A stretch of DNA of 64,000 bases from Corallochytrium limacisporum Hawaii (lineage: Eukaryota > Protista > Pluriformea), in the NCBI GenBank assembly GCA_002811645.1, contig PDIP01000036.1:248001-312000 (forward strand), given 5' to 3'. Positions 1 to 64,000 of this stretch are shown piece after piece. The first letter of the stretch is position 1. Each line of letters starts with the position of its first letter. Under the pieces are notes generated by a model. That model saw only the letters and a program-made list of their open reading frames with translations, was not told where the DNA came from and ran no database searches. Both the position numbers and the translations under genes were made by a program.

Positions 1-3000
1 GTTCGGTACTGGACGCGCTGCAATGCGCAGGTTGATGGCTGGCCAAAAGATGGCGTCACAGGGTCCGCCCTGGACAGTCTTGGGTGCTATGGTAGTGTGA
101 CAAGCGAACTACGGACCGCAGCTACAGCCGAAGCTCTTGCAGTTCTTCTGAAGAATGCTATCGCAAAACTCCAACCGATGGGGGCTTCAAAACCGCCGTG
201 TTTCTCAGGGTTTCCTGCAACCTTTCTGCGAGTTTATGTTGTGTGGTCCTTGGGTCTTCCCATATTTCTGGATGTCTAGAAGTCATGTCCAAGCTTGAGA
301 AGAAAGTAGACTGGTAGGGATGTTGACTTCGTTGTGGGCTGGCGGGGTAACTATGAAGATGATTTGAGCATACCGGGCTTTGCTGTCCCGGTATGTGATG
401 GTTCGGAGGAAGGTATCGTTCATTGTATGGGATGCACAGCGATGGATCTCCTACAGTCCGGTCCGCACAGGATATACAATGGAATGGTACATAGACATAA
501 TAGGGTTCCATCGATCCAGGCAGTGAGACTTTGTTGTGCCTATCGGTGGTATGCGTTTCGTCGGACAGCCAGCCCGTAAGACTCCCTCGCACTTTGAAAG
601 GACATAAATGAGAGCGATGAATCGAAGATAAGGAGATGGCCTCCTCTTCAATGCGTAGTATTGTTCTGTAGTACAAGAACGCGCAACTGTCAACAGCCGC
701 AACCCCAGAAGAAAGACACAGTGCCAATTCAATGGGGATTTCGGGCCTGGGCTTGGGCCGGCTCAAGCGACTGAGTGTTTGGTGGCCACTAATGTATGAA
801 TTTTGGACGTCGTAGTTGGGTTTGAGCTCCAATGTTCCTGACGATTGCAGAGCTCGGGTACATAGTTTCGGCGCACACATCGCAGATAAGAAGCAAAAGG
901 GATGGGCAACAGAAAAACTGGTACCCCAACCAGGGCTTATTCCGATAGGGTTCTATCTTGGTCATCGTTCCCTGTGTTCCGTGCGCGGTGAGTTCCGGTA
1001 CCTGTATCAGGATCACTGCTTGTCCACAATGAATACGCCCTCACCCATGAATGGTGATTGGAGGGAAGAAGACAGTTCAACACAGACGTCCCAACAGTTC
1101 ACCACACACTTCTTCGTCTATCAGTTGCTTGATCTTGTCCACTCCTTTTTCGGGCTGCGCTGTGTGTAAGTGGAGGCGTACAGAGAAAGTACGCGAGAAG
1201 AGCGGGAGGAATCGCTGAATGAAACATCCGATGAGGGCAAACCGCTCTGTTAACCCCCGTCGACCCCAAAAGCTTCTTACCCTGTGGCCATCATGTTATC
1301 ATTTTTAACCAGTTAACTTAACCGTAAGTACTGAAACGTATGCGGGTTTCACCTTAAGGCCACGACCTTTAGCATGTACGCTGCATGTGCGCACCAATGT
1401 GCACGGATGCTCGGCCCACACCCTTACTACCGGTCAAGCACGTACCCGCCACAGCGGCACATCATCTCACGAGCCGGTTTGCTCGGCTGCAGGTCTCGTT
1501 TGCATTTGAGTCAAAGTGACAGTCAAGTCGAAAGGGGATGCCGTGATCAAATCAAGCAGCGATATCGAATGTCAAGCGTTCCGGGCTGTGGCACCCATAC
1601 CACCAGCAGCAAGAGAGTGTTTCAGATGGGGATTTCATATTGCGTAACAACCGGGTATGGATTTCAACCGTGCTGTGCGCCAGTAAGCAGCAGTCCACAG
1701 AATACTCCCCGGCTGGCCGGTTGGGTTAGTGCGAGTCTTTTGCGAGTAGCTGCCTTTCCATACACAATATATGCGTACACAGTCTTGTGTTTAAAGAGAT
1801 GTTGACGTTAGATGACGTTTTTAATGGGGTCAGGAGTGCGTGTTCATAGTGAAGATCTAAGCCAGTGCAAATACAACCAACGGGGACTCTGCCTGGTGGT
1901 GGACCGTCCGACATGAGATGCGCGCAACGGGTCTCTCCTGCACCTCTACATCACGTTTTGCAATCAAAGTATGAAGAACTTGGTCTTCAAGACGGCAGTC
2001 CATGTTTTGGCGAGATGAGATCCTATGCCACTGTGGTTTGTGTGCGATAGCGCTCTAGTGGGCTGCTGATTAGCGAAACATGGAAACGAGAAAGCGGCTA
2101 CGCCGTTTGGTACACGCGTGCTCCTTTCCTCTGTTTTCTAAGCTAGATCACTACTGTCGGGGTAGTGCATTTGTTTCGTTCATCGTTTGAAGGATAGACT
2201 TAGAAAAGTACGAGTAGAAGAGAGATCATGTGTCCCCCTTCGTATTGAAACGCCGCCCACCTGGGGCTTATTGAAATCATCAGATCCAGTCCATTGCTAA
2301 TGTACTCCGTTTTTTTACACAATTTTCTTCATGTCAGTTCGTATGGAGACACAGCGGTCTCAGCGGTCAGGCTTGGCCACGAGCCTTCCTCCAGCTAAGA
2401 TGGTTTTTTTTTCATGCTATGTCTTGCCGCAAGAGGGAACGTTTGCCGCCGATACAATGCAACTTTGCATGTTTTCACTTTATTTAAGGTTGGGCTGGGT
2501 TTGTAGATCGAGAGGTGGGCATTCCTACTCACTGAGCTCCGTACCAAAAGGCCGGGGGGATTTAGCTGCATTCTTCGTAAGCTTTTTGCTAACACCACCG
2601 GTGCGATTCGGGGCTGTCAGTTTTCTTGCGCTGTTTTGGAGAGTCTTCAGGGCCCGCTTCTTGGCTACAAGCAGTGCCACAAAGAAAAAACCTACCCTTT
2701 GGGGCCAAAATTCTGGTGCTCAGGATCATAGGTAGAAAATCTTCACTTCAGTCAGAGACCAATAACCACTTTGATTCCCCCGTTCCGTACTTCTTTCCTT
2801 CTTTTTGTTCCTTAGTCCCCCATGTTATACATCCCTTGTATGGATCATGTGTTTCCATAAGCTCTCTCGACACTTCGCGTGGCATTGGTTGTGTTTACCT
2901 AGCACTTGCCCGATCTGTGGTTCCGCGCTGATGGTTTAGAGAATCCTTGCGTCCCCTTGATCTACTGTCCCAAGACCCTCGTGGACTTTGCGTGCCAATG

Positions 3001-6000
3001 GCAAGCGACAGTGACGCCTTCCGAAGCAAACGCAATAGGGACTGTATGGAGAACTGAATGGTTCGAATAAGAGTGTGCATGCGTGAGCAGACAAAACGTC
3101 CACTAATTTCTACAATCGAGTATTCAGATAGCACCTTCTAATTCGTGCCGTTCAATGTCCCCATTGAGCACAAAAAGATCGAATACCCCAGCAAAAGAAG
3201 ACGGAAGAAGAACGAAGGCACGGACCATGAGTGCAAATGGACTGTATACTTGAATTGCGTAGGGATGTGTATAATGATTCGCTTGTGCTAGTTGGAGTCC
3301 GAACAGGAGAAACTGCGGGTGACACTAATTGGCCTATATGGGGTCTGATGGACCAGCTAAGCAGAAACCCGGTGGCCGCAATATATGAAAACGTATGAAG
3401 ACACGAGCCTAGTTCATTCCTCAGACTCTGGGGTCACACATCTCCTGGAGCATTCGACTTCTGTTTTTGGTCACTCTTCGTACAGATTACTGGTCTGGCA
3501 CCATCTACTCACACCAAACCTTATAGTGTACGCTACCCCGGCTGGTGAAAAATCGTCTCGCAACCTCCCGAGACCATGTGCATGTCCACGCACATTCTCT
3601 CTTCTGCACTGACGTCCCTGTTATTATAATTACATGGGCGAAAGGATGTCCGCTGTCTGGTTACCATCCAAAACCAGTGGGTATGTGGGCTGGCAGAAAA
3701 TTAAAACGCGACATGCGCAGGGCTAAGGTATGCGGAGCAACCAAACGCCTGCTGCCCACAAACCGCCATGTAATGAATCGCTGTCGATTTAGTCTCCCAT
3801 CTTTCATGCAGGGACAGATGCGTGGTACTGTAACTCATTTGGCTGTGAACATGGAGGGCAATCTCTTCTGACACTCACTCCGTCGCATCCCTTTGTGAAC
3901 CAAAGTCGGAGGGGTCCGATCGCTCTCTCCAATATCACGATATGTACGATTCCCGATGTAGATGAATGAGCATGAACCGGGCCCATAAATCATTCAACTT
4001 CCCTACCACTCTCATCACGACAAGAAAAACGACATTTGACACAATCCCAGGGATTGCCTGTACATTCAGTGCTGCAACGACAGCCCCACATTTCTCCATG
4101 TTTTCATTTTCTGTTCTATAGCGAGTACTATCTACCCCGGCCATCAGTCAGAGATGTGGGTCGGAACCAGCACAACGGAATCCCTGTACTACGAGTACAT
4201 AAATTGCCATGTTGATCGCAATGTCTAAGGTGACGGGGACTCTTTTTCCAACGAACGGAGTTGAGAATCACAGAGTCTTCCTGGTCATTTCGGTGTCCAC
4301 TCGCTTTCTTTTCGGAGTTGATGGGTACTTTGAGACCGACAGATCGACCCCAACGGCGAAACGGCGCACAGTATTTGGCCGGAGATGCAAGCGAAGGAGT
4401 TAAAAGCCTGATCTATACGATGCTCCATGGATCACAACCAACCATTGCGAGCATAAAATGTTTCCACCAATACGAAAGTGAATGGGTCTCATAACGGGAG
4501 GGGAGCAAGTTTGGAAAGAAAGGAACGGAATGCGCTGACTTTGGCAAAATCCTGCGAAGGCAAATGATGTGCTATGGGGAATCTACGTGCCTGCTTGCTA
4601 TATCAAATCTATCTATACATGCCTTTGATATATATATGGTCCCTGGTGGGTCTCCTTCTTCGTCGATGGCAAACGGTAGCGGTGCTGTGGGTACGGTCAA
4701 AGAAGCGGCAGAAGTTATTCCAAACCTATTTTGGTTCGCATTGTCTGCGCAAGTAATTTAGACGTCCATACACATCAGCGCGCTGAAAAAGGACAGCCAA
4801 CTGCTATACAAACTGCTATCTTTTCTCTATCGTTTAGGATCTCCCTCATATCCTTCCGGTGTATTTATCGCACATGTTCATGAGACATGTTTGAATCCCC
4901 CGGGCGCGTCATCGCACGCCGGTTTTGTCGGCAACAAGCAGAAATGATGATTGTGTAAATGGGGTTGAACGCTATCGGACATATCCATTTGATGGCACAT
5001 GCCAATTCATGAAGCAGGGGAACTGCGCCGGTTCATTTACAATGAATTGGCAATGACAAGCCACCATCGGGCTATTCACACTGTCGCCTGTCGCTGTTGT
5101 TGCACACCCCGCACGCGACTGATCTGAGCTGTGTCAGTCTGAGTACCTAACCATTCTGCGCAGATTTTGGACCGCCACAATGCAACCCTTTGCTTCGCTT
5201 TGGTTCGTCGTTGTAGACAGGGGCCACACTCGCAACCCGTCCCGACTCTCTCATTCCGCTCTAATAAAACATTAAACGAGAGCATAATTGGGTACGTAGT
5301 CGACAAGGACCTTTGCAGTTGTGCCTGCTGAAATTTGTGTTGTGTAACTATTTCGGGAACCCATTAGCGATGTGAGTTGAACCTCTCTTAGTGTGGGCAC
5401 AGGGAAGCCCTTGACGTTCATCCCCTGCAAGAATGCAGAACAGAAACAATGTGGTGTAGCAGTCGGGATTATCAATGAAACGGAAGCAAATCGAAAACAC
5501 TCTGGCGGGGTACATTGCAAAAAATGATGCACTTGTTCTTGGGTTGCGCAGCAAGGCAATGCCTTCGACATTCCTCCGGGAGTGGTGAGAGATCTACCTA
5601 AGGGTCCCGTGGCACCAGGAACTCAGATCCAACCCTTTCGTTTTAACGAATCACTTTTTCCGGTTGTCTTTGCCTAACTCAAGAGAAATCAACAGAGAGC
5701 CATCAAAGGAATTGCTTAAGAGGTGTTTAGGGACTGGTCGCCCCCTCGGGTTCTCACAAGTACACATGGATCCCATGAGCAATCAGAGACTACATCAGCC
5801 ACACGCAATGAGCTGTGTATATACTGTTCGAACAAATGAGCAAGGAGCGAATGAACGGTCCGAGAATTGACAATTGTCAAGTCCTTTTTTCCAATTTCTT
5901 TTCTAAGTCAGAAGCAAGGTGTGGTCGATCGTTCTTGTGGTAACAAAGAAGCAAGTTTTATGCACTCGTCATGTATTGGTGCTCACTGTCAATGGGGGAT

Positions 6001-9000
6001 CTGAGGTGGTTTCTGATTGAACAATTAAGGATCGGCCACCAGCCCTCATATAGTTCTTTGCAACGAGAAACCCATATCGTTGAGTTGCAATGGTAGGATT
6101 GAGCTCCACTGCTCGAGTATGAGTTCAGCTACATGACTGGCCCCCGTGTCACCAGAAATGCGGTTGAAGAATTCGTCATTTGGGATCAAAGAACGACCTA
6201 CCAGGATACACACGCGAAACCAAAGCAGACAGATGTGTTGCGTATAGAATTTCTGAAACACAATTCGCATAGAGAGTTAAAAAGCTCCCGCTAAAAGAGA
6301 TTCAATAGACGTGTCGATGCTTTCCTTCCTTTTCAAGTACCCCATACATCTTTGTGTGTATATGTGTCATGTCACACTGAAAGGGGCCCCAGCTGAACTT
6401 AGGGAAGATTGCAAGCGGTGTTTGTAAACACAGTAGTTCAAGAAATGGGCGAGAAAGCCTGCTGCTTCCTCGCAGAACCGAATTCTTTGCCGGACCAAAC
6501 AGTATCGTGCATCTAACGTGGTGCCTACTGGTATACCATGATTACATTGTAAAATAATGGACATCGTTAGTACACTGCACTGAAAACGTTGCGGCTTCAA
6601 CACGATGATTTGGTTGAGCGGTATGATGCCATCGAGCGAGACGTTTGCTGCATCAAGTGGGTGCAAGACGTTGACAGAGTCGGTGACAAACAAAATCTCA
6701 AAGCATTGGCGACAAAGTTGACCAGCGTGGAGAGGGCGAATCATTGAGCAGAGGCTGAACTTTGATGGTGTCGCCCAGTTTAAGGAGTAGGAGGTAGCGG
6801 CTTGCCACAAGGCTCAAAGGCTTTGGATTGCACTGCTTCTGCTCATTATTGCGCACATTTCAAATGCAATTTGAGAAGGAAACGCTCCGCGTCATGCAAT
6901 TCTGGTCCTCCAAATCCTAGCAGCAAGGGGTTGGAAGCTACTGTATGCTGGCTGTGGCTGTATTGGCTCGGTCGGACTTCATGGATAGCAGTTTAGTCTG
7001 AAGCGGAGGCAGACTATCTCCGGCTGTGTGCCAGTTCTGTCTCATTCTCTCTGCTTTTTTGGTGTTACCGACATATTATATGAAGTGCGTTGGATGCAAC
7101 AGGCGAGATGGTAACATGGTTGTGGCAAATGAGAGACCATTCTGCGGTGACCCTTTCACCGTAGAGGGTGGCTTGTGTGGAACATGTCACCGGAGGCAGG
7201 GACAGTGGTGAGTAAGGGAGAAATATTTCTTTTATCTCCTTGCCCGTCACCCCCGCCTTTTCCGGTCAATCCAGCTCTCCCCCCTCCCACCCATTCTCAG
7301 GTTTTACGTAAATCGTGTCAGAAATAGGAAGAATGGAGGGAGTGAGATAACGCAGCCTAGGCGAGGCATCGTTCCGCAGCAAGTGGTCGGCTTAGATGCG
7401 GGCTGCTTTGTTCTCCTTTGACTTGAAGAGATCGTAACATCTATCAAAACTCAGTACAGGACTCCAAGATACGAGTTAAATTTTTCTTTTTTGGTTTCTG
7501 AATCAGTTAGGACGGTGTTCATTTCTGAGCTCTCCACATGTTTCTAACTCGCTTGCATCTACGTGGTGCGCTGAGCTGTTCAGCTACCCATGTCATTTTC
7601 GGTAGAGATGGGCTCAACGACAACAACCCCCAGCCCCGTACCAAATTCTTATCAGTAACAAGAACACCTGCCAACAGATACTGCGTCGGCCGTGCGACAA
7701 AATACGCGCCCAGACGTTGTCACTTCAGTGTGATTGTGAATGTGTTTGTCTCTTGGCAGAGCGCCGCAGGCTTTCTCTGTTGACAAGTGAATGACTTCGC
7801 TCCGCCCTACTCTACTGCTCTCATGACCACCGCAAACTAGCGCCTACTGAGAAATCCGGTAGGTTGCGCCTACTGGGAATATTGTAGGTGGTTAAAAAAA
7901 AGTGATCTGTCTTCTCTCTTTTGTCTTCTCATTATTTACCAAGCACTCCGTTTGTTTGCGGTCAGGTGATGAGCCCAGGGAATAGAAGAAAAAATCCGAA
8001 AGGGAACGGCTGCTGGGTGTATGGGCTGACACTAACCCTCCCTTGGGGGATGGGCCCTGCCCTGAGCTCTGACCCGCCAGGGAACCGACGACGTTTATTC
8101 TCGCAAAGTACATCTGCTGTGTGCCATGTAGTGAGAAGAAAAAGCACTCACCACTTCTTCCGCATAAAAAACTGTGGGCAGTTGCACTGAAGAAATTATC
8201 ATTGACCATAACGTTCCGTACTCTTTCCTTTTAGTCTCTCTTCTGTAGAATCTCAATACGACGCCTGCGTATTCCACTCGTCAATTAGTACTTTCCCTTT
8301 TGACCCATAGCTCTTTCCGTGCATTCATTCATTCATACACTTTGTGGCTCTTAGAAATTCTTCACAGTTGCCTTTTCTTTGCTCGGCGATGACGATCGCA
8401 CTTCACAAAGTTCTTCCGTTTCCAACTCAATAGCAATATAATGAATTCATGGAAAAGCGTAACATGGAAGCTGTGCTCATCCCTTCATCCCTTTGCTTGC
8501 ACAAGTAGGGAATAACAACAAGAGCAAGATTGCACTGCTTACTCTGTTCCTCTGCCTGTCCGCAACACGAGTCAGTAGGGGGGGGGAGGAGAATGAAGAA
8601 TGGAACCCAGGATATCGCCTGCGTGTGGTAAACAGTGTCGTAGCGGTAGATTTCGAAAGGTAGAACGAGCGATTTGTCCATTGCACTCTCCGCTGTTGTT
8701 TCCTTTCGGTTCCATCGATCTTCCTCACTGTGTAGATGGAACTCTCGGACGAGTGCCAAACATATCGGTCAGCCGTAAACGTTCGAAAATACTATATCTC
8801 ACTACTATGGAACTAGTATGAGTTACGCAGGACTGCGGCCAATTTTTCCATCCCGTCTCTTGCTCAGATGTTCCTTCCGTTCTTTGATTGCGTGCCTTGT
8901 TCGTCTCAAGTCAGAAGCAAGAGGCTCGACTTTGTAAGATAAGAATTTAGTGTAGAAACCTGACACGTATGAATAGGTGTTTCCAAAACTGTATGCGTTA

Positions 9001-11621
9001 AATATGGAAAGTCGTATAATAATATCAAGGTACACGTGTGAACTACTAGAGTCCAGCGTCCGACTCAGAGGGTCTATTTCTCTCCCATTTGGTCTCATAT
9101 AGATTTTCTTATCGATGCCAATTTAGCCTCCACACGCACAGTGCTGGTTTTTGCTAGACTGGTGCGTCGTTGCCCACATTGAAAATATACTTCATGCTGT
9201 CTGTGAAAGTAAGATGGAAAGGGGTTCTCATTTTTTTGTGATTTCGGACTTGAGTGTCTCGTGGTGGCAGCATTGTTTTCTTTGCTGAGAGCTGCATACC
9301 CCTCTTTCTACTACCTTTGGTTCAGTTCGTATAAGTCGAGTCTTGCACACACATATGTCCTGTGATACGTATTTCTACGAAATCTGCTATGAAATGTCTC
9401 TTTCTCTATTTTAAGAATAACTTCACTTCCTCAGGCGAATATCGTCCCAGGTCTAGGTAGGTCCACTGGTCTGTGCAATTATCTGCTGAGGACTGCGTAA
9501 GGAAAATGTGTGTGCTTTAGACGATTTCATTGTGAATTGTAGTACGCAAGGGACTACTGTCCATCCAACTGCCTTCGCGCCTGCGACTTTGCGTTCAGAG
9601 CTCTCTGATGACTCTTTTGCACCCGGGAGACCTCCCTCCTCCTCCTCTCCCGCACCACTTCACTGCTGCCAGAGAAACTACACTTCAACAGGCCTCAGTA
9701 GAATAGGGGGAGTTTGTCTACCTTGGATCTCAGTTCGACTTCGTGGCCCGAATGTCAACTCATCCAGACCTGGGTACCCCCAGCATTTTCGGGGGATGGA
9801 ATCAATTGATAAACAATGTTCATTTTTCCAGTCAATTTGAAGCAAGTATATTCTATATAGCGAAAGGGTAAACCCCCCTGACAACACACTGCTCTTATGT
9901 CGAGGAAACCAAAGCTTGGTTCAGTAAAATCAATCCTGTAACCGCAATTTAAAAAAGCCTGTCTCCCCCCTCCCCCCTCTCCCAGGGGGGGCCTTCTTTG
10001 AAACTCAAACTTCCATTCTCCCCCCCCCCCCACGGTACCCCGGCCATTACTTCATCTCAGCTACAGGGAGTAATTCAATCCAAAAAATCTTCAAGGTCCA
10101 CAATCCCCGACCGCCCGCTTAAGTGCTTAGATAGTAAAAGCCAAGAAATTCACGCAAACCGGGCCGGGTTGTTCAGTTCTGGCGGAAAGCTGGCCGGATT
10201 TGCTATGGAGAACTCCCCAAGGTGCGCCCCTCTGGTTCCTTGGGTTCCGCACTTCTGTAGTATGCGATTTTCGCTGGTCTGCATGGATCAGATAGATTGC
10301 TAGCGGCGGGATTTTCTAATGAACCTTTTGCAAATATTTTGTTTGTGACTGACTCATCTGCGAGGGCTTACCACTGTCCACCTTTCTGTTCGTCTGTGTT
10401 CACCCGTTATTTCCTTTCTCTCTATATCTTACCCGACACAGGGCGGCTCAAGTGTGAAAGATCGGGTCTTCGGGGGCCTGTCCCTTGAAGCTCGTTCGCG
10501 AATGTTTGAAATCCCTATTACCATTCATCTTCGATAATGACCACCATTGCAAGCAAGGAGAGAACAAATATGACACATTCCAAAACGACCCCGTTTGATG
10601 GGGGCGACCAAAAGAGAGCGAGGGTACGTCACGGCACAGTATCCACTCGCAGAAACACTCACGCACAGAGACAGTGCTGCAGATAAGATAGGGGAACAAA
10701 GGACAGGCAGCAGAAATCTGGCCGAGAGGAGCAGAGACATGACAGAGAAAGGGGGGAAAAGGACACACTTCCCCCTTCGTTTCCCAAGTGTTTCTAAATT
10801 TAACAAAGAAGTTAGAAATTGGAAGGAAACCATAGGTGGGCAAGAAGGAAAAGGTTAGGCCCACAACAAGAAAGTCCAATACTATTGTGATGGGAAGCTT
10901 TGGCCATCAGAATCCGAGGTCCAGAACTTTTTGCTGCACTCCGGCAGCAAAAGTGCAAAAAGGAGACAGAGTCGACGACACAGAGAGGTTGCGCTAGTTG
11001 ATTTCCTCTTTGACACTGCCCGCACAGAGGAGAAAAAGGGGTAGGAGGACTGGAATACCGAATAACACCGGGAGGAATCTGTCCCTTTTCCCCCTTAGCT
11101 GCCAATCTCGCTTCGACCCTTCGGCCCCGGAGTACCACAAATACACTCGGGGAAGCAAAGGGAAGAAGACACAGAGGAAGTGATAGTGGAGGAGAAAGGG
11201 GGAGGAAATGGGGAGGAACAGAGGGTCTCGCTGGGGGTCTCTTCGGGAAACCCTCCGTTTCAAATGTCTTTGAAGGGTTGGCGTCGTCCGAATGCTGCAC
11301 AAATTGCAATCAAAAATGTCATCTGCACAGACATTTGACCTTCCGCGTATCACATAACCTACTCTGCCGACGTTGATATGGTATTTGAATCTAGTTACAG
11401 TTCGATATTGATAAAGGATTGGTTGTTATATTCAAACGCGTTCCAAGCAATGACAGTAAGATTAGACAACCGAGAGTGAAAAGAAATAAACCAGCTGGTA
11501 CATAGAGATTAAGAGGGAAACCAATTGGAAAGGGAAAGAAGAAAGACGGTCCAGTGCGTGACTGAAACATTCAAAAGAAAAGTAACTCCCAAGAACCACG
11601 AATACGAAGATTCAGAAAGTA

Positions 11622-12890
11622 ATGCGCAGTGAGCAGGTCAGCTCATTGGGCACAACTTGGCCCAACGGTATTGTCGGATATGCAAGGAATGATAACGCGG
11701 AAGTCCCCAGGATGAAGAACACAAATGCAAGCGTTGTCCCTGACAGTGACGACCAGATGGTTCAGTCAGGGGACTCTGCGTGCGAGAGCCCGGTCTCTGA
11801 AGCCCAGGCCCCAATCAAGCTTCCGGTATACAACCTCAATGAAATGGACATTGGGCAGTCAACTGCCCGGTCATCACCAAGCGCCTCCTCCCTAGAAGAG
11901 GAGTCTATTATTGACACTCCAGTTATTGAAACTACACACTGCGCTCGCTACATTGACTCCAATGGTGAGAAGTACGTCAACCAGTACAGAATTTTGGGAA
12001 CCATTTCTATTGGTACCCATGGAACAGTCAAGCTGTGCCAAGACCACACAGGGCAGCTCTATGCCCTCAAGGCCCTGGTACGGCCACAAAGGCGCCGTGG
12101 CTCCATGCTTACGCGAGCACGGCGGACAGACGAGGACATTCTCATGGAAATTGCCATCATGAAGCGTCTCTTCCACGAACACATTGTGTGCTTACACGAA
12201 GTCATTGACGACCCGGAAGAACGAAAGATTTACATGATCCTCGACTTCCTCTCTCAAGGTCATATCTGCTACGAAGCTGAGGATGGCAGCCCTGTGCTTT
12301 CTGAACAGGAGGCAAAGAACTACTTTGTTCAGCTCATCCACGGCTTGCTATATGTCCACTCTCAAGGTGTTCTCCATCGCGACATCAAGCCAGAGAACCT
12401 TGTGATTGATGACCATGGCTTCCTTAAAATTTGTGACTTCAGCGTATCACAAATCATGGACGACAATGGGTATGTACCCAAGACTACAGTCGGAACTCCT
12501 GCCTTCTATGCCCCGGAGACGTGCCACTACGACGAGGAGCTGAAACCTCTGACCGCCGCAGTGGATGTATGGGCAGCAGGCATCACTCTGTACTGCTTCC
12601 TCATGGGCAAGACGCCATTCTCGGCACCAACCGAAGCGGCTCTCTACCAGGCCATCCAAGAACAGACTATCGAGTATCCCCGACGGATCTCCAGCACTGC
12701 TCGCGACCTTCTGAGCGCAATGCTTGAGCGCGACCCCGAGAAGCGCATGACCATCGAGGAGATTATTGACCATCCGTGGTGTCAGGGAGCTGACTATCTG
12801 GAACCTGTGAACTATCAGGCACCCGGTACCATTCTCCGTGAGGAGTCCATCCTCAGCGTTCCTGATGACGAGTCTGGCATGTCTGTCTAA
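11622..12890 (+). CDS. Ser/Thr protein kinase, CAMKK/SAK1/GRIK family (upstream activator of AMPK/SNF1)
   Basis: Intronless 422-aa ORF with NQY..GTHGTVKL, YALK, EIAIMKRL.HEHIV.LHEVIDDP, HRDIKPENL, DFSVSQ and GTPAFYAPE. The 'L.EVIDDP' segment is typical of the CAMKK family. DFG is replaced by DFS. Confidence 0.9.
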   Translation: MRSEQVSSLGTTWPNGIVGYARNDNAEVPRMKNTNASVVPDSDDQMVQSGDSACESPVSEAQAPIKLPVYNLNEMDIGQSTARSSPSASSLEEESIIDTPVIETTHCARYIDSNGEKYVNQYRILGTISIGTHGTVKLCQDHTGQLYALKALVRPQRRRGSMLTRARRTDEDILMEIAIMKRLFHEHIVCLHEVIDDPEERKIYMILDFLSQGHICYEAEDGSPVLSEQEAKNYFVQLIHGLLYVHSQGVLHRDIKPENLVIDDHGFLKICDFSVSQIMDDNGYVPKTTVGTPAFYAPETCHYDEELKPLTAAVDVWAAGITLYCFLMGKTPFSAPTEAALYQAIQEQTIEYPRRISSTARDLLSAMLERDPEKRMTIEEIIDHPWCQGADYLEPVNYQAPGTILREESILSVPDDESGMSV

Positions 12891-15800
12891 CGCCGATTCC
12901 TTACTCGGCACCTACGCACACAGCTGGCCTGTGTCTATTCAACTTGCGCGGTACCCCCTCCTAGAAGTGGCGAGAGGAGCTCAGGGAGAAAAAGAAGTAA
13001 ACGGAGAACCCTTCGTTTCACTTCACCCTACCCAGTTCCCACCTGCAACCAACACGTTTGAAACTTTTCCCATTTTGCTCTCATACTTCGTTTCTGGCTC
13101 AAGTTTTTCTCAAGTCTTTGCCATAGCATATTTTCCCCTTTCAACATATTCAATCATTTTCATATATTTACTTTCAGAGATTGAGAGAACGAACCCATAT
13201 ATGCGCCGAAACCACTACTATTGAAAAGCTCTTCAACATCGATATCATTAACGTTAAGCACAATATCTTGCATACTCAATATATTTAAGCTACAAAGTAT
13301 CCATCATTTTTTCCTCTCGACTATATAGTTCCTCTTACATGTTTTCGTCATCAGTCCTTGGGTTCGCAGCCATACTATCTATTTGCCTGAACACTTGTTA
13401 CACGAGGACCATCTCCCATCATCATAATTCGATTCTCGGCACTGCGGTTCGCTGCGTGCGGTCATATATACTTATATGTATATGTGCACCATAGACACAG
13501 CATTTCCATCACCAAGCTTCGGCACCTTGGAAATGGCGGTTGAACTACATACGGACACCATGTGAAGATGCTCAAGTATGACATATGCGGCGCATGCATA
13601 CGGCGGGTACAAGTCCCAAGTTGTTGAATCCCCGCATATATGGTCAACACCGGTTGGCCTGCAATGATATAGGCTTCGCACCATTCAAACCACAGTCCTA
13701 ATGCGTTTGCTTGTAATTGAGCTTGTCCAGGGCAATTACAAGCATCGGGTACTTTGCGTGCCTGCTGCTGCGAGCGCCGCGGGGAGGGTGCGTTTACGAG
13801 GTTCGCATGATCAAAGAGCACCCGATTGGCATACATACAAAGGCAGAAAGCCAGAAGTAACGGTTGCATACCGTCATCTAGCCATAGGAGTCACACCAAA
13901 ACCTGATCTGGTGCAGTGAGTCGACTGCTAGCTCTTGGTGTTCTCAAGATCTTCCACTTCGCTCTCCTTCTTTGCAGCCGGCTGCAAAATTCGGCCCCCG
14001 ATGGCACCCCGTCGAGAGCGCGGTCCGTCGGGGTATTGCGTAATACTTTGGGTACTGAAAGTACTCTGTCCTTCCTCTCGGGCTTTCCTCACCTGGCCGC
14101 TCCGGCTCCGTTTCCGTGTGTCTCACTTCGTTCTCATTCCTGGTCACTTAGGAGAACGTGCCGCACATGACACACAGACTCACTACAGCAGGCGGCAGCC
14201 AAAGCCAAGCGGGGAGCGGGGGTGTCCGATTGGGAACAGAACCCCCCAACCGCCTCGGTTGCTGCCCCACTGCCCCCCCCCCTCCCCCTTGTATTCTTCC
14301 TTGGGCCCAGCTCTTTGGAATCTTGTGCCGCTGCTGGGCGGGTAAGTAGTAGTACTGTTCTGCTCCTGTTTTACCGCTTTCCCACTCATCCCGTTCTCCC
14401 TTACCTCGGTTCAGGGTCTGGCACAAGGGAAGAAAATATTAAGGCAAAGCCAAAGCCCATCTACCAGGGTGCTGGTGCCGTACTTTTCTGCGGCAAGTGC
14501 AGTACGACGAGAACCGTAGGCGAGGCATCTGACTCCTGCGCGACCGCTTATTTTGTCGCCCGGTTCTCCATATTTATTCTGTGTAAATCTAGGCCCAAGG
14601 TCCCAGCTCTGGGTCCATAAAGAGCAGCGTTGCAAGGTCCAGCGGGACTCGGCTGAGGTTTTTCAGTCGTCAACGGGCGGTCCGTACAAAAGAGTACAGA
14701 ACAGGCGACGGGAAGGTGGCAGGTGCGACACGCTGCAAGCTTTGCTGAACAGCAGCAGTCCACTTAACAGCGGACTTGCTGTCATTCCGGGGCGCCGGAT
14801 GAAACGAACGGGTAGGTGGCGCCCGATTCTCTCATTAGTAGGGTCAATGTTTTGGTGGGGCGGCGGCGTGCTTTAGTTATGTCCCTCTGTGCCAAGGAGA
14901 GCAAAAAAAGAAAACAAAAAAAAAAAAAATTGCCCAAGGTAAGCAAAGGGGAGGCTGGGCTGGGCTGGGCAGGCCGGGAAGCCAGTGTAAGCTAGATTTT
15001 CTGTGTTCCAGGCCGCGCCCGAGGGATTCAGCTTCGTGTTTTGCTTATGGTGCTTTTTCCATTTGTTGGACCCCGCGGCTGTGGGTGTGAGTTGGTCAGT
15101 ATAGTGTACAGGGTGTCTCTTCTAATTAGGCTGTGGCTTGCTGAGGCCTTTTTGCTACCACACCGCTCTATGGCCAAATAGAACCAAAAAGAAACAAAGA
15201 AAGGGTCGCAACAAGGAGAAAAAAAACAACAAAAAAATTGGCCCGTTGTCATTCAAATTATCCAAATTCTTGCACTCAAAGCATAGCTTGCGATAAGCCG
15301 CCTCCCCTGTTCCAGCGCGGGCGGGCATTATCGGATGACCGTTCGGGGTTCTCCGAGGCAGCGATTAGACAGTAATGACGGAACAGTTGAAGAAAATATC
15401 ACCGTGTCCTCCCGCTTATTCCAGTGTTTTTTTATGAAGCGCGGTGAATTTTGAAGGCAGCAAGGATATGATCCAAGGATGCCATAGTGAATAGACCGCG
15501 AGAACTTCTCCCTCTGCAAAGACATCAGGCTTTCGTACGTACTGCAATCGACAAGGCATCAACAGTGTAACATTTTCTGAAACAGGAGATAGGATGGTTT
15601 GAAACAGTTCCTTCATTCAGTATTAAAAAGTTGGTTGTTGAGCATTGCTTTGTTGGTTTGGGGGATGCATCGAACGACCAGGACGGCAGCAACAGACAAC
15701 ACACCCCGGAACCGAGAGAGCTCGACCCTACCCAAAAAACCTGCCCAACCCGGACCCGACCCACCCCCTCGGGCGTACGCACTTGGACAGCGAGACCACT

Positions 15801-16631
15801 TTACAGGCAGCACCAGTTCTCCCGAGAAAGGTGGGGCTTGCAGGGGTGCCATCGTCCGCAGCCCTTGGACGCGGAGAGAAGTCGGTGCTTGCGGGGCGAT
15901 GGATCTGTCCACACGTGTCTTTCCACACAAGTCAGCACTCAGTTAGTCAGTATGTGCTAAGGCTAACTCTTCGACACCAAGTATCATTTTGATGGTTGGT
16001 GCTTACTGCACAAGTCACCCACTGCTTACTACGTGCATGGACGGCACAGGCTTCAACAGCACTCCCCCACAGCGCCCCCAAACTAGGGACAGCGCTACCC
16101 TGTGTTCGGACCCCATGGCGCCCCTACACAACAACACATCTCTGTGCACGATCTTCTCGGCGGTCCAAACGCACTGAAATTAAGCCGCCGCGATACCGAC
16201 TTTTCGGAGGTGCACCCCGGCCCGGCCCGACCCAAACCAGCAGGATACTCGGGTTACCTTTTTCAGACGACGTGCTTCTGTTTCAATACACACAGCACAG
16301 ACGCCAATTCTCCAGCATTGCACTATCTTCAAGTCCGTCTTGGTAGGCGGACTTTACCTACCAGATTATGGGGTGCTGTTGAAAGGCAATTTTGCGAATA
16401 CGGTCATTTCACTACCAAGGGATCGGGGCGATCGATTGGGCGGCACGTTTTTTTGTGCCCTTCATTTGCAGCTCTTGGGGTACACACGGAACAAGAAGAT
16501 CGCATTAGCACCAAAGCTGTCGGCAGTGGCTAATCGACTCTGTACATCTGATGATGTCTCATGATGAAGAATGTAGCTAGTATACTTGGGTTTGGAGATG
16601 TCTAGACATGAACCTTCATGTTGCTTCCTTG

Positions 16632-18200
16632 TTAGTCTTCCATGGCCTCCAGGGTGCTGTTAGATGCCACAGTACGGGCATCGTTGAAGAAACTGTTGGG
16701 GTGTTCGACCAAGTTTTGCTTGCCATATCGGGCCTCAAAGTACTTTGAGCAGCCAAGCTGATAGTGTTTCTGCTTCGCATTCAACAGAATGGATTCTGCG
16801 GAAGCGGCATCAATGCCATGGCGATGCAACATAGCCCTCAGATTGGATTGATCAAAGTGACGGAAGGGACATCCGTGCGTGTCTCCAGCGCCAGGCTGGT
16901 TGCTCATAATGATGGCATTGCAGCTCATGGGCGTGTAGTTGGTGCGCTTACCCTCCATACCATAGTTGTGCCGAATGTTATATGCATAGCCCTGCTGAAA
17001 CTTCTGTTCTGTCATTTTCTTAGTGAACTCGTCGCGCCAGAACTTCAGAGCGTCGTCCAGACTGAGACCAATGCCCTTGATGAAGAGACCCAGCTGTTGG
17101 CGACCGAAATGCTTCAGATGGTGATCCTTGCGCAGAGTGTCGAACAGATTGCGCATACATGGAGGGAAGTAGAGCTCGGACAGTTCGTCAAGCATGGCTA
17201 GAGTGACCTTCCCCTGGCTATCATCCATAGAGAAATCACGCTTGGTGGACATGGTGCTCAAATCCTGGAGCATCCCTTCCAGACGTTCTTCTTCTCCGAT
17301 ATGGGGCAGCGCACGCGATGTTGCTGCCAGTGCCTCGTTCACACGCATGCGGAACACACCACTAACAAGACTGACCAGCTCCTTGCGGGGTACGTAGGCA
17401 TTGCCGTCTCGAAGGAAGACCTTACGCATGCTAACTAGTCGCAATGCTTCCTCGAAAGGAATCACAAAATACTCCGTGTCTTCGGCCTCCGTAAGTCCGG
17501 CAAAGCTGGCATTCGTTAGCTCTTGGGCGTACTTCATCTTCTCGGACTCAAGAATCGGAGTGTAATGCATGTTACAATCGTCGAAGAACTGAGCCACATC
17601 CCTATGGTACTCCTCGAAACGGAAAGCAAACAGATCACGCTCCTGCTGGAGGAACCACCGCCTCATTTCCTCTGAGCGGCAGTACGCTAGACGCAAGATG
17701 TAGTGGCCAATGTGGTCATCACGACGAGCCTTTTTGTACAGCTCCACAGATGCAGTATTTGATAGGTCATCAGGACGCAAAGATTCACCAGTACCGAATG
17801 TACTCTTTAGCGCAGTACGTACGGATCTCTTGAACTCATCTGAAGTCGTATTGTTGGCAGAAATGTAACGCGCTTTGTCGATTTCCTTCAGCAAAGCCAC
17901 ACGCTGGAGCCCCAGTTCCTCGAATTCTTCTAATGTGATTTCATATGTAGGGGGAATGTCGTACAACGTGATACGACACGGCAATGCGGCCGTTGTCGAC
18001 AATCCTCTCTGAACGGCATCAGCTTTCAGTCCGAAACCACCCTTGGTACGGGACTGTCCACGGGTACCGTGCCCTGACTTGCCCACACTACCCTTCGGCT
18101 TAGTGATGCCCTTGCTGAGCAGAGTACCCGCTGACTTGGCTCCCTGCTGATTCTGCTGCCGCGGTTCGAGGCCCGCCGAAAGTTGAAGAGCGCTCAACAT
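16632..18200 (-). CDS. PRIM2: DNA primase large subunit (p58/Pri2)
   Basis: LYDIPP..EITLEEFE, DHIGHYILRLAYC, FPPCM, HHLKHFGRQQLGLFIKGIG, YAYNIRHNYG and HGCPF, including the Fe-S cysteines. First in-frame ATG is at 18200; the ORF track starts at a GTG. Confidence 0.96.
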   Translation of the reverse strand: MLSALQLSAGLEPRQQNQQGAKSAGTLLSKGITKPKGSVGKSGHGTRGQSRTKGGFGLKADAVQRGLSTTAALPCRITLYDIPPTYEITLEEFEELGLQRVALLKEIDKARYISANNTTSDEFKRSVRTALKSTFGTGESLRPDDLSNTASVELYKKARRDDHIGHYILRLAYCRSEEMRRWFLQQERDLFAFRFEEYHRDVAQFFDDCNMHYTPILESEKMKYAQELTNASFAGLTEAEDTEYFVIPFEEALRLVSMRKVFLRDGNAYVPRKELVSLVSGVFRMRVNEALAATSRALPHIGEEERLEGMLQDLSTMSTKRDFSMDDSQGKVTLAMLDELSELYFPPCMRNLFDTLRKDHHLKHFGRQQLGLFIKGIGLSLDDALKFWRDEFTKKMTEQKFQQGYAYNIRHNYGMEGKRTNYTPMSCNAIIMSNQPGAGDTHGCPFRHFDQSNLRAMLHRHGIDAASAESILLNAKQKHYQLGCSKYFEARYGKQNLVEHPNSFFNDARTVASNSTLEAMED

Positions 18201-18245
18201 GATACCATATCCAAAGGCAAGCGTGTGTTTTGATTTCACTCCGAT

Positions 18246-18336
18246 CTATATGTAGAGCACAATGAGAGAAGTGGGAAACTTGTACCAATAAAATTAGTGT
18301 CAAATAACTTTCATGTGTTTCGTTTTGTCCACGTAC
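18246..18336 (-). other. Putative 5'-UTR intron of PRIM2 (91 nt)
   Basis: GTACGT donor, CACTAAT branch, pyrimidine tract and TAG acceptor about 45 nt before the ATG. Confidence 0.55.
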
Positions 18337-18818
18337 ATCGGCAAGGTCACATCACGTTCTCCCCTGAGTTCAGACGATACTCTGCGATCGTCTGAACTTT
18401 CTCGCCGAATGGAAGGGGCGGGTTGGGTAGGGGCAGTGTCCAAATTTTCGCGCCACAATGTACCGTAGTTAAACTAAGCGGCGTATGAGTTCGGGGCCCC
18501 TTTTGCCACAAGCACCTTTCGGAAAGCGCGTGGAGCTGAACCGGCAGCTCTGATCGTCTGCTGTGAATAGCAGCAGTAGTTTTTCACTGTGCAACCAAAA
18601 AGCTTTCGCGCGTCTTTCTACTCTTAGTCGTTTCTGGGCCGAGCGGGTCTGGGCCGAATAATCTGCGACCCATGAATTTAATGACTATGGCGATTCGAAT
18701 CAAAACTATAATCATAAAAATCATATGATCTAAACAGGTACCGGGCCCGACACTTCCAGTTTGTACGTCATGTTTTGTTGTTTATGGCGATGGGTTTAGG
18801 TTACATGGTAAAGTCTGA

Positions 18819-19874
18819 CTATGCGGCAACGGACTTGCTCTTCTTGGGTTGCTTCTCCTCTGTGTCGACCTTCTGTGCGGTTTCTTGTGCTTTCTGCTTG
18901 TCCGGCGTGGCATCCAGATCCAGATCCACAATTTCGTACTCATCGATGGAGACGAGTAAGTGCTGCGGAGCTTTCTCCTGCAAATATGTCTTGAAAATGT
19001 GATAAGGCCGCTCAGCAACATTGAAAATCTCTACCTTCCGATGATAGGACCGTGTCTCGTAATGGCGCTTATGCTGTTTCTTTACAAAAGGTGCCTTGAG
19101 CAGAACGAATTTCTCAGTTTCGCGCTCGACCACACCAATCTTCTTCATGCCAATATGCAATTCAATTGCGGCCCTCTGCATGAGCTCAACAAAGGCACCG
19201 ATTGTTTTGGGATCGTGAGACTTAATCTCAAACACACCCCGCATCACTTTGTCCTTCTCAGGTACTCGGCACAATTTTATCCATTCCTGCTTCTTGACTT
19301 CCCATTCACTGGGAGCCGGCTGTCCTCCGCCCAGCATATGGTCCAGTACACCTCGAGCCGGTAAGCTGTCGTCTCCTTGGAAGCCAGTAGGTACTTTGTG
19401 GAAGATGTAGCCCATGTCATCTGGTAATAATTCACCTTCACTTTCAGGCACAGCTTCTGACTCTATGGGCTTCTCGTGCTCCTTCTCAGCTCTGACACTT
19501 TGGAAGGGCTGCTCGGGCTCGGGATGCATGGGTGCCTGTCCAACAGCATCGTTAGCGTCGAGCGCTGAATCCATTTCCACAACGGGTTCCTTAGGATGTG
19601 GATCATTCTCACTTCCTTCCATACCGTCATCTAGGGGCGCCTCACCTGTCACTTTTGCCTTGATTCCCTTGTCCTTCTTTGCCGTGGGATCTTTCCCATT
19701 GCTGTCGCCACCCGTTGTGCTGAAACTTCGACAAAACAAGTCTGTTGAGTGTTGCGTACCCCATATTTTGACCAGATTCTGAGAATATTCTGACTTTGGC
19801 TTGACCAAGCCGGCCGAAATGCCTTGGCGAACCGTTCCCAGTCGCAGCGTCCGGGACAGAATTGTCCGCCTCAT
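18819..19874 (-). CDS. MRPS10: Mitochondrial ribosomal protein uS10m with presequence and long N-terminal extension
   Basis: C-terminal S10 domain (EIKSHD...EKFVLLKAPFVKKQHKRHYETRSYHR). Arg-rich presequence MRRTILSRTLRLG starts at ATG 19874. Confidence 0.85.
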   Translation of the reverse strand: MRRTILSRTLRLGTVRQGISAGLVKPKSEYSQNLVKIWGTQHSTDLFCRSFSTTGGDSNGKDPTAKKDKGIKAKVTGEAPLDDGMEGSENDPHPKEPVVEMDSALDANDAVGQAPMHPEPEQPFQSVRAEKEHEKPIESEAVPESEGELLPDDMGYIFHKVPTGFQGDDSLPARGVLDHMLGGGQPAPSEWEVKKQEWIKLCRVPEKDKVMRGVFEIKSHDPKTIGAFVELMQRAAIELHIGMKKIGVVERETEKFVLLKAPFVKKQHKRHYETRSYHRKVEIFNVAERPYHIFKTYLQEKAPQHLLVSIDEYEIVDLDLDATPDKQKAQETAQKVDTEEKQPKKSKSVAA

Positions 19875-19881
19875 GATGTTT

Positions 19882-19968
19882 CTACAGTTTAGGTTCAGTC
19901 CCCTACACCATTGTTCTCCAACCGTCACAATTTTTGGTAGATCTCGACTTGGCCAAATCCCAACATAC
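19882..19968 (-). other. Putative 5'-UTR intron of MRPS10 (87 nt)
   Basis: GTATGT donor; TAG acceptor 7 nt before the ATG. Confidence 0.5.
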
Positions 19969-19974
19969 GATCAT

Positions 19975-20730
19975 TCTTAGACACACCAAATACAGCCTGA
20001 AATAGTCGTTTTGTTGACCAGTGTGCAAATAAACTGCTACTGCTTCGTCGCTCCCCGGTGTCCTAGTTCGCCTTCCCTTTTGGCCGTCGCCGTCGCCACC
20101 CATCCATCCACGCGACCTGCGCACCACCGACCTTACATTCACTATTGCCCATTGCTGCAGAGGCCATGTGATAGCCAACAAGCCAACGGGCCAAACGGGA
20201 GACCCCCCGGGGGGGGGGGGAGCCAGTGCTCCCCAACACTGCAGGCACAGAGAAAGAGGAGTTTGGCATTTAATGATCATAAAATATTGATCATTTCCAA
20301 AATTCTGAGGCAGGTGAGGTATTCTTTTTATTTTGGGCAACACTGACTAAGGGGGAGGTCTCGGTCACCATGGGCTCTCCTCTCTCGCTGGGGGGAGGGG
20401 AGGGGGGACCCCCGTTCTCAGGGGCTCCGGATAGCACGAGATGTGTTCTTATCCTTGTGAACAGTTTGGGTCCTTTCTATTTTTATTCCGCTGAACGGAT
20501 CGTACATTTTGAACTGTGGTTTGGTAACACTTCCTGGTGCGGGAGGGGTGCGGATCTCGCAAGGCGGTGGAAAGAGCACGGGGTTGGAACAAACTGCGTG
20601 CGGATCGTGGAATGGAGGCTGGGGACACGGTCATGTAAACATCTCCAAAGCAAGGTTCTCTGTGGATACTGGAAATGATACGAGAGCATCGAACAAAGTG
20701 TAGAATACGAACATATTGTTGCCTTCGTGT
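19975..20730. promoter_or_regulatory. Divergent (head-to-head) promoter region of MRPS10 and fumarase
   Basis: Two mitochondrial genes diverge across about 1 kb containing GAC6G12 and other G tracts. Confidence 0.6.
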
Positions 20731-20864
20731 CCTACAGGTAAGCCTGCACTTCGGGGTACGAGAAGCAGTAATGTTTCATATCCCCACAACGAACATAACT
20801 GAAAAAGTGTTACATCTGCCAGTTTGAGTCGAACTGCAGATCGTGGATTCGGGCAACAGTTACA

Positions 20865-22601
20865 ATGCTTTCCCTCGCAGCTCAGCGTGCCAATTCAGCT
20901 CAGCGCACTCTGAGCACAGTGGCGAAGACCGTCGGCTGCTACGCTACAGCAGCGAGCAAGCCTAAACCGGCTGTGCCTGACTTCCACTACCAGCCTCTAT
21001 TGGAGACGACGGGCCCTCATGACGTACCATGGAAGAAGGTCACTAGCGACGGTGTTCAGGTGAAGAACATCGATGGTAAGAAGATCTTGGAGGTCGACGG
21101 TTCCGCCATCACTGCTCTTACCACGGAAGGATTCATTGATATTGCTCATCTTCTCCGTCCGGCCCATTTGGAGTCTCTGGCCAACATCCTGAAGGATCCG
21201 GAGGCTAGCAAGAATGACCGATTCGTAGCCCTGGAGTTGCTCAAAAACGCCAATATTGCTGCTGGTATGGTCCTCCCTGGATGTCAGGACACAGGCACGG
21301 CCATCGTTATGGGCAAAAAGGGACAGTACGTGTGGACCGATGGTCAGGACGAGTCTCATATCTCTCGAGGTGTCTACGAGACCTATACCAAGAAAAACTT
21401 ACGCTACTCTCAGGTTAGCCCGGTGGATATGTTCACTGAGAAGAACACTGGAACTAATTTGCCAGCCCAGATTGATCTCTACGCCACCGCCGGCAACGAG
21501 TACAACTTTCAATTCATCGCCAAGGGCGGCGGCAGTGCCAACAAAACATTCCTGTTCCAACAGACCAAGGCTGTTCTGAACGAGGAAGCCCTCACCAATT
21601 TCCTCTACGAAAAGATCCAGACCCTTGGCACTGCTGCTTGCCCACCCTACCACCTTGCCGTCGTTATTGGTGGTCTCAGTGCTGAACTGAACCTTAAGGC
21701 TGTGAAGATGGCCTCCACTAAGTACCTCGACAACCTGCACACATCTGGTAATGAGTTCGGACGGGCGTTCCGGGATCTCGAATGGGAAGAGCGTATCCAC
21801 AAAATGACTCAAAAGCTTGGCATCGGGGCTCAATTTGGTGGCAAGTACTTCTGCCACGACGTACGAGTGATTCGCTTCCCCCGCCACGGTGCCAGCTGCC
21901 CCGTTGGCATTGGTGTTAGCTGCAGTGCTGACCGTCAGGCACTTGGAAAGATTACTGAGGAGGGAGTCTTCCTTGAACAACTGGAGACTAACCCCTCAAA
22001 GTACCTCCCGGATGTCAGTGAGACTCATCTTGATGAAAATACTGAGGTCGTGCAAATCGATCTGGACCAGCCCATGAGCAGCATTCTCAAGACTCTGAGC
22101 CAGTATCCAGTCGCTACCCGTGTGAGCCTGAGCGGTTCTCTGGTCGTTGCCCGCGATATCGCCCATGCTAAGCTTTTGGAGCGCATGAAGTCGGGCCAAG
22201 GCCTTCCTGACTACATCAAGGACAAGATGATATACTACGCCGGTCCCGCTAAGACCCCTGAAGGATACGCCAGCGGTTCCTTTGGTCCTACCACGGCTGG
22301 TCGTATGGACTCCTACGTCCCAGAGTTCATGAAGGAGGGAGGTTCCATGGTCACTTTGGCAAAGGGTAACCGGAGCCGCGGTGTCACGAAGGCCTGCAAA
22401 GAACACGGTGGTTTCTACCTCGGATCTATTGGTGGCCCTGCTGCCATCCTCGCGCAAAACAATATTAAGAACGTTGAGGTACTGGAGTACCCTGAGCTGG
22501 GCATGGAAGCCATCTGGAGCATTCGTGTGGAGAACTTCCCTGCATTCATTGTTGTTGATGACAAGGGCAATGATTTCTTTGCCAAGTGGCAGGGAGCTTA
22601 A
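20865..22601 (+). CDS. Class I (Fe-S) fumarate hydratase, mitochondrial-type
   Basis: [62 protein letters not shown] and [11 protein letters not shown]-terminal presequence-like segment; strong codon bias. Confidence 0.96.
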
Positions 22602-22713
22602 ACTGCAAAGTCCACAGATATACACACCATGCTTGAAAAGTTAAAAACTTACATTCAATACATCTCTGACATTTCTACTAGGTGTATATTATCATAGAAG
22701 ATTTTCAATTCCG

Positions 22714-25365
22714 TCAGGAGTTGGCTTCCAGCATGGCAAAGTGCTGGGCCCATGCATCAAGTGAGCTCTGATTCGCAGCGCGGAAGAACCAGCTTACACT
22801 CCCCTGTCCATTGATTCTGAAGGCCAGGGACTCGTCACGAACCCTCCCTTTTTCAATAACTTTGGTGCTAGGATCGTCCTTTGGAAGACAGCACAGCTGG
22901 AATTTGGACTTCTGGGCTACCGCCTCGTTCCAGGTACCCTTTGGCTTTTTCTTGAACACAAAGAGGCAACCATCCCGACTAACCAACCAGACTTGCTTCC
23001 ATTTGTTCTTCACTCGCAGTTCAACTGGTCCCTCACAGGGTAGGTAGTCAAGGTTCGCGGGCGAAAGAGATTTTGATGGAACAAACAGCTGTTCTTTGAC
23101 GGCACCATCGGAGTCTTTTTCGGCGGCGTCAACTAAGGCTTCATTGCCTCCCGGAATAGTACCGACAGTGACAGGCGCGGGTTTGCCCGCCGACACGTCA
23201 GAGGGACTCCGCCTCGCAACCACAGGCGCAGTTGATCCAGTCTTCAGCACCACCAGGGAAGGCATGTGCTCGTAAGGCTTCAGACCAGCAGCATCGGTTG
23301 CTTCAAGGTCTGCACCGTTCCACACGAGGAAGTGACACATCTTCTCAAACCCATTCCTAGCTGCTTCATGGAGTAGCAAAGTCGTGCCATGGTCAACAGA
23401 ACTATTCACATCGGCGTTATGTGCAACTGATACATGAGCCAATTCCAAATTATTCTGCTGTACGGCAAGCCTAAGGGTATTGTTTGGGCTGTCCGTTAAT
23501 TCCCAGGTGCCAAGTCCCACACGGTCTGCATATTTGGACTTCACAAGCGCGGGACGATCGCTTGGGACAGGCTCAGGCGGATTTGCCCAGTAACTGCGGT
23601 TGACGATAGTGTTTCCAAGGTCCGCTAACATACGCAGTGTGGCATCACTCCAGCGATCAAGAGCAAACGAGCGCACCTTCGAAACATGTGTGCCAACCTG
23701 GCGATGGGCCCCTGAGCACTCAATGCACATCAGGGCCCCTAAATTGAGCGATGCCCATTCAGGATTAGGCTGCCCGCAATCAACACACTTGTCATTGCCC
23801 GGTGCGTTCTTAACGACTTTGATGAGCTCAGGGTCAGCCTTCACCTCACGCTGCGTACCATCGTGAAATTGATCCAGGGCAGACAGGATTCCAGCTTGCA
23901 GACGCTGAACCCATAGGTTGAAATCACTCGTGGAATCCGCCTGTAGCTCAATAGTTTGATTTGGCCACACAAGTTGGAAGCAATTTCGGCGCACCGTGTG
24001 TTCCAATGGTTTCACAGTGCACAACTGCAAGGTTCCCAGGGGACGAAGGGGGGCGAGGTCATCATCGTTTGTAAATTCGTCGCCCTCTGGAGAATCCGAA
24101 AGGTTTGACTGCTGTGACAGTGATCCGGCATCATGGTCTGGATGGTCGTTGTCATCCTCAGTAGCGTAGGATTCACTTACAGATACCGGCAAATCATTCT
24201 CTTCATCGTCCCGCAGAATACTGGGACCATTTTCCATTACACTAGCTCGCCGCATGTTGGGTACGTTCCAAGGCTCATCGCCAGGGTCAGGGTCATGCAC
24301 ATTCGGTTGGCTTGAGGATTGGGTTTCCTCTGCAACATCCGGGACTGATTGAGGTGGCACCACCGTCGGTGTGGCCGCCTTGTTTCCGAGGCTGGTGTAG
24401 ACAGGATCTTCGAGGGCAGCGTGCATCTGGTCCTCCATTCTCGAAATGCGTGTGCGGAAGTTCGCCTGTGCGACAGCCCTGCGTTGCGAATACAGGGTAC
24501 CATCCGCAATGGTGAAGAACCTTCTCGCCCATCGAGGCTTCTTCGCAGTGCCCGTGTTAATGTTGAGATATCCACGGAAAACTTCTCGTGGGTCCGATTT
24601 CTGATGAGAATTCGAAGCACCAGACTCGATCTGCGCAGTGAGCTCCTGTTTTGTTGCGGCAAGGATTCCAGCCTCCTTCTCAGTTCTCTCGATGCATTTC
24701 TGCTTGGCTTTTTGTAGCTCCTCGACTACTATTGCCATCTCATCACGACGTTTCAACAACTCACTACAGTAGTGCACTTCCGTTTCGGCCAGGGCAATGA
24801 ACGCATCGAGAATTGCAACTTCCGAGTCTTGCATAGCAGCATGGATATGTTGGACAAGATTTACAGATTTCATGCGATATTTGTTCTCACTCTGTTTCGC
24901 AGTGCTTTCCAGCCCAGTGTAGTCAGTAACTTTCTTATCAGCAATCCAACAGGCCTTCAAGTCTTCGATAGCTTGTTTGTCGGCCTTGTCGAACTGTCTC
25001 CAAGCTGCCTTGGCCTTTGGCAAAGTTTCGTTCCGCAATTGCAATTTTGAGTTTTCCGCTAATTTACGTCTCTCCAATGCAAATTTCACCTCAAGATCGC
25101 TTCGTACCATTGAATTCTCCTTCAAACGTAAAAGTGGCTTTTCCCATTCTGCTCCGGGGACCATTATACTGTCCATTTCGTCTGAGTACCGCTTCTGTGC
25201 CGTGCTAAACATCTGAGAAACCTTGGTCTGCTCTTGGGCCAAGTCATAGATGGCATACATTGCCCCGCCCCGATTCTGCAAGACTGCAGCATACCCCTTG
25301 AGGGCGGCGCGGAAGGTGGGACTGTCCTCCACCGCTTCCTTCGCGAGGTTTGCCATACGATCCAT
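22714..25365 (-). CDS. ArfGAP of ACAP/centaurin-beta type: BAR, split PH, ArfGAP, ankyrin, extra C-terminal PH
   Basis: EDSPTFRA (BAR start), GYLN...WARRFF and LCTVKP...RNCFQL...W (two halves of a PH domain), CVDC..PEWASLNLG..CIECSGAHR (ArfGAP zinc finger), LLHEAA (ankyrin) and a second PH (EGPVEL..KWKQVW...SLDAWAQ). Confidence 0.9.
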   Translation of the reverse strand: MDRMANLAKEAVEDSPTFRAALKGYAAVLQNRGGAMYAIYDLAQEQTKVSQMFSTAQKRYSDEMDSIMVPGAEWEKPLLRLKENSMVRSDLEVKFALERRKLAENSKLQLRNETLPKAKAAWRQFDKADKQAIEDLKACWIADKKVTDYTGLESTAKQSENKYRMKSVNLVQHIHAAMQDSEVAILDAFIALAETEVHYCSELLKRRDEMAIVVEELQKAKQKCIERTEKEAGILAATKQELTAQIESGASNSHQKSDPREVFRGYLNINTGTAKKPRWARRFFTIADGTLYSQRRAVAQANFRTRISRMEDQMHAALEDPVYTSLGNKAATPTVVPPQSVPDVAEETQSSSQPNVHDPDPGDEPWNVPNMRRASVMENGPSILRDDEENDLPVSVSESYATEDDNDHPDHDAGSLSQQSNLSDSPEGDEFTNDDDLAPLRPLGTLQLCTVKPLEHTVRRNCFQLVWPNQTIELQADSTSDFNLWVQRLQAGILSALDQFHDGTQREVKADPELIKVVKNAPGNDKCVDCGQPNPEWASLNLGALMCIECSGAHRQVGTHVSKVRSFALDRWSDATLRMLADLGNTIVNRSYWANPPEPVPSDRPALVKSKYADRVGLGTWELTDSPNNTLRLAVQQNNLELAHVSVAHNADVNSSVDHGTTLLLHEAARNGFEKMCHFLVWNGADLEATDAAGLKPYEHMPSLVVLKTGSTAPVVARRSPSDVSAGKPAPVTVGTIPGGNEALVDAAEKDSDGAVKEQLFVPSKSLSPANLDYLPCEGPVELRVKNKWKQVWLVSRDGCLFVFKKKPKGTWNEAVAQKSKFQLCCLPKDDPSTKVIEKGRVRDESLAFRINGQGSVSWFFRAANQSSLDAWAQHFAMLEANS

Positions 25366-25708
25366 GGCCTACCACTTTATTTGATAAGCATGGCCTATTT
25401 TCCTGCCGTATGTGTCATGTCATCATATTCTGTCTCATGGAATATTATCTTGCCTGTGTGAAGTTTAGTACCCGTCACAGACGCCTACGACGTCGTTTGT
25501 TGGCGAGCAAACGATACTCCTTGCCCTCGCAGAGACAAAACGTTCCCCCACCACACTAGCAGCCGTGTTCGTCCCTACCCGATCGCATCTACCACTGCTG
25601 ACTGGGCATGGTGAGGTGAGATGTAGGGTGAATGAACTTTGTGAGTACATGAAATTCTTTTTGAGTTGTTTTTATTACATCATGGTGACAGGGCCTCAGT
25701 CACAGAAT

Positions 25709-27880
25709 TCACCGGCGTTGCTGCTGGTTGTAATATGAATTGTGGTAGTAGTGTTGACCCTGCTGTGGGTAGTGTCCGTGCTGAGGGTACTGGTGCTGTT
25801 GGTAGTACGGGGGTCGTCCTACTGGGTTGCCATAGGCCGACGTCGCAGAACCAGGCTGTTGTGGACGGTACGCAGAGTGACCGTACTGAGGATGATGTGC
25901 ATATCCCGGATGGGGCTGTTGGTACTGGGTATGAGTTTGCTGATGCGGTTGCTGTGGAGGCTGTGGGGCCTGAGGTGCTGCTTGTGCTCGAGGGGGAGCG
26001 TTTGCTGTAGGCGCTTGTGGCGGGACAGTTGGTGGCCGTCCGCCTCTCACCGGCGGCTGAGCAGCCCTGGGCTTGGGACCAGGTGCCACTGGGAAGGAAC
26101 CATGGAACTGTTTGTCGGTTTGTCCAGACTGGCCTGCATTTGTGTTTTGTGGCAGAGTTTGGTTCTGATATCCACTAGATTGGGTCGATGGCGTAGACTT
26201 TGAAGCGCCTCTTGGTTGCGGTGAGTGTGACGGCGACAAAACCGGTCCCCTGTTGTTCGGGTCAGCAGCTGGTTTCTCATCTTTTTTGTTGTACTGTTTC
26301 GGTGCTGAACCTCCCTGCGCCACTTGCTGTGGGTGTTTCGGCGGTGCAACCACTGGAGAAGCTGGGGCTGGGGTGGATGCACTTGCAGCTACCGCAATAG
26401 GTGCGGGCTGTATGGGATTCTTTGACTTTGGAGGATTCTTCGGCTTGCTTGGCCCTGACGCTCGCGCAGCTGCTGCGTCCCTTTCAGCCTCAGTGACTGG
26501 AGCTTTACTGCCTGGTTTGTCACCGGCACCCTGGACAGAATCTTGAGGTTCTGTTTTCACCTTGGGCTTCGATGGGGTTGATCTACTCTTTTGTTCCTTC
26601 TTGGGCTTCTTCTTCAGGTCCTTTTCGTTTTCCTTTGGTCCATGTCCGGGTTCGTCATCCTCGGAGATGCTCTCAGCTTCACTAGCATCTTCTAGGACAT
26701 CTTTAGGGTCCTGAACGCCCTTCTTTTGGCGCTGCATAAAGTTGGGATCTTCTTGGTTGTGGTATACACGCAAAACTTGGTCCAGTCTTAAATTGAATTC
26801 CGGATGGAGGCGCATCAATTTCTTGCGCCATAGAGTTCGGATTTCCTCCTCGACGACACCGCGTTTCCTAGCTCTTTCTTTGCGAATATAGTCACGAAGC
26901 GTCTGTTTCGAGGTAAACTGACGATTGTCATAGAAGCAACGTTCACCAATCGCATCAAACATGATTCCCAGCGTATGTCGAATATCATCATTGAGGGGAA
27001 TGTTTCGCCGCCGTCCTTCCTGCTTCGCAAGGGCTGTGAAAGCTTCCTTGTTGGCTTCGACATGTTCGGAGAGCTGTGTCTTAAGGACGCGTTCCATGTT
27101 TTCTAGCAGTTTACGTGCCTTCTCTTTCGATACCTCTGCCTCATAGCGATTGATGCGCTTTCTGATGGTCAACTCGGTGACGCCGGTACGACGGGCAATC
27201 CATTGGATGGCATCCTTACGTTCCAGGCCGACCTTACTGCATGTCTGTGAGATAGCCAACATGACATCATTGAGATCCTCCCAGCTGCCACCCTGCTTCT
27301 CGAAGAACTCCTTCGTAAGGTGTGCCATGGGACCATCAACCATAAACTCATCAACTTCCTGTTCACGCTCCGGGTCATCACCTTTCTTTTTCATAGACCT
27401 GGGTCTGATTGCGCTCTTGGGCTTCGCGGTTGGGGACTCCTCTTCCGACTCTTCGTCAGTGTAAACCTCTAGCTCGCCACTGTGCACAAAAAAGCCACCA
27501 TACTTCGTGGTCAGCTTTTTCGTTGCCCTTTCATCGAAATTCTCTTCATCATCGATAAATGAGTCTGCTGTATCGTAGTCATCATCGTCCTTTTTTCTTG
27601 TGACTTTTCGAGGCGGCGGCGGTTTAACGACACCGTTCTTGTCCTGTTCGAGGGCTTCCTCCTCCTCTTCTTCACCTGCAGCGTTCACAGTCTTTTTTGT
27701 CCGCCCGGCTAAAGTGAAGTAGTCGACATCGTAATTGGTGGTGATGTCGACCTTAATGCGTTTGAGCTTTACTGAAGGCTCCATTGACTTGTCTGTTTCC
27801 AGGTCAGTACCATTCGGCACGGTGCCTTGGTCACTTGATTCGTCCACGGCCTCAGACGACCTCTTTAATTCTGCAACCAT
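25709..27880 (-). CDS. Ubinuclein/Hpc2-like HIRA-complex subunit (HUN/HRD domain)
   Basis: YDTADSFIDDEE...YGGFFVHSGELE matches the Hpc2-related domain. Long Pro-, Gln- and Tyr-rich C-terminal tail. Confidence 0.85.
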   Translation of the reverse strand: MVAELKRSSEAVDESSDQGTVPNGTDLETDKSMEPSVKLKRIKVDITTNYDVDYFTLAGRTKKTVNAAGEEEEEEALEQDKNGVVKPPPPRKVTRKKDDDDYDTADSFIDDEENFDERATKKLTTKYGGFFVHSGELEVYTDEESEEESPTAKPKSAIRPRSMKKKGDDPEREQEVDEFMVDGPMAHLTKEFFEKQGGSWEDLNDVMLAISQTCSKVGLERKDAIQWIARRTGVTELTIRKRINRYEAEVSKEKARKLLENMERVLKTQLSEHVEANKEAFTALAKQEGRRRNIPLNDDIRHTLGIMFDAIGERCFYDNRQFTSKQTLRDYIRKERARKRGVVEEEIRTLWRKKLMRLHPEFNLRLDQVLRVYHNQEDPNFMQRQKKGVQDPKDVLEDASEAESISEDDEPGHGPKENEKDLKKKPKKEQKSRSTPSKPKVKTEPQDSVQGAGDKPGSKAPVTEAERDAAAARASGPSKPKNPPKSKNPIQPAPIAVAASASTPAPASPVVAPPKHPQQVAQGGSAPKQYNKKDEKPAADPNNRGPVLSPSHSPQPRGASKSTPSTQSSGYQNQTLPQNTNAGQSGQTDKQFHGSFPVAPGPKPRAAQPPVRGGRPPTVPPQAPTANAPPRAQAAPQAPQPPQQPHQQTHTQYQQPHPGYAHHPQYGHSAYRPQQPGSATSAYGNPVGRPPYYQQHQYPQHGHYPQQGQHYYHNSYYNQQQRR

Positions 27881-30800
27881 GTTGAAGCTAATGATTCAAC
27901 TGCACCTTCTTGTCATTTTCATGTCATCATATTTATATTCTCTTAAATTATGCTTGTTGTGTACGTTGAGTATGAAGTCTTTGCAGGTCCCTTGATTTGC
28001 AAACGTGAGGTCTTATCAAGGTACTGATTATCGGTAATTTTCCTACCTTTTCCGTCACCGAAGAAACAGTTTCACTTGGAGAGTATTTTTGTCTTCGAAA
28101 AGAGGAAGATAATCACCGAATTTGTTCAACGAAGCAAATATGATGCATGAGGTCTCTGCCCATTCTCTACACATCCAAACATGACCGCGGAAACCAAGCA
28201 GGCCCTTCATCGCCGGCAATGCGCCTCCACTGTTGCCGGGCCCGTGTCTTGGTGCCGTCTTTTCGCTCCCTCCAAACTCTTTTGCCTTCCCCCTTCGGTC
28301 CTTGCGATGCTTCTTTTCGCGCAAAGAAGCTTGCGAATGGTCGCCTGTACGAAGACGGTCCACGTTCCCTATGTTATGAACTAATTTTTCCCCCGTATGA
28401 AACGTATCCCATAAATTTCGCTTTCGTGGGGTGAGGGAAGGAGCTAAATAAAATAGACCGCCATGCAAGCCATGCCCTTGCGCTCATAGTTCGACAGACT
28501 TTCGGGGAGCGGGTCATGGTCATGTAAAACCTATAGTATATTTTGAGTAAAACTTCAACAGAAGAAGTCAAAACAGGCTACCGCTTCTTTCATTTTCTTC
28601 TGTCCAACTTTTTTTAAGCGATTAGCCTTCCTCGTTGGACAGTCGTAACATTCACTATGGGAATGGTCCCGTTACACAGAAACATGCTGCTTGCTAGCTC
28701 TGCGCTTTGTCTGACGAGCGAGTGCATGCGTTGTGTATCTCATTGAACACAGCACGGGTACCAATAATTAGGACCCCATATAGAGTCATAGGCTTTACAG
28801 AGCAGAGGAAATAAAAAGAGCAACGAAAACGTATCGAAGCAAAGAAGGAGGATAAGGAGGGGCAACTACCCGGTTTAGGAAAAAAAGACACAGGACACGT
28901 CGGTGGATTCGTTCGTAAGTGAGACTCCATACTCAATATATGAACAAAATTATGGTCATGGTATCAACATGGTTCTACAAATTCGCTCCTGGATACCGTG
29001 ACAGCAGGATGCTAGTCTCCAGTGTGATCATTTCCTCAAGTCCCGAATGTCCGACCTCTTCCTCGCACTGGCCACCCCAAATTTCTTCTCAGACAGTGCC
29101 ATAATAAATGTGCCGACATGCATTGCGGAACTCAGCAGCGAGAGCGAAGGATGGTACGAAGTTTGGGGGGTGCGGGCGCTCAATTTTGAGAACATGGAAC
29201 ATCTCGATGCTCGCATGTGGGAGGACATGTTTTTTTGACATGTTGCCTGCGTGTATTTTTGTGGTCCTTGAGGGTAGCGGTCCATGTCAGTAGTTGGTTT
29301 TGTTTGTTGTTCTTTTTGTCTCATGATGATGTCTATTGCCTGGTCACGTTCAAGGGGGGAGCTTTTACGGCAGGCGCGGGAACGACAACGGTGGCAGCAG
29401 AGAGGAACTAGTCATTGACGTGGTTGGAAATCGGACGTATGCGCAAAAGATAAACTTCTCTGGTGTAACGCGAATGATAAGGGCACAGTCAGATTTTATC
29501 ATCCAAAAAGTAGAAATGTTGCACAGATGCTTTCTCCGACAGTTAAGCAAAATTCAGATTACGCGTCGCGTACGAAAATACACGTTCATTCATGCCTGTT
29601 GGCAACATGGCAAATATTCTGTGCTCCTGGGCGTATTCACGATACACAACGAACACAAGGACGCAATTAGTCATCATCATCATCAACATGTTACCATGCC
29701 TTGCTTCCCTATTGCACCGTTCGTTGGTGATACCATATTTCTTTAGTGTGATCTAAACGCTCTTCATGCCACGCTTTCACTATACTGTCAGGGCAGGGCA
29801 AACCAAGGGCGGCGTCCGCGCAAGGCATAGATCTCCTGTTGTTGGTCTCTCCAGATTGTGGATGCAGAAATTGATATATAAAATTGACCACGGATCATTT
29901 TTCTCGTTTCGAAAATTTATTCTTCACAGAAGTAGAGATCTCAGTTGGCAGTCGCCAGCCACAAACAGGACACACAGAGTATCGCGTACGATCGAGAGCG
30001 CCCAGGGGCACTGGGCAGTATAGGATCGGTCGTTCACAGCCGACGCGCGGCTTGAATCAGACGAGCCTTCACGAAACGGTTGCGGTTTCCAAGCATGCAA
30101 AAGAAATCTACTCTGTTTTCATTGCCCGCCGAGGCTGTTTCACTGGCTCACCGTATGCTATCACGCAAGAAAAAAATCATTCAAATACTTTCACTATGAC
30201 CCCAGTATACGTAAAGAAAACGTCAGGAAGATCTGCGGACTCTGTCGCGGAAAGCATGGAGTCATTTGTCTGTTTGCGAGCCTAGTAGCATTGACATCTG
30301 TTTGCCTGTCAAGAATCTGCCATGGCCTGGCCTCCCTAAAATCCCCATTCTCTCACGCCTTGAGGATGTCCAGATCATGTTTACACTGGGAAAGCTACCA
30401 ATCCCATGGAGGACTTTGGCCAATCCACATGCTGTTCAAGTACTATGGGCCGGGCACATATGCACACAGGAACTGACCCGACCCAAAATGGGAACTCATA
30501 GCTCCACTATACCCGGCTGCAAACCCCACGAGTCTGAAACCCTTCTGAACATGCACAGCGGACATCGTCTGCTTTCAAAGGAAACGAAAGAAAATCCTCT
30601 ACAGACATGGACCATCCATCCATATTGGAAGAGATACCACACCGTGTCCTTTCTCGTAAATCTCCGTTGCTCTGCTACGGGAGTGTAAACGTGCAACCAA
30701 ATCATTTCCCCGGACGTGGTATCAGAGAACACGAGCATCCAACGAGTAAGTACTACTTCACTTTAGTTGTTTCAATATGGTTGCACACTACGTTTGTGAT

Positions 30801-32925
30801 GATGTTAATATGTATGGATGGCTTGAAAGCTCCCAGATTTTGAAGCAAAGGACTGAATTGTCAACCGAACAATCAGCGCGTTTTCTTTACTTGTTTAAGT
30901 GCTTTAGAATTCTCGGAAGGACGCACGTCTTTCGAATTCTGCAATAAAGCTAATTACCCACAGTCGAAGCCAATTCGGACAAGTAGGAGGTTCCATCAGT
31001 TTGAACCTCCCGCACCCACACGCGCACCCACACACAGCAAAAAGAACAATTTGCAAGGAACGCATGAAATGAGTTTCGATATTGAACTGGTGAACGCACA
31101 TCCCGGTATACGCACTCTTCTTTCCGTCCTACGCACAGAGTACCGGGACGACCGACCCATCGCGTGCCCCGACGAGAAAGATTTCTCAGTGTACCGAAGA
31201 GAACTCATTTCTATAACAAAGCAATCGAAGGAATGTAACATGTTTCTCCACCATGAAGTCACGAGTGTTTTGCCAGATTGCAGCCGGAAGCGAAGCATGT
31301 CATGTGTATTGCTATCGTTATAGGACCTCAACACCACCATGTCTATACTACCAATAACTGAATGGTTCCTGATCCTGTCACATTTGCCTCCCCTCAACAA
31401 TTTTGTTACTTCGTCCCGGTTTCCTCTTTGTCGTCGATTTTCGTCTGCGCTCTGTCTGTTCCTCGGCACGCAGTCATTTTCCTAATCTATTACACGCTTT
31501 CTGTGGTTGAATACCCAGGTGTGACCATGCGCGTCGGAAAGTATTTTCCCGCGACTACCCTGCAAACCCAACAAGAAACAGAGAACAATCCGCTTAATCA
31601 TCGCTGGTGGAAACAAACGCGATATATAGTCCACGATCATCCTCTAAACTCGGGTAGAGAAGATACCAAATGCTGAAGACCAAACAATAAGACTACGCAC
31701 ACTGGGGTCTGTTCCGCACGGAGGTGTACAGGACCTTCTCCGGTGACGTTGTCCACAGTTACAAATTCTCACAGTTTGACGCAAAGTCATACACAGGTAA
31801 ACATAGGGCAAGGAATGTCACCTCACCCCTGGACATCCAACATCCATGGCACTATGCGGTGATGAAATTCCTGACGTTCGAAAATATCGCCTGTACGTTT
31901 AGTATATATGTCTCCGTTGTTTGCTCATGCGGCTGCATGATGATAAAGTGGGGTTTGCTTGCGGGACATCAGCAAAAATCCACACGAATCGACAACTGTT
32001 GGACTCCTTGCAAACCGTCTACGTCTTTCATAGATTTCGTCGCAGTGTACTATTCGGACGGCTTGCCCCTCCCCTCTGGTGTGGGCCTCTGCTTATCATG
32101 CGTTGCTGTATTCCAGCAAATTAGAAAAGAAAAAGAAAAAGATTAGAAAAAATTCAACGGGATTTGAAGGAAGAAAGAGAAAACACACAAAAAAAACTGA
32201 ACAACTAAGCGTTGGCAATTAAATATCAACAGCGAAATGTTACCATGTCCGTGACCTTGTGCAGTGCTTTACCAAATAATGGCAATATATTTTGTATAAA
32301 AAATCGACTTTTTGGAATCTGTCGACCTATCTAATGCTTGACATCCACCGACATGCAGAATTAGTGGACGGGTCCCACTGGGCCCCGGCCCGGAAACTCC
32401 TTTGGGGCGCGAAATATTTTTTTGCGGTCGATGAATTACTGGTCCATTCATTCCCTATTGGAAGGAGTTCTCCGAATTTCTCTGGAAGAGACTATTCGTA
32501 TCTCGCCCCTTCCAGCGCAACAAGGCCGGATTGCACAAGAGGCCCCGCCCCGTCATCGTCGCTCAATCGGGGTGCCCATTCGTTGACACCTTTCGATAAT
32601 TTTCGGCTTGGTTCGTTAATGAGTTTATTGTGGTTTCAGTTAGTGTGACAAGGGTGGGCGTTTGGAGTGACCCGCGCGAAACGTTTGAGTTGAGGGGTCA
32701 AAAAATGTACCCAGCCCTGCCCCGAAGTGAGAACCCAGGAACTTGACCAGTACTTTCAACGACAAAACTGGTCTGTTATTTCATTCAGAGCAGGTACACA
32801 AGAAGCAATGAATTCGTTGTGACTTTGCCGCTTTCAATGTAGGATTGTTTTGGAAGCTGCAGCGCCCTATGTGGTGCAACACCTAGCGCAATGAATGATC
32901 CAATGTGAGGGCGTTGTAGGTTTGC

Positions 32926-35900
32926 ATGAAAATGGTAGGTCCTGTACCATGCTCGGCAAATTCCAGCATCCCTGGGTATCACCCTATCACAGGATTTTCA
33001 GAGAAGCTGGTGGAATGGTATCGCTCCCCACTTATTGAGTACAGCTTCCATAAACCGTCATGTCCCCGCCACATAGCAAAGACATGGCAAATAGAATACA
33101 GCTCGGTCGTGCCCAGTAGGGGCGATTTCAAATTCAATTTCAGACTGGCACAAGCTGCACTTTTAGCATTTCTTGCCACGTGCAAGTCGTTTGGGACTTC
33201 AGACATTCAGAGATCAAACATAATGAAGATCCAGACCGCCTATGACGACCTCGGAAAGCACCTCGTCGCCTTGTACAACAGTGTTGGGCTGAACGCAGAG
33301 CATGCTGATGGTCGTGTGGAGACAGTGGTCACTTTCTTCTCAAGTGCCCTACGTGAGGCCATAGGCAATGCTTTTGCTTCGGACAGGATAGGTGATTGCG
33401 CCGTATTATTTCTTTACGCGGACATCATCAACTTCATGAACGAATTGATACAGCTGGCCACATGCACGTCTCTGTCAGATTGTTACCGGGCTATGATTCG
33501 GGACATAATGACCTATCTGGAGAAACCGGGACGCGAAGGCAACAATGAAATTTTGTTTCTATGTCTGCATCGCGTCTGTAAGGGCGCTATTTTAATGGAT
33601 CATCTGTCTTGTGAAGACGTGCTCAACTCAATATCGATGCGAAATACAACAAACTTGGCAGATCTTATGTGCTGGTGGGACATCGTCCAAGGCCTGAGCG
33701 AGAGCCTGCCGGCATCGCATGCGCCGAGCATGCCGGAAGGACTACCAATGATGGTGAAGCGAATACTGTCATGCCCCGATACTAGCTGTTGTGAAGACAA
33801 CAGTGAGGTGGCGAATACAATACATCAAATGGTCCGCAAGATAGAAACGGTAGCGATCTGGCTGGATCGACCAATTGCATTGCTGGACGCCTTGCAACGT
33901 GTGGTCCAATGGATCGCAGGTGAGTGCAACAACTCATCTTTGCTCTTACAACTTTGTGAGACCTTCAATTCCTTGCTTTCCAGCGCGAGAGTGAAGGACG
34001 TCTCAGAGATGAAACTACTCTCCACCATGTTTGCACGCACAATCCCTTTTCTAGCAAATCCACCGACAGGGGACAGCTCCATGCTCCATGACATGCTTCG
34101 TGTAAGATTGGAATGTACAGCTTTGTTTGGCAGCTTCCCAAAGTTGTTTCAAAAGTGCAGGATGCTAGTTATTGAATTGTATGATTCCACCACATGGGAT
34201 CTCACTGCGACTCTCTTGTTTTGTCGATCACCGTTTTTGTTCCGAAATCACTGGACACATCCCCGCCTCAAGATTGCAATGTCCGAAATCGATACACTGA
34301 AGATCGATGATCATCTGCTGTTCCTGAAAGAGCACAAGCTCAATGCAGAACGCTGTCTATTGTACATCCATACCATGCCCCTGTTCATCCCCGACCCAAA
34401 CGGCTGTTGCCCAAGGAAAAGTAGCGCTTTCATTCAAAGCTTAGAGACTATCCTTTACGCTTGCGAAAGCTACATGAGAGGCTATTTCAAAGATTCCCGT
34501 GCCCTTGCGGAGAGCTGGAGAAAATGTCGTGCACATGGATGCGAGTTGGACGGTACAAAGACATGCACGCGGGCAAGGTCACATGAAGGCAGAGCAATCT
34601 TTAGCTACCTTAGGAAGAACCTGTACTCTATCTTGCTCAGCCTCATCTTCCCAGGGTTACCGGGGGAGCAGTCCCCCTATTGTGTTCCCGGCTATCAGGG
34701 TCCTGATGTGCCTTTCCGGGCATTTGCTTGCCTTGGCACCCTTTGTCACTGTTGGTGTCCTTCGGAGTTCACGTATTTCTTGGATGATCTCGGTGTCAGA
34801 TCGTCATATGGTCTTCAGCAATCTCATAGGAGGCTGATGTCTGCACTGCGATGGTCTTTTGAAAGCATGCACCTTCAAAGCCTGCTCTCTTGCAACCATG
34901 CCCTCCTCTTCCAGGCATACGAAGTCGCTATGAACCAACGAGCCACTCAGCAGGATCTCAATGGTCTCTACTCCGCTATCTTGGAACACAAATGGTCCGG
35001 CGAACCCGTCAATGTATCCAGTTGGGTAAGGTTCTTGTCCCAAACGCCAAAATCATTTGCAGGCCTTGTGCTTGTGGGATACTTCCGGAAGACGACCTCT
35101 GTTGATGCACCACACCATAGATCCATCGAGAATGCCTTGATTGATATTACCAATGCAGGTGATGAAATTTCGGGGACCACCCTGTGGGTTGATGAACACA
35201 AAGTTTTCACCGCTGCTGACAGTCTCCTTCCACTATCACGCTCAATGAAGTTGTGTGCTACGGACGTCATGTACATGCTTGCTCAAGAACCCCCTTTGGG
35301 GGATACATCGCCTCCATCTGTAGCTCTACTTTCCCTGCTAAGCGTAGCCGATACTACCACGGACGATGATCCGCTGTCAGTGGACAAATGGCCTGGCGGA
35401 CCTGCAAAGGCATGGAAAGGGTTGTCTGCATTTTGTAGATTGCTGTGGAGGTTGAACTATTTTACAGACTTGGTTTATGAGAAGCTTCCCGGCGAGAACA
35501 GTCTGCGCTGGCATCGGGACCGAGGTTTGGATCAACATGGACAGTTACTTTGCCGTCTACATAGGCGCCTCATGCACCTTGTCATTGTCCACTTTCCAGA
35601 GTACGCCACTAAGCAACCCATACTGCCTGACTATGAAGAATGTGCCGTGCTTCTGTTTGCGACAGGATGCATGAGCGATGATTCCAAGTTTTCTGAATTG
35701 AACACAGACTACGTAATTCAACTTCTCTTGGCTGTGTCTAGGGCTGAGGGTTCCCAGATCCTCAATCCAATTCACATGGTCCAAAACAACCGGATAGCCG
35801 TGCCGCGACTGAGGATAAAGGTGTGGGACGAGTGGTGGACAACCGACTCCAAACCGCGAAGGGGTGACTGCGAAATGCGTGGCCCGGAACCGTGCACTAG

Positions 35901-36093
35901 GGAAGAGGCTGAATTTCTTGCCTACAGAACCCGTCGTAGAGGCTGTGAACCACTGCCAGGCCATCTTCCACGGCGCATTGTCATGGCCGCCATTGATCTA
36001 TTTCACCTAGCCAGTGTCAAAGACTTCATTGAACAGGAGTTCATCCGAATCGATCCAGAGTGGAAAAGGAATCTGTCTGACCCACTGACATGA
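32926..36093 (+). CDS. Large uncharacterised protein; start may be ATG 33223 (MKIQTAY, about 956 aa)
   Basis: 3.1-kb uninterrupted ORF, too long to be chance. Leu/Cys/Trp-rich and probably helical; no motif recognised. Confidence 0.75.
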   Translation: MKMVGPVPCSANSSIPGYHPITGFSEKLVEWYRSPLIEYSFHKPSCPRHIAKTWQIEYSSVVPSRGDFKFNFRLAQAALLAFLATCKSFGTSDIQRSNIMKIQTAYDDLGKHLVALYNSVGLNAEHADGRVETVVTFFSSALREAIGNAFASDRIGDCAVLFLYADIINFMNELIQLATCTSLSDCYRAMIRDIMTYLEKPGREGNNEILFLCLHRVCKGAILMDHLSCEDVLNSISMRNTTNLADLMCWWDIVQGLSESLPASHAPSMPEGLPMMVKRILSCPDTSCCEDNSEVANTIHQMVRKIETVAIWLDRPIALLDALQRVVQWIAGECNNSSLLLQLCETFNSLLSSARVKDVSEMKLLSTMFARTIPFLANPPTGDSSMLHDMLRVRLECTALFGSFPKLFQKCRMLVIELYDSTTWDLTATLLFCRSPFLFRNHWTHPRLKIAMSEIDTLKIDDHLLFLKEHKLNAERCLLYIHTMPLFIPDPNGCCPRKSSAFIQSLETILYACESYMRGYFKDSRALAESWRKCRAHGCELDGTKTCTRARSHEGRAIFSYLRKNLYSILLSLIFPGLPGEQSPYCVPGYQGPDVPFRAFACLGTLCHCWCPSEFTYFLDDLGVRSSYGLQQSHRRLMSALRWSFESMHLQSLLSCNHALLFQAYEVAMNQRATQQDLNGLYSAILEHKWSGEPVNVSSWVRFLSQTPKSFAGLVLVGYFRKTTSVDAPHHRSIENALIDITNAGDEISGTTLWVDEHKVFTAADSLLPLSRSMKLCATDVMYMLAQEPPLGDTSPPSVALLSLLSVADTTTDDDPLSVDKWPGGPAKAWKGLSAFCRLLWRLNYFTDLVYEKLPGENSLRWHRDRGLDQHGQLLCRLHRRLMHLVIVHFPEYATKQPILPDYEECAVLLFATGCMSDDSKFSELNTDYVIQLLLAVSRAEGSQILNPIHMVQNNRIAVPRLRIKVWDEWWTTDSKPRRGDCEMRGPEPCTREEAEFLAYRTRRRGCEPLPGHLPRRIVMAAIDLFHLASVKDFIEQEFIRIDPEWKRNLSDPLT

Positions 36094-36802
36094 GCGCTCG
36101 GGAGCGCGTATCGCAGGTGTTTGAATTCTCCACATACACAGTAGACCATAGCATGTACGTAACCATAACTATTGTGAAATAAAGGATACATGTAGATCAA
36201 GCTGGGAAAGGTTCATGAGGTCCTTTCCGAACAAGTTACTCCTTGTCTCGCACTCCCTGCTCTCCCAAAAAAGTTTCAAACCCTTCCCGCCCATTAACGA
36301 AATGGCCCTGGCCCGGATAGTGCCGACCGCCAAGACTCTCCCACAGCACGCCTCTCTCACACCAAATGGAAAGAAAATTTCTCTTGAATCGAGTACTGAA
36401 CGTCCTGAAGTTTCTGGAGCACTTTCCGCCGCCCGACTTTTCTAGCCCCTTTCCTCGCTTGATCGGAGATCAAGGGCACACGGTCCATACAAACGAGGGG
36501 AGGGAGGGGTCTCCCGACCCCCCGGGGGGGGGGGGGTCGGGTAAGGGGCGAGTAGTGGCCCGCGGGAGAACCCATGTGAACGCGGTGGCTGCGGGCGGTC
36601 ATGCGTGGAGTTGAAATGGCACATATTGACAGGTGAGGACTTGAGCCAATTGCTTGTGACAGCAAAGAAGAGGGCCAAAGTGGCTTAGGTGCTTAATGCA
36701 GGTCCATTGATATACTGAGAATAAGATCTTCATGAGGCTAAGAATAGACTGTGAACAGTACTTTAATTAAAAGCGGACTAGGGTCGATCCTCATTTCAAA
36801 CA

Positions 36803-38932
36803 ATGTGGGTTCGTGCTTCAGGTTTGCTAGGTTCCGCTGGGAGGTCCCTGTGGCGGTCGCGGTCCCATTTTGTGGCTACCTTGCCAGCCAGTGCTACTGC
36901 TGCGCTGCTCGGCGGTTCTATCGTTCAAGCACGAAAGGGAGCCACCAAGTTCGGGGGTCTGGACAACTTGATCAGGGCCTACTCCACCGACACAGGGGCT
37001 GACGACAAGAAGGAGGGCGAGAACTCGGAACATGCTGTGACAAACACGGAGAAGGTTACTGGAGACATGGAAAGCCAGGAGTTCCAGGCCGAAACTGCGA
37101 AGCTTTTGGACATTGTCGCTCATAGCCTGTACAGTGAGAAAGAGGTCTTCGTTCGTGAGGTCATTTCCAATGCGAGCGATGCCCTGGAAAAACTGCGCCA
37201 CTTCGAACTCGAGGGTAAAGGCCACGAGGACCCGGACCTGCCTCTAGAAATTCGCATCACCACCGACGAGGAAGCAGGCACTATTACTATCCAGGACACC
37301 GGTATTGGTATGTCCAAGGACGAGCTGATGCGCAATCTTGGTACCATTGCTCACAGCGGCTCCAAAGCCATGGTCAACAAGCTGGAAGAGGCATCTGGGA
37401 ACAGCGAGGGGGACAAACAGCTGCGCATGAACATTATTGGTCAGTTTGGTGTAGGTTTCTATTCTACCTTTATGGTCGCAACTAAAGTCAATGTGTACTC
37501 TAAAAGTGCCGAGCCTGGCTCCAAGGGATACGCCTGGGAGAGTGATGGCCGTGGAAAGTACACCATTGCTGAGGCTGAAGGAGTCCAACGCGGTACAAAG
37601 ATTGTGATCACTTTACGTGATGACGACAAAGAGTATGCGAAGACTGGCCGCGTTGAAGACGTGATCAAAAAGTACTCCAACTTTGTTGGGTTTGGTATCT
37701 ACTTGAACGGACAGAAAGTAAACACTGTGCAGGCGCTCTGGACCAAACGTACTTCCGAGGTTACCACAGATGAGCTGAATGAATTCTACCGCTTTGTTGG
37801 GAAAGCTTGGGATGATCCCCTGTTTACCATGCAATTCATGGCCGATGCCCCCATTGATATCAAGACTCTGCTGTTCTTCCCCACCACCCACACCGAGAAG
37901 TTCGGAATGGGCCGACTCGAGCCCGGGGTCCACCTGTACGCTCGCAAAGTGCTGATCAAGTCTCACATTGACAAGCTTCTGCCGCAGTGGCTGCGCTTTG
38001 TGAAGGGAGTTGTCGACTCTGAAGACATTCCTCTCAATATTAGCCGTGAAATGCTCCAGGACAACCGGCTCGTCCAGAAGATTGGTGATGTGGTTACTGG
38101 CCGCATCCTGAAATTCTTGAACGACAAGGCAAAGTCTGACCCCGAGGACTTCAAGAAATTCTACAACGAATTCCAGCAGTTCCTCAAAGAGGGTGTGCTC
38201 ACTGACATGTCCCACAAACAGGATATTGCATCTCTTTTGCGATTTGAGTCTTCTGCCATGCAAGCTGAGGAGAGTGTTGGTCTCAAGGAGTACATTGAGC
38301 GTATGAAGGAGGATCAGGAGGAGATTTACTACCACCAGGCTGCTTCTCGCGAACTGGCTGAATCTTCTCCATACTTCGAGGTCTTCAAAGACAATGGCTA
38401 CGAAGTGCTCTTCTGCTATGACAACATTGATGACATTGCATTGACCAACCTCGGCGAGTTCTCCGGCAAGAAGATCAAGAGCATCGAGTCCGGTGATGTC
38501 AAGATTGGTGATGATACCGGTAATACCTTGGAAGGCAATGAAGACCTCGTGGAGTACCTCAAGGAGGCCCTCGGCGAGGACCGCGTTAACGAGATCAAGG
38601 CCAGCCAGCGTTTGGTTGACTTCCCGTGCGTCATCGTTGATCACCAGAGCCAGTCCACTCGCCGTATCATGCAGATGATTGACTCCAAGATGGGCAAATG
38701 GCTTGGTCCCCAGACCCTTGAGGTCAACTTCAACCATCCTCTAATCAAGCAACTGAACGAGGTTCGCACTGCGGATGCTGACTTTGCCAAGATCATGGCA
38801 GAACAGCTGTGGGATAATGCCCTCATTGCGGCTGGCCTTCTGGACGACCCCAAGACGATCATTAAGCGTGTGAACACTATCCTGGGTCGCGCTGCCAAGG
38901 TAGCTGGTGCCACGACTGAGGAGTCTAAGTAA
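36803..38932 (+). CDS. TRAP1: Mitochondrial HSP90 (TRAP1/HSP75)
   Basis: EFQAET.KLLDIVAHSLYSEKEVFVRE.ISNASDALEKLR, IIGQFGVGFYS and GVVDSEDIPLNISRE. Presequence present; no C-terminal MEEVD. Confidence 0.97.
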   Translation: MWVRASGLLGSAGRSLWRSRSHFVATLPASATAALLGGSIVQARKGATKFGGLDNLIRAYSTDTGADDKKEGENSEHAVTNTEKVTGDMESQEFQAETAKLLDIVAHSLYSEKEVFVREVISNASDALEKLRHFELEGKGHEDPDLPLEIRITTDEEAGTITIQDTGIGMSKDELMRNLGTIAHSGSKAMVNKLEEASGNSEGDKQLRMNIIGQFGVGFYSTFMVATKVNVYSKSAEPGSKGYAWESDGRGKYTIAEAEGVQRGTKIVITLRDDDKEYAKTGRVEDVIKKYSNFVGFGIYLNGQKVNTVQALWTKRTSEVTTDELNEFYRFVGKAWDDPLFTMQFMADAPIDIKTLLFFPTTHTEKFGMGRLEPGVHLYARKVLIKSHIDKLLPQWLRFVKGVVDSEDIPLNISREMLQDNRLVQKIGDVVTGRILKFLNDKAKSDPEDFKKFYNEFQQFLKEGVLTDMSHKQDIASLLRFESSAMQAEESVGLKEYIERMKEDQEEIYYHQAASRELAESSPYFEVFKDNGYEVLFCYDNIDDIALTNLGEFSGKKIKSIESGDVKIGDDTGNTLEGNEDLVEYLKEALGEDRVNEIKASQRLVDFPCVIVDHQSQSTRRIMQMIDSKMGKWLGPQTLEVNFNHPLIKQLNEVRTADADFAKIMAEQLWDNALIAAGLLDDPKTIIKRVNTILGRAAKVAGATTEESK

Positions 38933-39359
38933 ACACGGGGTGCTTCTAAACTCTACGTGTACATAAATATCATACAGCATCTCACATTACAAACAAAATA
39001 ACAAAGCAACTTGTGATTCTTTTCTGGGTGTCTCATTTTACAATTACGTATTGCTTCTTTCTTTTGGATTTTCAAATTCATTGAAAGGCGGAATGAAAAA
39101 ATGCAGAAGGATGTATCTTTAAAAGTTTCGGAAAAGTTGCACTCTCAAGTCACAGAAACTTGCGATCCCCACAGAGTCACCATGCCCGTGGCCAAAAGTT
39201 CAATGGCTCTACCATTGGGGATGTGCCTTTCGTGTTCATGGATGGTGTGCATGTATAACGGTTCATTCCCCTAGGATGAGTGCGGGGCCTCCTCCGAGAC
39301 GCGTGTCAACCAAACCAGGCCGGAAGATCACAGTGAACAACAGCTTGCTTGTCATTGAT

Positions 39360-39872
39360 CTACTGGCATCCCGGCAGGTCAGTGCCATTTCCACCGTTAG
39401 TGTTGAGAATCAGAGCAACAATCAGACCGTACAGACCCAAAACTTCGGCAAAAATGAGAATCAGAATCATACCGACAAACAAACGGGGCTGCTGCGCGGT
39501 ACCACGAACGCCAGAGTCACCGACAATACCGATGGCGAAGCCAGCGGCCAGACCGGAGAAGCCAACGGCCAAACCGGCGCCCATGTTCACGAAACCGCGG
39601 AACAGGGTGTATGCCTGGAGATCACCTCCGAAGTCATTAGCGATCAGGACAGCAACGACCAGACCGTAAATAGCCAGAATACCAGCCATGACGACGGGAA
39701 TAATGGACTTCATAATAAGCTCGGGGCGGAGCACGGACATGGCAGCAATGCCAGTGCCAGATTTGGCAGTACCGTAGGCAGCACCCAGGGCACTAAAGAT
39801 CATGGCAGAGCTCGCGCCGAGCACACCGAAGAAAGGTGCGTAGACGGGGCAATAGTCCTTCTCGTCAGCCAT
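39360..39872 (-). CDS. ATP6V0C: V-ATPase V0 16-kDa proteolipid subunit c (Vma3)
   Basis: [29 protein letters not shown] and [26 protein letters not shown], with the conserved Glu. ATG at 39872. Confidence 0.97.
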
Positions 39873-39955
39873 TGTGTTGGTTAGGTAACGTAAACACACG
39901 TAACTAGAATAAATATGTGCAGAAAAAAGAGAAATTTCAATCAACAAAAAGTATG

Positions 39956-40170
39956 CTGCAGAAAGGAAGATCAACTGAAGCGATATCAGGAGTCTTAGTT
40001 AGTAACAGTTCGTTGACAAGAGTGTTTGCATCCAAATACATGAGCAAGATTTGACGTATCCGTTGATGAGAAGCCCTATTTACTGAAACCCACGCAGCCA
40101 CTGATTTGTTTGCACCGTAGGCTGCCTTGTATTCCCAACGAGTCAGTAGAGACGTTGATTCGAAACCTAC
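39956..40170 (-). other. Spliceosomal intron in the 5' leader of V-ATPase c
   Basis: GTAGGT donor (40170), perfect TACTAAC branch point (40004-39998), pyrimidine tract and CAG acceptor (39956). Confidence 0.7.
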
Positions 40171-40234
40171 CATCGACAAAATAATCAGTCACTGCGGCGC
40201 TTGTGGCCCGCTGCCGTAAACCGGCTTCTTCCCG

Positions 40235-40326
40235 CTGCGATCTTGTTAGTTCTGCTACGCGCCTAAAGGATTTTCCGCACCATAGATAGTCTTCTCACTC
40301 ATTTGTTTGCTCTTGCAATTACTTAC
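40235..40326 (-). other. Second leader intron (92 nt) upstream of V-ATPase c
   Basis: AG|GTAAGT donor (40326), AACTAAC branch and CAG acceptor (40235). Same size as the CDS introns in DOLPP1. Confidence 0.65.
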
Positions 40327-41359
40327 CTTTTGTCAATTGATCAGTGGTACACAACCCGAGAAAATCCAGCCACATCAGAGTCAACAACCTGCAACTTGTA
40401 GCTTTTCATTCATTCTGGTGTATATCGAAACAACACTAGGTCAATCATCTGGTCCGAATATCAGAGTCTGTGCAATGCATCAAGCTCGTTGCTGCACGTT
40501 CAACAGACTCATGCACTAACGCCGGTGGCACACCGCTTTGGTTCCTCGTCCCGAGAGTGGAGCGCTCTCCACAGTTCCCAGAACAAGCAAATCTACGGTG
40601 CCTGTAGAAGAGCGGTGTGTGTGTTCCGAGTGCGGTGGTCGCGACACAAGGCTTCGGCCACGTCAGATGAGTGACACGGTCAGACACACAGCCCACTGCA
40701 GAGCACAGAAGTACCGAAGTCGCGTGCAGTTCAGTACAGTGGGACAGACTTAAAAAAAAGCAAAAACACCTCTTGGCTCTCCGCAATCGCAGAGTAGGCA
40801 CGGGAAATCGAGTATCGATCCCCCCCCCCTCCTTCCGGTGTACTCACCGCCAGGGATGTGTATCCCAGCCCTGGGGGCATGAGAAGAGAGTCAGCCACAG
40901 GGCCTTTTTTTCGGTGAGGAAGAGAAGGGAAGGGGGGGGGGTTAGTACTGAGTGGCGGGTCTAAGACTTGGGCCACTGCGAGTTTTTTTTTCTCGGTCGT
41001 TCCTTATTTTGTTTTTGTTTTGGTCTTGCCGCTCTACTGAACATACTGCACTCACCGTCGCTCCCGGTGGGAAGAATCGCCTGAAAAAGCTGCCATAAAA
41101 TTTTCTGGGTGTCCAGTACCCAAAGTCCCCCTCCCTGGGGTCGAATGCAAGGGAAAAAAAGAGCCGAAAAAAGCCAGTCTCGCTTCTCTTCACAGTAGAG
41201 AAGGGAGGGGTGGGGCAATACCGATGCTTTTAGCGCCTCCGGGTTTTTTGTTTTGTTTTGGCCTTCCCGGTGCTTTGCGAGCAAATGGGCAGAAATGAGG
41301 GGGAGCCTTGGTGCCTGTCGGGGTCGGCGTTTGGTCCCTTTGTCCTTTGGGGACCAAGC

Positions 41360-41360
<1 letters not shown>

Positions 41361-41430
<70 letters not shown>
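41361..41430. repeat. (AC)35 microsatellite, followed by short TC repeats
   Basis: 70 nt of perfect AC repeat read directly from the sequence. Confidence 0.99.
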
Positions 41431-41432
<2 letters not shown>

Positions 41433-42235
41433 GCGCTCTCTGTCTCTCTCTCTGTATGGGCAGAGATTGATCGAGGGTCTCCGTCCGTCGCCTAACCCCC
41501 CTCATTGCCAAGGATGGCTGTGTCCACTCTCCGCCTACTCAACTGCTTGGCCTCGTTTGTCCCAATGTCGCTGTGCCGCCGTGCTGGAGACAAAATGAGT
41601 CAGGCGGACCAACCAAACCCCCCCCCTCCCCGCGGGGTCCTCCACCGCACCTCTGTGCCGTATGTTTTGAAGCTGAGCCACAGTGGGACCGGCGCGCTAG
41701 TTCCCGAGTTGGGTTCTCACCCTCGCTTTATAACAGCCCCAGACCTGAGCCTCTTTGCGGGGTATAAACATTGGGCTTGAGCAGGAGGGGTTGTTTTCGT
41801 TAGAGGGAAGCCCGTCGCTTGGGGGGGGGACCGCCCTGTCCTCCCTTTCGTCCTCCCTTTTTTTTTGTTTTTGTATTTCTTTTTGCAACACGGGTTTTGG
41901 TTTATGCGTCGGCCCCAGTGGATTGATTCCTTTGATTTCATACGTCTGGATATGTGATATGGTTCTTTGTTGTCCAGAGCAATGTGAAGCTGATTCAATA
42001 TCTTTATGTGAATGTATTGCTTGCGCTTGGTTGTGATTGGAAACTTATGAATCAATGTTAGAGCGCATAGGGGAGAGGACCTAAGCGATGGCGGGTTCGC
42101 GGACCCAGTTGTAGCGCCACCAGGCGATGTTCAGCGAGGTAGTCGGGTATTTGATGAAGCCTACATGTGTAGTGGAGTGTGAAGACACTAAGGCAAGTTC
42201 TGTTCCAATACACAACAAAGAATTTAGACGGTATT

Positions 42236-43068
42236 ATGAGTGTACCTTTAACGGAACTGTCTCCCATCAAGCTTACGCTTGTACAGTACACGACAGGTGA
42301 CAAGCTCGGCCATCTCTTGGCCTATGCGAGTCTCTTGCCCGTTGCTGCGGTAGTTGTGGCGATCAGTGCGGTCGCCTTCCGGAGAGACATACATTCAGTA
42401 AGTGTTTGACTAATTTGGTCGACAATTTCGACAAGCAGCCGAGTATACTAACGAAATCCTATTATCACAAATCGTAATCTTCAATTCAGGCATTCGTCTT
42501 TCTGGGGATTTGTGCATCTGAAGCTTTGAACATCATGCTGAAGAATTACATTAAGGAGCCAAGGCCTCCGTCTGGTAAGTATTTGATACGTTTTTGGAGA
42601 TCAGAAGAATGACAAGAAACATTGACCTAACATAAGGAGACACTCTACATCACTTATAACAACACAGGTGTATGGGGAAGCTATGGAAAGTACGGAATGC
42701 CTTCCGACCATGCGCAGGTCAGTGCCTTCCTGGTTGTGTACCTGACAATCTACGCTTTGGCCAACCTTACCATTACGCCATCTGCACTGAAGTACATAGG
42801 GATTATGTGCATGTGGGTCTGTGGTGCGGCAGTGATGTATTCTCGTGTGTACCTGACATACCACACAGAGAGGCAGGTCTATGTCGGAATGGGCGTCGGA
42901 GCCGCGCTTGGTTTGGCATGGTGGGCTCTGTACAATGCAACCGTGGGATACTTCCCTGTTATCGCATCAACCGTCCCATTCCGGCAACTACACTTCAAGG
43001 ACACCACCCATATTCCCAATGTCCTCGCGTTTGAACAGGCGCAGGTGCAAAAGAAAAAGAAAAAGTAA
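42236..43068 (+). CDS. DOLPP1: Dolichyldiphosphatase (PAP2 family); 3 exons: 42236-42397, 42490-42574, 42668-43068
   Basis: Two GTAAGT..CTAAC..CAG introns (92 and 93 nt) join into a 215-aa frame: LTLVQY..GD.LGHLLAY.SL, FRRDIH, K.YIKEPRP, YGMPSDHAQ and SRVYLTYHT..QV. C-terminal KKKKK resembles an ER-retrieval signal. Confidence 0.92.
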
Positions 43069-43184
43069 ACAGCTAAAGAAACTCCTTGATCAACAGACAT
43101 GCAACAAACCACTTCGATCGTCCTCGATATCTTGGATGCTAATTCGTTCTATATTCGATGGCTTACCCGCCGATATGCAGCAAC

Positions 43185-43556
43185 TTAGTGCTTCTCCTGT
43201 TGGCCACCCTGCTCACGGCGCTTGAGTTCCTTCTCGATGTGCTCCCGCATGTGCTCGAGTTCTTCCTGATTCTGGAGTGTTAAAAGTAGAGAAGAAAAAC
43301 AGTCATAAAACAGGTTAGCCTACCCTGTCCATAACAAAGGATTCTTGATACAGACACAACAAGTACTTACCTTCTTGCGGAAGTAGGACTCTTCCATGAA
43401 GTGGGCACGCTCACCCAGAGTGCCACCGCCACTGCGGACGTTACCACCGCCACCGCCACCGTGGTGGGAACCAGAGCCAGCGCCACCGGTGGAGCGCAGA
43501 ATCATAGAGCGCTGGGCCAGAGACACGGCCCGGTAGGAAGCAATGCGATAGGTCAT
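43185..43556 (-). CDS. ATP5IF1: Mitochondrial ATP synthase inhibitor IF1; 2 exons: 43556-43371, 43271-43185
   Basis: Presequence, then G.VRSGGGTLGER...EESYFRKK|NQEELEHMREHIEKEL. A 99-nt GTAAGT..GCTAAC..CAG intron gives a 90-aa product. Confidence 0.88.
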
Positions 43557-44635
43557 ATTTATCGTTAAGGTTTGCGTAAACAACCCAAAAACTTGCTACT
43601 TCGGAAGGTGGAAGCAATACTTTGATGCTGTCCTTCGATTTGAAATACCTGTGTCACGTTCCAGAGCAATCCAAATGTTGGTTGTGACGCCATCCCAGAC
43701 CGGCCATAAATGGTGAGGATCGGCTCCTGGATGAACAATTTAAATGAACCATATGACCGCCTCGTCCGCAATTTCTTGCAGCCAGTGACTTAGCAAGTGC
43801 AGCGCACCCAAACCCACCGTCCCATACGCACAAAGGTACCTGCTGACCTAGCGATCTCCTCCCGTCCTCGTAGTAGTGGTATAGCCGACCCACACCCATC
43901 GCGTGACTGTTCTATGACTAATGTTAGGCAATTTTGTTGTTGTTTTGCCACCTCGCGTGGTGGCCACAGACGGTCAGCGGGAGCAGCGCGCCGCCAAAGG
44001 AAATTTAGGGGGAGAGATGGCAGGTGAAAACTAAACGAGCCACCCCTTGGAAAACGGGGAAAAAGTTCCGCTGCTACCGTCTGCTCTCTTTGCGGTGTGC
44101 ACAGACCATGCAGCACTACTACAGACGGTAACGGGTGCGCGTCAATTTATCTCGCACCGGGCGGCTCCTCACCGCCCCGTTCCGTTCCGCAGTGGCTGTG
44201 TCCACCAAGCCCGGTACACTGCGCTCTGCTCTGGCTGACTTGGCAATTTCCTGCGGAGGCCGGGTAGTACATTCACTACTGATGACCCAAGGGAAAACAA
44301 AACAGAAAGCTGAGCGCAGTAGAGTCTTGGGTTGCTGAGCGGAGCAAATCTAATAATTAGTTAGGGTATCAGTTATATGATTCATGAGCCAAACGGCGTC
44401 ACCGCCACTTCCTGGTTCGGTGTTTGATCTCTTCTGATTTTACAATGTAAAGACTCTGGAACACATAGGGATCACGGCATGTCATAAGATGGCAGATTGA
44501 TGCTAAAATGATGAGTGTCTGTAAATCTATCTATTACATTCGATATGTCACTCTGAACCAGAATGTTCTGGGTTTGATCGAGAACGATTTGACAAAGGGA
44601 TATGAGGAAAGGATTTTTTGATGAATACGATTAGT

Positions 44636-45577
<942 letters not shown>

Positions 45578-45919
45578 ATGGACGAAGATAAACACGTGCT
45601 ATCGGCAGAGGCAGATAAGCGTTTCCTAGAAAGCATTGTGCCGGACAAGAACAGAGATCTGCGGGCATGTCGTCGTTGCTACTTGATTAAAACAGCTCGC
45701 CAATTTGATGAAGCAGGGTGCGAGAACTGCCAGGACGCCTTTGAAAAGGAAGACTCTCTCACAACAAATTTTGACGGCTATGTCTCGGTCCTTGAGCCAT
45801 CGAAGAGCTGGGTTGCACGGTACCAGGGTCTGACTGTGGAAGGAGGCCACGAGCCTGTACCCGGCCTCTATGCTGTCTCGATACCTGAAAGTGATAAAGT
45901 CGGTCCGGTTATAGGATGA
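45578..45919 (+). CDS. SPT4: Transcription elongation factor Spt4
   Basis: LRACRRC.LIKT..QF...GCENC, TTNFDG, PSKSWVARYQ and PGLYAVSI; ATG at 45578. Confidence 0.94.
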   Translation: MDEDKHVLSAEADKRFLESIVPDKNRDLRACRRCYLIKTARQFDEAGCENCQDAFEKEDSLTTNFDGYVSVLEPSKSWVARYQGLTVEGGHEPVPGLYAVSIPESDKVGPVIG

Positions 45920-46227
45920 AAGTTGCATTTCAAAATTTCCATACGCGCGTCCGTCACGTACGCGTTCTAGCACCCATAGTGAACCGTTTGGTGCTCTCTT
46001 GTGCCTGCATGGGCAGTAACATAACACATAACATAAATACATACATGATCATAGCGAATCACCCTCACGCAACTCATCTGATCTGTGATAACGGGAACGA
46101 AGTGGAAGGGAGGCTACAGATCTAACATGGAAAATGATGAATCATTGTTTAATTTTCATACAATATAAACATGGGCAAGATGATGTGTGGTGCTAGGAGC
46201 CATGACCTCCTGAGCAGAAAGTTTGCC

Positions 46228-47814
46228 TTAGTCCACAGTGCTTGAGGGCTGGTAGTCCTTCTCAGCGGTTGCGTAGAAGTCTTCAAGCTGGAACTTAAGG
46301 CTCTCAAACGTGGGACGCTCGTCGGGATTGGCATCCCAGCACTTCTCCATTATCGAATAAAGCTCATCGGGGCATCCCTTGGGCTGAGGCATGCGGTAAC
46401 CCTTCTGTACCATGTCGAGGACTTCTGCGTTGGACATGGCAGGGTAAGGGTTGCCACCACCAGTGACCAATTCCGTCAAAAGGATACCGAACGACCAGAC
46501 ATCGGACTTGATGGTGAACTTCGACCGCAGCATGGCTTCCGGTGCAGTCCATTTGATCGGAAACTTCGCTCCCTCATGTGCGGCGTACTCAGAGTCGTTT
46601 TCAATCAAACGAGCGAGACCAAAATCAGCAACCTTGACAATGTTGTTCTCTCCAACGAGAACGTTTCGCGCCGCCAGATCACGATGGATGAAGTTCCTGG
46701 ACTCTAAGTATGCCATACCATCAGCAACCTGAGCAGCAATGTCGATTAGAATGGGCAGAGTTAGATCAGCATGGCCCCGCAGGTAGTCCAGAAGCGAACC
46801 GTGCTTCATCAATTCCGTAATAATGTAGAAAGGTTCCCGATCAGTGCACACGGCGTAGAGACGGATCAGCTTGTCATGGCGCAGTTTCTTCATCACCTGA
46901 GCCTCAGCCAGGAACTCTTGGGGTTGCATGCTACCCGGCTTGAGGGTCTTCACAGCAACGGGAGTAGTTCCGCGCCACACTCCGGCCCATACTTCTCCAA
47001 ACTGTCCAGCACCCAGCTTCTTCTTGAGCTTGATATCTGTGCGAGGAATTTCCCACTGATCTTTAAGGTTGTATGCCAGATCGGGCAAGACGGGTCTCTC
47101 TGCAGGGGGACATGCCTTGCCCAAGCGACAGCACAGACCATCAGGATCGTTGCGGTAGTGATCAACCAAATCGTTCAGAGTTGCAAAAGCCAGGCCACGA
47201 CTAATAAAGTAGCTCTTATCGTCCATACGACGGATGCGGTAGTGCTTGACAGTCTGACCATCGCGAACACTGAGAGAGTAGTCACCTGGACGAGATTCAC
47301 TCTCGCGAATAAGGAACCCGGCAGGCCCGACAGTGTGTAACAGCAGCTTCTCAGCAACGTTCCGGCTGATGCTTCCGTGGAACCACTCCTCTTGTTGCAA
47401 AGAACGAACAGGGGCAATGAAATTGCTCGGAATGTAACCCTTCTGACCTGTGGATAGACTTTCAGCCTGCCACCAATCGCCGTCTGCGTTGTTGATAATT
47501 CGCAACTTCTCCCCCCGGCGGAAGCTTAAGTCTTCCGGAGTCCGTGCCTCGTAGTCATACAATGCCTGGAAGAGTTCTTCTTCAGCAGGAGGTGGTGATG
47601 TCGCCAGCTGACGAGCTTCCATGACTGGAGGTGCATGCATCTGCATAGGAATTTTCTGAGGTTCTTGCTGCTGGGCCATGCCGGGAGGTCTCTGGACCTG
47701 ACCTTGGGACTGGGCAAACTTCTGTGCATTAGGTTGTCCGTTTACGAACCCGCCATTTTGAACCCGTACAGGCTGCTGCCGCTGTTGAGTCTCCGTACTA
47801 CAGCAACCGCCCAT
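46228..47814 (-). CDS. SRC: Src-family non-receptor tyrosine kinase (SH4-SH3-SH2-kinase)
   Basis: MGGCCS acylation motif, ALYDY..WW..GYIPSN (SH3), [11 protein letters not shown] (SH2), [26 protein letters not shown] and C-terminal regulatory DYQP. Confidence 0.95.
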
Positions 47815-49892
47815 TGTGTTTGTTCGTGCTCAAAGTAATTTCGAGTAGTCTATAGTATTGTCTGGCAAAGGAAAGACCTTTCAATTCCCAGGAACCCCCA
47901 GTCTTGTAGACTGTCTGAGTATGTGAACAATAGTGTGTTCTATCTGGAATAAGAATCACCCTAACACAGACACAGCATACGAAAGTTTGACTCAGGTATA
48001 CTGATCGGTAATTTTTCCGAACCGCCTATGGTCCTAAGGAAAGTTTCCCGCGTTAACTCTATTCAGTGGTGCATGTTATACATGCTATGTAATGGTTTTG
48101 CAGTTGTGAATGAAGACCATAGCATATATTTTAGAGACAATCTCCCACCTATACCTTCTTCGCGACTGGATCGGAACTCCATGAACACTCTGTTCACTCC
48201 AAATGGACAGGCTCTAAAAGTTGACTCCAACGATACCTGAAAGCAACAAGCAAACGGTTCCGCCTATTTGCGATGTGGCTCACCCCGTGTTTTGTCTCAT
48301 AAAAGCCAGCCCTCCAGCGACTTTTTTTTTGCTCCCTTCTCCAATGGCTTGGCCCGTTTCCCCCCTTTGGTGCTGAGGTTGTGTCTCTGGTTTTTTCCCG
48401 GTTCACAAAATAAACACATCCTCCTCTGGCCTCTTCGTTTTGGGCCTCTTTATGTGAGTCCATTCCATACATGGCATTCATACCGTCGACAGCAACACTG
48501 ACCAAGAAAGCGAGAACGAATTGAGGGGAGAGGGAAGAAAGGGAAAATGGGCCACCTTACTTTTTTCCTTTCTTTTTTTCTTTCAAAAAAGATCAAAATC
48601 AATGAAAGGAAACTGGCAAGAATGCAAACATAGCGGTCACCGGTATCAGTACATTAAGTATATACCTATGTGATTCTCCGGAACACCAGAGCACGTAACA
48701 AAGAACGACAAAGAGGAATACCGGAGAGACACCGGCCATCTGCTGCAGTTTCTGTCCGCCCGTTGCGGCGAACCTCCAATGCTTACCAAAGAGAGAAGGT
48801 GTCCGATGTTTCCATACTTAATATACTGAATCGCCACGTCTCCAGAGGGGTCCTAATGTACTTTATTGGGAAACCGTTCGGACCATTTCCGTTGGTACCA
48901 GGGTCTTAGCTTCTCTCCCTGGCCTTCGGGAAAACCCTCTCGGACCTCGTTAGGGCCTTGGCTGATAATACTCAATGAACTGTTCCAAAACCACAAAACA
49001 ATCAAAAAAATGAAAACGAGAGAAACAAGGTGAACGGACATCGGGGTCGGTCCCCCCCTCCACTTCTCCTTTTCTAACGCTGGCGGGCCCACTGTTACTG
49101 CTGCTGCTGCTGCTTGCTGCTGCTGCTGGCCTTGGGACGGCGCTTGGAGTTCGCCAGAGTTGGACCAGCCAATTCTACTGCACTACCAGCTGGTAGCCAG
49201 TCAGAACTGGGGGAAACCCAAGGGGGGAGGAGGAAGGGGACGGAGAGAAACAAAGGGGAAAAAAAAGGCCCAAAAAGAAATACGAAAACACGCGAGCGGT
49301 GTGAAGGGAAGGAAACCGGGGCGGTTGGGGTGGCCAAACAGTTCCGACCCGGGGCGAGGGAGGGAGGGGGCCAACCAAGCACCACAGAAAAAAAAATGTG
49401 ATTTCCGGGAAGTTTCCGGTTATTCAGAAAAAGGCCCGGGGAGGGGTGGGGAGGGAAAGTAGTTTTCGGCGAGGGGTGAGACCAATGGATGGCCCGCGCG
49501 TCCAACTCACCAACGGCCAGCCAACCCTCTCCCGTGGCTCTTTTTCTGCTGCGGAGGCTGGTGTGGTGAGTGGCGGCGCGCCTCCATGGCCGTTGCTTTC
49601 TTTAACCTTTCGTTTTTCTTTTTTGGTTTTAGAATTCCAATCAGCCCCGTTTCTTCTGTTGTCCGCTCCTTTTTTTTTTCTTTGGTGCCTCTCTCTGTCT
49701 TTTGGCTTGTGCGCCCCACTGCCCATCATTCTCATTTTTTGCGAGAGACCCCCGCTGAGAGAAAGAAGCTCCCGGGCCCGGGGAACCACAGAACTAAAAG
49801 AAAAAATGGGAAATATAAAAAAAAACACGAGAGAGACTGAAGAAGGGTGGGTGGGTGGAAGAGAAAAGAGTAGGTCCCCCCCCCCCCTCCCC

Positions 49893-50117
49893 NNNNNNNN
49901 NNNNNNNNNNNNNNNNNNNNNNNNNNNNNNNNNNNNNNNNNNNNNNNNNNNNNNNNNNNNNNNNNNNNNNNNNNNNNNNNNNNNNNNNNNNNNNNNNNNN
50001 NNNNNNNNNNNNNNNNNNNNNNNNNNNNNNNNNNNNNNNNNNNNNNNNNNNNNNNNNNNNNNNNNNNNNNNNNNNNNNNNNNNNNNNNNNNNNNNNNNNN
50101 NNNNNNNNNNNNNNNNN
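49893..50117. other. Assembly gap (225 N)
   Basis: Run of N flanked by poly-C and poly-G tracts. Confidence 1.
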
Positions 50118-51138
50118 GGGGTAAAAGGGGGGAGGCGGTTCTCCCCGTTCCCTGTTGCCCACTGTCCTTCCCGTCAACCTCATGCCGCCCCCCCCCTCCC
50201 TCCAACCCCTATTTCACTGCTCGTACTGATTCTATCAGCACCTAACCCCCTCCCCCTTTTTCTTCTCCTACTTTGGTATGTTTTCCCCTTCTCCTCGCCA
50301 ACCTTTTCCCATACATTCTCTAGCGTAAGGGTGTGATATGTTGAAGGGCGGTGTGTTTACTTTGCCAAGGGCCCAACTCACCCTCTGCGGACTGGTTCCC
50401 GGCCAACCAGCCGTCCGGGGATAAATGATTTGAACCGGGGCCGGCCAACAGTAATGAGTGTATGAACTGCCGATGAATGGGCCCTTTTTATTTTTCGTTT
50501 TGGGCTGGAACCAATTACAGCCAACCTCCGAGGGCAACCGCCTGCAAGCGAAGCACGATCGATATCTGTGGTGGCGGGCTTTGGGAAGTGCCCGCTACAT
50601 TGATTATGAATTTGCGATCCCCCGGGCATGGGGAGACTGGGAGGGAAACCTGCGCCCTCCCTTCCGTCCCTCCGATCGGGAGAAGGGCAGCTGGCCTCCA
50701 GGCAGCGCATAAGAGAAACCGAAGGAAGGGGAAGTTTTTTTTTCTTTGTTTTCAGAAATTTAAAGTCAGCCTTTTTGGCCCCACAACCGTAACTACCACG
50801 TCTCAGCTCAACTTTTTATTTCTGCTTTTGTCTTTTCTTTTTTTTTTCTTGCTGGAAACAGAAAAGGCCCGTGTGGGCCTTCGTTTCAACTCCCCAGGTC
50901 AGTGGCTTTTTTACGCGCCAGATCCGTCCGATTGGCTTCGTTCCCCCTGTCTACTAACTACCGGCGACGAGGGAAGGGTCCCCCCCCCTCTCCCGGGGGA
51001 CCCAGAAAGAGGTTGACTAATTAGATAGCGAACTTAAAAAAAGCAGATTGCACCGGCGGTGAAAAGAAAAAAAAAGGGAAAGAACTGAACCCCCATATGA
51101 TCGGTTTAATGAAATTGATTCTGGGCACGCAGCTGCCG

Positions 51139-51822
51139 TCATCGATTCTTCCGTGGTCGCCGGACTGCTTTCAGCACCTTGAGGTGTTCAGGTCCAGCCC
51201 TACGCTCCACAATGGTGCTGACCTCAAGTTCCTGTGTCGAGAGTTGCTCAGTTAAATCTGCTAAATCGTTTTCTGGTAATGCAATCATGTACAGTGTACC
51301 ACCGTCCGTGAGGAGCATTCCGATGTCCGGCAGGATGCGATCCGTTACCTCACGGCCTTTAACACCCCCGGCCCATGATCGAGCCAAACTTGAGCTGTTG
51401 ATTTCCTCCGTTGAAGTTGGAACGTAGGGTGGATTAAAGAGGATCACATCAGCAAACCCCACGGATGGTGAAAAGCGAAGGGCGCTATGTAAATCTGAGG
51501 TAATAGTGTCGATTGGTATCTTATTAGCTTGTCCTGTTTTGTACGTCGCATTTGTCGCCCTGGGATTTATGTCGATACCTACAAAATGGCACGGTATCTC
51601 GTGTGATGTTTCCTCTATCGCTTTCAAAACGATACCCAGATGAGAAAGTACCACACCGCTCCCGCAGCCGATCTCCATGGCCAATGCCGGTTTCAAATTT
51701 GCTAAGTGTTCCAGGTCTCCTTCGATTGCATCCATGAGAAGAAACGTGTCCTCAGCTGGTTCATATAGATGATTAAAGTCCTCAGAACCCAGGTGCGCCG
51801 TTTTGGGACTTGGAAACTTCAT
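51139..51822 (-). CDS. N6AMT1: eRF1 glutamine methyltransferase N6AMT1/HemK2/Mtq2
   Basis: YEPAEDTFLLMDA, EIGCGSG, DINP, FNPPYVPT, SWAGG..GREV and ERRAG.E.L. Confidence 0.95.
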   Translation of the reverse strand: MKFPSPKTAHLGSEDFNHLYEPAEDTFLLMDAIEGDLEHLANLKPALAMEIGCGSGVVLSHLGIVLKAIEETSHEIPCHFVGIDINPRATNATYKTGQANKIPIDTITSDLHSALRFSPSVGFADVILFNPPYVPTSTEEINSSSLARSWAGGVKGREVTDRILPDIGMLLTDGGTLYMIALPENDLADLTEQLSTQELEVSTIVERRAGPEHLKVLKAVRRPRKNR

Positions 51823-52097
51823 GATGAAACTCTGTCCTCTTGTTTAACGTCTTGATCCTCATTCTTCGCGGCCCTTGGGAAAAAGAAAGGTGCCCATGTG
51901 GAAAGGCTATTCTCTGTTGCTTTTACGCCCCGCAGATTTCCCTCTGTTGACGCCCTTTGGCTCAGTGTATCTACCTCAGTTTCGATATCTTTCAAATGTG
52001 ATATCGTTGTCTGCAATTCCTTCACAATGGCGACGTCAACCTGCAAGTCTCTATCTTGTTCGATGGCCGCATTGATTTCCTCCAAAGTCAGTGGCAT
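51819..52097 (-). CDS. Uncharacterised 92-aa helical protein whose TGA overlaps the N6AMT1 ATG
   Basis: ACC-ATG start just after a GCTAAC...CAG acceptor. Protein-like amphipathic sequence (MPLTLEEINAAIEQDRDLQVDVAIVKELQTTISHLKDIE...). Fills most of the WDR6-N6AMT1 interval. Confidence 0.6.
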   Translation of the reverse strand: MPLTLEEINAAIEQDRDLQVDVAIVKELQTTISHLKDIETEVDTLSQRASTEGNLRGVKATENSLSTWAPFFFPRAAKNEDQDVKQEDRVSS

Positions 52098-52221
52098 GGT
52101 CTGCACGGACCAACTGTTAGCGTCTACTTGTACGATTTAAACCTCACTAACTAACTTTATCGAAATATAAAGCAAATCGAAAGCAAAATTGTTGGGTGTG
52201 GTGGTCCACAGCGGTATCGTC

Positions 52222-55200
52222 TCAACTAGCTGCAGGCGCAAGGGTGATAGAGACATTGCTTCCTCTCCCTCTCCGCAATGTCGCAGGTTCGGTGGGGGCC
52301 CAGGTGCGCAGGCGAAGGAAACACAGTCCTATGCCAACCACACCAACAGTAATATCCTGGGCAATGTCATCTGTGTCTTTTCGAGCACCTTCAGCTTCCT
52401 TTTCCACTGGGACATCAATTGGGACATTAGAAAAGAAATCCATGTCCTGTGGATCGGCCACATGAATGATAGTACTGGCGGTTAGCGAGAAACTCAGGAC
52501 AGTCTCATCGACGGTCCAAATATTGAGTCGTTGGTCGATTGATAAGCTCATGAACATCAAGGGATCTCGCTTGTTCTTGCGACGTGGCAGCCATTTGATG
52601 CATGTCACCATTGAGCTGTGGGCAGCTTCTTCGACAAAGAAATCCACCTTGCGGGCGTCATCCGCGTACACCTCGGTCAAGGCTATGGCATTGTCATCTC
52701 CTCCCGAGGCAACGAGCCACGAGTCTTTGGCATGCTCCACCACTGCGATAGCGTTCACGCCAGACTGATGAGGCCGAAACTTACTACGGGGCGTGCCAGT
52801 GGCCGGATCCATCCGTTGCACTTCACCATTGGTAAGTCCGACCAGAACGATTTCTTCAGGACTTCCTTCAGTTCGCGTGATCCATTGCATACTGAGGATA
52901 CATCGGCCAGCCTTGTATGACCAAATCACATTGTGATGGCGGCTTTCTGCATCTATTTCCACTCTGAATAGGTGCATATTGGAGGATCCGGCCAAGAACA
53001 CCAATGGATTTTGCGGGCTGGTGGTGATGGCCATGTAGCGCGCTTCATCGTTTTGTCCAAGGGAGTCACCCACGGACTTTACCAAATGTTGTGGCAAACC
53101 AGAGCGGAACAAGAATCGGAGGCGCCGGTGCCTTCCCTCCAGAACCTGACCTTCCCAGGAACGAATTTCCTCTTTCGCACCTGCAGAATACATCCAGATC
53201 TGCTGATCCTGCCCAGTCACAGCGAGGGACGTAATTGTGCCCTTGTGACGTTCAAGGATGTGTACGTTCATCGGAGGTTCTCGTCGTGAACGCGGATTGC
53301 GATTCACCGATGCATCCCAGTGATGAACCATGGCGTATCCTGCATCTCCGCCACTGATACCACATAAGGTCGTGTCATCTAGTTTGCGAAGACAGAGAGC
53401 ACGGCTCTCTCGGGTATGAGACGGAGGGAAGTGCCGCTCAATCAAGCGCCAGTGACTCTTTGTATGGTCCAAATTCTGGGCAATGGCAATGTTCAATTTA
53501 GAGTCGCGGATGTATCCAAACCAATACCTGAGTGTTCCAGATTCAGTCTGGTAGTAGCTCGATGTCCAGGATCTGTGATGACCTCCACAGGGAACAGAAA
53601 GCATCAGTTTCTTATCCTGCAAATTGTACAGGTTGAATGATTTGTTGAAGAAACATCCAACGATGACAACAAAATCGTCCCGGATTCCGAGTTGCTTGTT
53701 GGTCCGATCGTGTACAGATGAATTGCCAAGCGGCAAGAGGCATGCGATTAGATTTGCATTTCTTGCCACCTTGGTCATTTTGAATATTTCAATCCTTTCA
53801 ATGACCCACGTAGTCGATTCGTCGGCATTGGTGTTCTCTTTCACTGCAAACAAGCAAATTGCACCGTCCATCATACCACAGCTCAAATAGTGTCCCGAGT
53901 CTGTCACGTAAATGCTTGCAATTCCTCTTTTACTGTGAACGCTCGCAGTGGTCACCGTCGACTCCACAACACCAGTGGTATCGGCAGAGATCTGGAAAGC
54001 CCGCACGAAACCATTGCGCATACCAGTGACAACTAGATTCCTTTCTGCATCAAAAGCTGCAGAGGTAATCATTTCGTCCACAGAGGTCTCCCATTGGAAG
54101 ATCATCCCAGGGACTGTGCTAGTCGGGTTGTTCACATCGCACGTCCACAGTGTGTGTTGGCCTTGTGAATCACATATCAGCAACATTGATGGGGAGAGTG
54201 GCTCCATCACTGAGACATTGGCAATATTCAGCCCCGCGAACTCTTCAATATTAGCAGCCTGATCGATGCGAAGAATTACTCCAGCAAATGTTGCACATAG
54301 AATGCACTGTCCATCTGCTGTCCCTTTGCTTACGAGGCACCGACGCAAGAACTCGCTGTGCGAGGAAATTGCATGGGCCATAAACTCATCAGGGCCATGT
54401 GCCATACTACCCACTGAGATTCGACCGTCATCATAAAATACACATGCAAATGATGAGGAACCTCCAAATGCCTGGATGCGACTCACACTTGCTTTGCTGT
54501 CGTCTATGACTACTTCAATCTCCGGATGACTCTCGTCTATACCGACTGCCGACGCCGTCTGCCATACCTTAATCTCACCATTGTCATGACCTAGAAGTAC
54601 ATCATTTCCGCCTGTATCATTCGTACACTCAGCCGTTGGGATGACTGTACTGGTCCAAATGCTGTTCCCTGCAAGTCCCACCCTCTCCGCCACACGGGTA
54701 ACTTCTTTACTATTGGAGGCATCCCAGAGTATAGCACGGCCGTCTTCGCCAGTCGATAGCAATTCGACAACTGTAGCTGCATGCCACGATACATTCCAAA
54801 CACGTCCATGATGACCGCGAAGCACTGCATACGGAACCAAAGTTTCGTTCTCCGTGATATCTTGGAGATTCCACAACCGTACCGTACGATCATCCGAACC
54901 GGACGCCAGTAGGCTGTGTTGATGAGGATTAAATGACAAAGTAAAGATGGCGCCTTCATGGCCTTTGAGAAACACAGGGGTACTATACTTTCCTTCCTCA
55001 AAACTCCATAGAAAGATTTCCTTGAAGACGGTACCGATAGCAACCGTTGGCTGATCGTCGGGTTGGAATGCCGCCGCGTACAAAATTGAGCAATACTGTC
55101 CTTCATGTGTTACGGAGCTTCCAAAACAGATACTGTCATCTGATACATGCACAGGTACCCGGATCACCTTGTTATGCGCCGTAATGGTGTCCATGATGAT

Positions 55201-55656
55201 AGATCCGTCATATTGGTCTGTCCGCGCCAGTCTGACATCTAGAATACGATCTCCTACTCTGTACGCTTTGTGCTGTGTCACTGTCACTGTGCGTTCGCTC
55301 TTGACGGGCAGAACCACGACCTCCGTTACACATTGACACAGGAGATACTCGGCACGTCCATCATCTCCATGAACTACAAAGCTGCGAATCTTATGGATAC
55401 GCTCGAGGCCATGGATTTGTCGTTCAAGTACCTTGATGCCTGACTTTCCGTCAAAAATCCGAATAAAGGGTCCAATGCCGACGCAAAGAAGTGGACCGAG
55501 AGTGAATCCCTGTCCTGGATCTGTTTCACTGCTGGATATCCAGTGTAAAGCAGTGATAGGCCCAATGAATGCACCATCGAGGGGTTCAACATCGAGATTG
55601 CCCCACGTTGCAACGGGTCGTTTACTTCCTGGTCTCGGCATCTGCGAACCGATCAT
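52222..55656 (-). CDS. WDR6: WD40-repeat protein WDR6/Trm734 (cofactor of tRNA 2'-O-methyltransferase Trm7/FTSJ1)
   Basis: GPITAL, SILYAA, GTVF.EI, GHEGAIF, SGSDDRTVRLW, GH.GRVW, CGG.HRSW, HQSGVNAI, SGGDDNA, AHSS and SIDQRL occur in the WDR6 order. First ATG at 55656. Confidence 0.88.
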   Translation of the reverse strand: MIGSQMPRPGSKRPVATWGNLDVEPLDGAFIGPITALHWISSSETDPGQGFTLGPLLCVGIGPFIRIFDGKSGIKVLERQIHGLERIHKIRSFVVHGDDGRAEYLLCQCVTEVVVLPVKSERTVTVTQHKAYRVGDRILDVRLARTDQYDGSIIMDTITAHNKVIRVPVHVSDDSICFGSSVTHEGQYCSILYAAAFQPDDQPTVAIGTVFKEIFLWSFEEGKYSTPVFLKGHEGAIFTLSFNPHQHSLLASGSDDRTVRLWNLQDITENETLVPYAVLRGHHGRVWNVSWHAATVVELLSTGEDGRAILWDASNSKEVTRVAERVGLAGNSIWTSTVIPTAECTNDTGGNDVLLGHDNGEIKVWQTASAVGIDESHPEIEVVIDDSKASVSRIQAFGGSSSFACVFYDDGRISVGSMAHGPDEFMAHAISSHSEFLRRCLVSKGTADGQCILCATFAGVILRIDQAANIEEFAGLNIANVSVMEPLSPSMLLICDSQGQHTLWTCDVNNPTSTVPGMIFQWETSVDEMITSAAFDAERNLVVTGMRNGFVRAFQISADTTGVVESTVTTASVHSKRGIASIYVTDSGHYLSCGMMDGAICLFAVKENTNADESTTWVIERIEIFKMTKVARNANLIACLLPLGNSSVHDRTNKQLGIRDDFVVIVGCFFNKSFNLYNLQDKKLMLSVPCGGHHRSWTSSYYQTESGTLRYWFGYIRDSKLNIAIAQNLDHTKSHWRLIERHFPPSHTRESRALCLRKLDDTTLCGISGGDAGYAMVHHWDASVNRNPRSRREPPMNVHILERHKGTITSLAVTGQDQQIWMYSAGAKEEIRSWEGQVLEGRHRRLRFLFRSGLPQHLVKSVGDSLGQNDEARYMAITTSPQNPLVFLAGSSNMHLFRVEIDAESRHHNVIWSYKAGRCILSMQWITRTEGSPEEIVLVGLTNGEVQRMDPATGTPRSKFRPHQSGVNAIAVVEHAKDSWLVASGGDDNAIALTEVYADDARKVDFFVEEAAHSSMVTCIKWLPRRKNKRDPLMFMSLSIDQRLNIWTVDETVLSFSLTASTIIHVADPQDMDFFSNVPIDVPVEKEAEGARKDTDDIAQDITVGVVGIGLCFLRLRTWAPTEPATLRRGRGSNVSITLAPAAS

Positions 55657-56312
55657 GGTCCCGTTGAAGCAGCCATATTTTCTCAATCTCTGCTGCTGAT
55701 TTTCCGTCCTCTAGCCCATTGTAAAGTAATTTATCGAAACTTGAGTCGTTCAGGGTGTCGACATCCTGTTGCTTAATACCAGTACTCGTGTGTTAACGAA
55801 GTACGCCATGTGAGACCCGCAATTTACACGAGTCCCTCACTAGTGCTGCCTTCACTATCAAATTCCCCATTGTGATAAGCAGTCTCGTAGCATTCCATTT
55901 TAATCGTTCTAACCACGAAAACGTTTGAAACCTACGGGAGGTGCTCCTCTCTGTGGGTAAGAAAGAGAAAACTTCGGTACATTTAGGCCCGGGCCAGGGC
56001 ATCGCCAGAGACAGGACGTCGGACATACCGGGTTTCGCGCTCGTTGGGGGTTTTCCCATCACCTGCATTTTACGCAATTCGGAGGTGAGGTGATCGTCCT
56101 TTACTCGTTCGGGTCCGACTGTGCCGCGCGGCCCACAGACATTGTAAGTTACCACCGAGACCGCGCCAATGATCGCCTCCAACGAGCCTTTCAAAGGTCT
56201 TGTACGTAAATATTATTGTGCCCCATGTGTTGGTATTAGAGGCAACAAGGTCATGGGTCTCTCACAGAGAAATACTGATCCTGCTACGCTCCCAATCACA
56301 AGTGATTCCCCA
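55657..56312. promoter_or_regulatory. Divergent promoter region of WDR6 and the NuiA-like gene
   Basis: About 650 nt between diverging ATGs, with a central GGCCCGGGCC palindrome at 55986-55995. Confidence 0.55.
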
Positions 56313-56984
56313 ATGCTAAAGGTTTTGCAACGCTTCACCGGGCGGCAAGTACACACGGGTAGTGTCCGACAGATCCGCTTTCGTAGTTACAAGATGAGCG
56401 AGTCGGTGCCGCAGATCATTCAGGAGGCCCAGAAGCCGTCCTTTGTTACAGAGCATGCCGCCAAGGGCCAGAGTCTGTTTACGGGAGGGTTCAAAATGAA
56501 GGTGTATGGAGTTGCCTTTCTTGGGGAAGGTGAGCCCGATACCGCTATTGAGGGAGTAGGTGAAGACTTGTCTGAGCTCAAAGAGCTAGCAGGACCAGCC
56601 AGTGAACTGATTTGGCAGTCAGAGACGGACTATGAGCTTGTGCCCTTTTTTGCAACTAGGAAGAGCAGTGGGCCTTTGACTGCCGAAGACCTGGTGAACG
56701 AGGCAGGGCTGAACACCGCTGTCTGGAATAGCAATAGAGAAGAGGTGCTGCGAATGGGTGATCCAGGGTCGGTCGATGGATTTTTGGTAGATCGCTTGCG
56801 CAGATGGAATGGCAGTGATGCGGATGGTGAAATAGAATGCATTCGTGATTTTGTCTTGTCTAAAAGCGACTGTATGGCAGTATGGTTAGGGAAGGGAATC
56901 TGCAATCCGGCCTTGCTGATGTTTGCAGGCACTGGCAAAAGTGGTCATATCGTCGGCTTCCTTACTGGAGCTGTCGAAACCTGA
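56313..56984 (+). CDS. NuiA-like nuclease inhibitor domain protein with putative mitochondrial presequence
   Basis: LIWQSETDYELVPF and the C-terminal GHIVGFLTGAVET align with Anabaena NuiA (LLFMSESEYPFEVF ... GNLAGISTKVVET, recalled from memory). Arg-rich N-terminus from ATG 56313; second in-frame ATG at 56394. Confidence 0.78.
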   Translation: MLKVLQRFTGRQVHTGSVRQIRFRSYKMSESVPQIIQEAQKPSFVTEHAAKGQSLFTGGFKMKVYGVAFLGEGEPDTAIEGVGEDLSELKELAGPASELIWQSETDYELVPFFATRKSSGPLTAEDLVNEAGLNTAVWNSNREEVLRMGDPGSVDGFLVDRLRRWNGSDADGEIECIRDFVLSKSDCMAVWLGKGICNPALLMFAGTGKSGHIVGFLTGAVET

Positions 56985-57065
56985 ACAGAGCGATATATTT
57001 CACTGTGTATACTACTAGTTTCTATATAAATGCATTTAAGAATTTGCCATGTACTCATTGGCGTG

Positions 57066-57794
57066 TCACCCTGTTGTCGATTTCGACGATGGTGAGAGTC
57101 CTCCGCTTTCCACGTGTTCAATCCATGGATTGATTATTCTTTTCAGAACCCGATCCATTAACCACGCAGTCAGGCCCCAGACGATCTCTGGCCCGCCCGT
57201 CCATCGAGGGACCTTTCCCGATATTCTGTAGGTGTTGTAGGTGACATTCTTGGGGTCCAGCAAATGACTAATGGGAAAAGTAAACGCTTGCTCAACTTCA
57301 TCTGGGTTGAGTTTTAAGGATTTCATGTCCAGGTCACCAAGATAGCCAACCACAGGTGTCACTGATGCTGTCTTGGTAATTTCCCATGCATCATTATCTA
57401 TTCCAAGGATTCTAATGTTCTTTGGATCCCACCCTAGTTCCTCCTCCATTTCCCTAAGTGCAGTGAACGTCAAGTCTTTGTCGGTGTCGTCCATCATGCC
57501 TCCTGGGAAACTAACCTCGCCGGAGTGCTTGTTCAACTTAGCAGACCGTAGTGTAAAGAGCACTGATGGAACACCATTGATCTTGCAGAAAGGTACCAGG
57601 ACTGCAGCCTGACGTTCTAACGTGACCGACTCACGCTTCCGTTCACTAAAAACTTTCTCACAAAACTGGAGGTGGTCCTCGCTAAGCATGGTATCCATGG
57701 CCCGCTGCGTTAGACATCCATGTGCGTACCTGCGTACGAAGAAGGTCCCAGGAGTGATCCTGCCTACGTAGGGTCGAACCAACAGGGGTAACAT
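57066..57794 (-). CDS. NUDT8: Mitochondrial CoA diphosphatase, Nudix NUDT8/NUDT7 family
   Basis: AAVLVPFC..GVPSVLFTLRS.KL.KHSGEVSFPGG, TALREMEEELG, LNPDEV and VWGLTA; presequence-like N-terminus from ATG 57794. Confidence 0.88.
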   Translation of the reverse strand: MLPLLVRPYVGRITPGTFFVRRYAHGCLTQRAMDTMLSEDHLQFCEKVFSERKRESVTLERQAAVLVPFCKINGVPSVLFTLRSAKLNKHSGEVSFPGGMMDDTDKDLTFTALREMEEELGWDPKNIRILGIDNDAWEITKTASVTPVVGYLGDLDMKSLKLNPDEVEQAFTFPISHLLDPKNVTYNTYRISGKVPRWTGGPEIVWGLTAWLMDRVLKRIINPWIEHVESGGLSPSSKSTTG

Positions 57795-60700
57795 GCCTGT
57801 TGTCCGGTAAAGTAGCAACCATTGGTTCCTATGACGTGCCCACGGTCATGTTTCTAGTTAATCACACAGCCCAACCCAAAGAACAAATTTTTCCGTTTGA
57901 GAAGTTCAACATGTTTGAAGTACCTTGTCATTGTGTCATATAGGTTGCCACAAATGCACGAATCCTTGCAGCGTCTCTGACCTTGGGACGCCAACACGAT
58001 ATGTGCAGAATCCCTGCCACTTGTTTCTAAGCCAGTCAGTAGTACCGGCAGCCAGCATGACGACAACGCCCGCTCTTGGAGGGTGATTCTATTCAAATCT
58101 TCCATATCCCGTCGAAGGAGGGTGTCTGGACGACCCGGCCCGCCGATCACTTCGTTCCAATTAGGGGTTTTTTTGGTTTGGTTTTTGTTTGTTGGGGGGA
58201 AGGAGGAGAGGGGATGATGAGCTTGACCGAAGCTCACTGATCGCCTTACAGTTAAGGGAGCTTGCTGAAAGAGAGATGTGGGAGCGGTCCAAAGGGTGCT
58301 ATGAAGAGATCTTTCACCGCCACCACCCAACCTCTCGTGATCGGCTTTAGGATGGCCGAAGGATGTCGATCGCCAACCCAAGCAACTAAGAGGAAAATCT
58401 TAAGCTTCAATTCGTGAGGTATCCATCGTCCTTCGTGGCCTCGACATTGTGAACAATTGTGCGCATCTCATACATGGTGGATACCAGGGATATAGGACAA
58501 GCATGACGCTCTGTGATCCGGTTCGGGACCTCTGAGGATTCTCGAAGTGGACCTGAGGCGCAGGTGGGATCAGATATTGCACTCGAGAACCAAGAAAGCG
58601 GACTCCTTTGTATCACCCCTGCTCTCTAGTGAGCAAAAAGGATCCCCATCCACACCTGCTCGTTTTAGAGGTCCATTTCACACGCGACGGGTGTTGTTTG
58701 ACAGATGCAGCAAATGTACGCGCAACTGCCACAGTGGCTCCACAAGGGATAGTGTGCCCCCGTTCGTGCCGTTGACTTCGACGTACGCGCACCGCCCCCC
58801 GTTCCCCTGCACTTACCATGTGTCCCCAACAACTCCGGAGCTTGACTCCTATTCCACTCCGACCACCAGTGCTTGCAAGACAAGTTGGCCCTCATATCCT
58901 GAGAGCTGGCTGTCCCGCTGGTTTCTTCGTTTTACTCCTCTTTCTGGCAAAGCGAGTTCCCTATGGAGCCACAATGGGATTGTCGCAGCCCGGCGATCAC
59001 GAAACCGTTAGGAGCGCCAGACACGGACAGTCTATGTGTCACATAGGGCGCGCGACAACAAGCAGTGCCCTTAGGGCCGGCCTACTGGACCCGAGGTCTA
59101 GGACTACTTCCATTGGCCGCTTCCACATTCTGTGGAAGGGTGACTAGGGGTGACAAGCTTTCCGTCCGCCTCTTCCACTACGGGTCGGTCAAGAGAACTG
59201 AGCGTTCCACGTCCAACTGCCCCCTTCTCACTCGTGCCCGGTTTCTCGTCGAACCCAAACAGACCGAAGGGAGAGTGAGAAGGAAAAAAACCTTCCACGT
59301 ACGACGTTGCCCGCCTCCACAAAGCCATTGAAAACGGACACCTAGGCTGTGGACGGTGCCATTTTTGGAGGAGGATAGATCGTAAACGGCTTCTGCAGTT
59401 TCTGTTTTGTTCGACAGTATCCAAACAATGGCGAATGTACGAGTAAAGGAGCCAAAGTCAGCGAAAGTAGTGAGGCCATAGCAAGGCACAATTAAGCCAC
59501 GGATGAAGAAAAATCGACTTCGCCCCAAGAAATGGCTGGAGTTGCGAAAGGACCGACACAGGAAGTCCTCACTTCCAGTATAGAATATGGTATCGACGCA
59601 TCCTTGGAGACGAGAAAATGAGCGAACGATCACAATGCACTTGCAAAACGGATGATTAGGCCAACTAACACATCAAAAAGCCGGAGACATCAGCAGGAAC
59701 AAGGGGGGTGGGGTTGAACCTCGAAACCACACACTCATAGTCCAGAACACGCCCAGTGTCACGATAGTCACCATCAGTACTAAATGTACTGCTATCTTCA
59801 CAACCTCTTTCGCCCAGCCCCAAAACCTCAGGCGAACGGTGTGATTTCTTGCTCTCCTCTGAGATATCCATCACGATTCTTGCATTGGTTGCTGAGAGGT
59901 TGCTACTACTGGAGCAGTGGTAAAACTACTTGCCTGGATACCCAATCGATAGTACAGCTACCTTGTTCCGTACGAGTCATGTCAAGTTCACTGTTGCGAT
60001 TTTCATGTATTTAATATTGAATGTACGGTCATATTTCTCAATGTTTATGTGTGCATTCTCGATCCACATGGTGTCAATTGGGATCACCTTGTTGTCTGCG
60101 CTGTACCGCGTGTGTCCTCCAAATGTCGATTCCTCCTGGCCACAACACCATCAGTAATTAATGTGCTAGACTTTTTGGCCCGTGTGTATATTCTCATGGC
60201 CTTGTGGTGAACTGTTCGTGCTTGGGTCCTGTCCCGTTCGCACACTCGTAAAGAGCACCCATTCTCCTATTTTTCTTCTTCATTCCGTGGTTACCAGTCG
60301 TGTTTCCGTATTTAAAGTATGAATTCTGTAGACAGCATCAGCAGATCGACAGTATATGTTTTTGCTTACTTCTGAAACAGCACTCGAAAGACTGATGGAG
60401 ATTGATTGTTATTGATGGCAGTTTACAACGACTATGAGTTGGTGCGGTGGTTTTGCGCAGGGTACGAGAGCAAAATTTTGCGTGGTGAAAAGGGAGTGAG
60501 AAACTGCGCAAGAGTTTCGGGACTATTTCACCACATGGTAAGGACCTCCTTTTCCTAAATGTGTACAATCACAGTACTGAATCAGTGGGTGGAAACTTCG
60601 TCAGGGCGCACGCGGCTCGCATACCTGCGTGTTGGGAAAATCATTCCATTCCTTAGAGTCTCTCCCTCTCCCCTCCCCACACTCCTCAGGCGGGACCCGG

Positions 60701-61923
60701 TGGGGCCCTGTCACCCACACAATTCTGCTCCAGGCATGGTTCTGTGCGCCAGATATAAGAATTGGAGATCCGCCATTGGTGGGGCGGCACCGGAGACCAA
60801 CCTGACCGAAACAAGAATGAAAAAAAAAAACGAATCAAAAGCAGGCAAACGGGCAGAAGAAATATAAGGACAAGGGCTTGGGGGAGGGGGGCGGGGGAAC
60901 CGGAAGAACGGGGAATGAGAAAGCGTGAGCGGCGTTGGTCCACTTGTCCCCGCCGAGGGAAGGGCAGGACTTCTTTTGGGTGTATAAAAGTCGATAAGTT
61001 GAGGGTTATGGCCATGAATTGTACCGCAATGGCGCATATCTACGACCAAAACCAACAGATCGTCGCGGACGGTCGGGCGAGGGAAAAGCAGGACAGGGGG
61101 TAACGGAGTGGACGTGGGGATAACGAGTGATTGTGATGTGGTGTGGTGAGACCATACCAAATCAAGCACCTCCTTGCGAAAAAAGGGGTTGAGGCCATAG
61201 AAAAAATGACTGGCCAGGTCCCCTATACGAGGGAGAGGAGGAGAGGGAAAGAGGGTCCGGCTGTTTATTTCCAGAGAACACCGGAGACGATAGGCGGGGG
61301 AGGAAGGAAGGGAGGAGGGGGAGAGGGGGAAGAAGAGGGACATTGAATTTGCATCTCCATGAAAAGCGCTGGTGAAATTTTCCATTGAAAGGGTATGCGC
61401 CTGTCGCTGGCTTTCTCCAACAGATTTCAGAGAAGATGAGGGGAAGGTCCCCATCCAATTAAAACGGGACGACCGGAATTTCCGAGATTTGGTGGAGCTG
61501 TCAAATCTATCGTTGGGCACCCAGAGTCGGCTGGAGTGAGAGCAGAGAGTCACAAGTGCACGACGATCTAGTAAGGCCGCTCTGGATACCAAGTGCGCAC
61601 AAAATCAAAAAATACCGGTGCCCTCAACTGTTTACCTCGAGTTCGTCGCTGTGTTGTGTAATGCTTAGTATCACATAGTCTTTTGTTTCGTTTCCTTTTG
61701 CGACACACACAGTGATTTGCTTAAGTGGTAGTTACGAGTTTCGTTGGCTACTTGAAACCTTTAATGGTATTCAGGTTGCTAATGGAAGATAACGATCCCA
61801 GGTAGAATACTAGACTATTGATAGCGAGGGGATCAAATCTTCCCCATCCGGTGAGTACGACGACGGTACATAATTATGAAGTAGAAAATGCAATAATCAA
61901 CTAGGGCCAAAGGGAAGTCAGAT

Positions 61924-64000
61924 ATGCCGCAAGTCTTGCGGAATACTTGGCGTTTAGTCCTTTTAGGACTTTTATTTGAGGCAGCCAACGGACAGATCGA
62001 ATGTCAGAATGGGGACCGGTTATTTCACCAGTTGACTGCTGGTTCCCCAAACATAACGTTACAGCATACGCGGACAAGTACCGGAGAGTACTTTGACAAC
62101 TTCATATGTTCCGCAATCGTTGAAAGTGATACAGATGCCCCGGTGTACGTCACATTTAGTTCCCTAGAATTGGAATGTATTTGGGACAAGTTGTTCATTT
62201 GGGATGGCCCTAACCCTACACCAGATACTTTGCTAGGTGCCTACTCCGGAGCAAACGTCGCTCCAACAACGGTGACTGCTGACAGTGGTGCAGCTCTCGT
62301 ATATTTCTACTCAGATCTCTTTGAAACATTTAGTGGATGGGAAATCAGTTTTTCATTGGAGGAACCTTCCGGGTTTGACTGTAGGGAGCAAACAACACAA
62401 ATATGTAACGACCAAGGACTTTGTTCACCTGGTGATGGTACATGCACTTGTGATGCAGATATAGAGGGTGAGAATTGTAGTATTGATGCCGCAGGAGATC
62501 ATTTTACCATCGACATCAACGAATCCTTCTCAGAATTTACAGATTTTGCTCGTGCACGAGCAGTGACGGTCGATACCGACCTTGGTATACTGAGTTTCGG
62601 TGGATATAACCCAAGGGCTGAGGCTGACGGAACGCAATTTTCATATAAATATGACCCGGAGACTTCTGCTTGGGCCCCCGCAATTGTGACTGGACCGGAA
62701 CTGTCATATCGGTATGGACATGCTGCCATAAAACGAGATGGGCGTGTGATCATTCACGGTGGTACAACGGCCAGTACATTGACCTCAAATGGATTGGGAA
62801 TTTATTCAGATGTTGACCTGCCTACCATTGCTTCCGAGGTTGTGGATAACGAGAGCTACCCGAGCCTCACTGGACATTGTGCCTTTGTTGATCCCAGCGA
62901 CGATTCCTTGTTACTACTATTTGGGTATGGTGATACTCTTGGATTTTTCCCCGGAGCAGTTCGCATTGACTTAACTGATCCTGAAGCCGCTGCGCAGTAC
63001 ATAGTTGGCGAGTTCAACGGTGACATACCAGCGCCACGCATGTTTATGAGTTGTGTACAGGATCCCACTACAGGCATCGTGTACATCCACGGCGGTCGCA
63101 CACGGACAACTGTCAGTAGTGAACTTTTCATGTACAATCCAGTCACAATGACTTTCAGTCTGTTGACTTCGGGCGCTCCGCAAACTTACTCGTCTTCTCT
63201 CACTCTCATTGGGAATCGTTTGCACATTATCGGTGGATCCGGTCCGACAACTCAGGTAGACGAATGCTACAGCAATGAATACGCTGTCTTTGACTTGAGT
63301 TGTCGGCAATTTGTTAGCAGCGCAGGAGAAACTCCGGGCTTGTCAGAGTTGCAAATTTTGCATCGAAAGGGCCATACTGCAGTGTTTAGGGAGACCGACC
63401 CGAAAGAGATTTTTATCGTTGGAGGTTACGCTGGACGTCCTCTGGAATCCGTCGTAAGACTAGAGATTAATGGATGCAATGGGTTCAGTACTCGGGATCG
63501 CTGTCTTAAGGCTCTGAGTACTTGCTGCTGGAATAACGGCACAGACACTTGTGACGAAGCTTCTGACTCAATTAGCACCTCAACTTGCGAGGCCTTCTGC
63601 GCAGACATTCCTCCTCAACCCTGCAATTCCATTTTCGATGCGGATGCGTGCAATGCAGACACAGCCTGTCAGTACTGCTATTCCGGCGGCGAGTGTCAAG
63701 CCGAAGAAGCAGATTGTAGCTCCCTCGTGCCTGCCACACCAAGCTGTGACAATATCTTGCCAGATGGCCTTGCCACACTGGTCAATGTAGATGTGTCGGA
63801 GCTTGACTGTGCTTCGTGTGCCGCTAGACAGGGATGCACCCTTGGTGAGAACGACCGTTCTCTCGATTGTGTCGACTGTGCGCAGACCACACCTGAAGGT
63901 GACTGCACAGCAGGCGAACCTGACTGCAAACCGAGCTGTGCAGACTTCACAACTTGCTATTCTTGTTTGGAAGAGGCCCCGGCTGACTGTTTGTGGTGCG
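61924..64000 (+). CDS. Attractin/MEGF8-like secreted or membrane protein (signal peptide, CUB, EGF, Kelch repeats, PSI); 5' part only, runs off the window
   Basis: Absent from the ORF track because there is no stop in the window. Manual translation gives MPQVLRNTWRLVLLGLLFEAANG, ELECIWDKLFIWDG...VYFYSD (CUB), CNDQGLC..CTCD..GENCS (EGF), RYGHAA/IHGG/HRKGHTA (Kelch) and C.SCL....CLWC (PSI). Confidence 0.85.
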   Translation, partial: MPQVLRNTWRLVLLGLLFEAANGQIECQNGDRLFHQLTAGSPNITLQHTRTSTGEYFDNFICSAIVESDTDAPVYVTFSSLELECIWDKLFIWDGPNPTPDTLLGAYSGANVAPTTVTADSGAALVYFYSDLFETFSGWEISFSLEEPSGFDCREQTTQICNDQGLCSPGDGTCTCDADIEGENCSIDAAGDHFTIDINESFSEFTDFARARAVTVDTDLGILSFGGYNPRAEADGTQFSYKYDPETSAWAPAIVTGPELSYRYGHAAIKRDGRVIIHGGTTASTLTSNGLGIYSDVDLPTIASEVVDNESYPSLTGHCAFVDPSDDSLLLLFGYGDTLGFFPGAVRIDLTDPEAAAQYIVGEFNGDIPAPRMFMSCVQDPTTGIVYIHGGRTRTTVSSELFMYNPVTMTFSLLTSGAPQTYSSSLTLIGNRLHIIGGSGPTTQVDECYSNEYAVFDLSCRQFVSSAGETPGLSELQILHRKGHTAVFRETDPKEIFIVGGYAGRPLESVVRLEINGCNGFSTRDRCLKALSTCCWNNGTDTCDEASDSISTSTCEAFCADIPPQPCNSIFDADACNADTACQYCYSGGECQAEEADCSSLVPATPSCDNILPDGLATLVNVDVSELDCASCAARQGCTLGENDRSLDCVDCAQTTPEGDCTAGEPDCKPSCADFTTCYSCLEEAPADCLWC

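Follow-up and report, generated by a model that had tools for sequence, protein, structure and literature searches.

NuiA of Anabaena/Nostoc PCC 7120 (PF07924; 2O3B and 1J57) is the inhibitor of the nuclease NucA. In work attributed to Ghosh (2007), Glu24 of NuiA reportedly mimics a phosphate, and Asp75 and Trp76 are said to form a second contact site. The C-terminal Thr of NuiA coordinates the catalytic Mg2+ of NucA (PMC5587815; PMC2790893). For EndoG, a protein inhibitor was found described only for fruit flies, with no later one of the EndoGI type. Drosophila EndoGI (3ISM complex) is mostly nuclear, has been reported only in Drosophila and reaches the metal indirectly, via a bound water. 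Its two-domain HEAT-repeat fold is unrelated to the alpha/beta NuiA fold predicted for the protein described here. Loll et al. (2009) left as a question whether EndoG inhibitors exist beyond Drosophila (PMC2790893). Eukaryotic NuiA-like proteins are represented by the fungal family PF23151 (NuiA_2), for which literature searches yielded no functional paper. Neither a eukaryotic NuiA nor a NuiA-EndoG pair was found reported in the literature, with most subscription journals being outside the search.

We analyzed a window of 64,000 nucleotides from Corallochytrium limacisporum. In this window, the frame 56169-56984 (+) is free of stop codons over 271 codons and has in-frame ATGs at 56169, 56253, 56313 and 56394. 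A first-pass annotation of this DNA had correctly reported the open frame and the ATGs at 56313 and 56394, but had missed the one at 56253. The NuiA-like gene extends from 56313 to 56984 (+) and is a single exon when started at ATG 56313. It codes for 223 aa, consisting of a 27-aa leader, a 59-aa extension whose first residue is the second Met, and a core of 137 aa with an AVET end. The features of the locus are:

52222..55686 (-): divergent neighbor, gene for a eukaryotic WD40 repeat protein
56169..56312 (+): in-frame stretch ahead of the gene, containing two ATGs (56169, 56253) and the putative intron 56202-56302
56313..56393 (+): leader (aa 1-27) that resembles a presequence; it contains 5 Arg and 2 Lys, lacks acidic residues and has an R-3-type motif at R24
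56394..56570 (+): second ATG, with A at -3, and the 59-aa extension that is lacking in bacterial NuiA
56571..56984 (+): NuiA core, aa 87-223, and stop codon
56622..56624 (+): E104, equivalent of NuiA Glu24, invariant in alignment A3; Glu in 49/52 bacterial rows
56979..56984 (+): T223 and TGA, so that the chain ends in a free Thr that corresponds to Thr135 of NuiA, with Thr in 50/52 bacterial rows
57066..57818 (-): convergent neighbor, eukaryotic Nudix hydrolase with a presequence-like start at ATG 57794

The WD40 neighbor (52222..55686) is presumably WDR6/Trm734-like. The NuiA-like gene is single copy in the genome (24.1 Mb, 286 contigs), and its GC (0.52) and GC3 (0.54) match those of host genes. 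Contamination was considered as the source of the gene. It is ruled out by the eukaryotic genes on both flanks, by the host-like GC and GC3, by RNA-type contigs in two samples, of which one shows strain differences, and by a relative in the sister genus Syssomonas. The NuiA-like gene (56313-56984) is real and transcribed.

Two public runs, which are probably RNA, gave contigs covering 56330-57869 (X1) and 56300-57003 (X2); contigs of this kind cannot show transcript starts. Both contig sets are empty for 55709-56299 and for the stretch past the Nudix start. X2 includes ATG 56313, and X1 begins 3' of this codon, at 56330. The X2 run differs from the window at a few sites and is thus probably from another strain; within the NuiA-like gene, the differences are G149D in the core (G>A at 56758) and one silent change. 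The stop codons of the NuiA-like gene and the convergent Nudix gene are only 81 nt apart (56984-57066). X1 spans both genes, which suggests that their 3' ends overlap.

The base at -3 is C for ATG 56313, which is a weak context, and A for ATG 56394; a purine is found at this position in 15 of the 17 other long ORFs of the window. The EukProt protein on record has 196 aa and starts at ATG 56394. It is plausible that two protein forms arise through leaky scanning or alternative starts. If the precursor is cleaved in the area of residue 26, the matured form and the form from ATG 56394 would be nearly identical. The upstream stretch (56169-56312) has no similarity to the N-terminus of the Syssomonas homolog and has a GC3 of 0.40, compared to 0.54 for the gene. 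Its part 56169-56299 is without contig coverage in the two RNA-type runs, where contigs begin at 56300 at the earliest. This stretch is probably a promoter or 5' leader rather than coding. ATG 56253 has a strong context (G at -3 and G at +4), and the RNA contigs stop short of it. If transcribed, a start at this codon would add 20 residues, including acidic ones, which could mask the presequence. The first-pass annotation had also proposed a leader intron (56202-56302) that reduces the ATG at 56169 to an 11-codon uORF. This intron lacks support: the pattern occurs 8 times in the window with 8.4 expected by chance, none of the RNA-type contigs has the splice joint, and a gene which starts at 56313 does not need it.

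In the Pfam HMM check, the query is a near miss: the PF07924 gathering cut-off is 22.1 bits, and the full 223-aa protein scores 20.2 bits, its core alone 21.7 bits. The Syssomonas relative (P0003) clears the cut-off with 26.8-28.6 bits. An HMM based on bacteria only (100 bacterial NuiA sequences) scores the query with 18.3 bits, compared to a maximum of 9.2 among 2000 shuffles, and the Syssomonas protein with 26.4 bits (shuffle maximum 6.5). When a profile of both proteins was compared to the PDB, only the NuiA chains 1J57 and 2O3B matched, with a weak E-value of 0.03-0.05. Identity to bacterial NuiA is only 13-27%. An AlphaFold2 model of the core reached a pLDDT of 83.8 with a 54-row, mostly bacterial NuiA alignment, by which the model is biased. 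Foldseek with this model returned 2O3B_B first (E-value 7.9e-7, TM 0.66/0.73), with 1J57 also a top match, and the top matches in the ESM Atlas are NuiA clusters (TM 0.68-0.72). The full-length model from a two-sequence alignment has a pLDDT of 45. On these results, NuiA homology of the Corallochytrium protein holds, and the core is predicted to take the NuiA alpha/beta fold. The NuiA identity proposed in the first-pass annotation is thus supported by the bacteria-only HMM, the PDB profile match and the predicted fold.

Further searches were negative within their scope. Neither protein matches the PF23151 profile (cut-off 27 bits), and the 59-aa extension has no Pfam match. Word-index protein searches returned no more eukaryotic relatives; because these are restricted to lengths of 0.55-1.75 times the query and require shared 5-residue words, such blanks are no proof of absence. 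Nothing was found when genome, metagenome and viral contigs were scanned with the pluriformean sequences, nor by tblastn against plasmids, and no entry of a viral fold library matched at E <= 0.001. A protein of 1781 aa (P0002) was rejected as a relative, the match being spurious and caused by bacterial Ig-like repeats.

A phmmer search over 1.84 billion representatives revealed one true relative, P0003 (234 aa, 27% identical, E-value 7.7e-7). It is an uncharacterized protein of Syssomonas multiformis in EukProt (EP00128). Contamination of the Syssomonas data set is on record (PMC13345962). The Syssomonas protein shares with the query a leader, a second Met, the extension, an SET-x-Y motif and a terminal VVET (AVET in the query); it differs by its lack of a Trp76 equivalent and in being only 27% identical. 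On this sequence evidence, it is the probable ortholog. In a 40-row tree without fungal rows, the two pluriformean proteins form one branch with a long stem (support 99/98), the query has a branch length of 2.0, and no donor lineage is resolved. If P0003 is a genuine Syssomonas protein, the gene arose before the two genera diverged, and a recent transfer is excluded. The pluriformean lineage may have gained it by an old transfer or inherited it from an ancestral opisthokont. Horizontal acquisition, which the first-pass annotation had inferred, is not supported as a fact, with no donor in the tree and a gene that predates this divergence.

The ESM Atlas also contains eukaryotic NuiA-like clusters, which are 95-100% eukaryotic, mostly from Ascomycota, and carry PF23151. 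By their features, these are the Atlas clusters nearest to the query. The PF23151 model has about 36 positions ahead of the part matched by bacterial NuiA. The fungal family was compared at the level of the PF23151 profile and the Atlas clusters.

Compared to Anabaena NuiA, the query has the fold in common and shares the SE-x-x-Y motif, with the Glu24 equivalent, and the terminal V-E-T. The motif correspondences had been recognized correctly: WQSETDY aligns with FMSESEY of Anabaena NuiA, and the PLTAEDL motif and terminal AVET are present. In this alignment, E104 corresponds to Glu24 and T223 to Thr135, so that the claim that both equivalents are retained stands. Both are also kept in Syssomonas. 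The core is acidic in both cases (net charge -15 in the query, -12 in NuiA); the catalytic part of the host EndoG has a charge of +6. Unlike NuiA, the query is encoded by a eukaryotic nuclear gene, has the 27-aa leader and the 59-aa extension, and has no linked nuclease gene. Also, the Asp75 site is not conserved, and only 17-27% of the residues are identical. The Asp75/Trp76 site is R164/W165 in the query and N plus a gap in Syssomonas, in a loop with uncertain alignment; among the bacterial rows, D or E is found in 47/52 and W in 43/52. As far as this poorly aligned loop can be read, R164/W165 may fit a partner other than cyanobacterial NucA. At NuiA position 131, the usual K is replaced by G in both pluriformean proteins.

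The leader is Arg-rich, acid-free and amphipathic, with an MPP-type (R-3) motif and no membrane anchor. Its hydrophobic moment is 0.66, and the highest hydropathy over 17 residues is 0.98. Only 8 of 8204 internal 27-mers from the long ORFs of the window resemble it in composition (about 0.1%). Applied to the 17 other long ORFs, the composition test selects the Nudix hydrolase, a ribosomal S10 protein of 351 aa and an Hsp90, which we infer to be NUDT8-, uS10m- and TRAP1-like mitochondrial proteins, respectively. The Syssomonas leader has 35 aa, is acid-free before residue 34 and is followed by a Met. Both leaders have an R-3-type motif at R24, and there is no significant sequence similarity between them. 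The 59-aa extension, however, is homologous to Syssomonas residues 36-97 (the score was reached in 3/3000 shuffles). Dissimilar leaders with a shared motif, ahead of homologous extensions, are the pattern expected of a presequence. By these properties, the 27-aa leader resembles a mitochondrial matrix-type presequence. The Arg-rich, acid-free leader and the extra residues behind it (given as about 55; now 59) were thus described adequately in the first-pass annotation, and the Syssomonas protein has the same architecture.

No NucA/EndoG-like gene is present in the 64-kb window, as had been noted before. A six-frame search, which can miss split genes, detected exactly one PF01223 gene in the host genome. 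It is of the EndoG type and is located on another contig (L002:1360-2172). The protein has 270 aa, an intact DRGH motif, E-values of 1e-71 to CPS-6 and 1e-44 to EXOG, and is 36% identical to NucA over 172 aa. A hydrophobic, membrane-anchor-like N-terminal segment begins at residue 10, as in EXOG and Nuc1, which are associated with the inner membrane (PMC2275078). In the same six-frame search, with its limits for split genes, neither an EXOG gene nor a PF14040 gene was found, so that EXOG, which had been suggested as a second target, drops out. The genome has one HNH (PF01844) gene (L126:1162-1797). The encoded protein has 211 aa, an acidic N-terminus and no presequence. In Caenorhabditis elegans, EndoG that enters the matrix destroys mtDNA (PMC5137453).

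In the first-pass annotation, nuiA was stated to lie normally beside its nuclease. This applies to mostly cyanobacterial loci, where nuiA is located within 2.5 kb of nucA in 62/68 cases, but not to Bacteroidota, where a nuclease is found within 1.5 kb in 2/15 loci. The lack of a linked nuclease is thus less informative than had been implied. A PF01223 nuclease is encoded elsewhere in 13/13 Bacteroidota genomes with unlinked nuiA, which are related genomes and not independent. In a sample of this phylum, PF01223 was detected in 32/121 genomes by a loose first look that can miss genes. This suggests that a NuiA without a linked nuclease gene still has its nuclease partner in the same genome, and favors the host EndoG over foreign nucleases as the target. 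A few other observations were made on bacterial NuiA. Some Bacteroidota NuiA domains terminate open frames of 286-352 aa (L078, L080, L084, L086), and a HIT/DcpS_C domain is fused to NuiA in one ESM Atlas cluster. Cyanobacteria also have NuiA-like proteins with two domains in tandem, and pentapeptide repeats occur in some of them (L108-L120, P0004-P0013); in the loci L108-L120, the last domain mostly ends with W-T or W-S, not E-T, and there is no nucA within 1.5 kb. A Nostoc-like nucA-nuiA pair occurs in a MAG titled uncultured Acetobacteraceae. The title looks wrong, since the genome collection places this MAG among the cyanobacteria.

We give an even chance to the reading that the protein is a NuiA-type inhibitor of the host EndoG, which is sent to the matrix and probably also has a cytosolic form from ATG 56394. 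A nuclear pluriformean gene would thus encode a competitive inhibitor with NuiA fold that acts on the cell's own EndoG/Nuc1. The product from ATG 56313 would be a precursor, which would enter the matrix and be processed in the vicinity of R24-S-Y. With its weak context, the first ATG may allow leaky scanning, or alternative transcript starts may be used, each yielding a second, cytosolic form. The C-terminal Thr would bind the catalytic Mg2+ of EndoG, and E104 would take the place of the scissile phosphate. In either compartment, EndoG that was mis-sorted or that escaped the intermembrane space would be blocked, and mtDNA, mtRNA and cytosolic nucleic acids would thereby be protected. Such an arrangement would echo that of cyanobacteria, where the nuclease is exported and the inhibitor stays on the DNA side of the membrane. 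Homology and predicted fold, E104 and T223, the acidic core, a leader that is conserved in kind, and the single EndoG favor this reading. Several points speak against it. The second contact site is not conserved, identity to bacterial NuiA is low (13-27%) and the query branch is long (2.0). The confident model owes its quality to a mostly bacterial alignment, while the model from two sequences is uninformative at a pLDDT of 45. Most eukaryotes have EndoG without a detectable NuiA, only two sequences are at hand with one from a contaminated data set (PMC13345962), and one of the two RNA contigs (X1) begins past ATG 56313.

The loss of the second contact site, together with fast divergence and a conserved 59-aa extension that is absent from bacterial NuiA, would also fit a repurposed immunity scaffold, in which the NuiA fold binds a mitochondrial partner that is not a nuclease. 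There is a precedent in the SUKH and SuFu domains, which come from bacterial immunity and became adaptors in eukaryotes (PMC3113570). Both species, however, retain E104 and an exact free C-terminal Thr despite an identity of 27%, and these are the positions needed to reach the metal in the active site of a nuclease. We consider such a repurposed scaffold unlikely. A specificity site that differs from NuiA might alternatively point to another His-Me finger nuclease as the target, be it a mitochondrial intron/homing HNH enzyme, the 211-aa HNH protein or a viral nuclease. The single HNH gene provides a candidate, but the acidic N-terminus of its product, which lacks a presequence, and the absence of a PF14040 gene from the search results do not fit. 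Moreover, characterized NuiA acts on the NucA/DRGH family, of which EndoG is the sole member detected in the nuclear genome. The chance of such a target is small.

Two further readings build on the leaderless form. Defense against foreign NucA-type nucleases from bacterial prey, competitors or symbionts would mainly use the cytosolic form, and the recorded protein is the 196-aa form without leader. Syssomonas is a predator (PMC13345962), and bacterial toxin systems include NucA-type nucleases (PMC3113570). That both species have a matrix-type leader does not sit well with this task, which makes defense a weaker option than the host EndoG; the gene is also single copy without expansion, and unlinked bacterial nuiA accompanies a nuclease of the same genome. 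We regard defense as distinctly improbable. It might also be that only the 196-aa form is made, with the leader being untranslated, and that it guards against EndoG in the cytosol or nucleus like Drosophila EndoGI. The stronger context of ATG 56394, the EukProt annotation and the start of X1 at 56330 are in line with this, while a leader of this composition would seldom arise by chance (about 0.1%) and is found again in Syssomonas, where the motif has the same position, and X2 covers ATG 56313. A protein that is made exclusively in this form is highly improbable.

The Corallochytrium gene is a concrete candidate for an EndoG inhibitor: inhibitor and EndoG would each come from a single gene, and inhibition would depend on two residues. 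If the preferred reading, inhibition of the host EndoG, is true, a bacterial nuclease-immunity fold has kept its original job and now performs it on a mitochondrial nuclease. This would also suggest a function for the uncharacterized fungal NuiA-like family, and the protein might serve as a tool to express or block EndoG-type enzymes. It is tempting to speculate that opisthokonts have an ancient, so far overlooked class of EndoG/Nuc1 inhibitors with NuiA fold, which would include the dual-targeted pluriformean protein and hundreds of uncharacterized fungal PF23151 proteins, but we consider this extension doubtful. If true, the bacterial arrangement of exported nuclease and internal inhibitor would have been rebuilt across the inner mitochondrial membrane.

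Other genes of the window were noted in passing. The stretch 20865-22601 codes for a class I-type fumarase (PF05681/PF05683), which has no acidic residues at its N-terminus. ORFs of 1055 and 374 aa (32926-36093 and 37613-38737) have no Pfam match at an E-value of 0.001. In the region 51139-52106, the ATG of a methyltransferase ORF (51139-51822, -) overlaps the stop codon of an upstream ORF of 95 aa.
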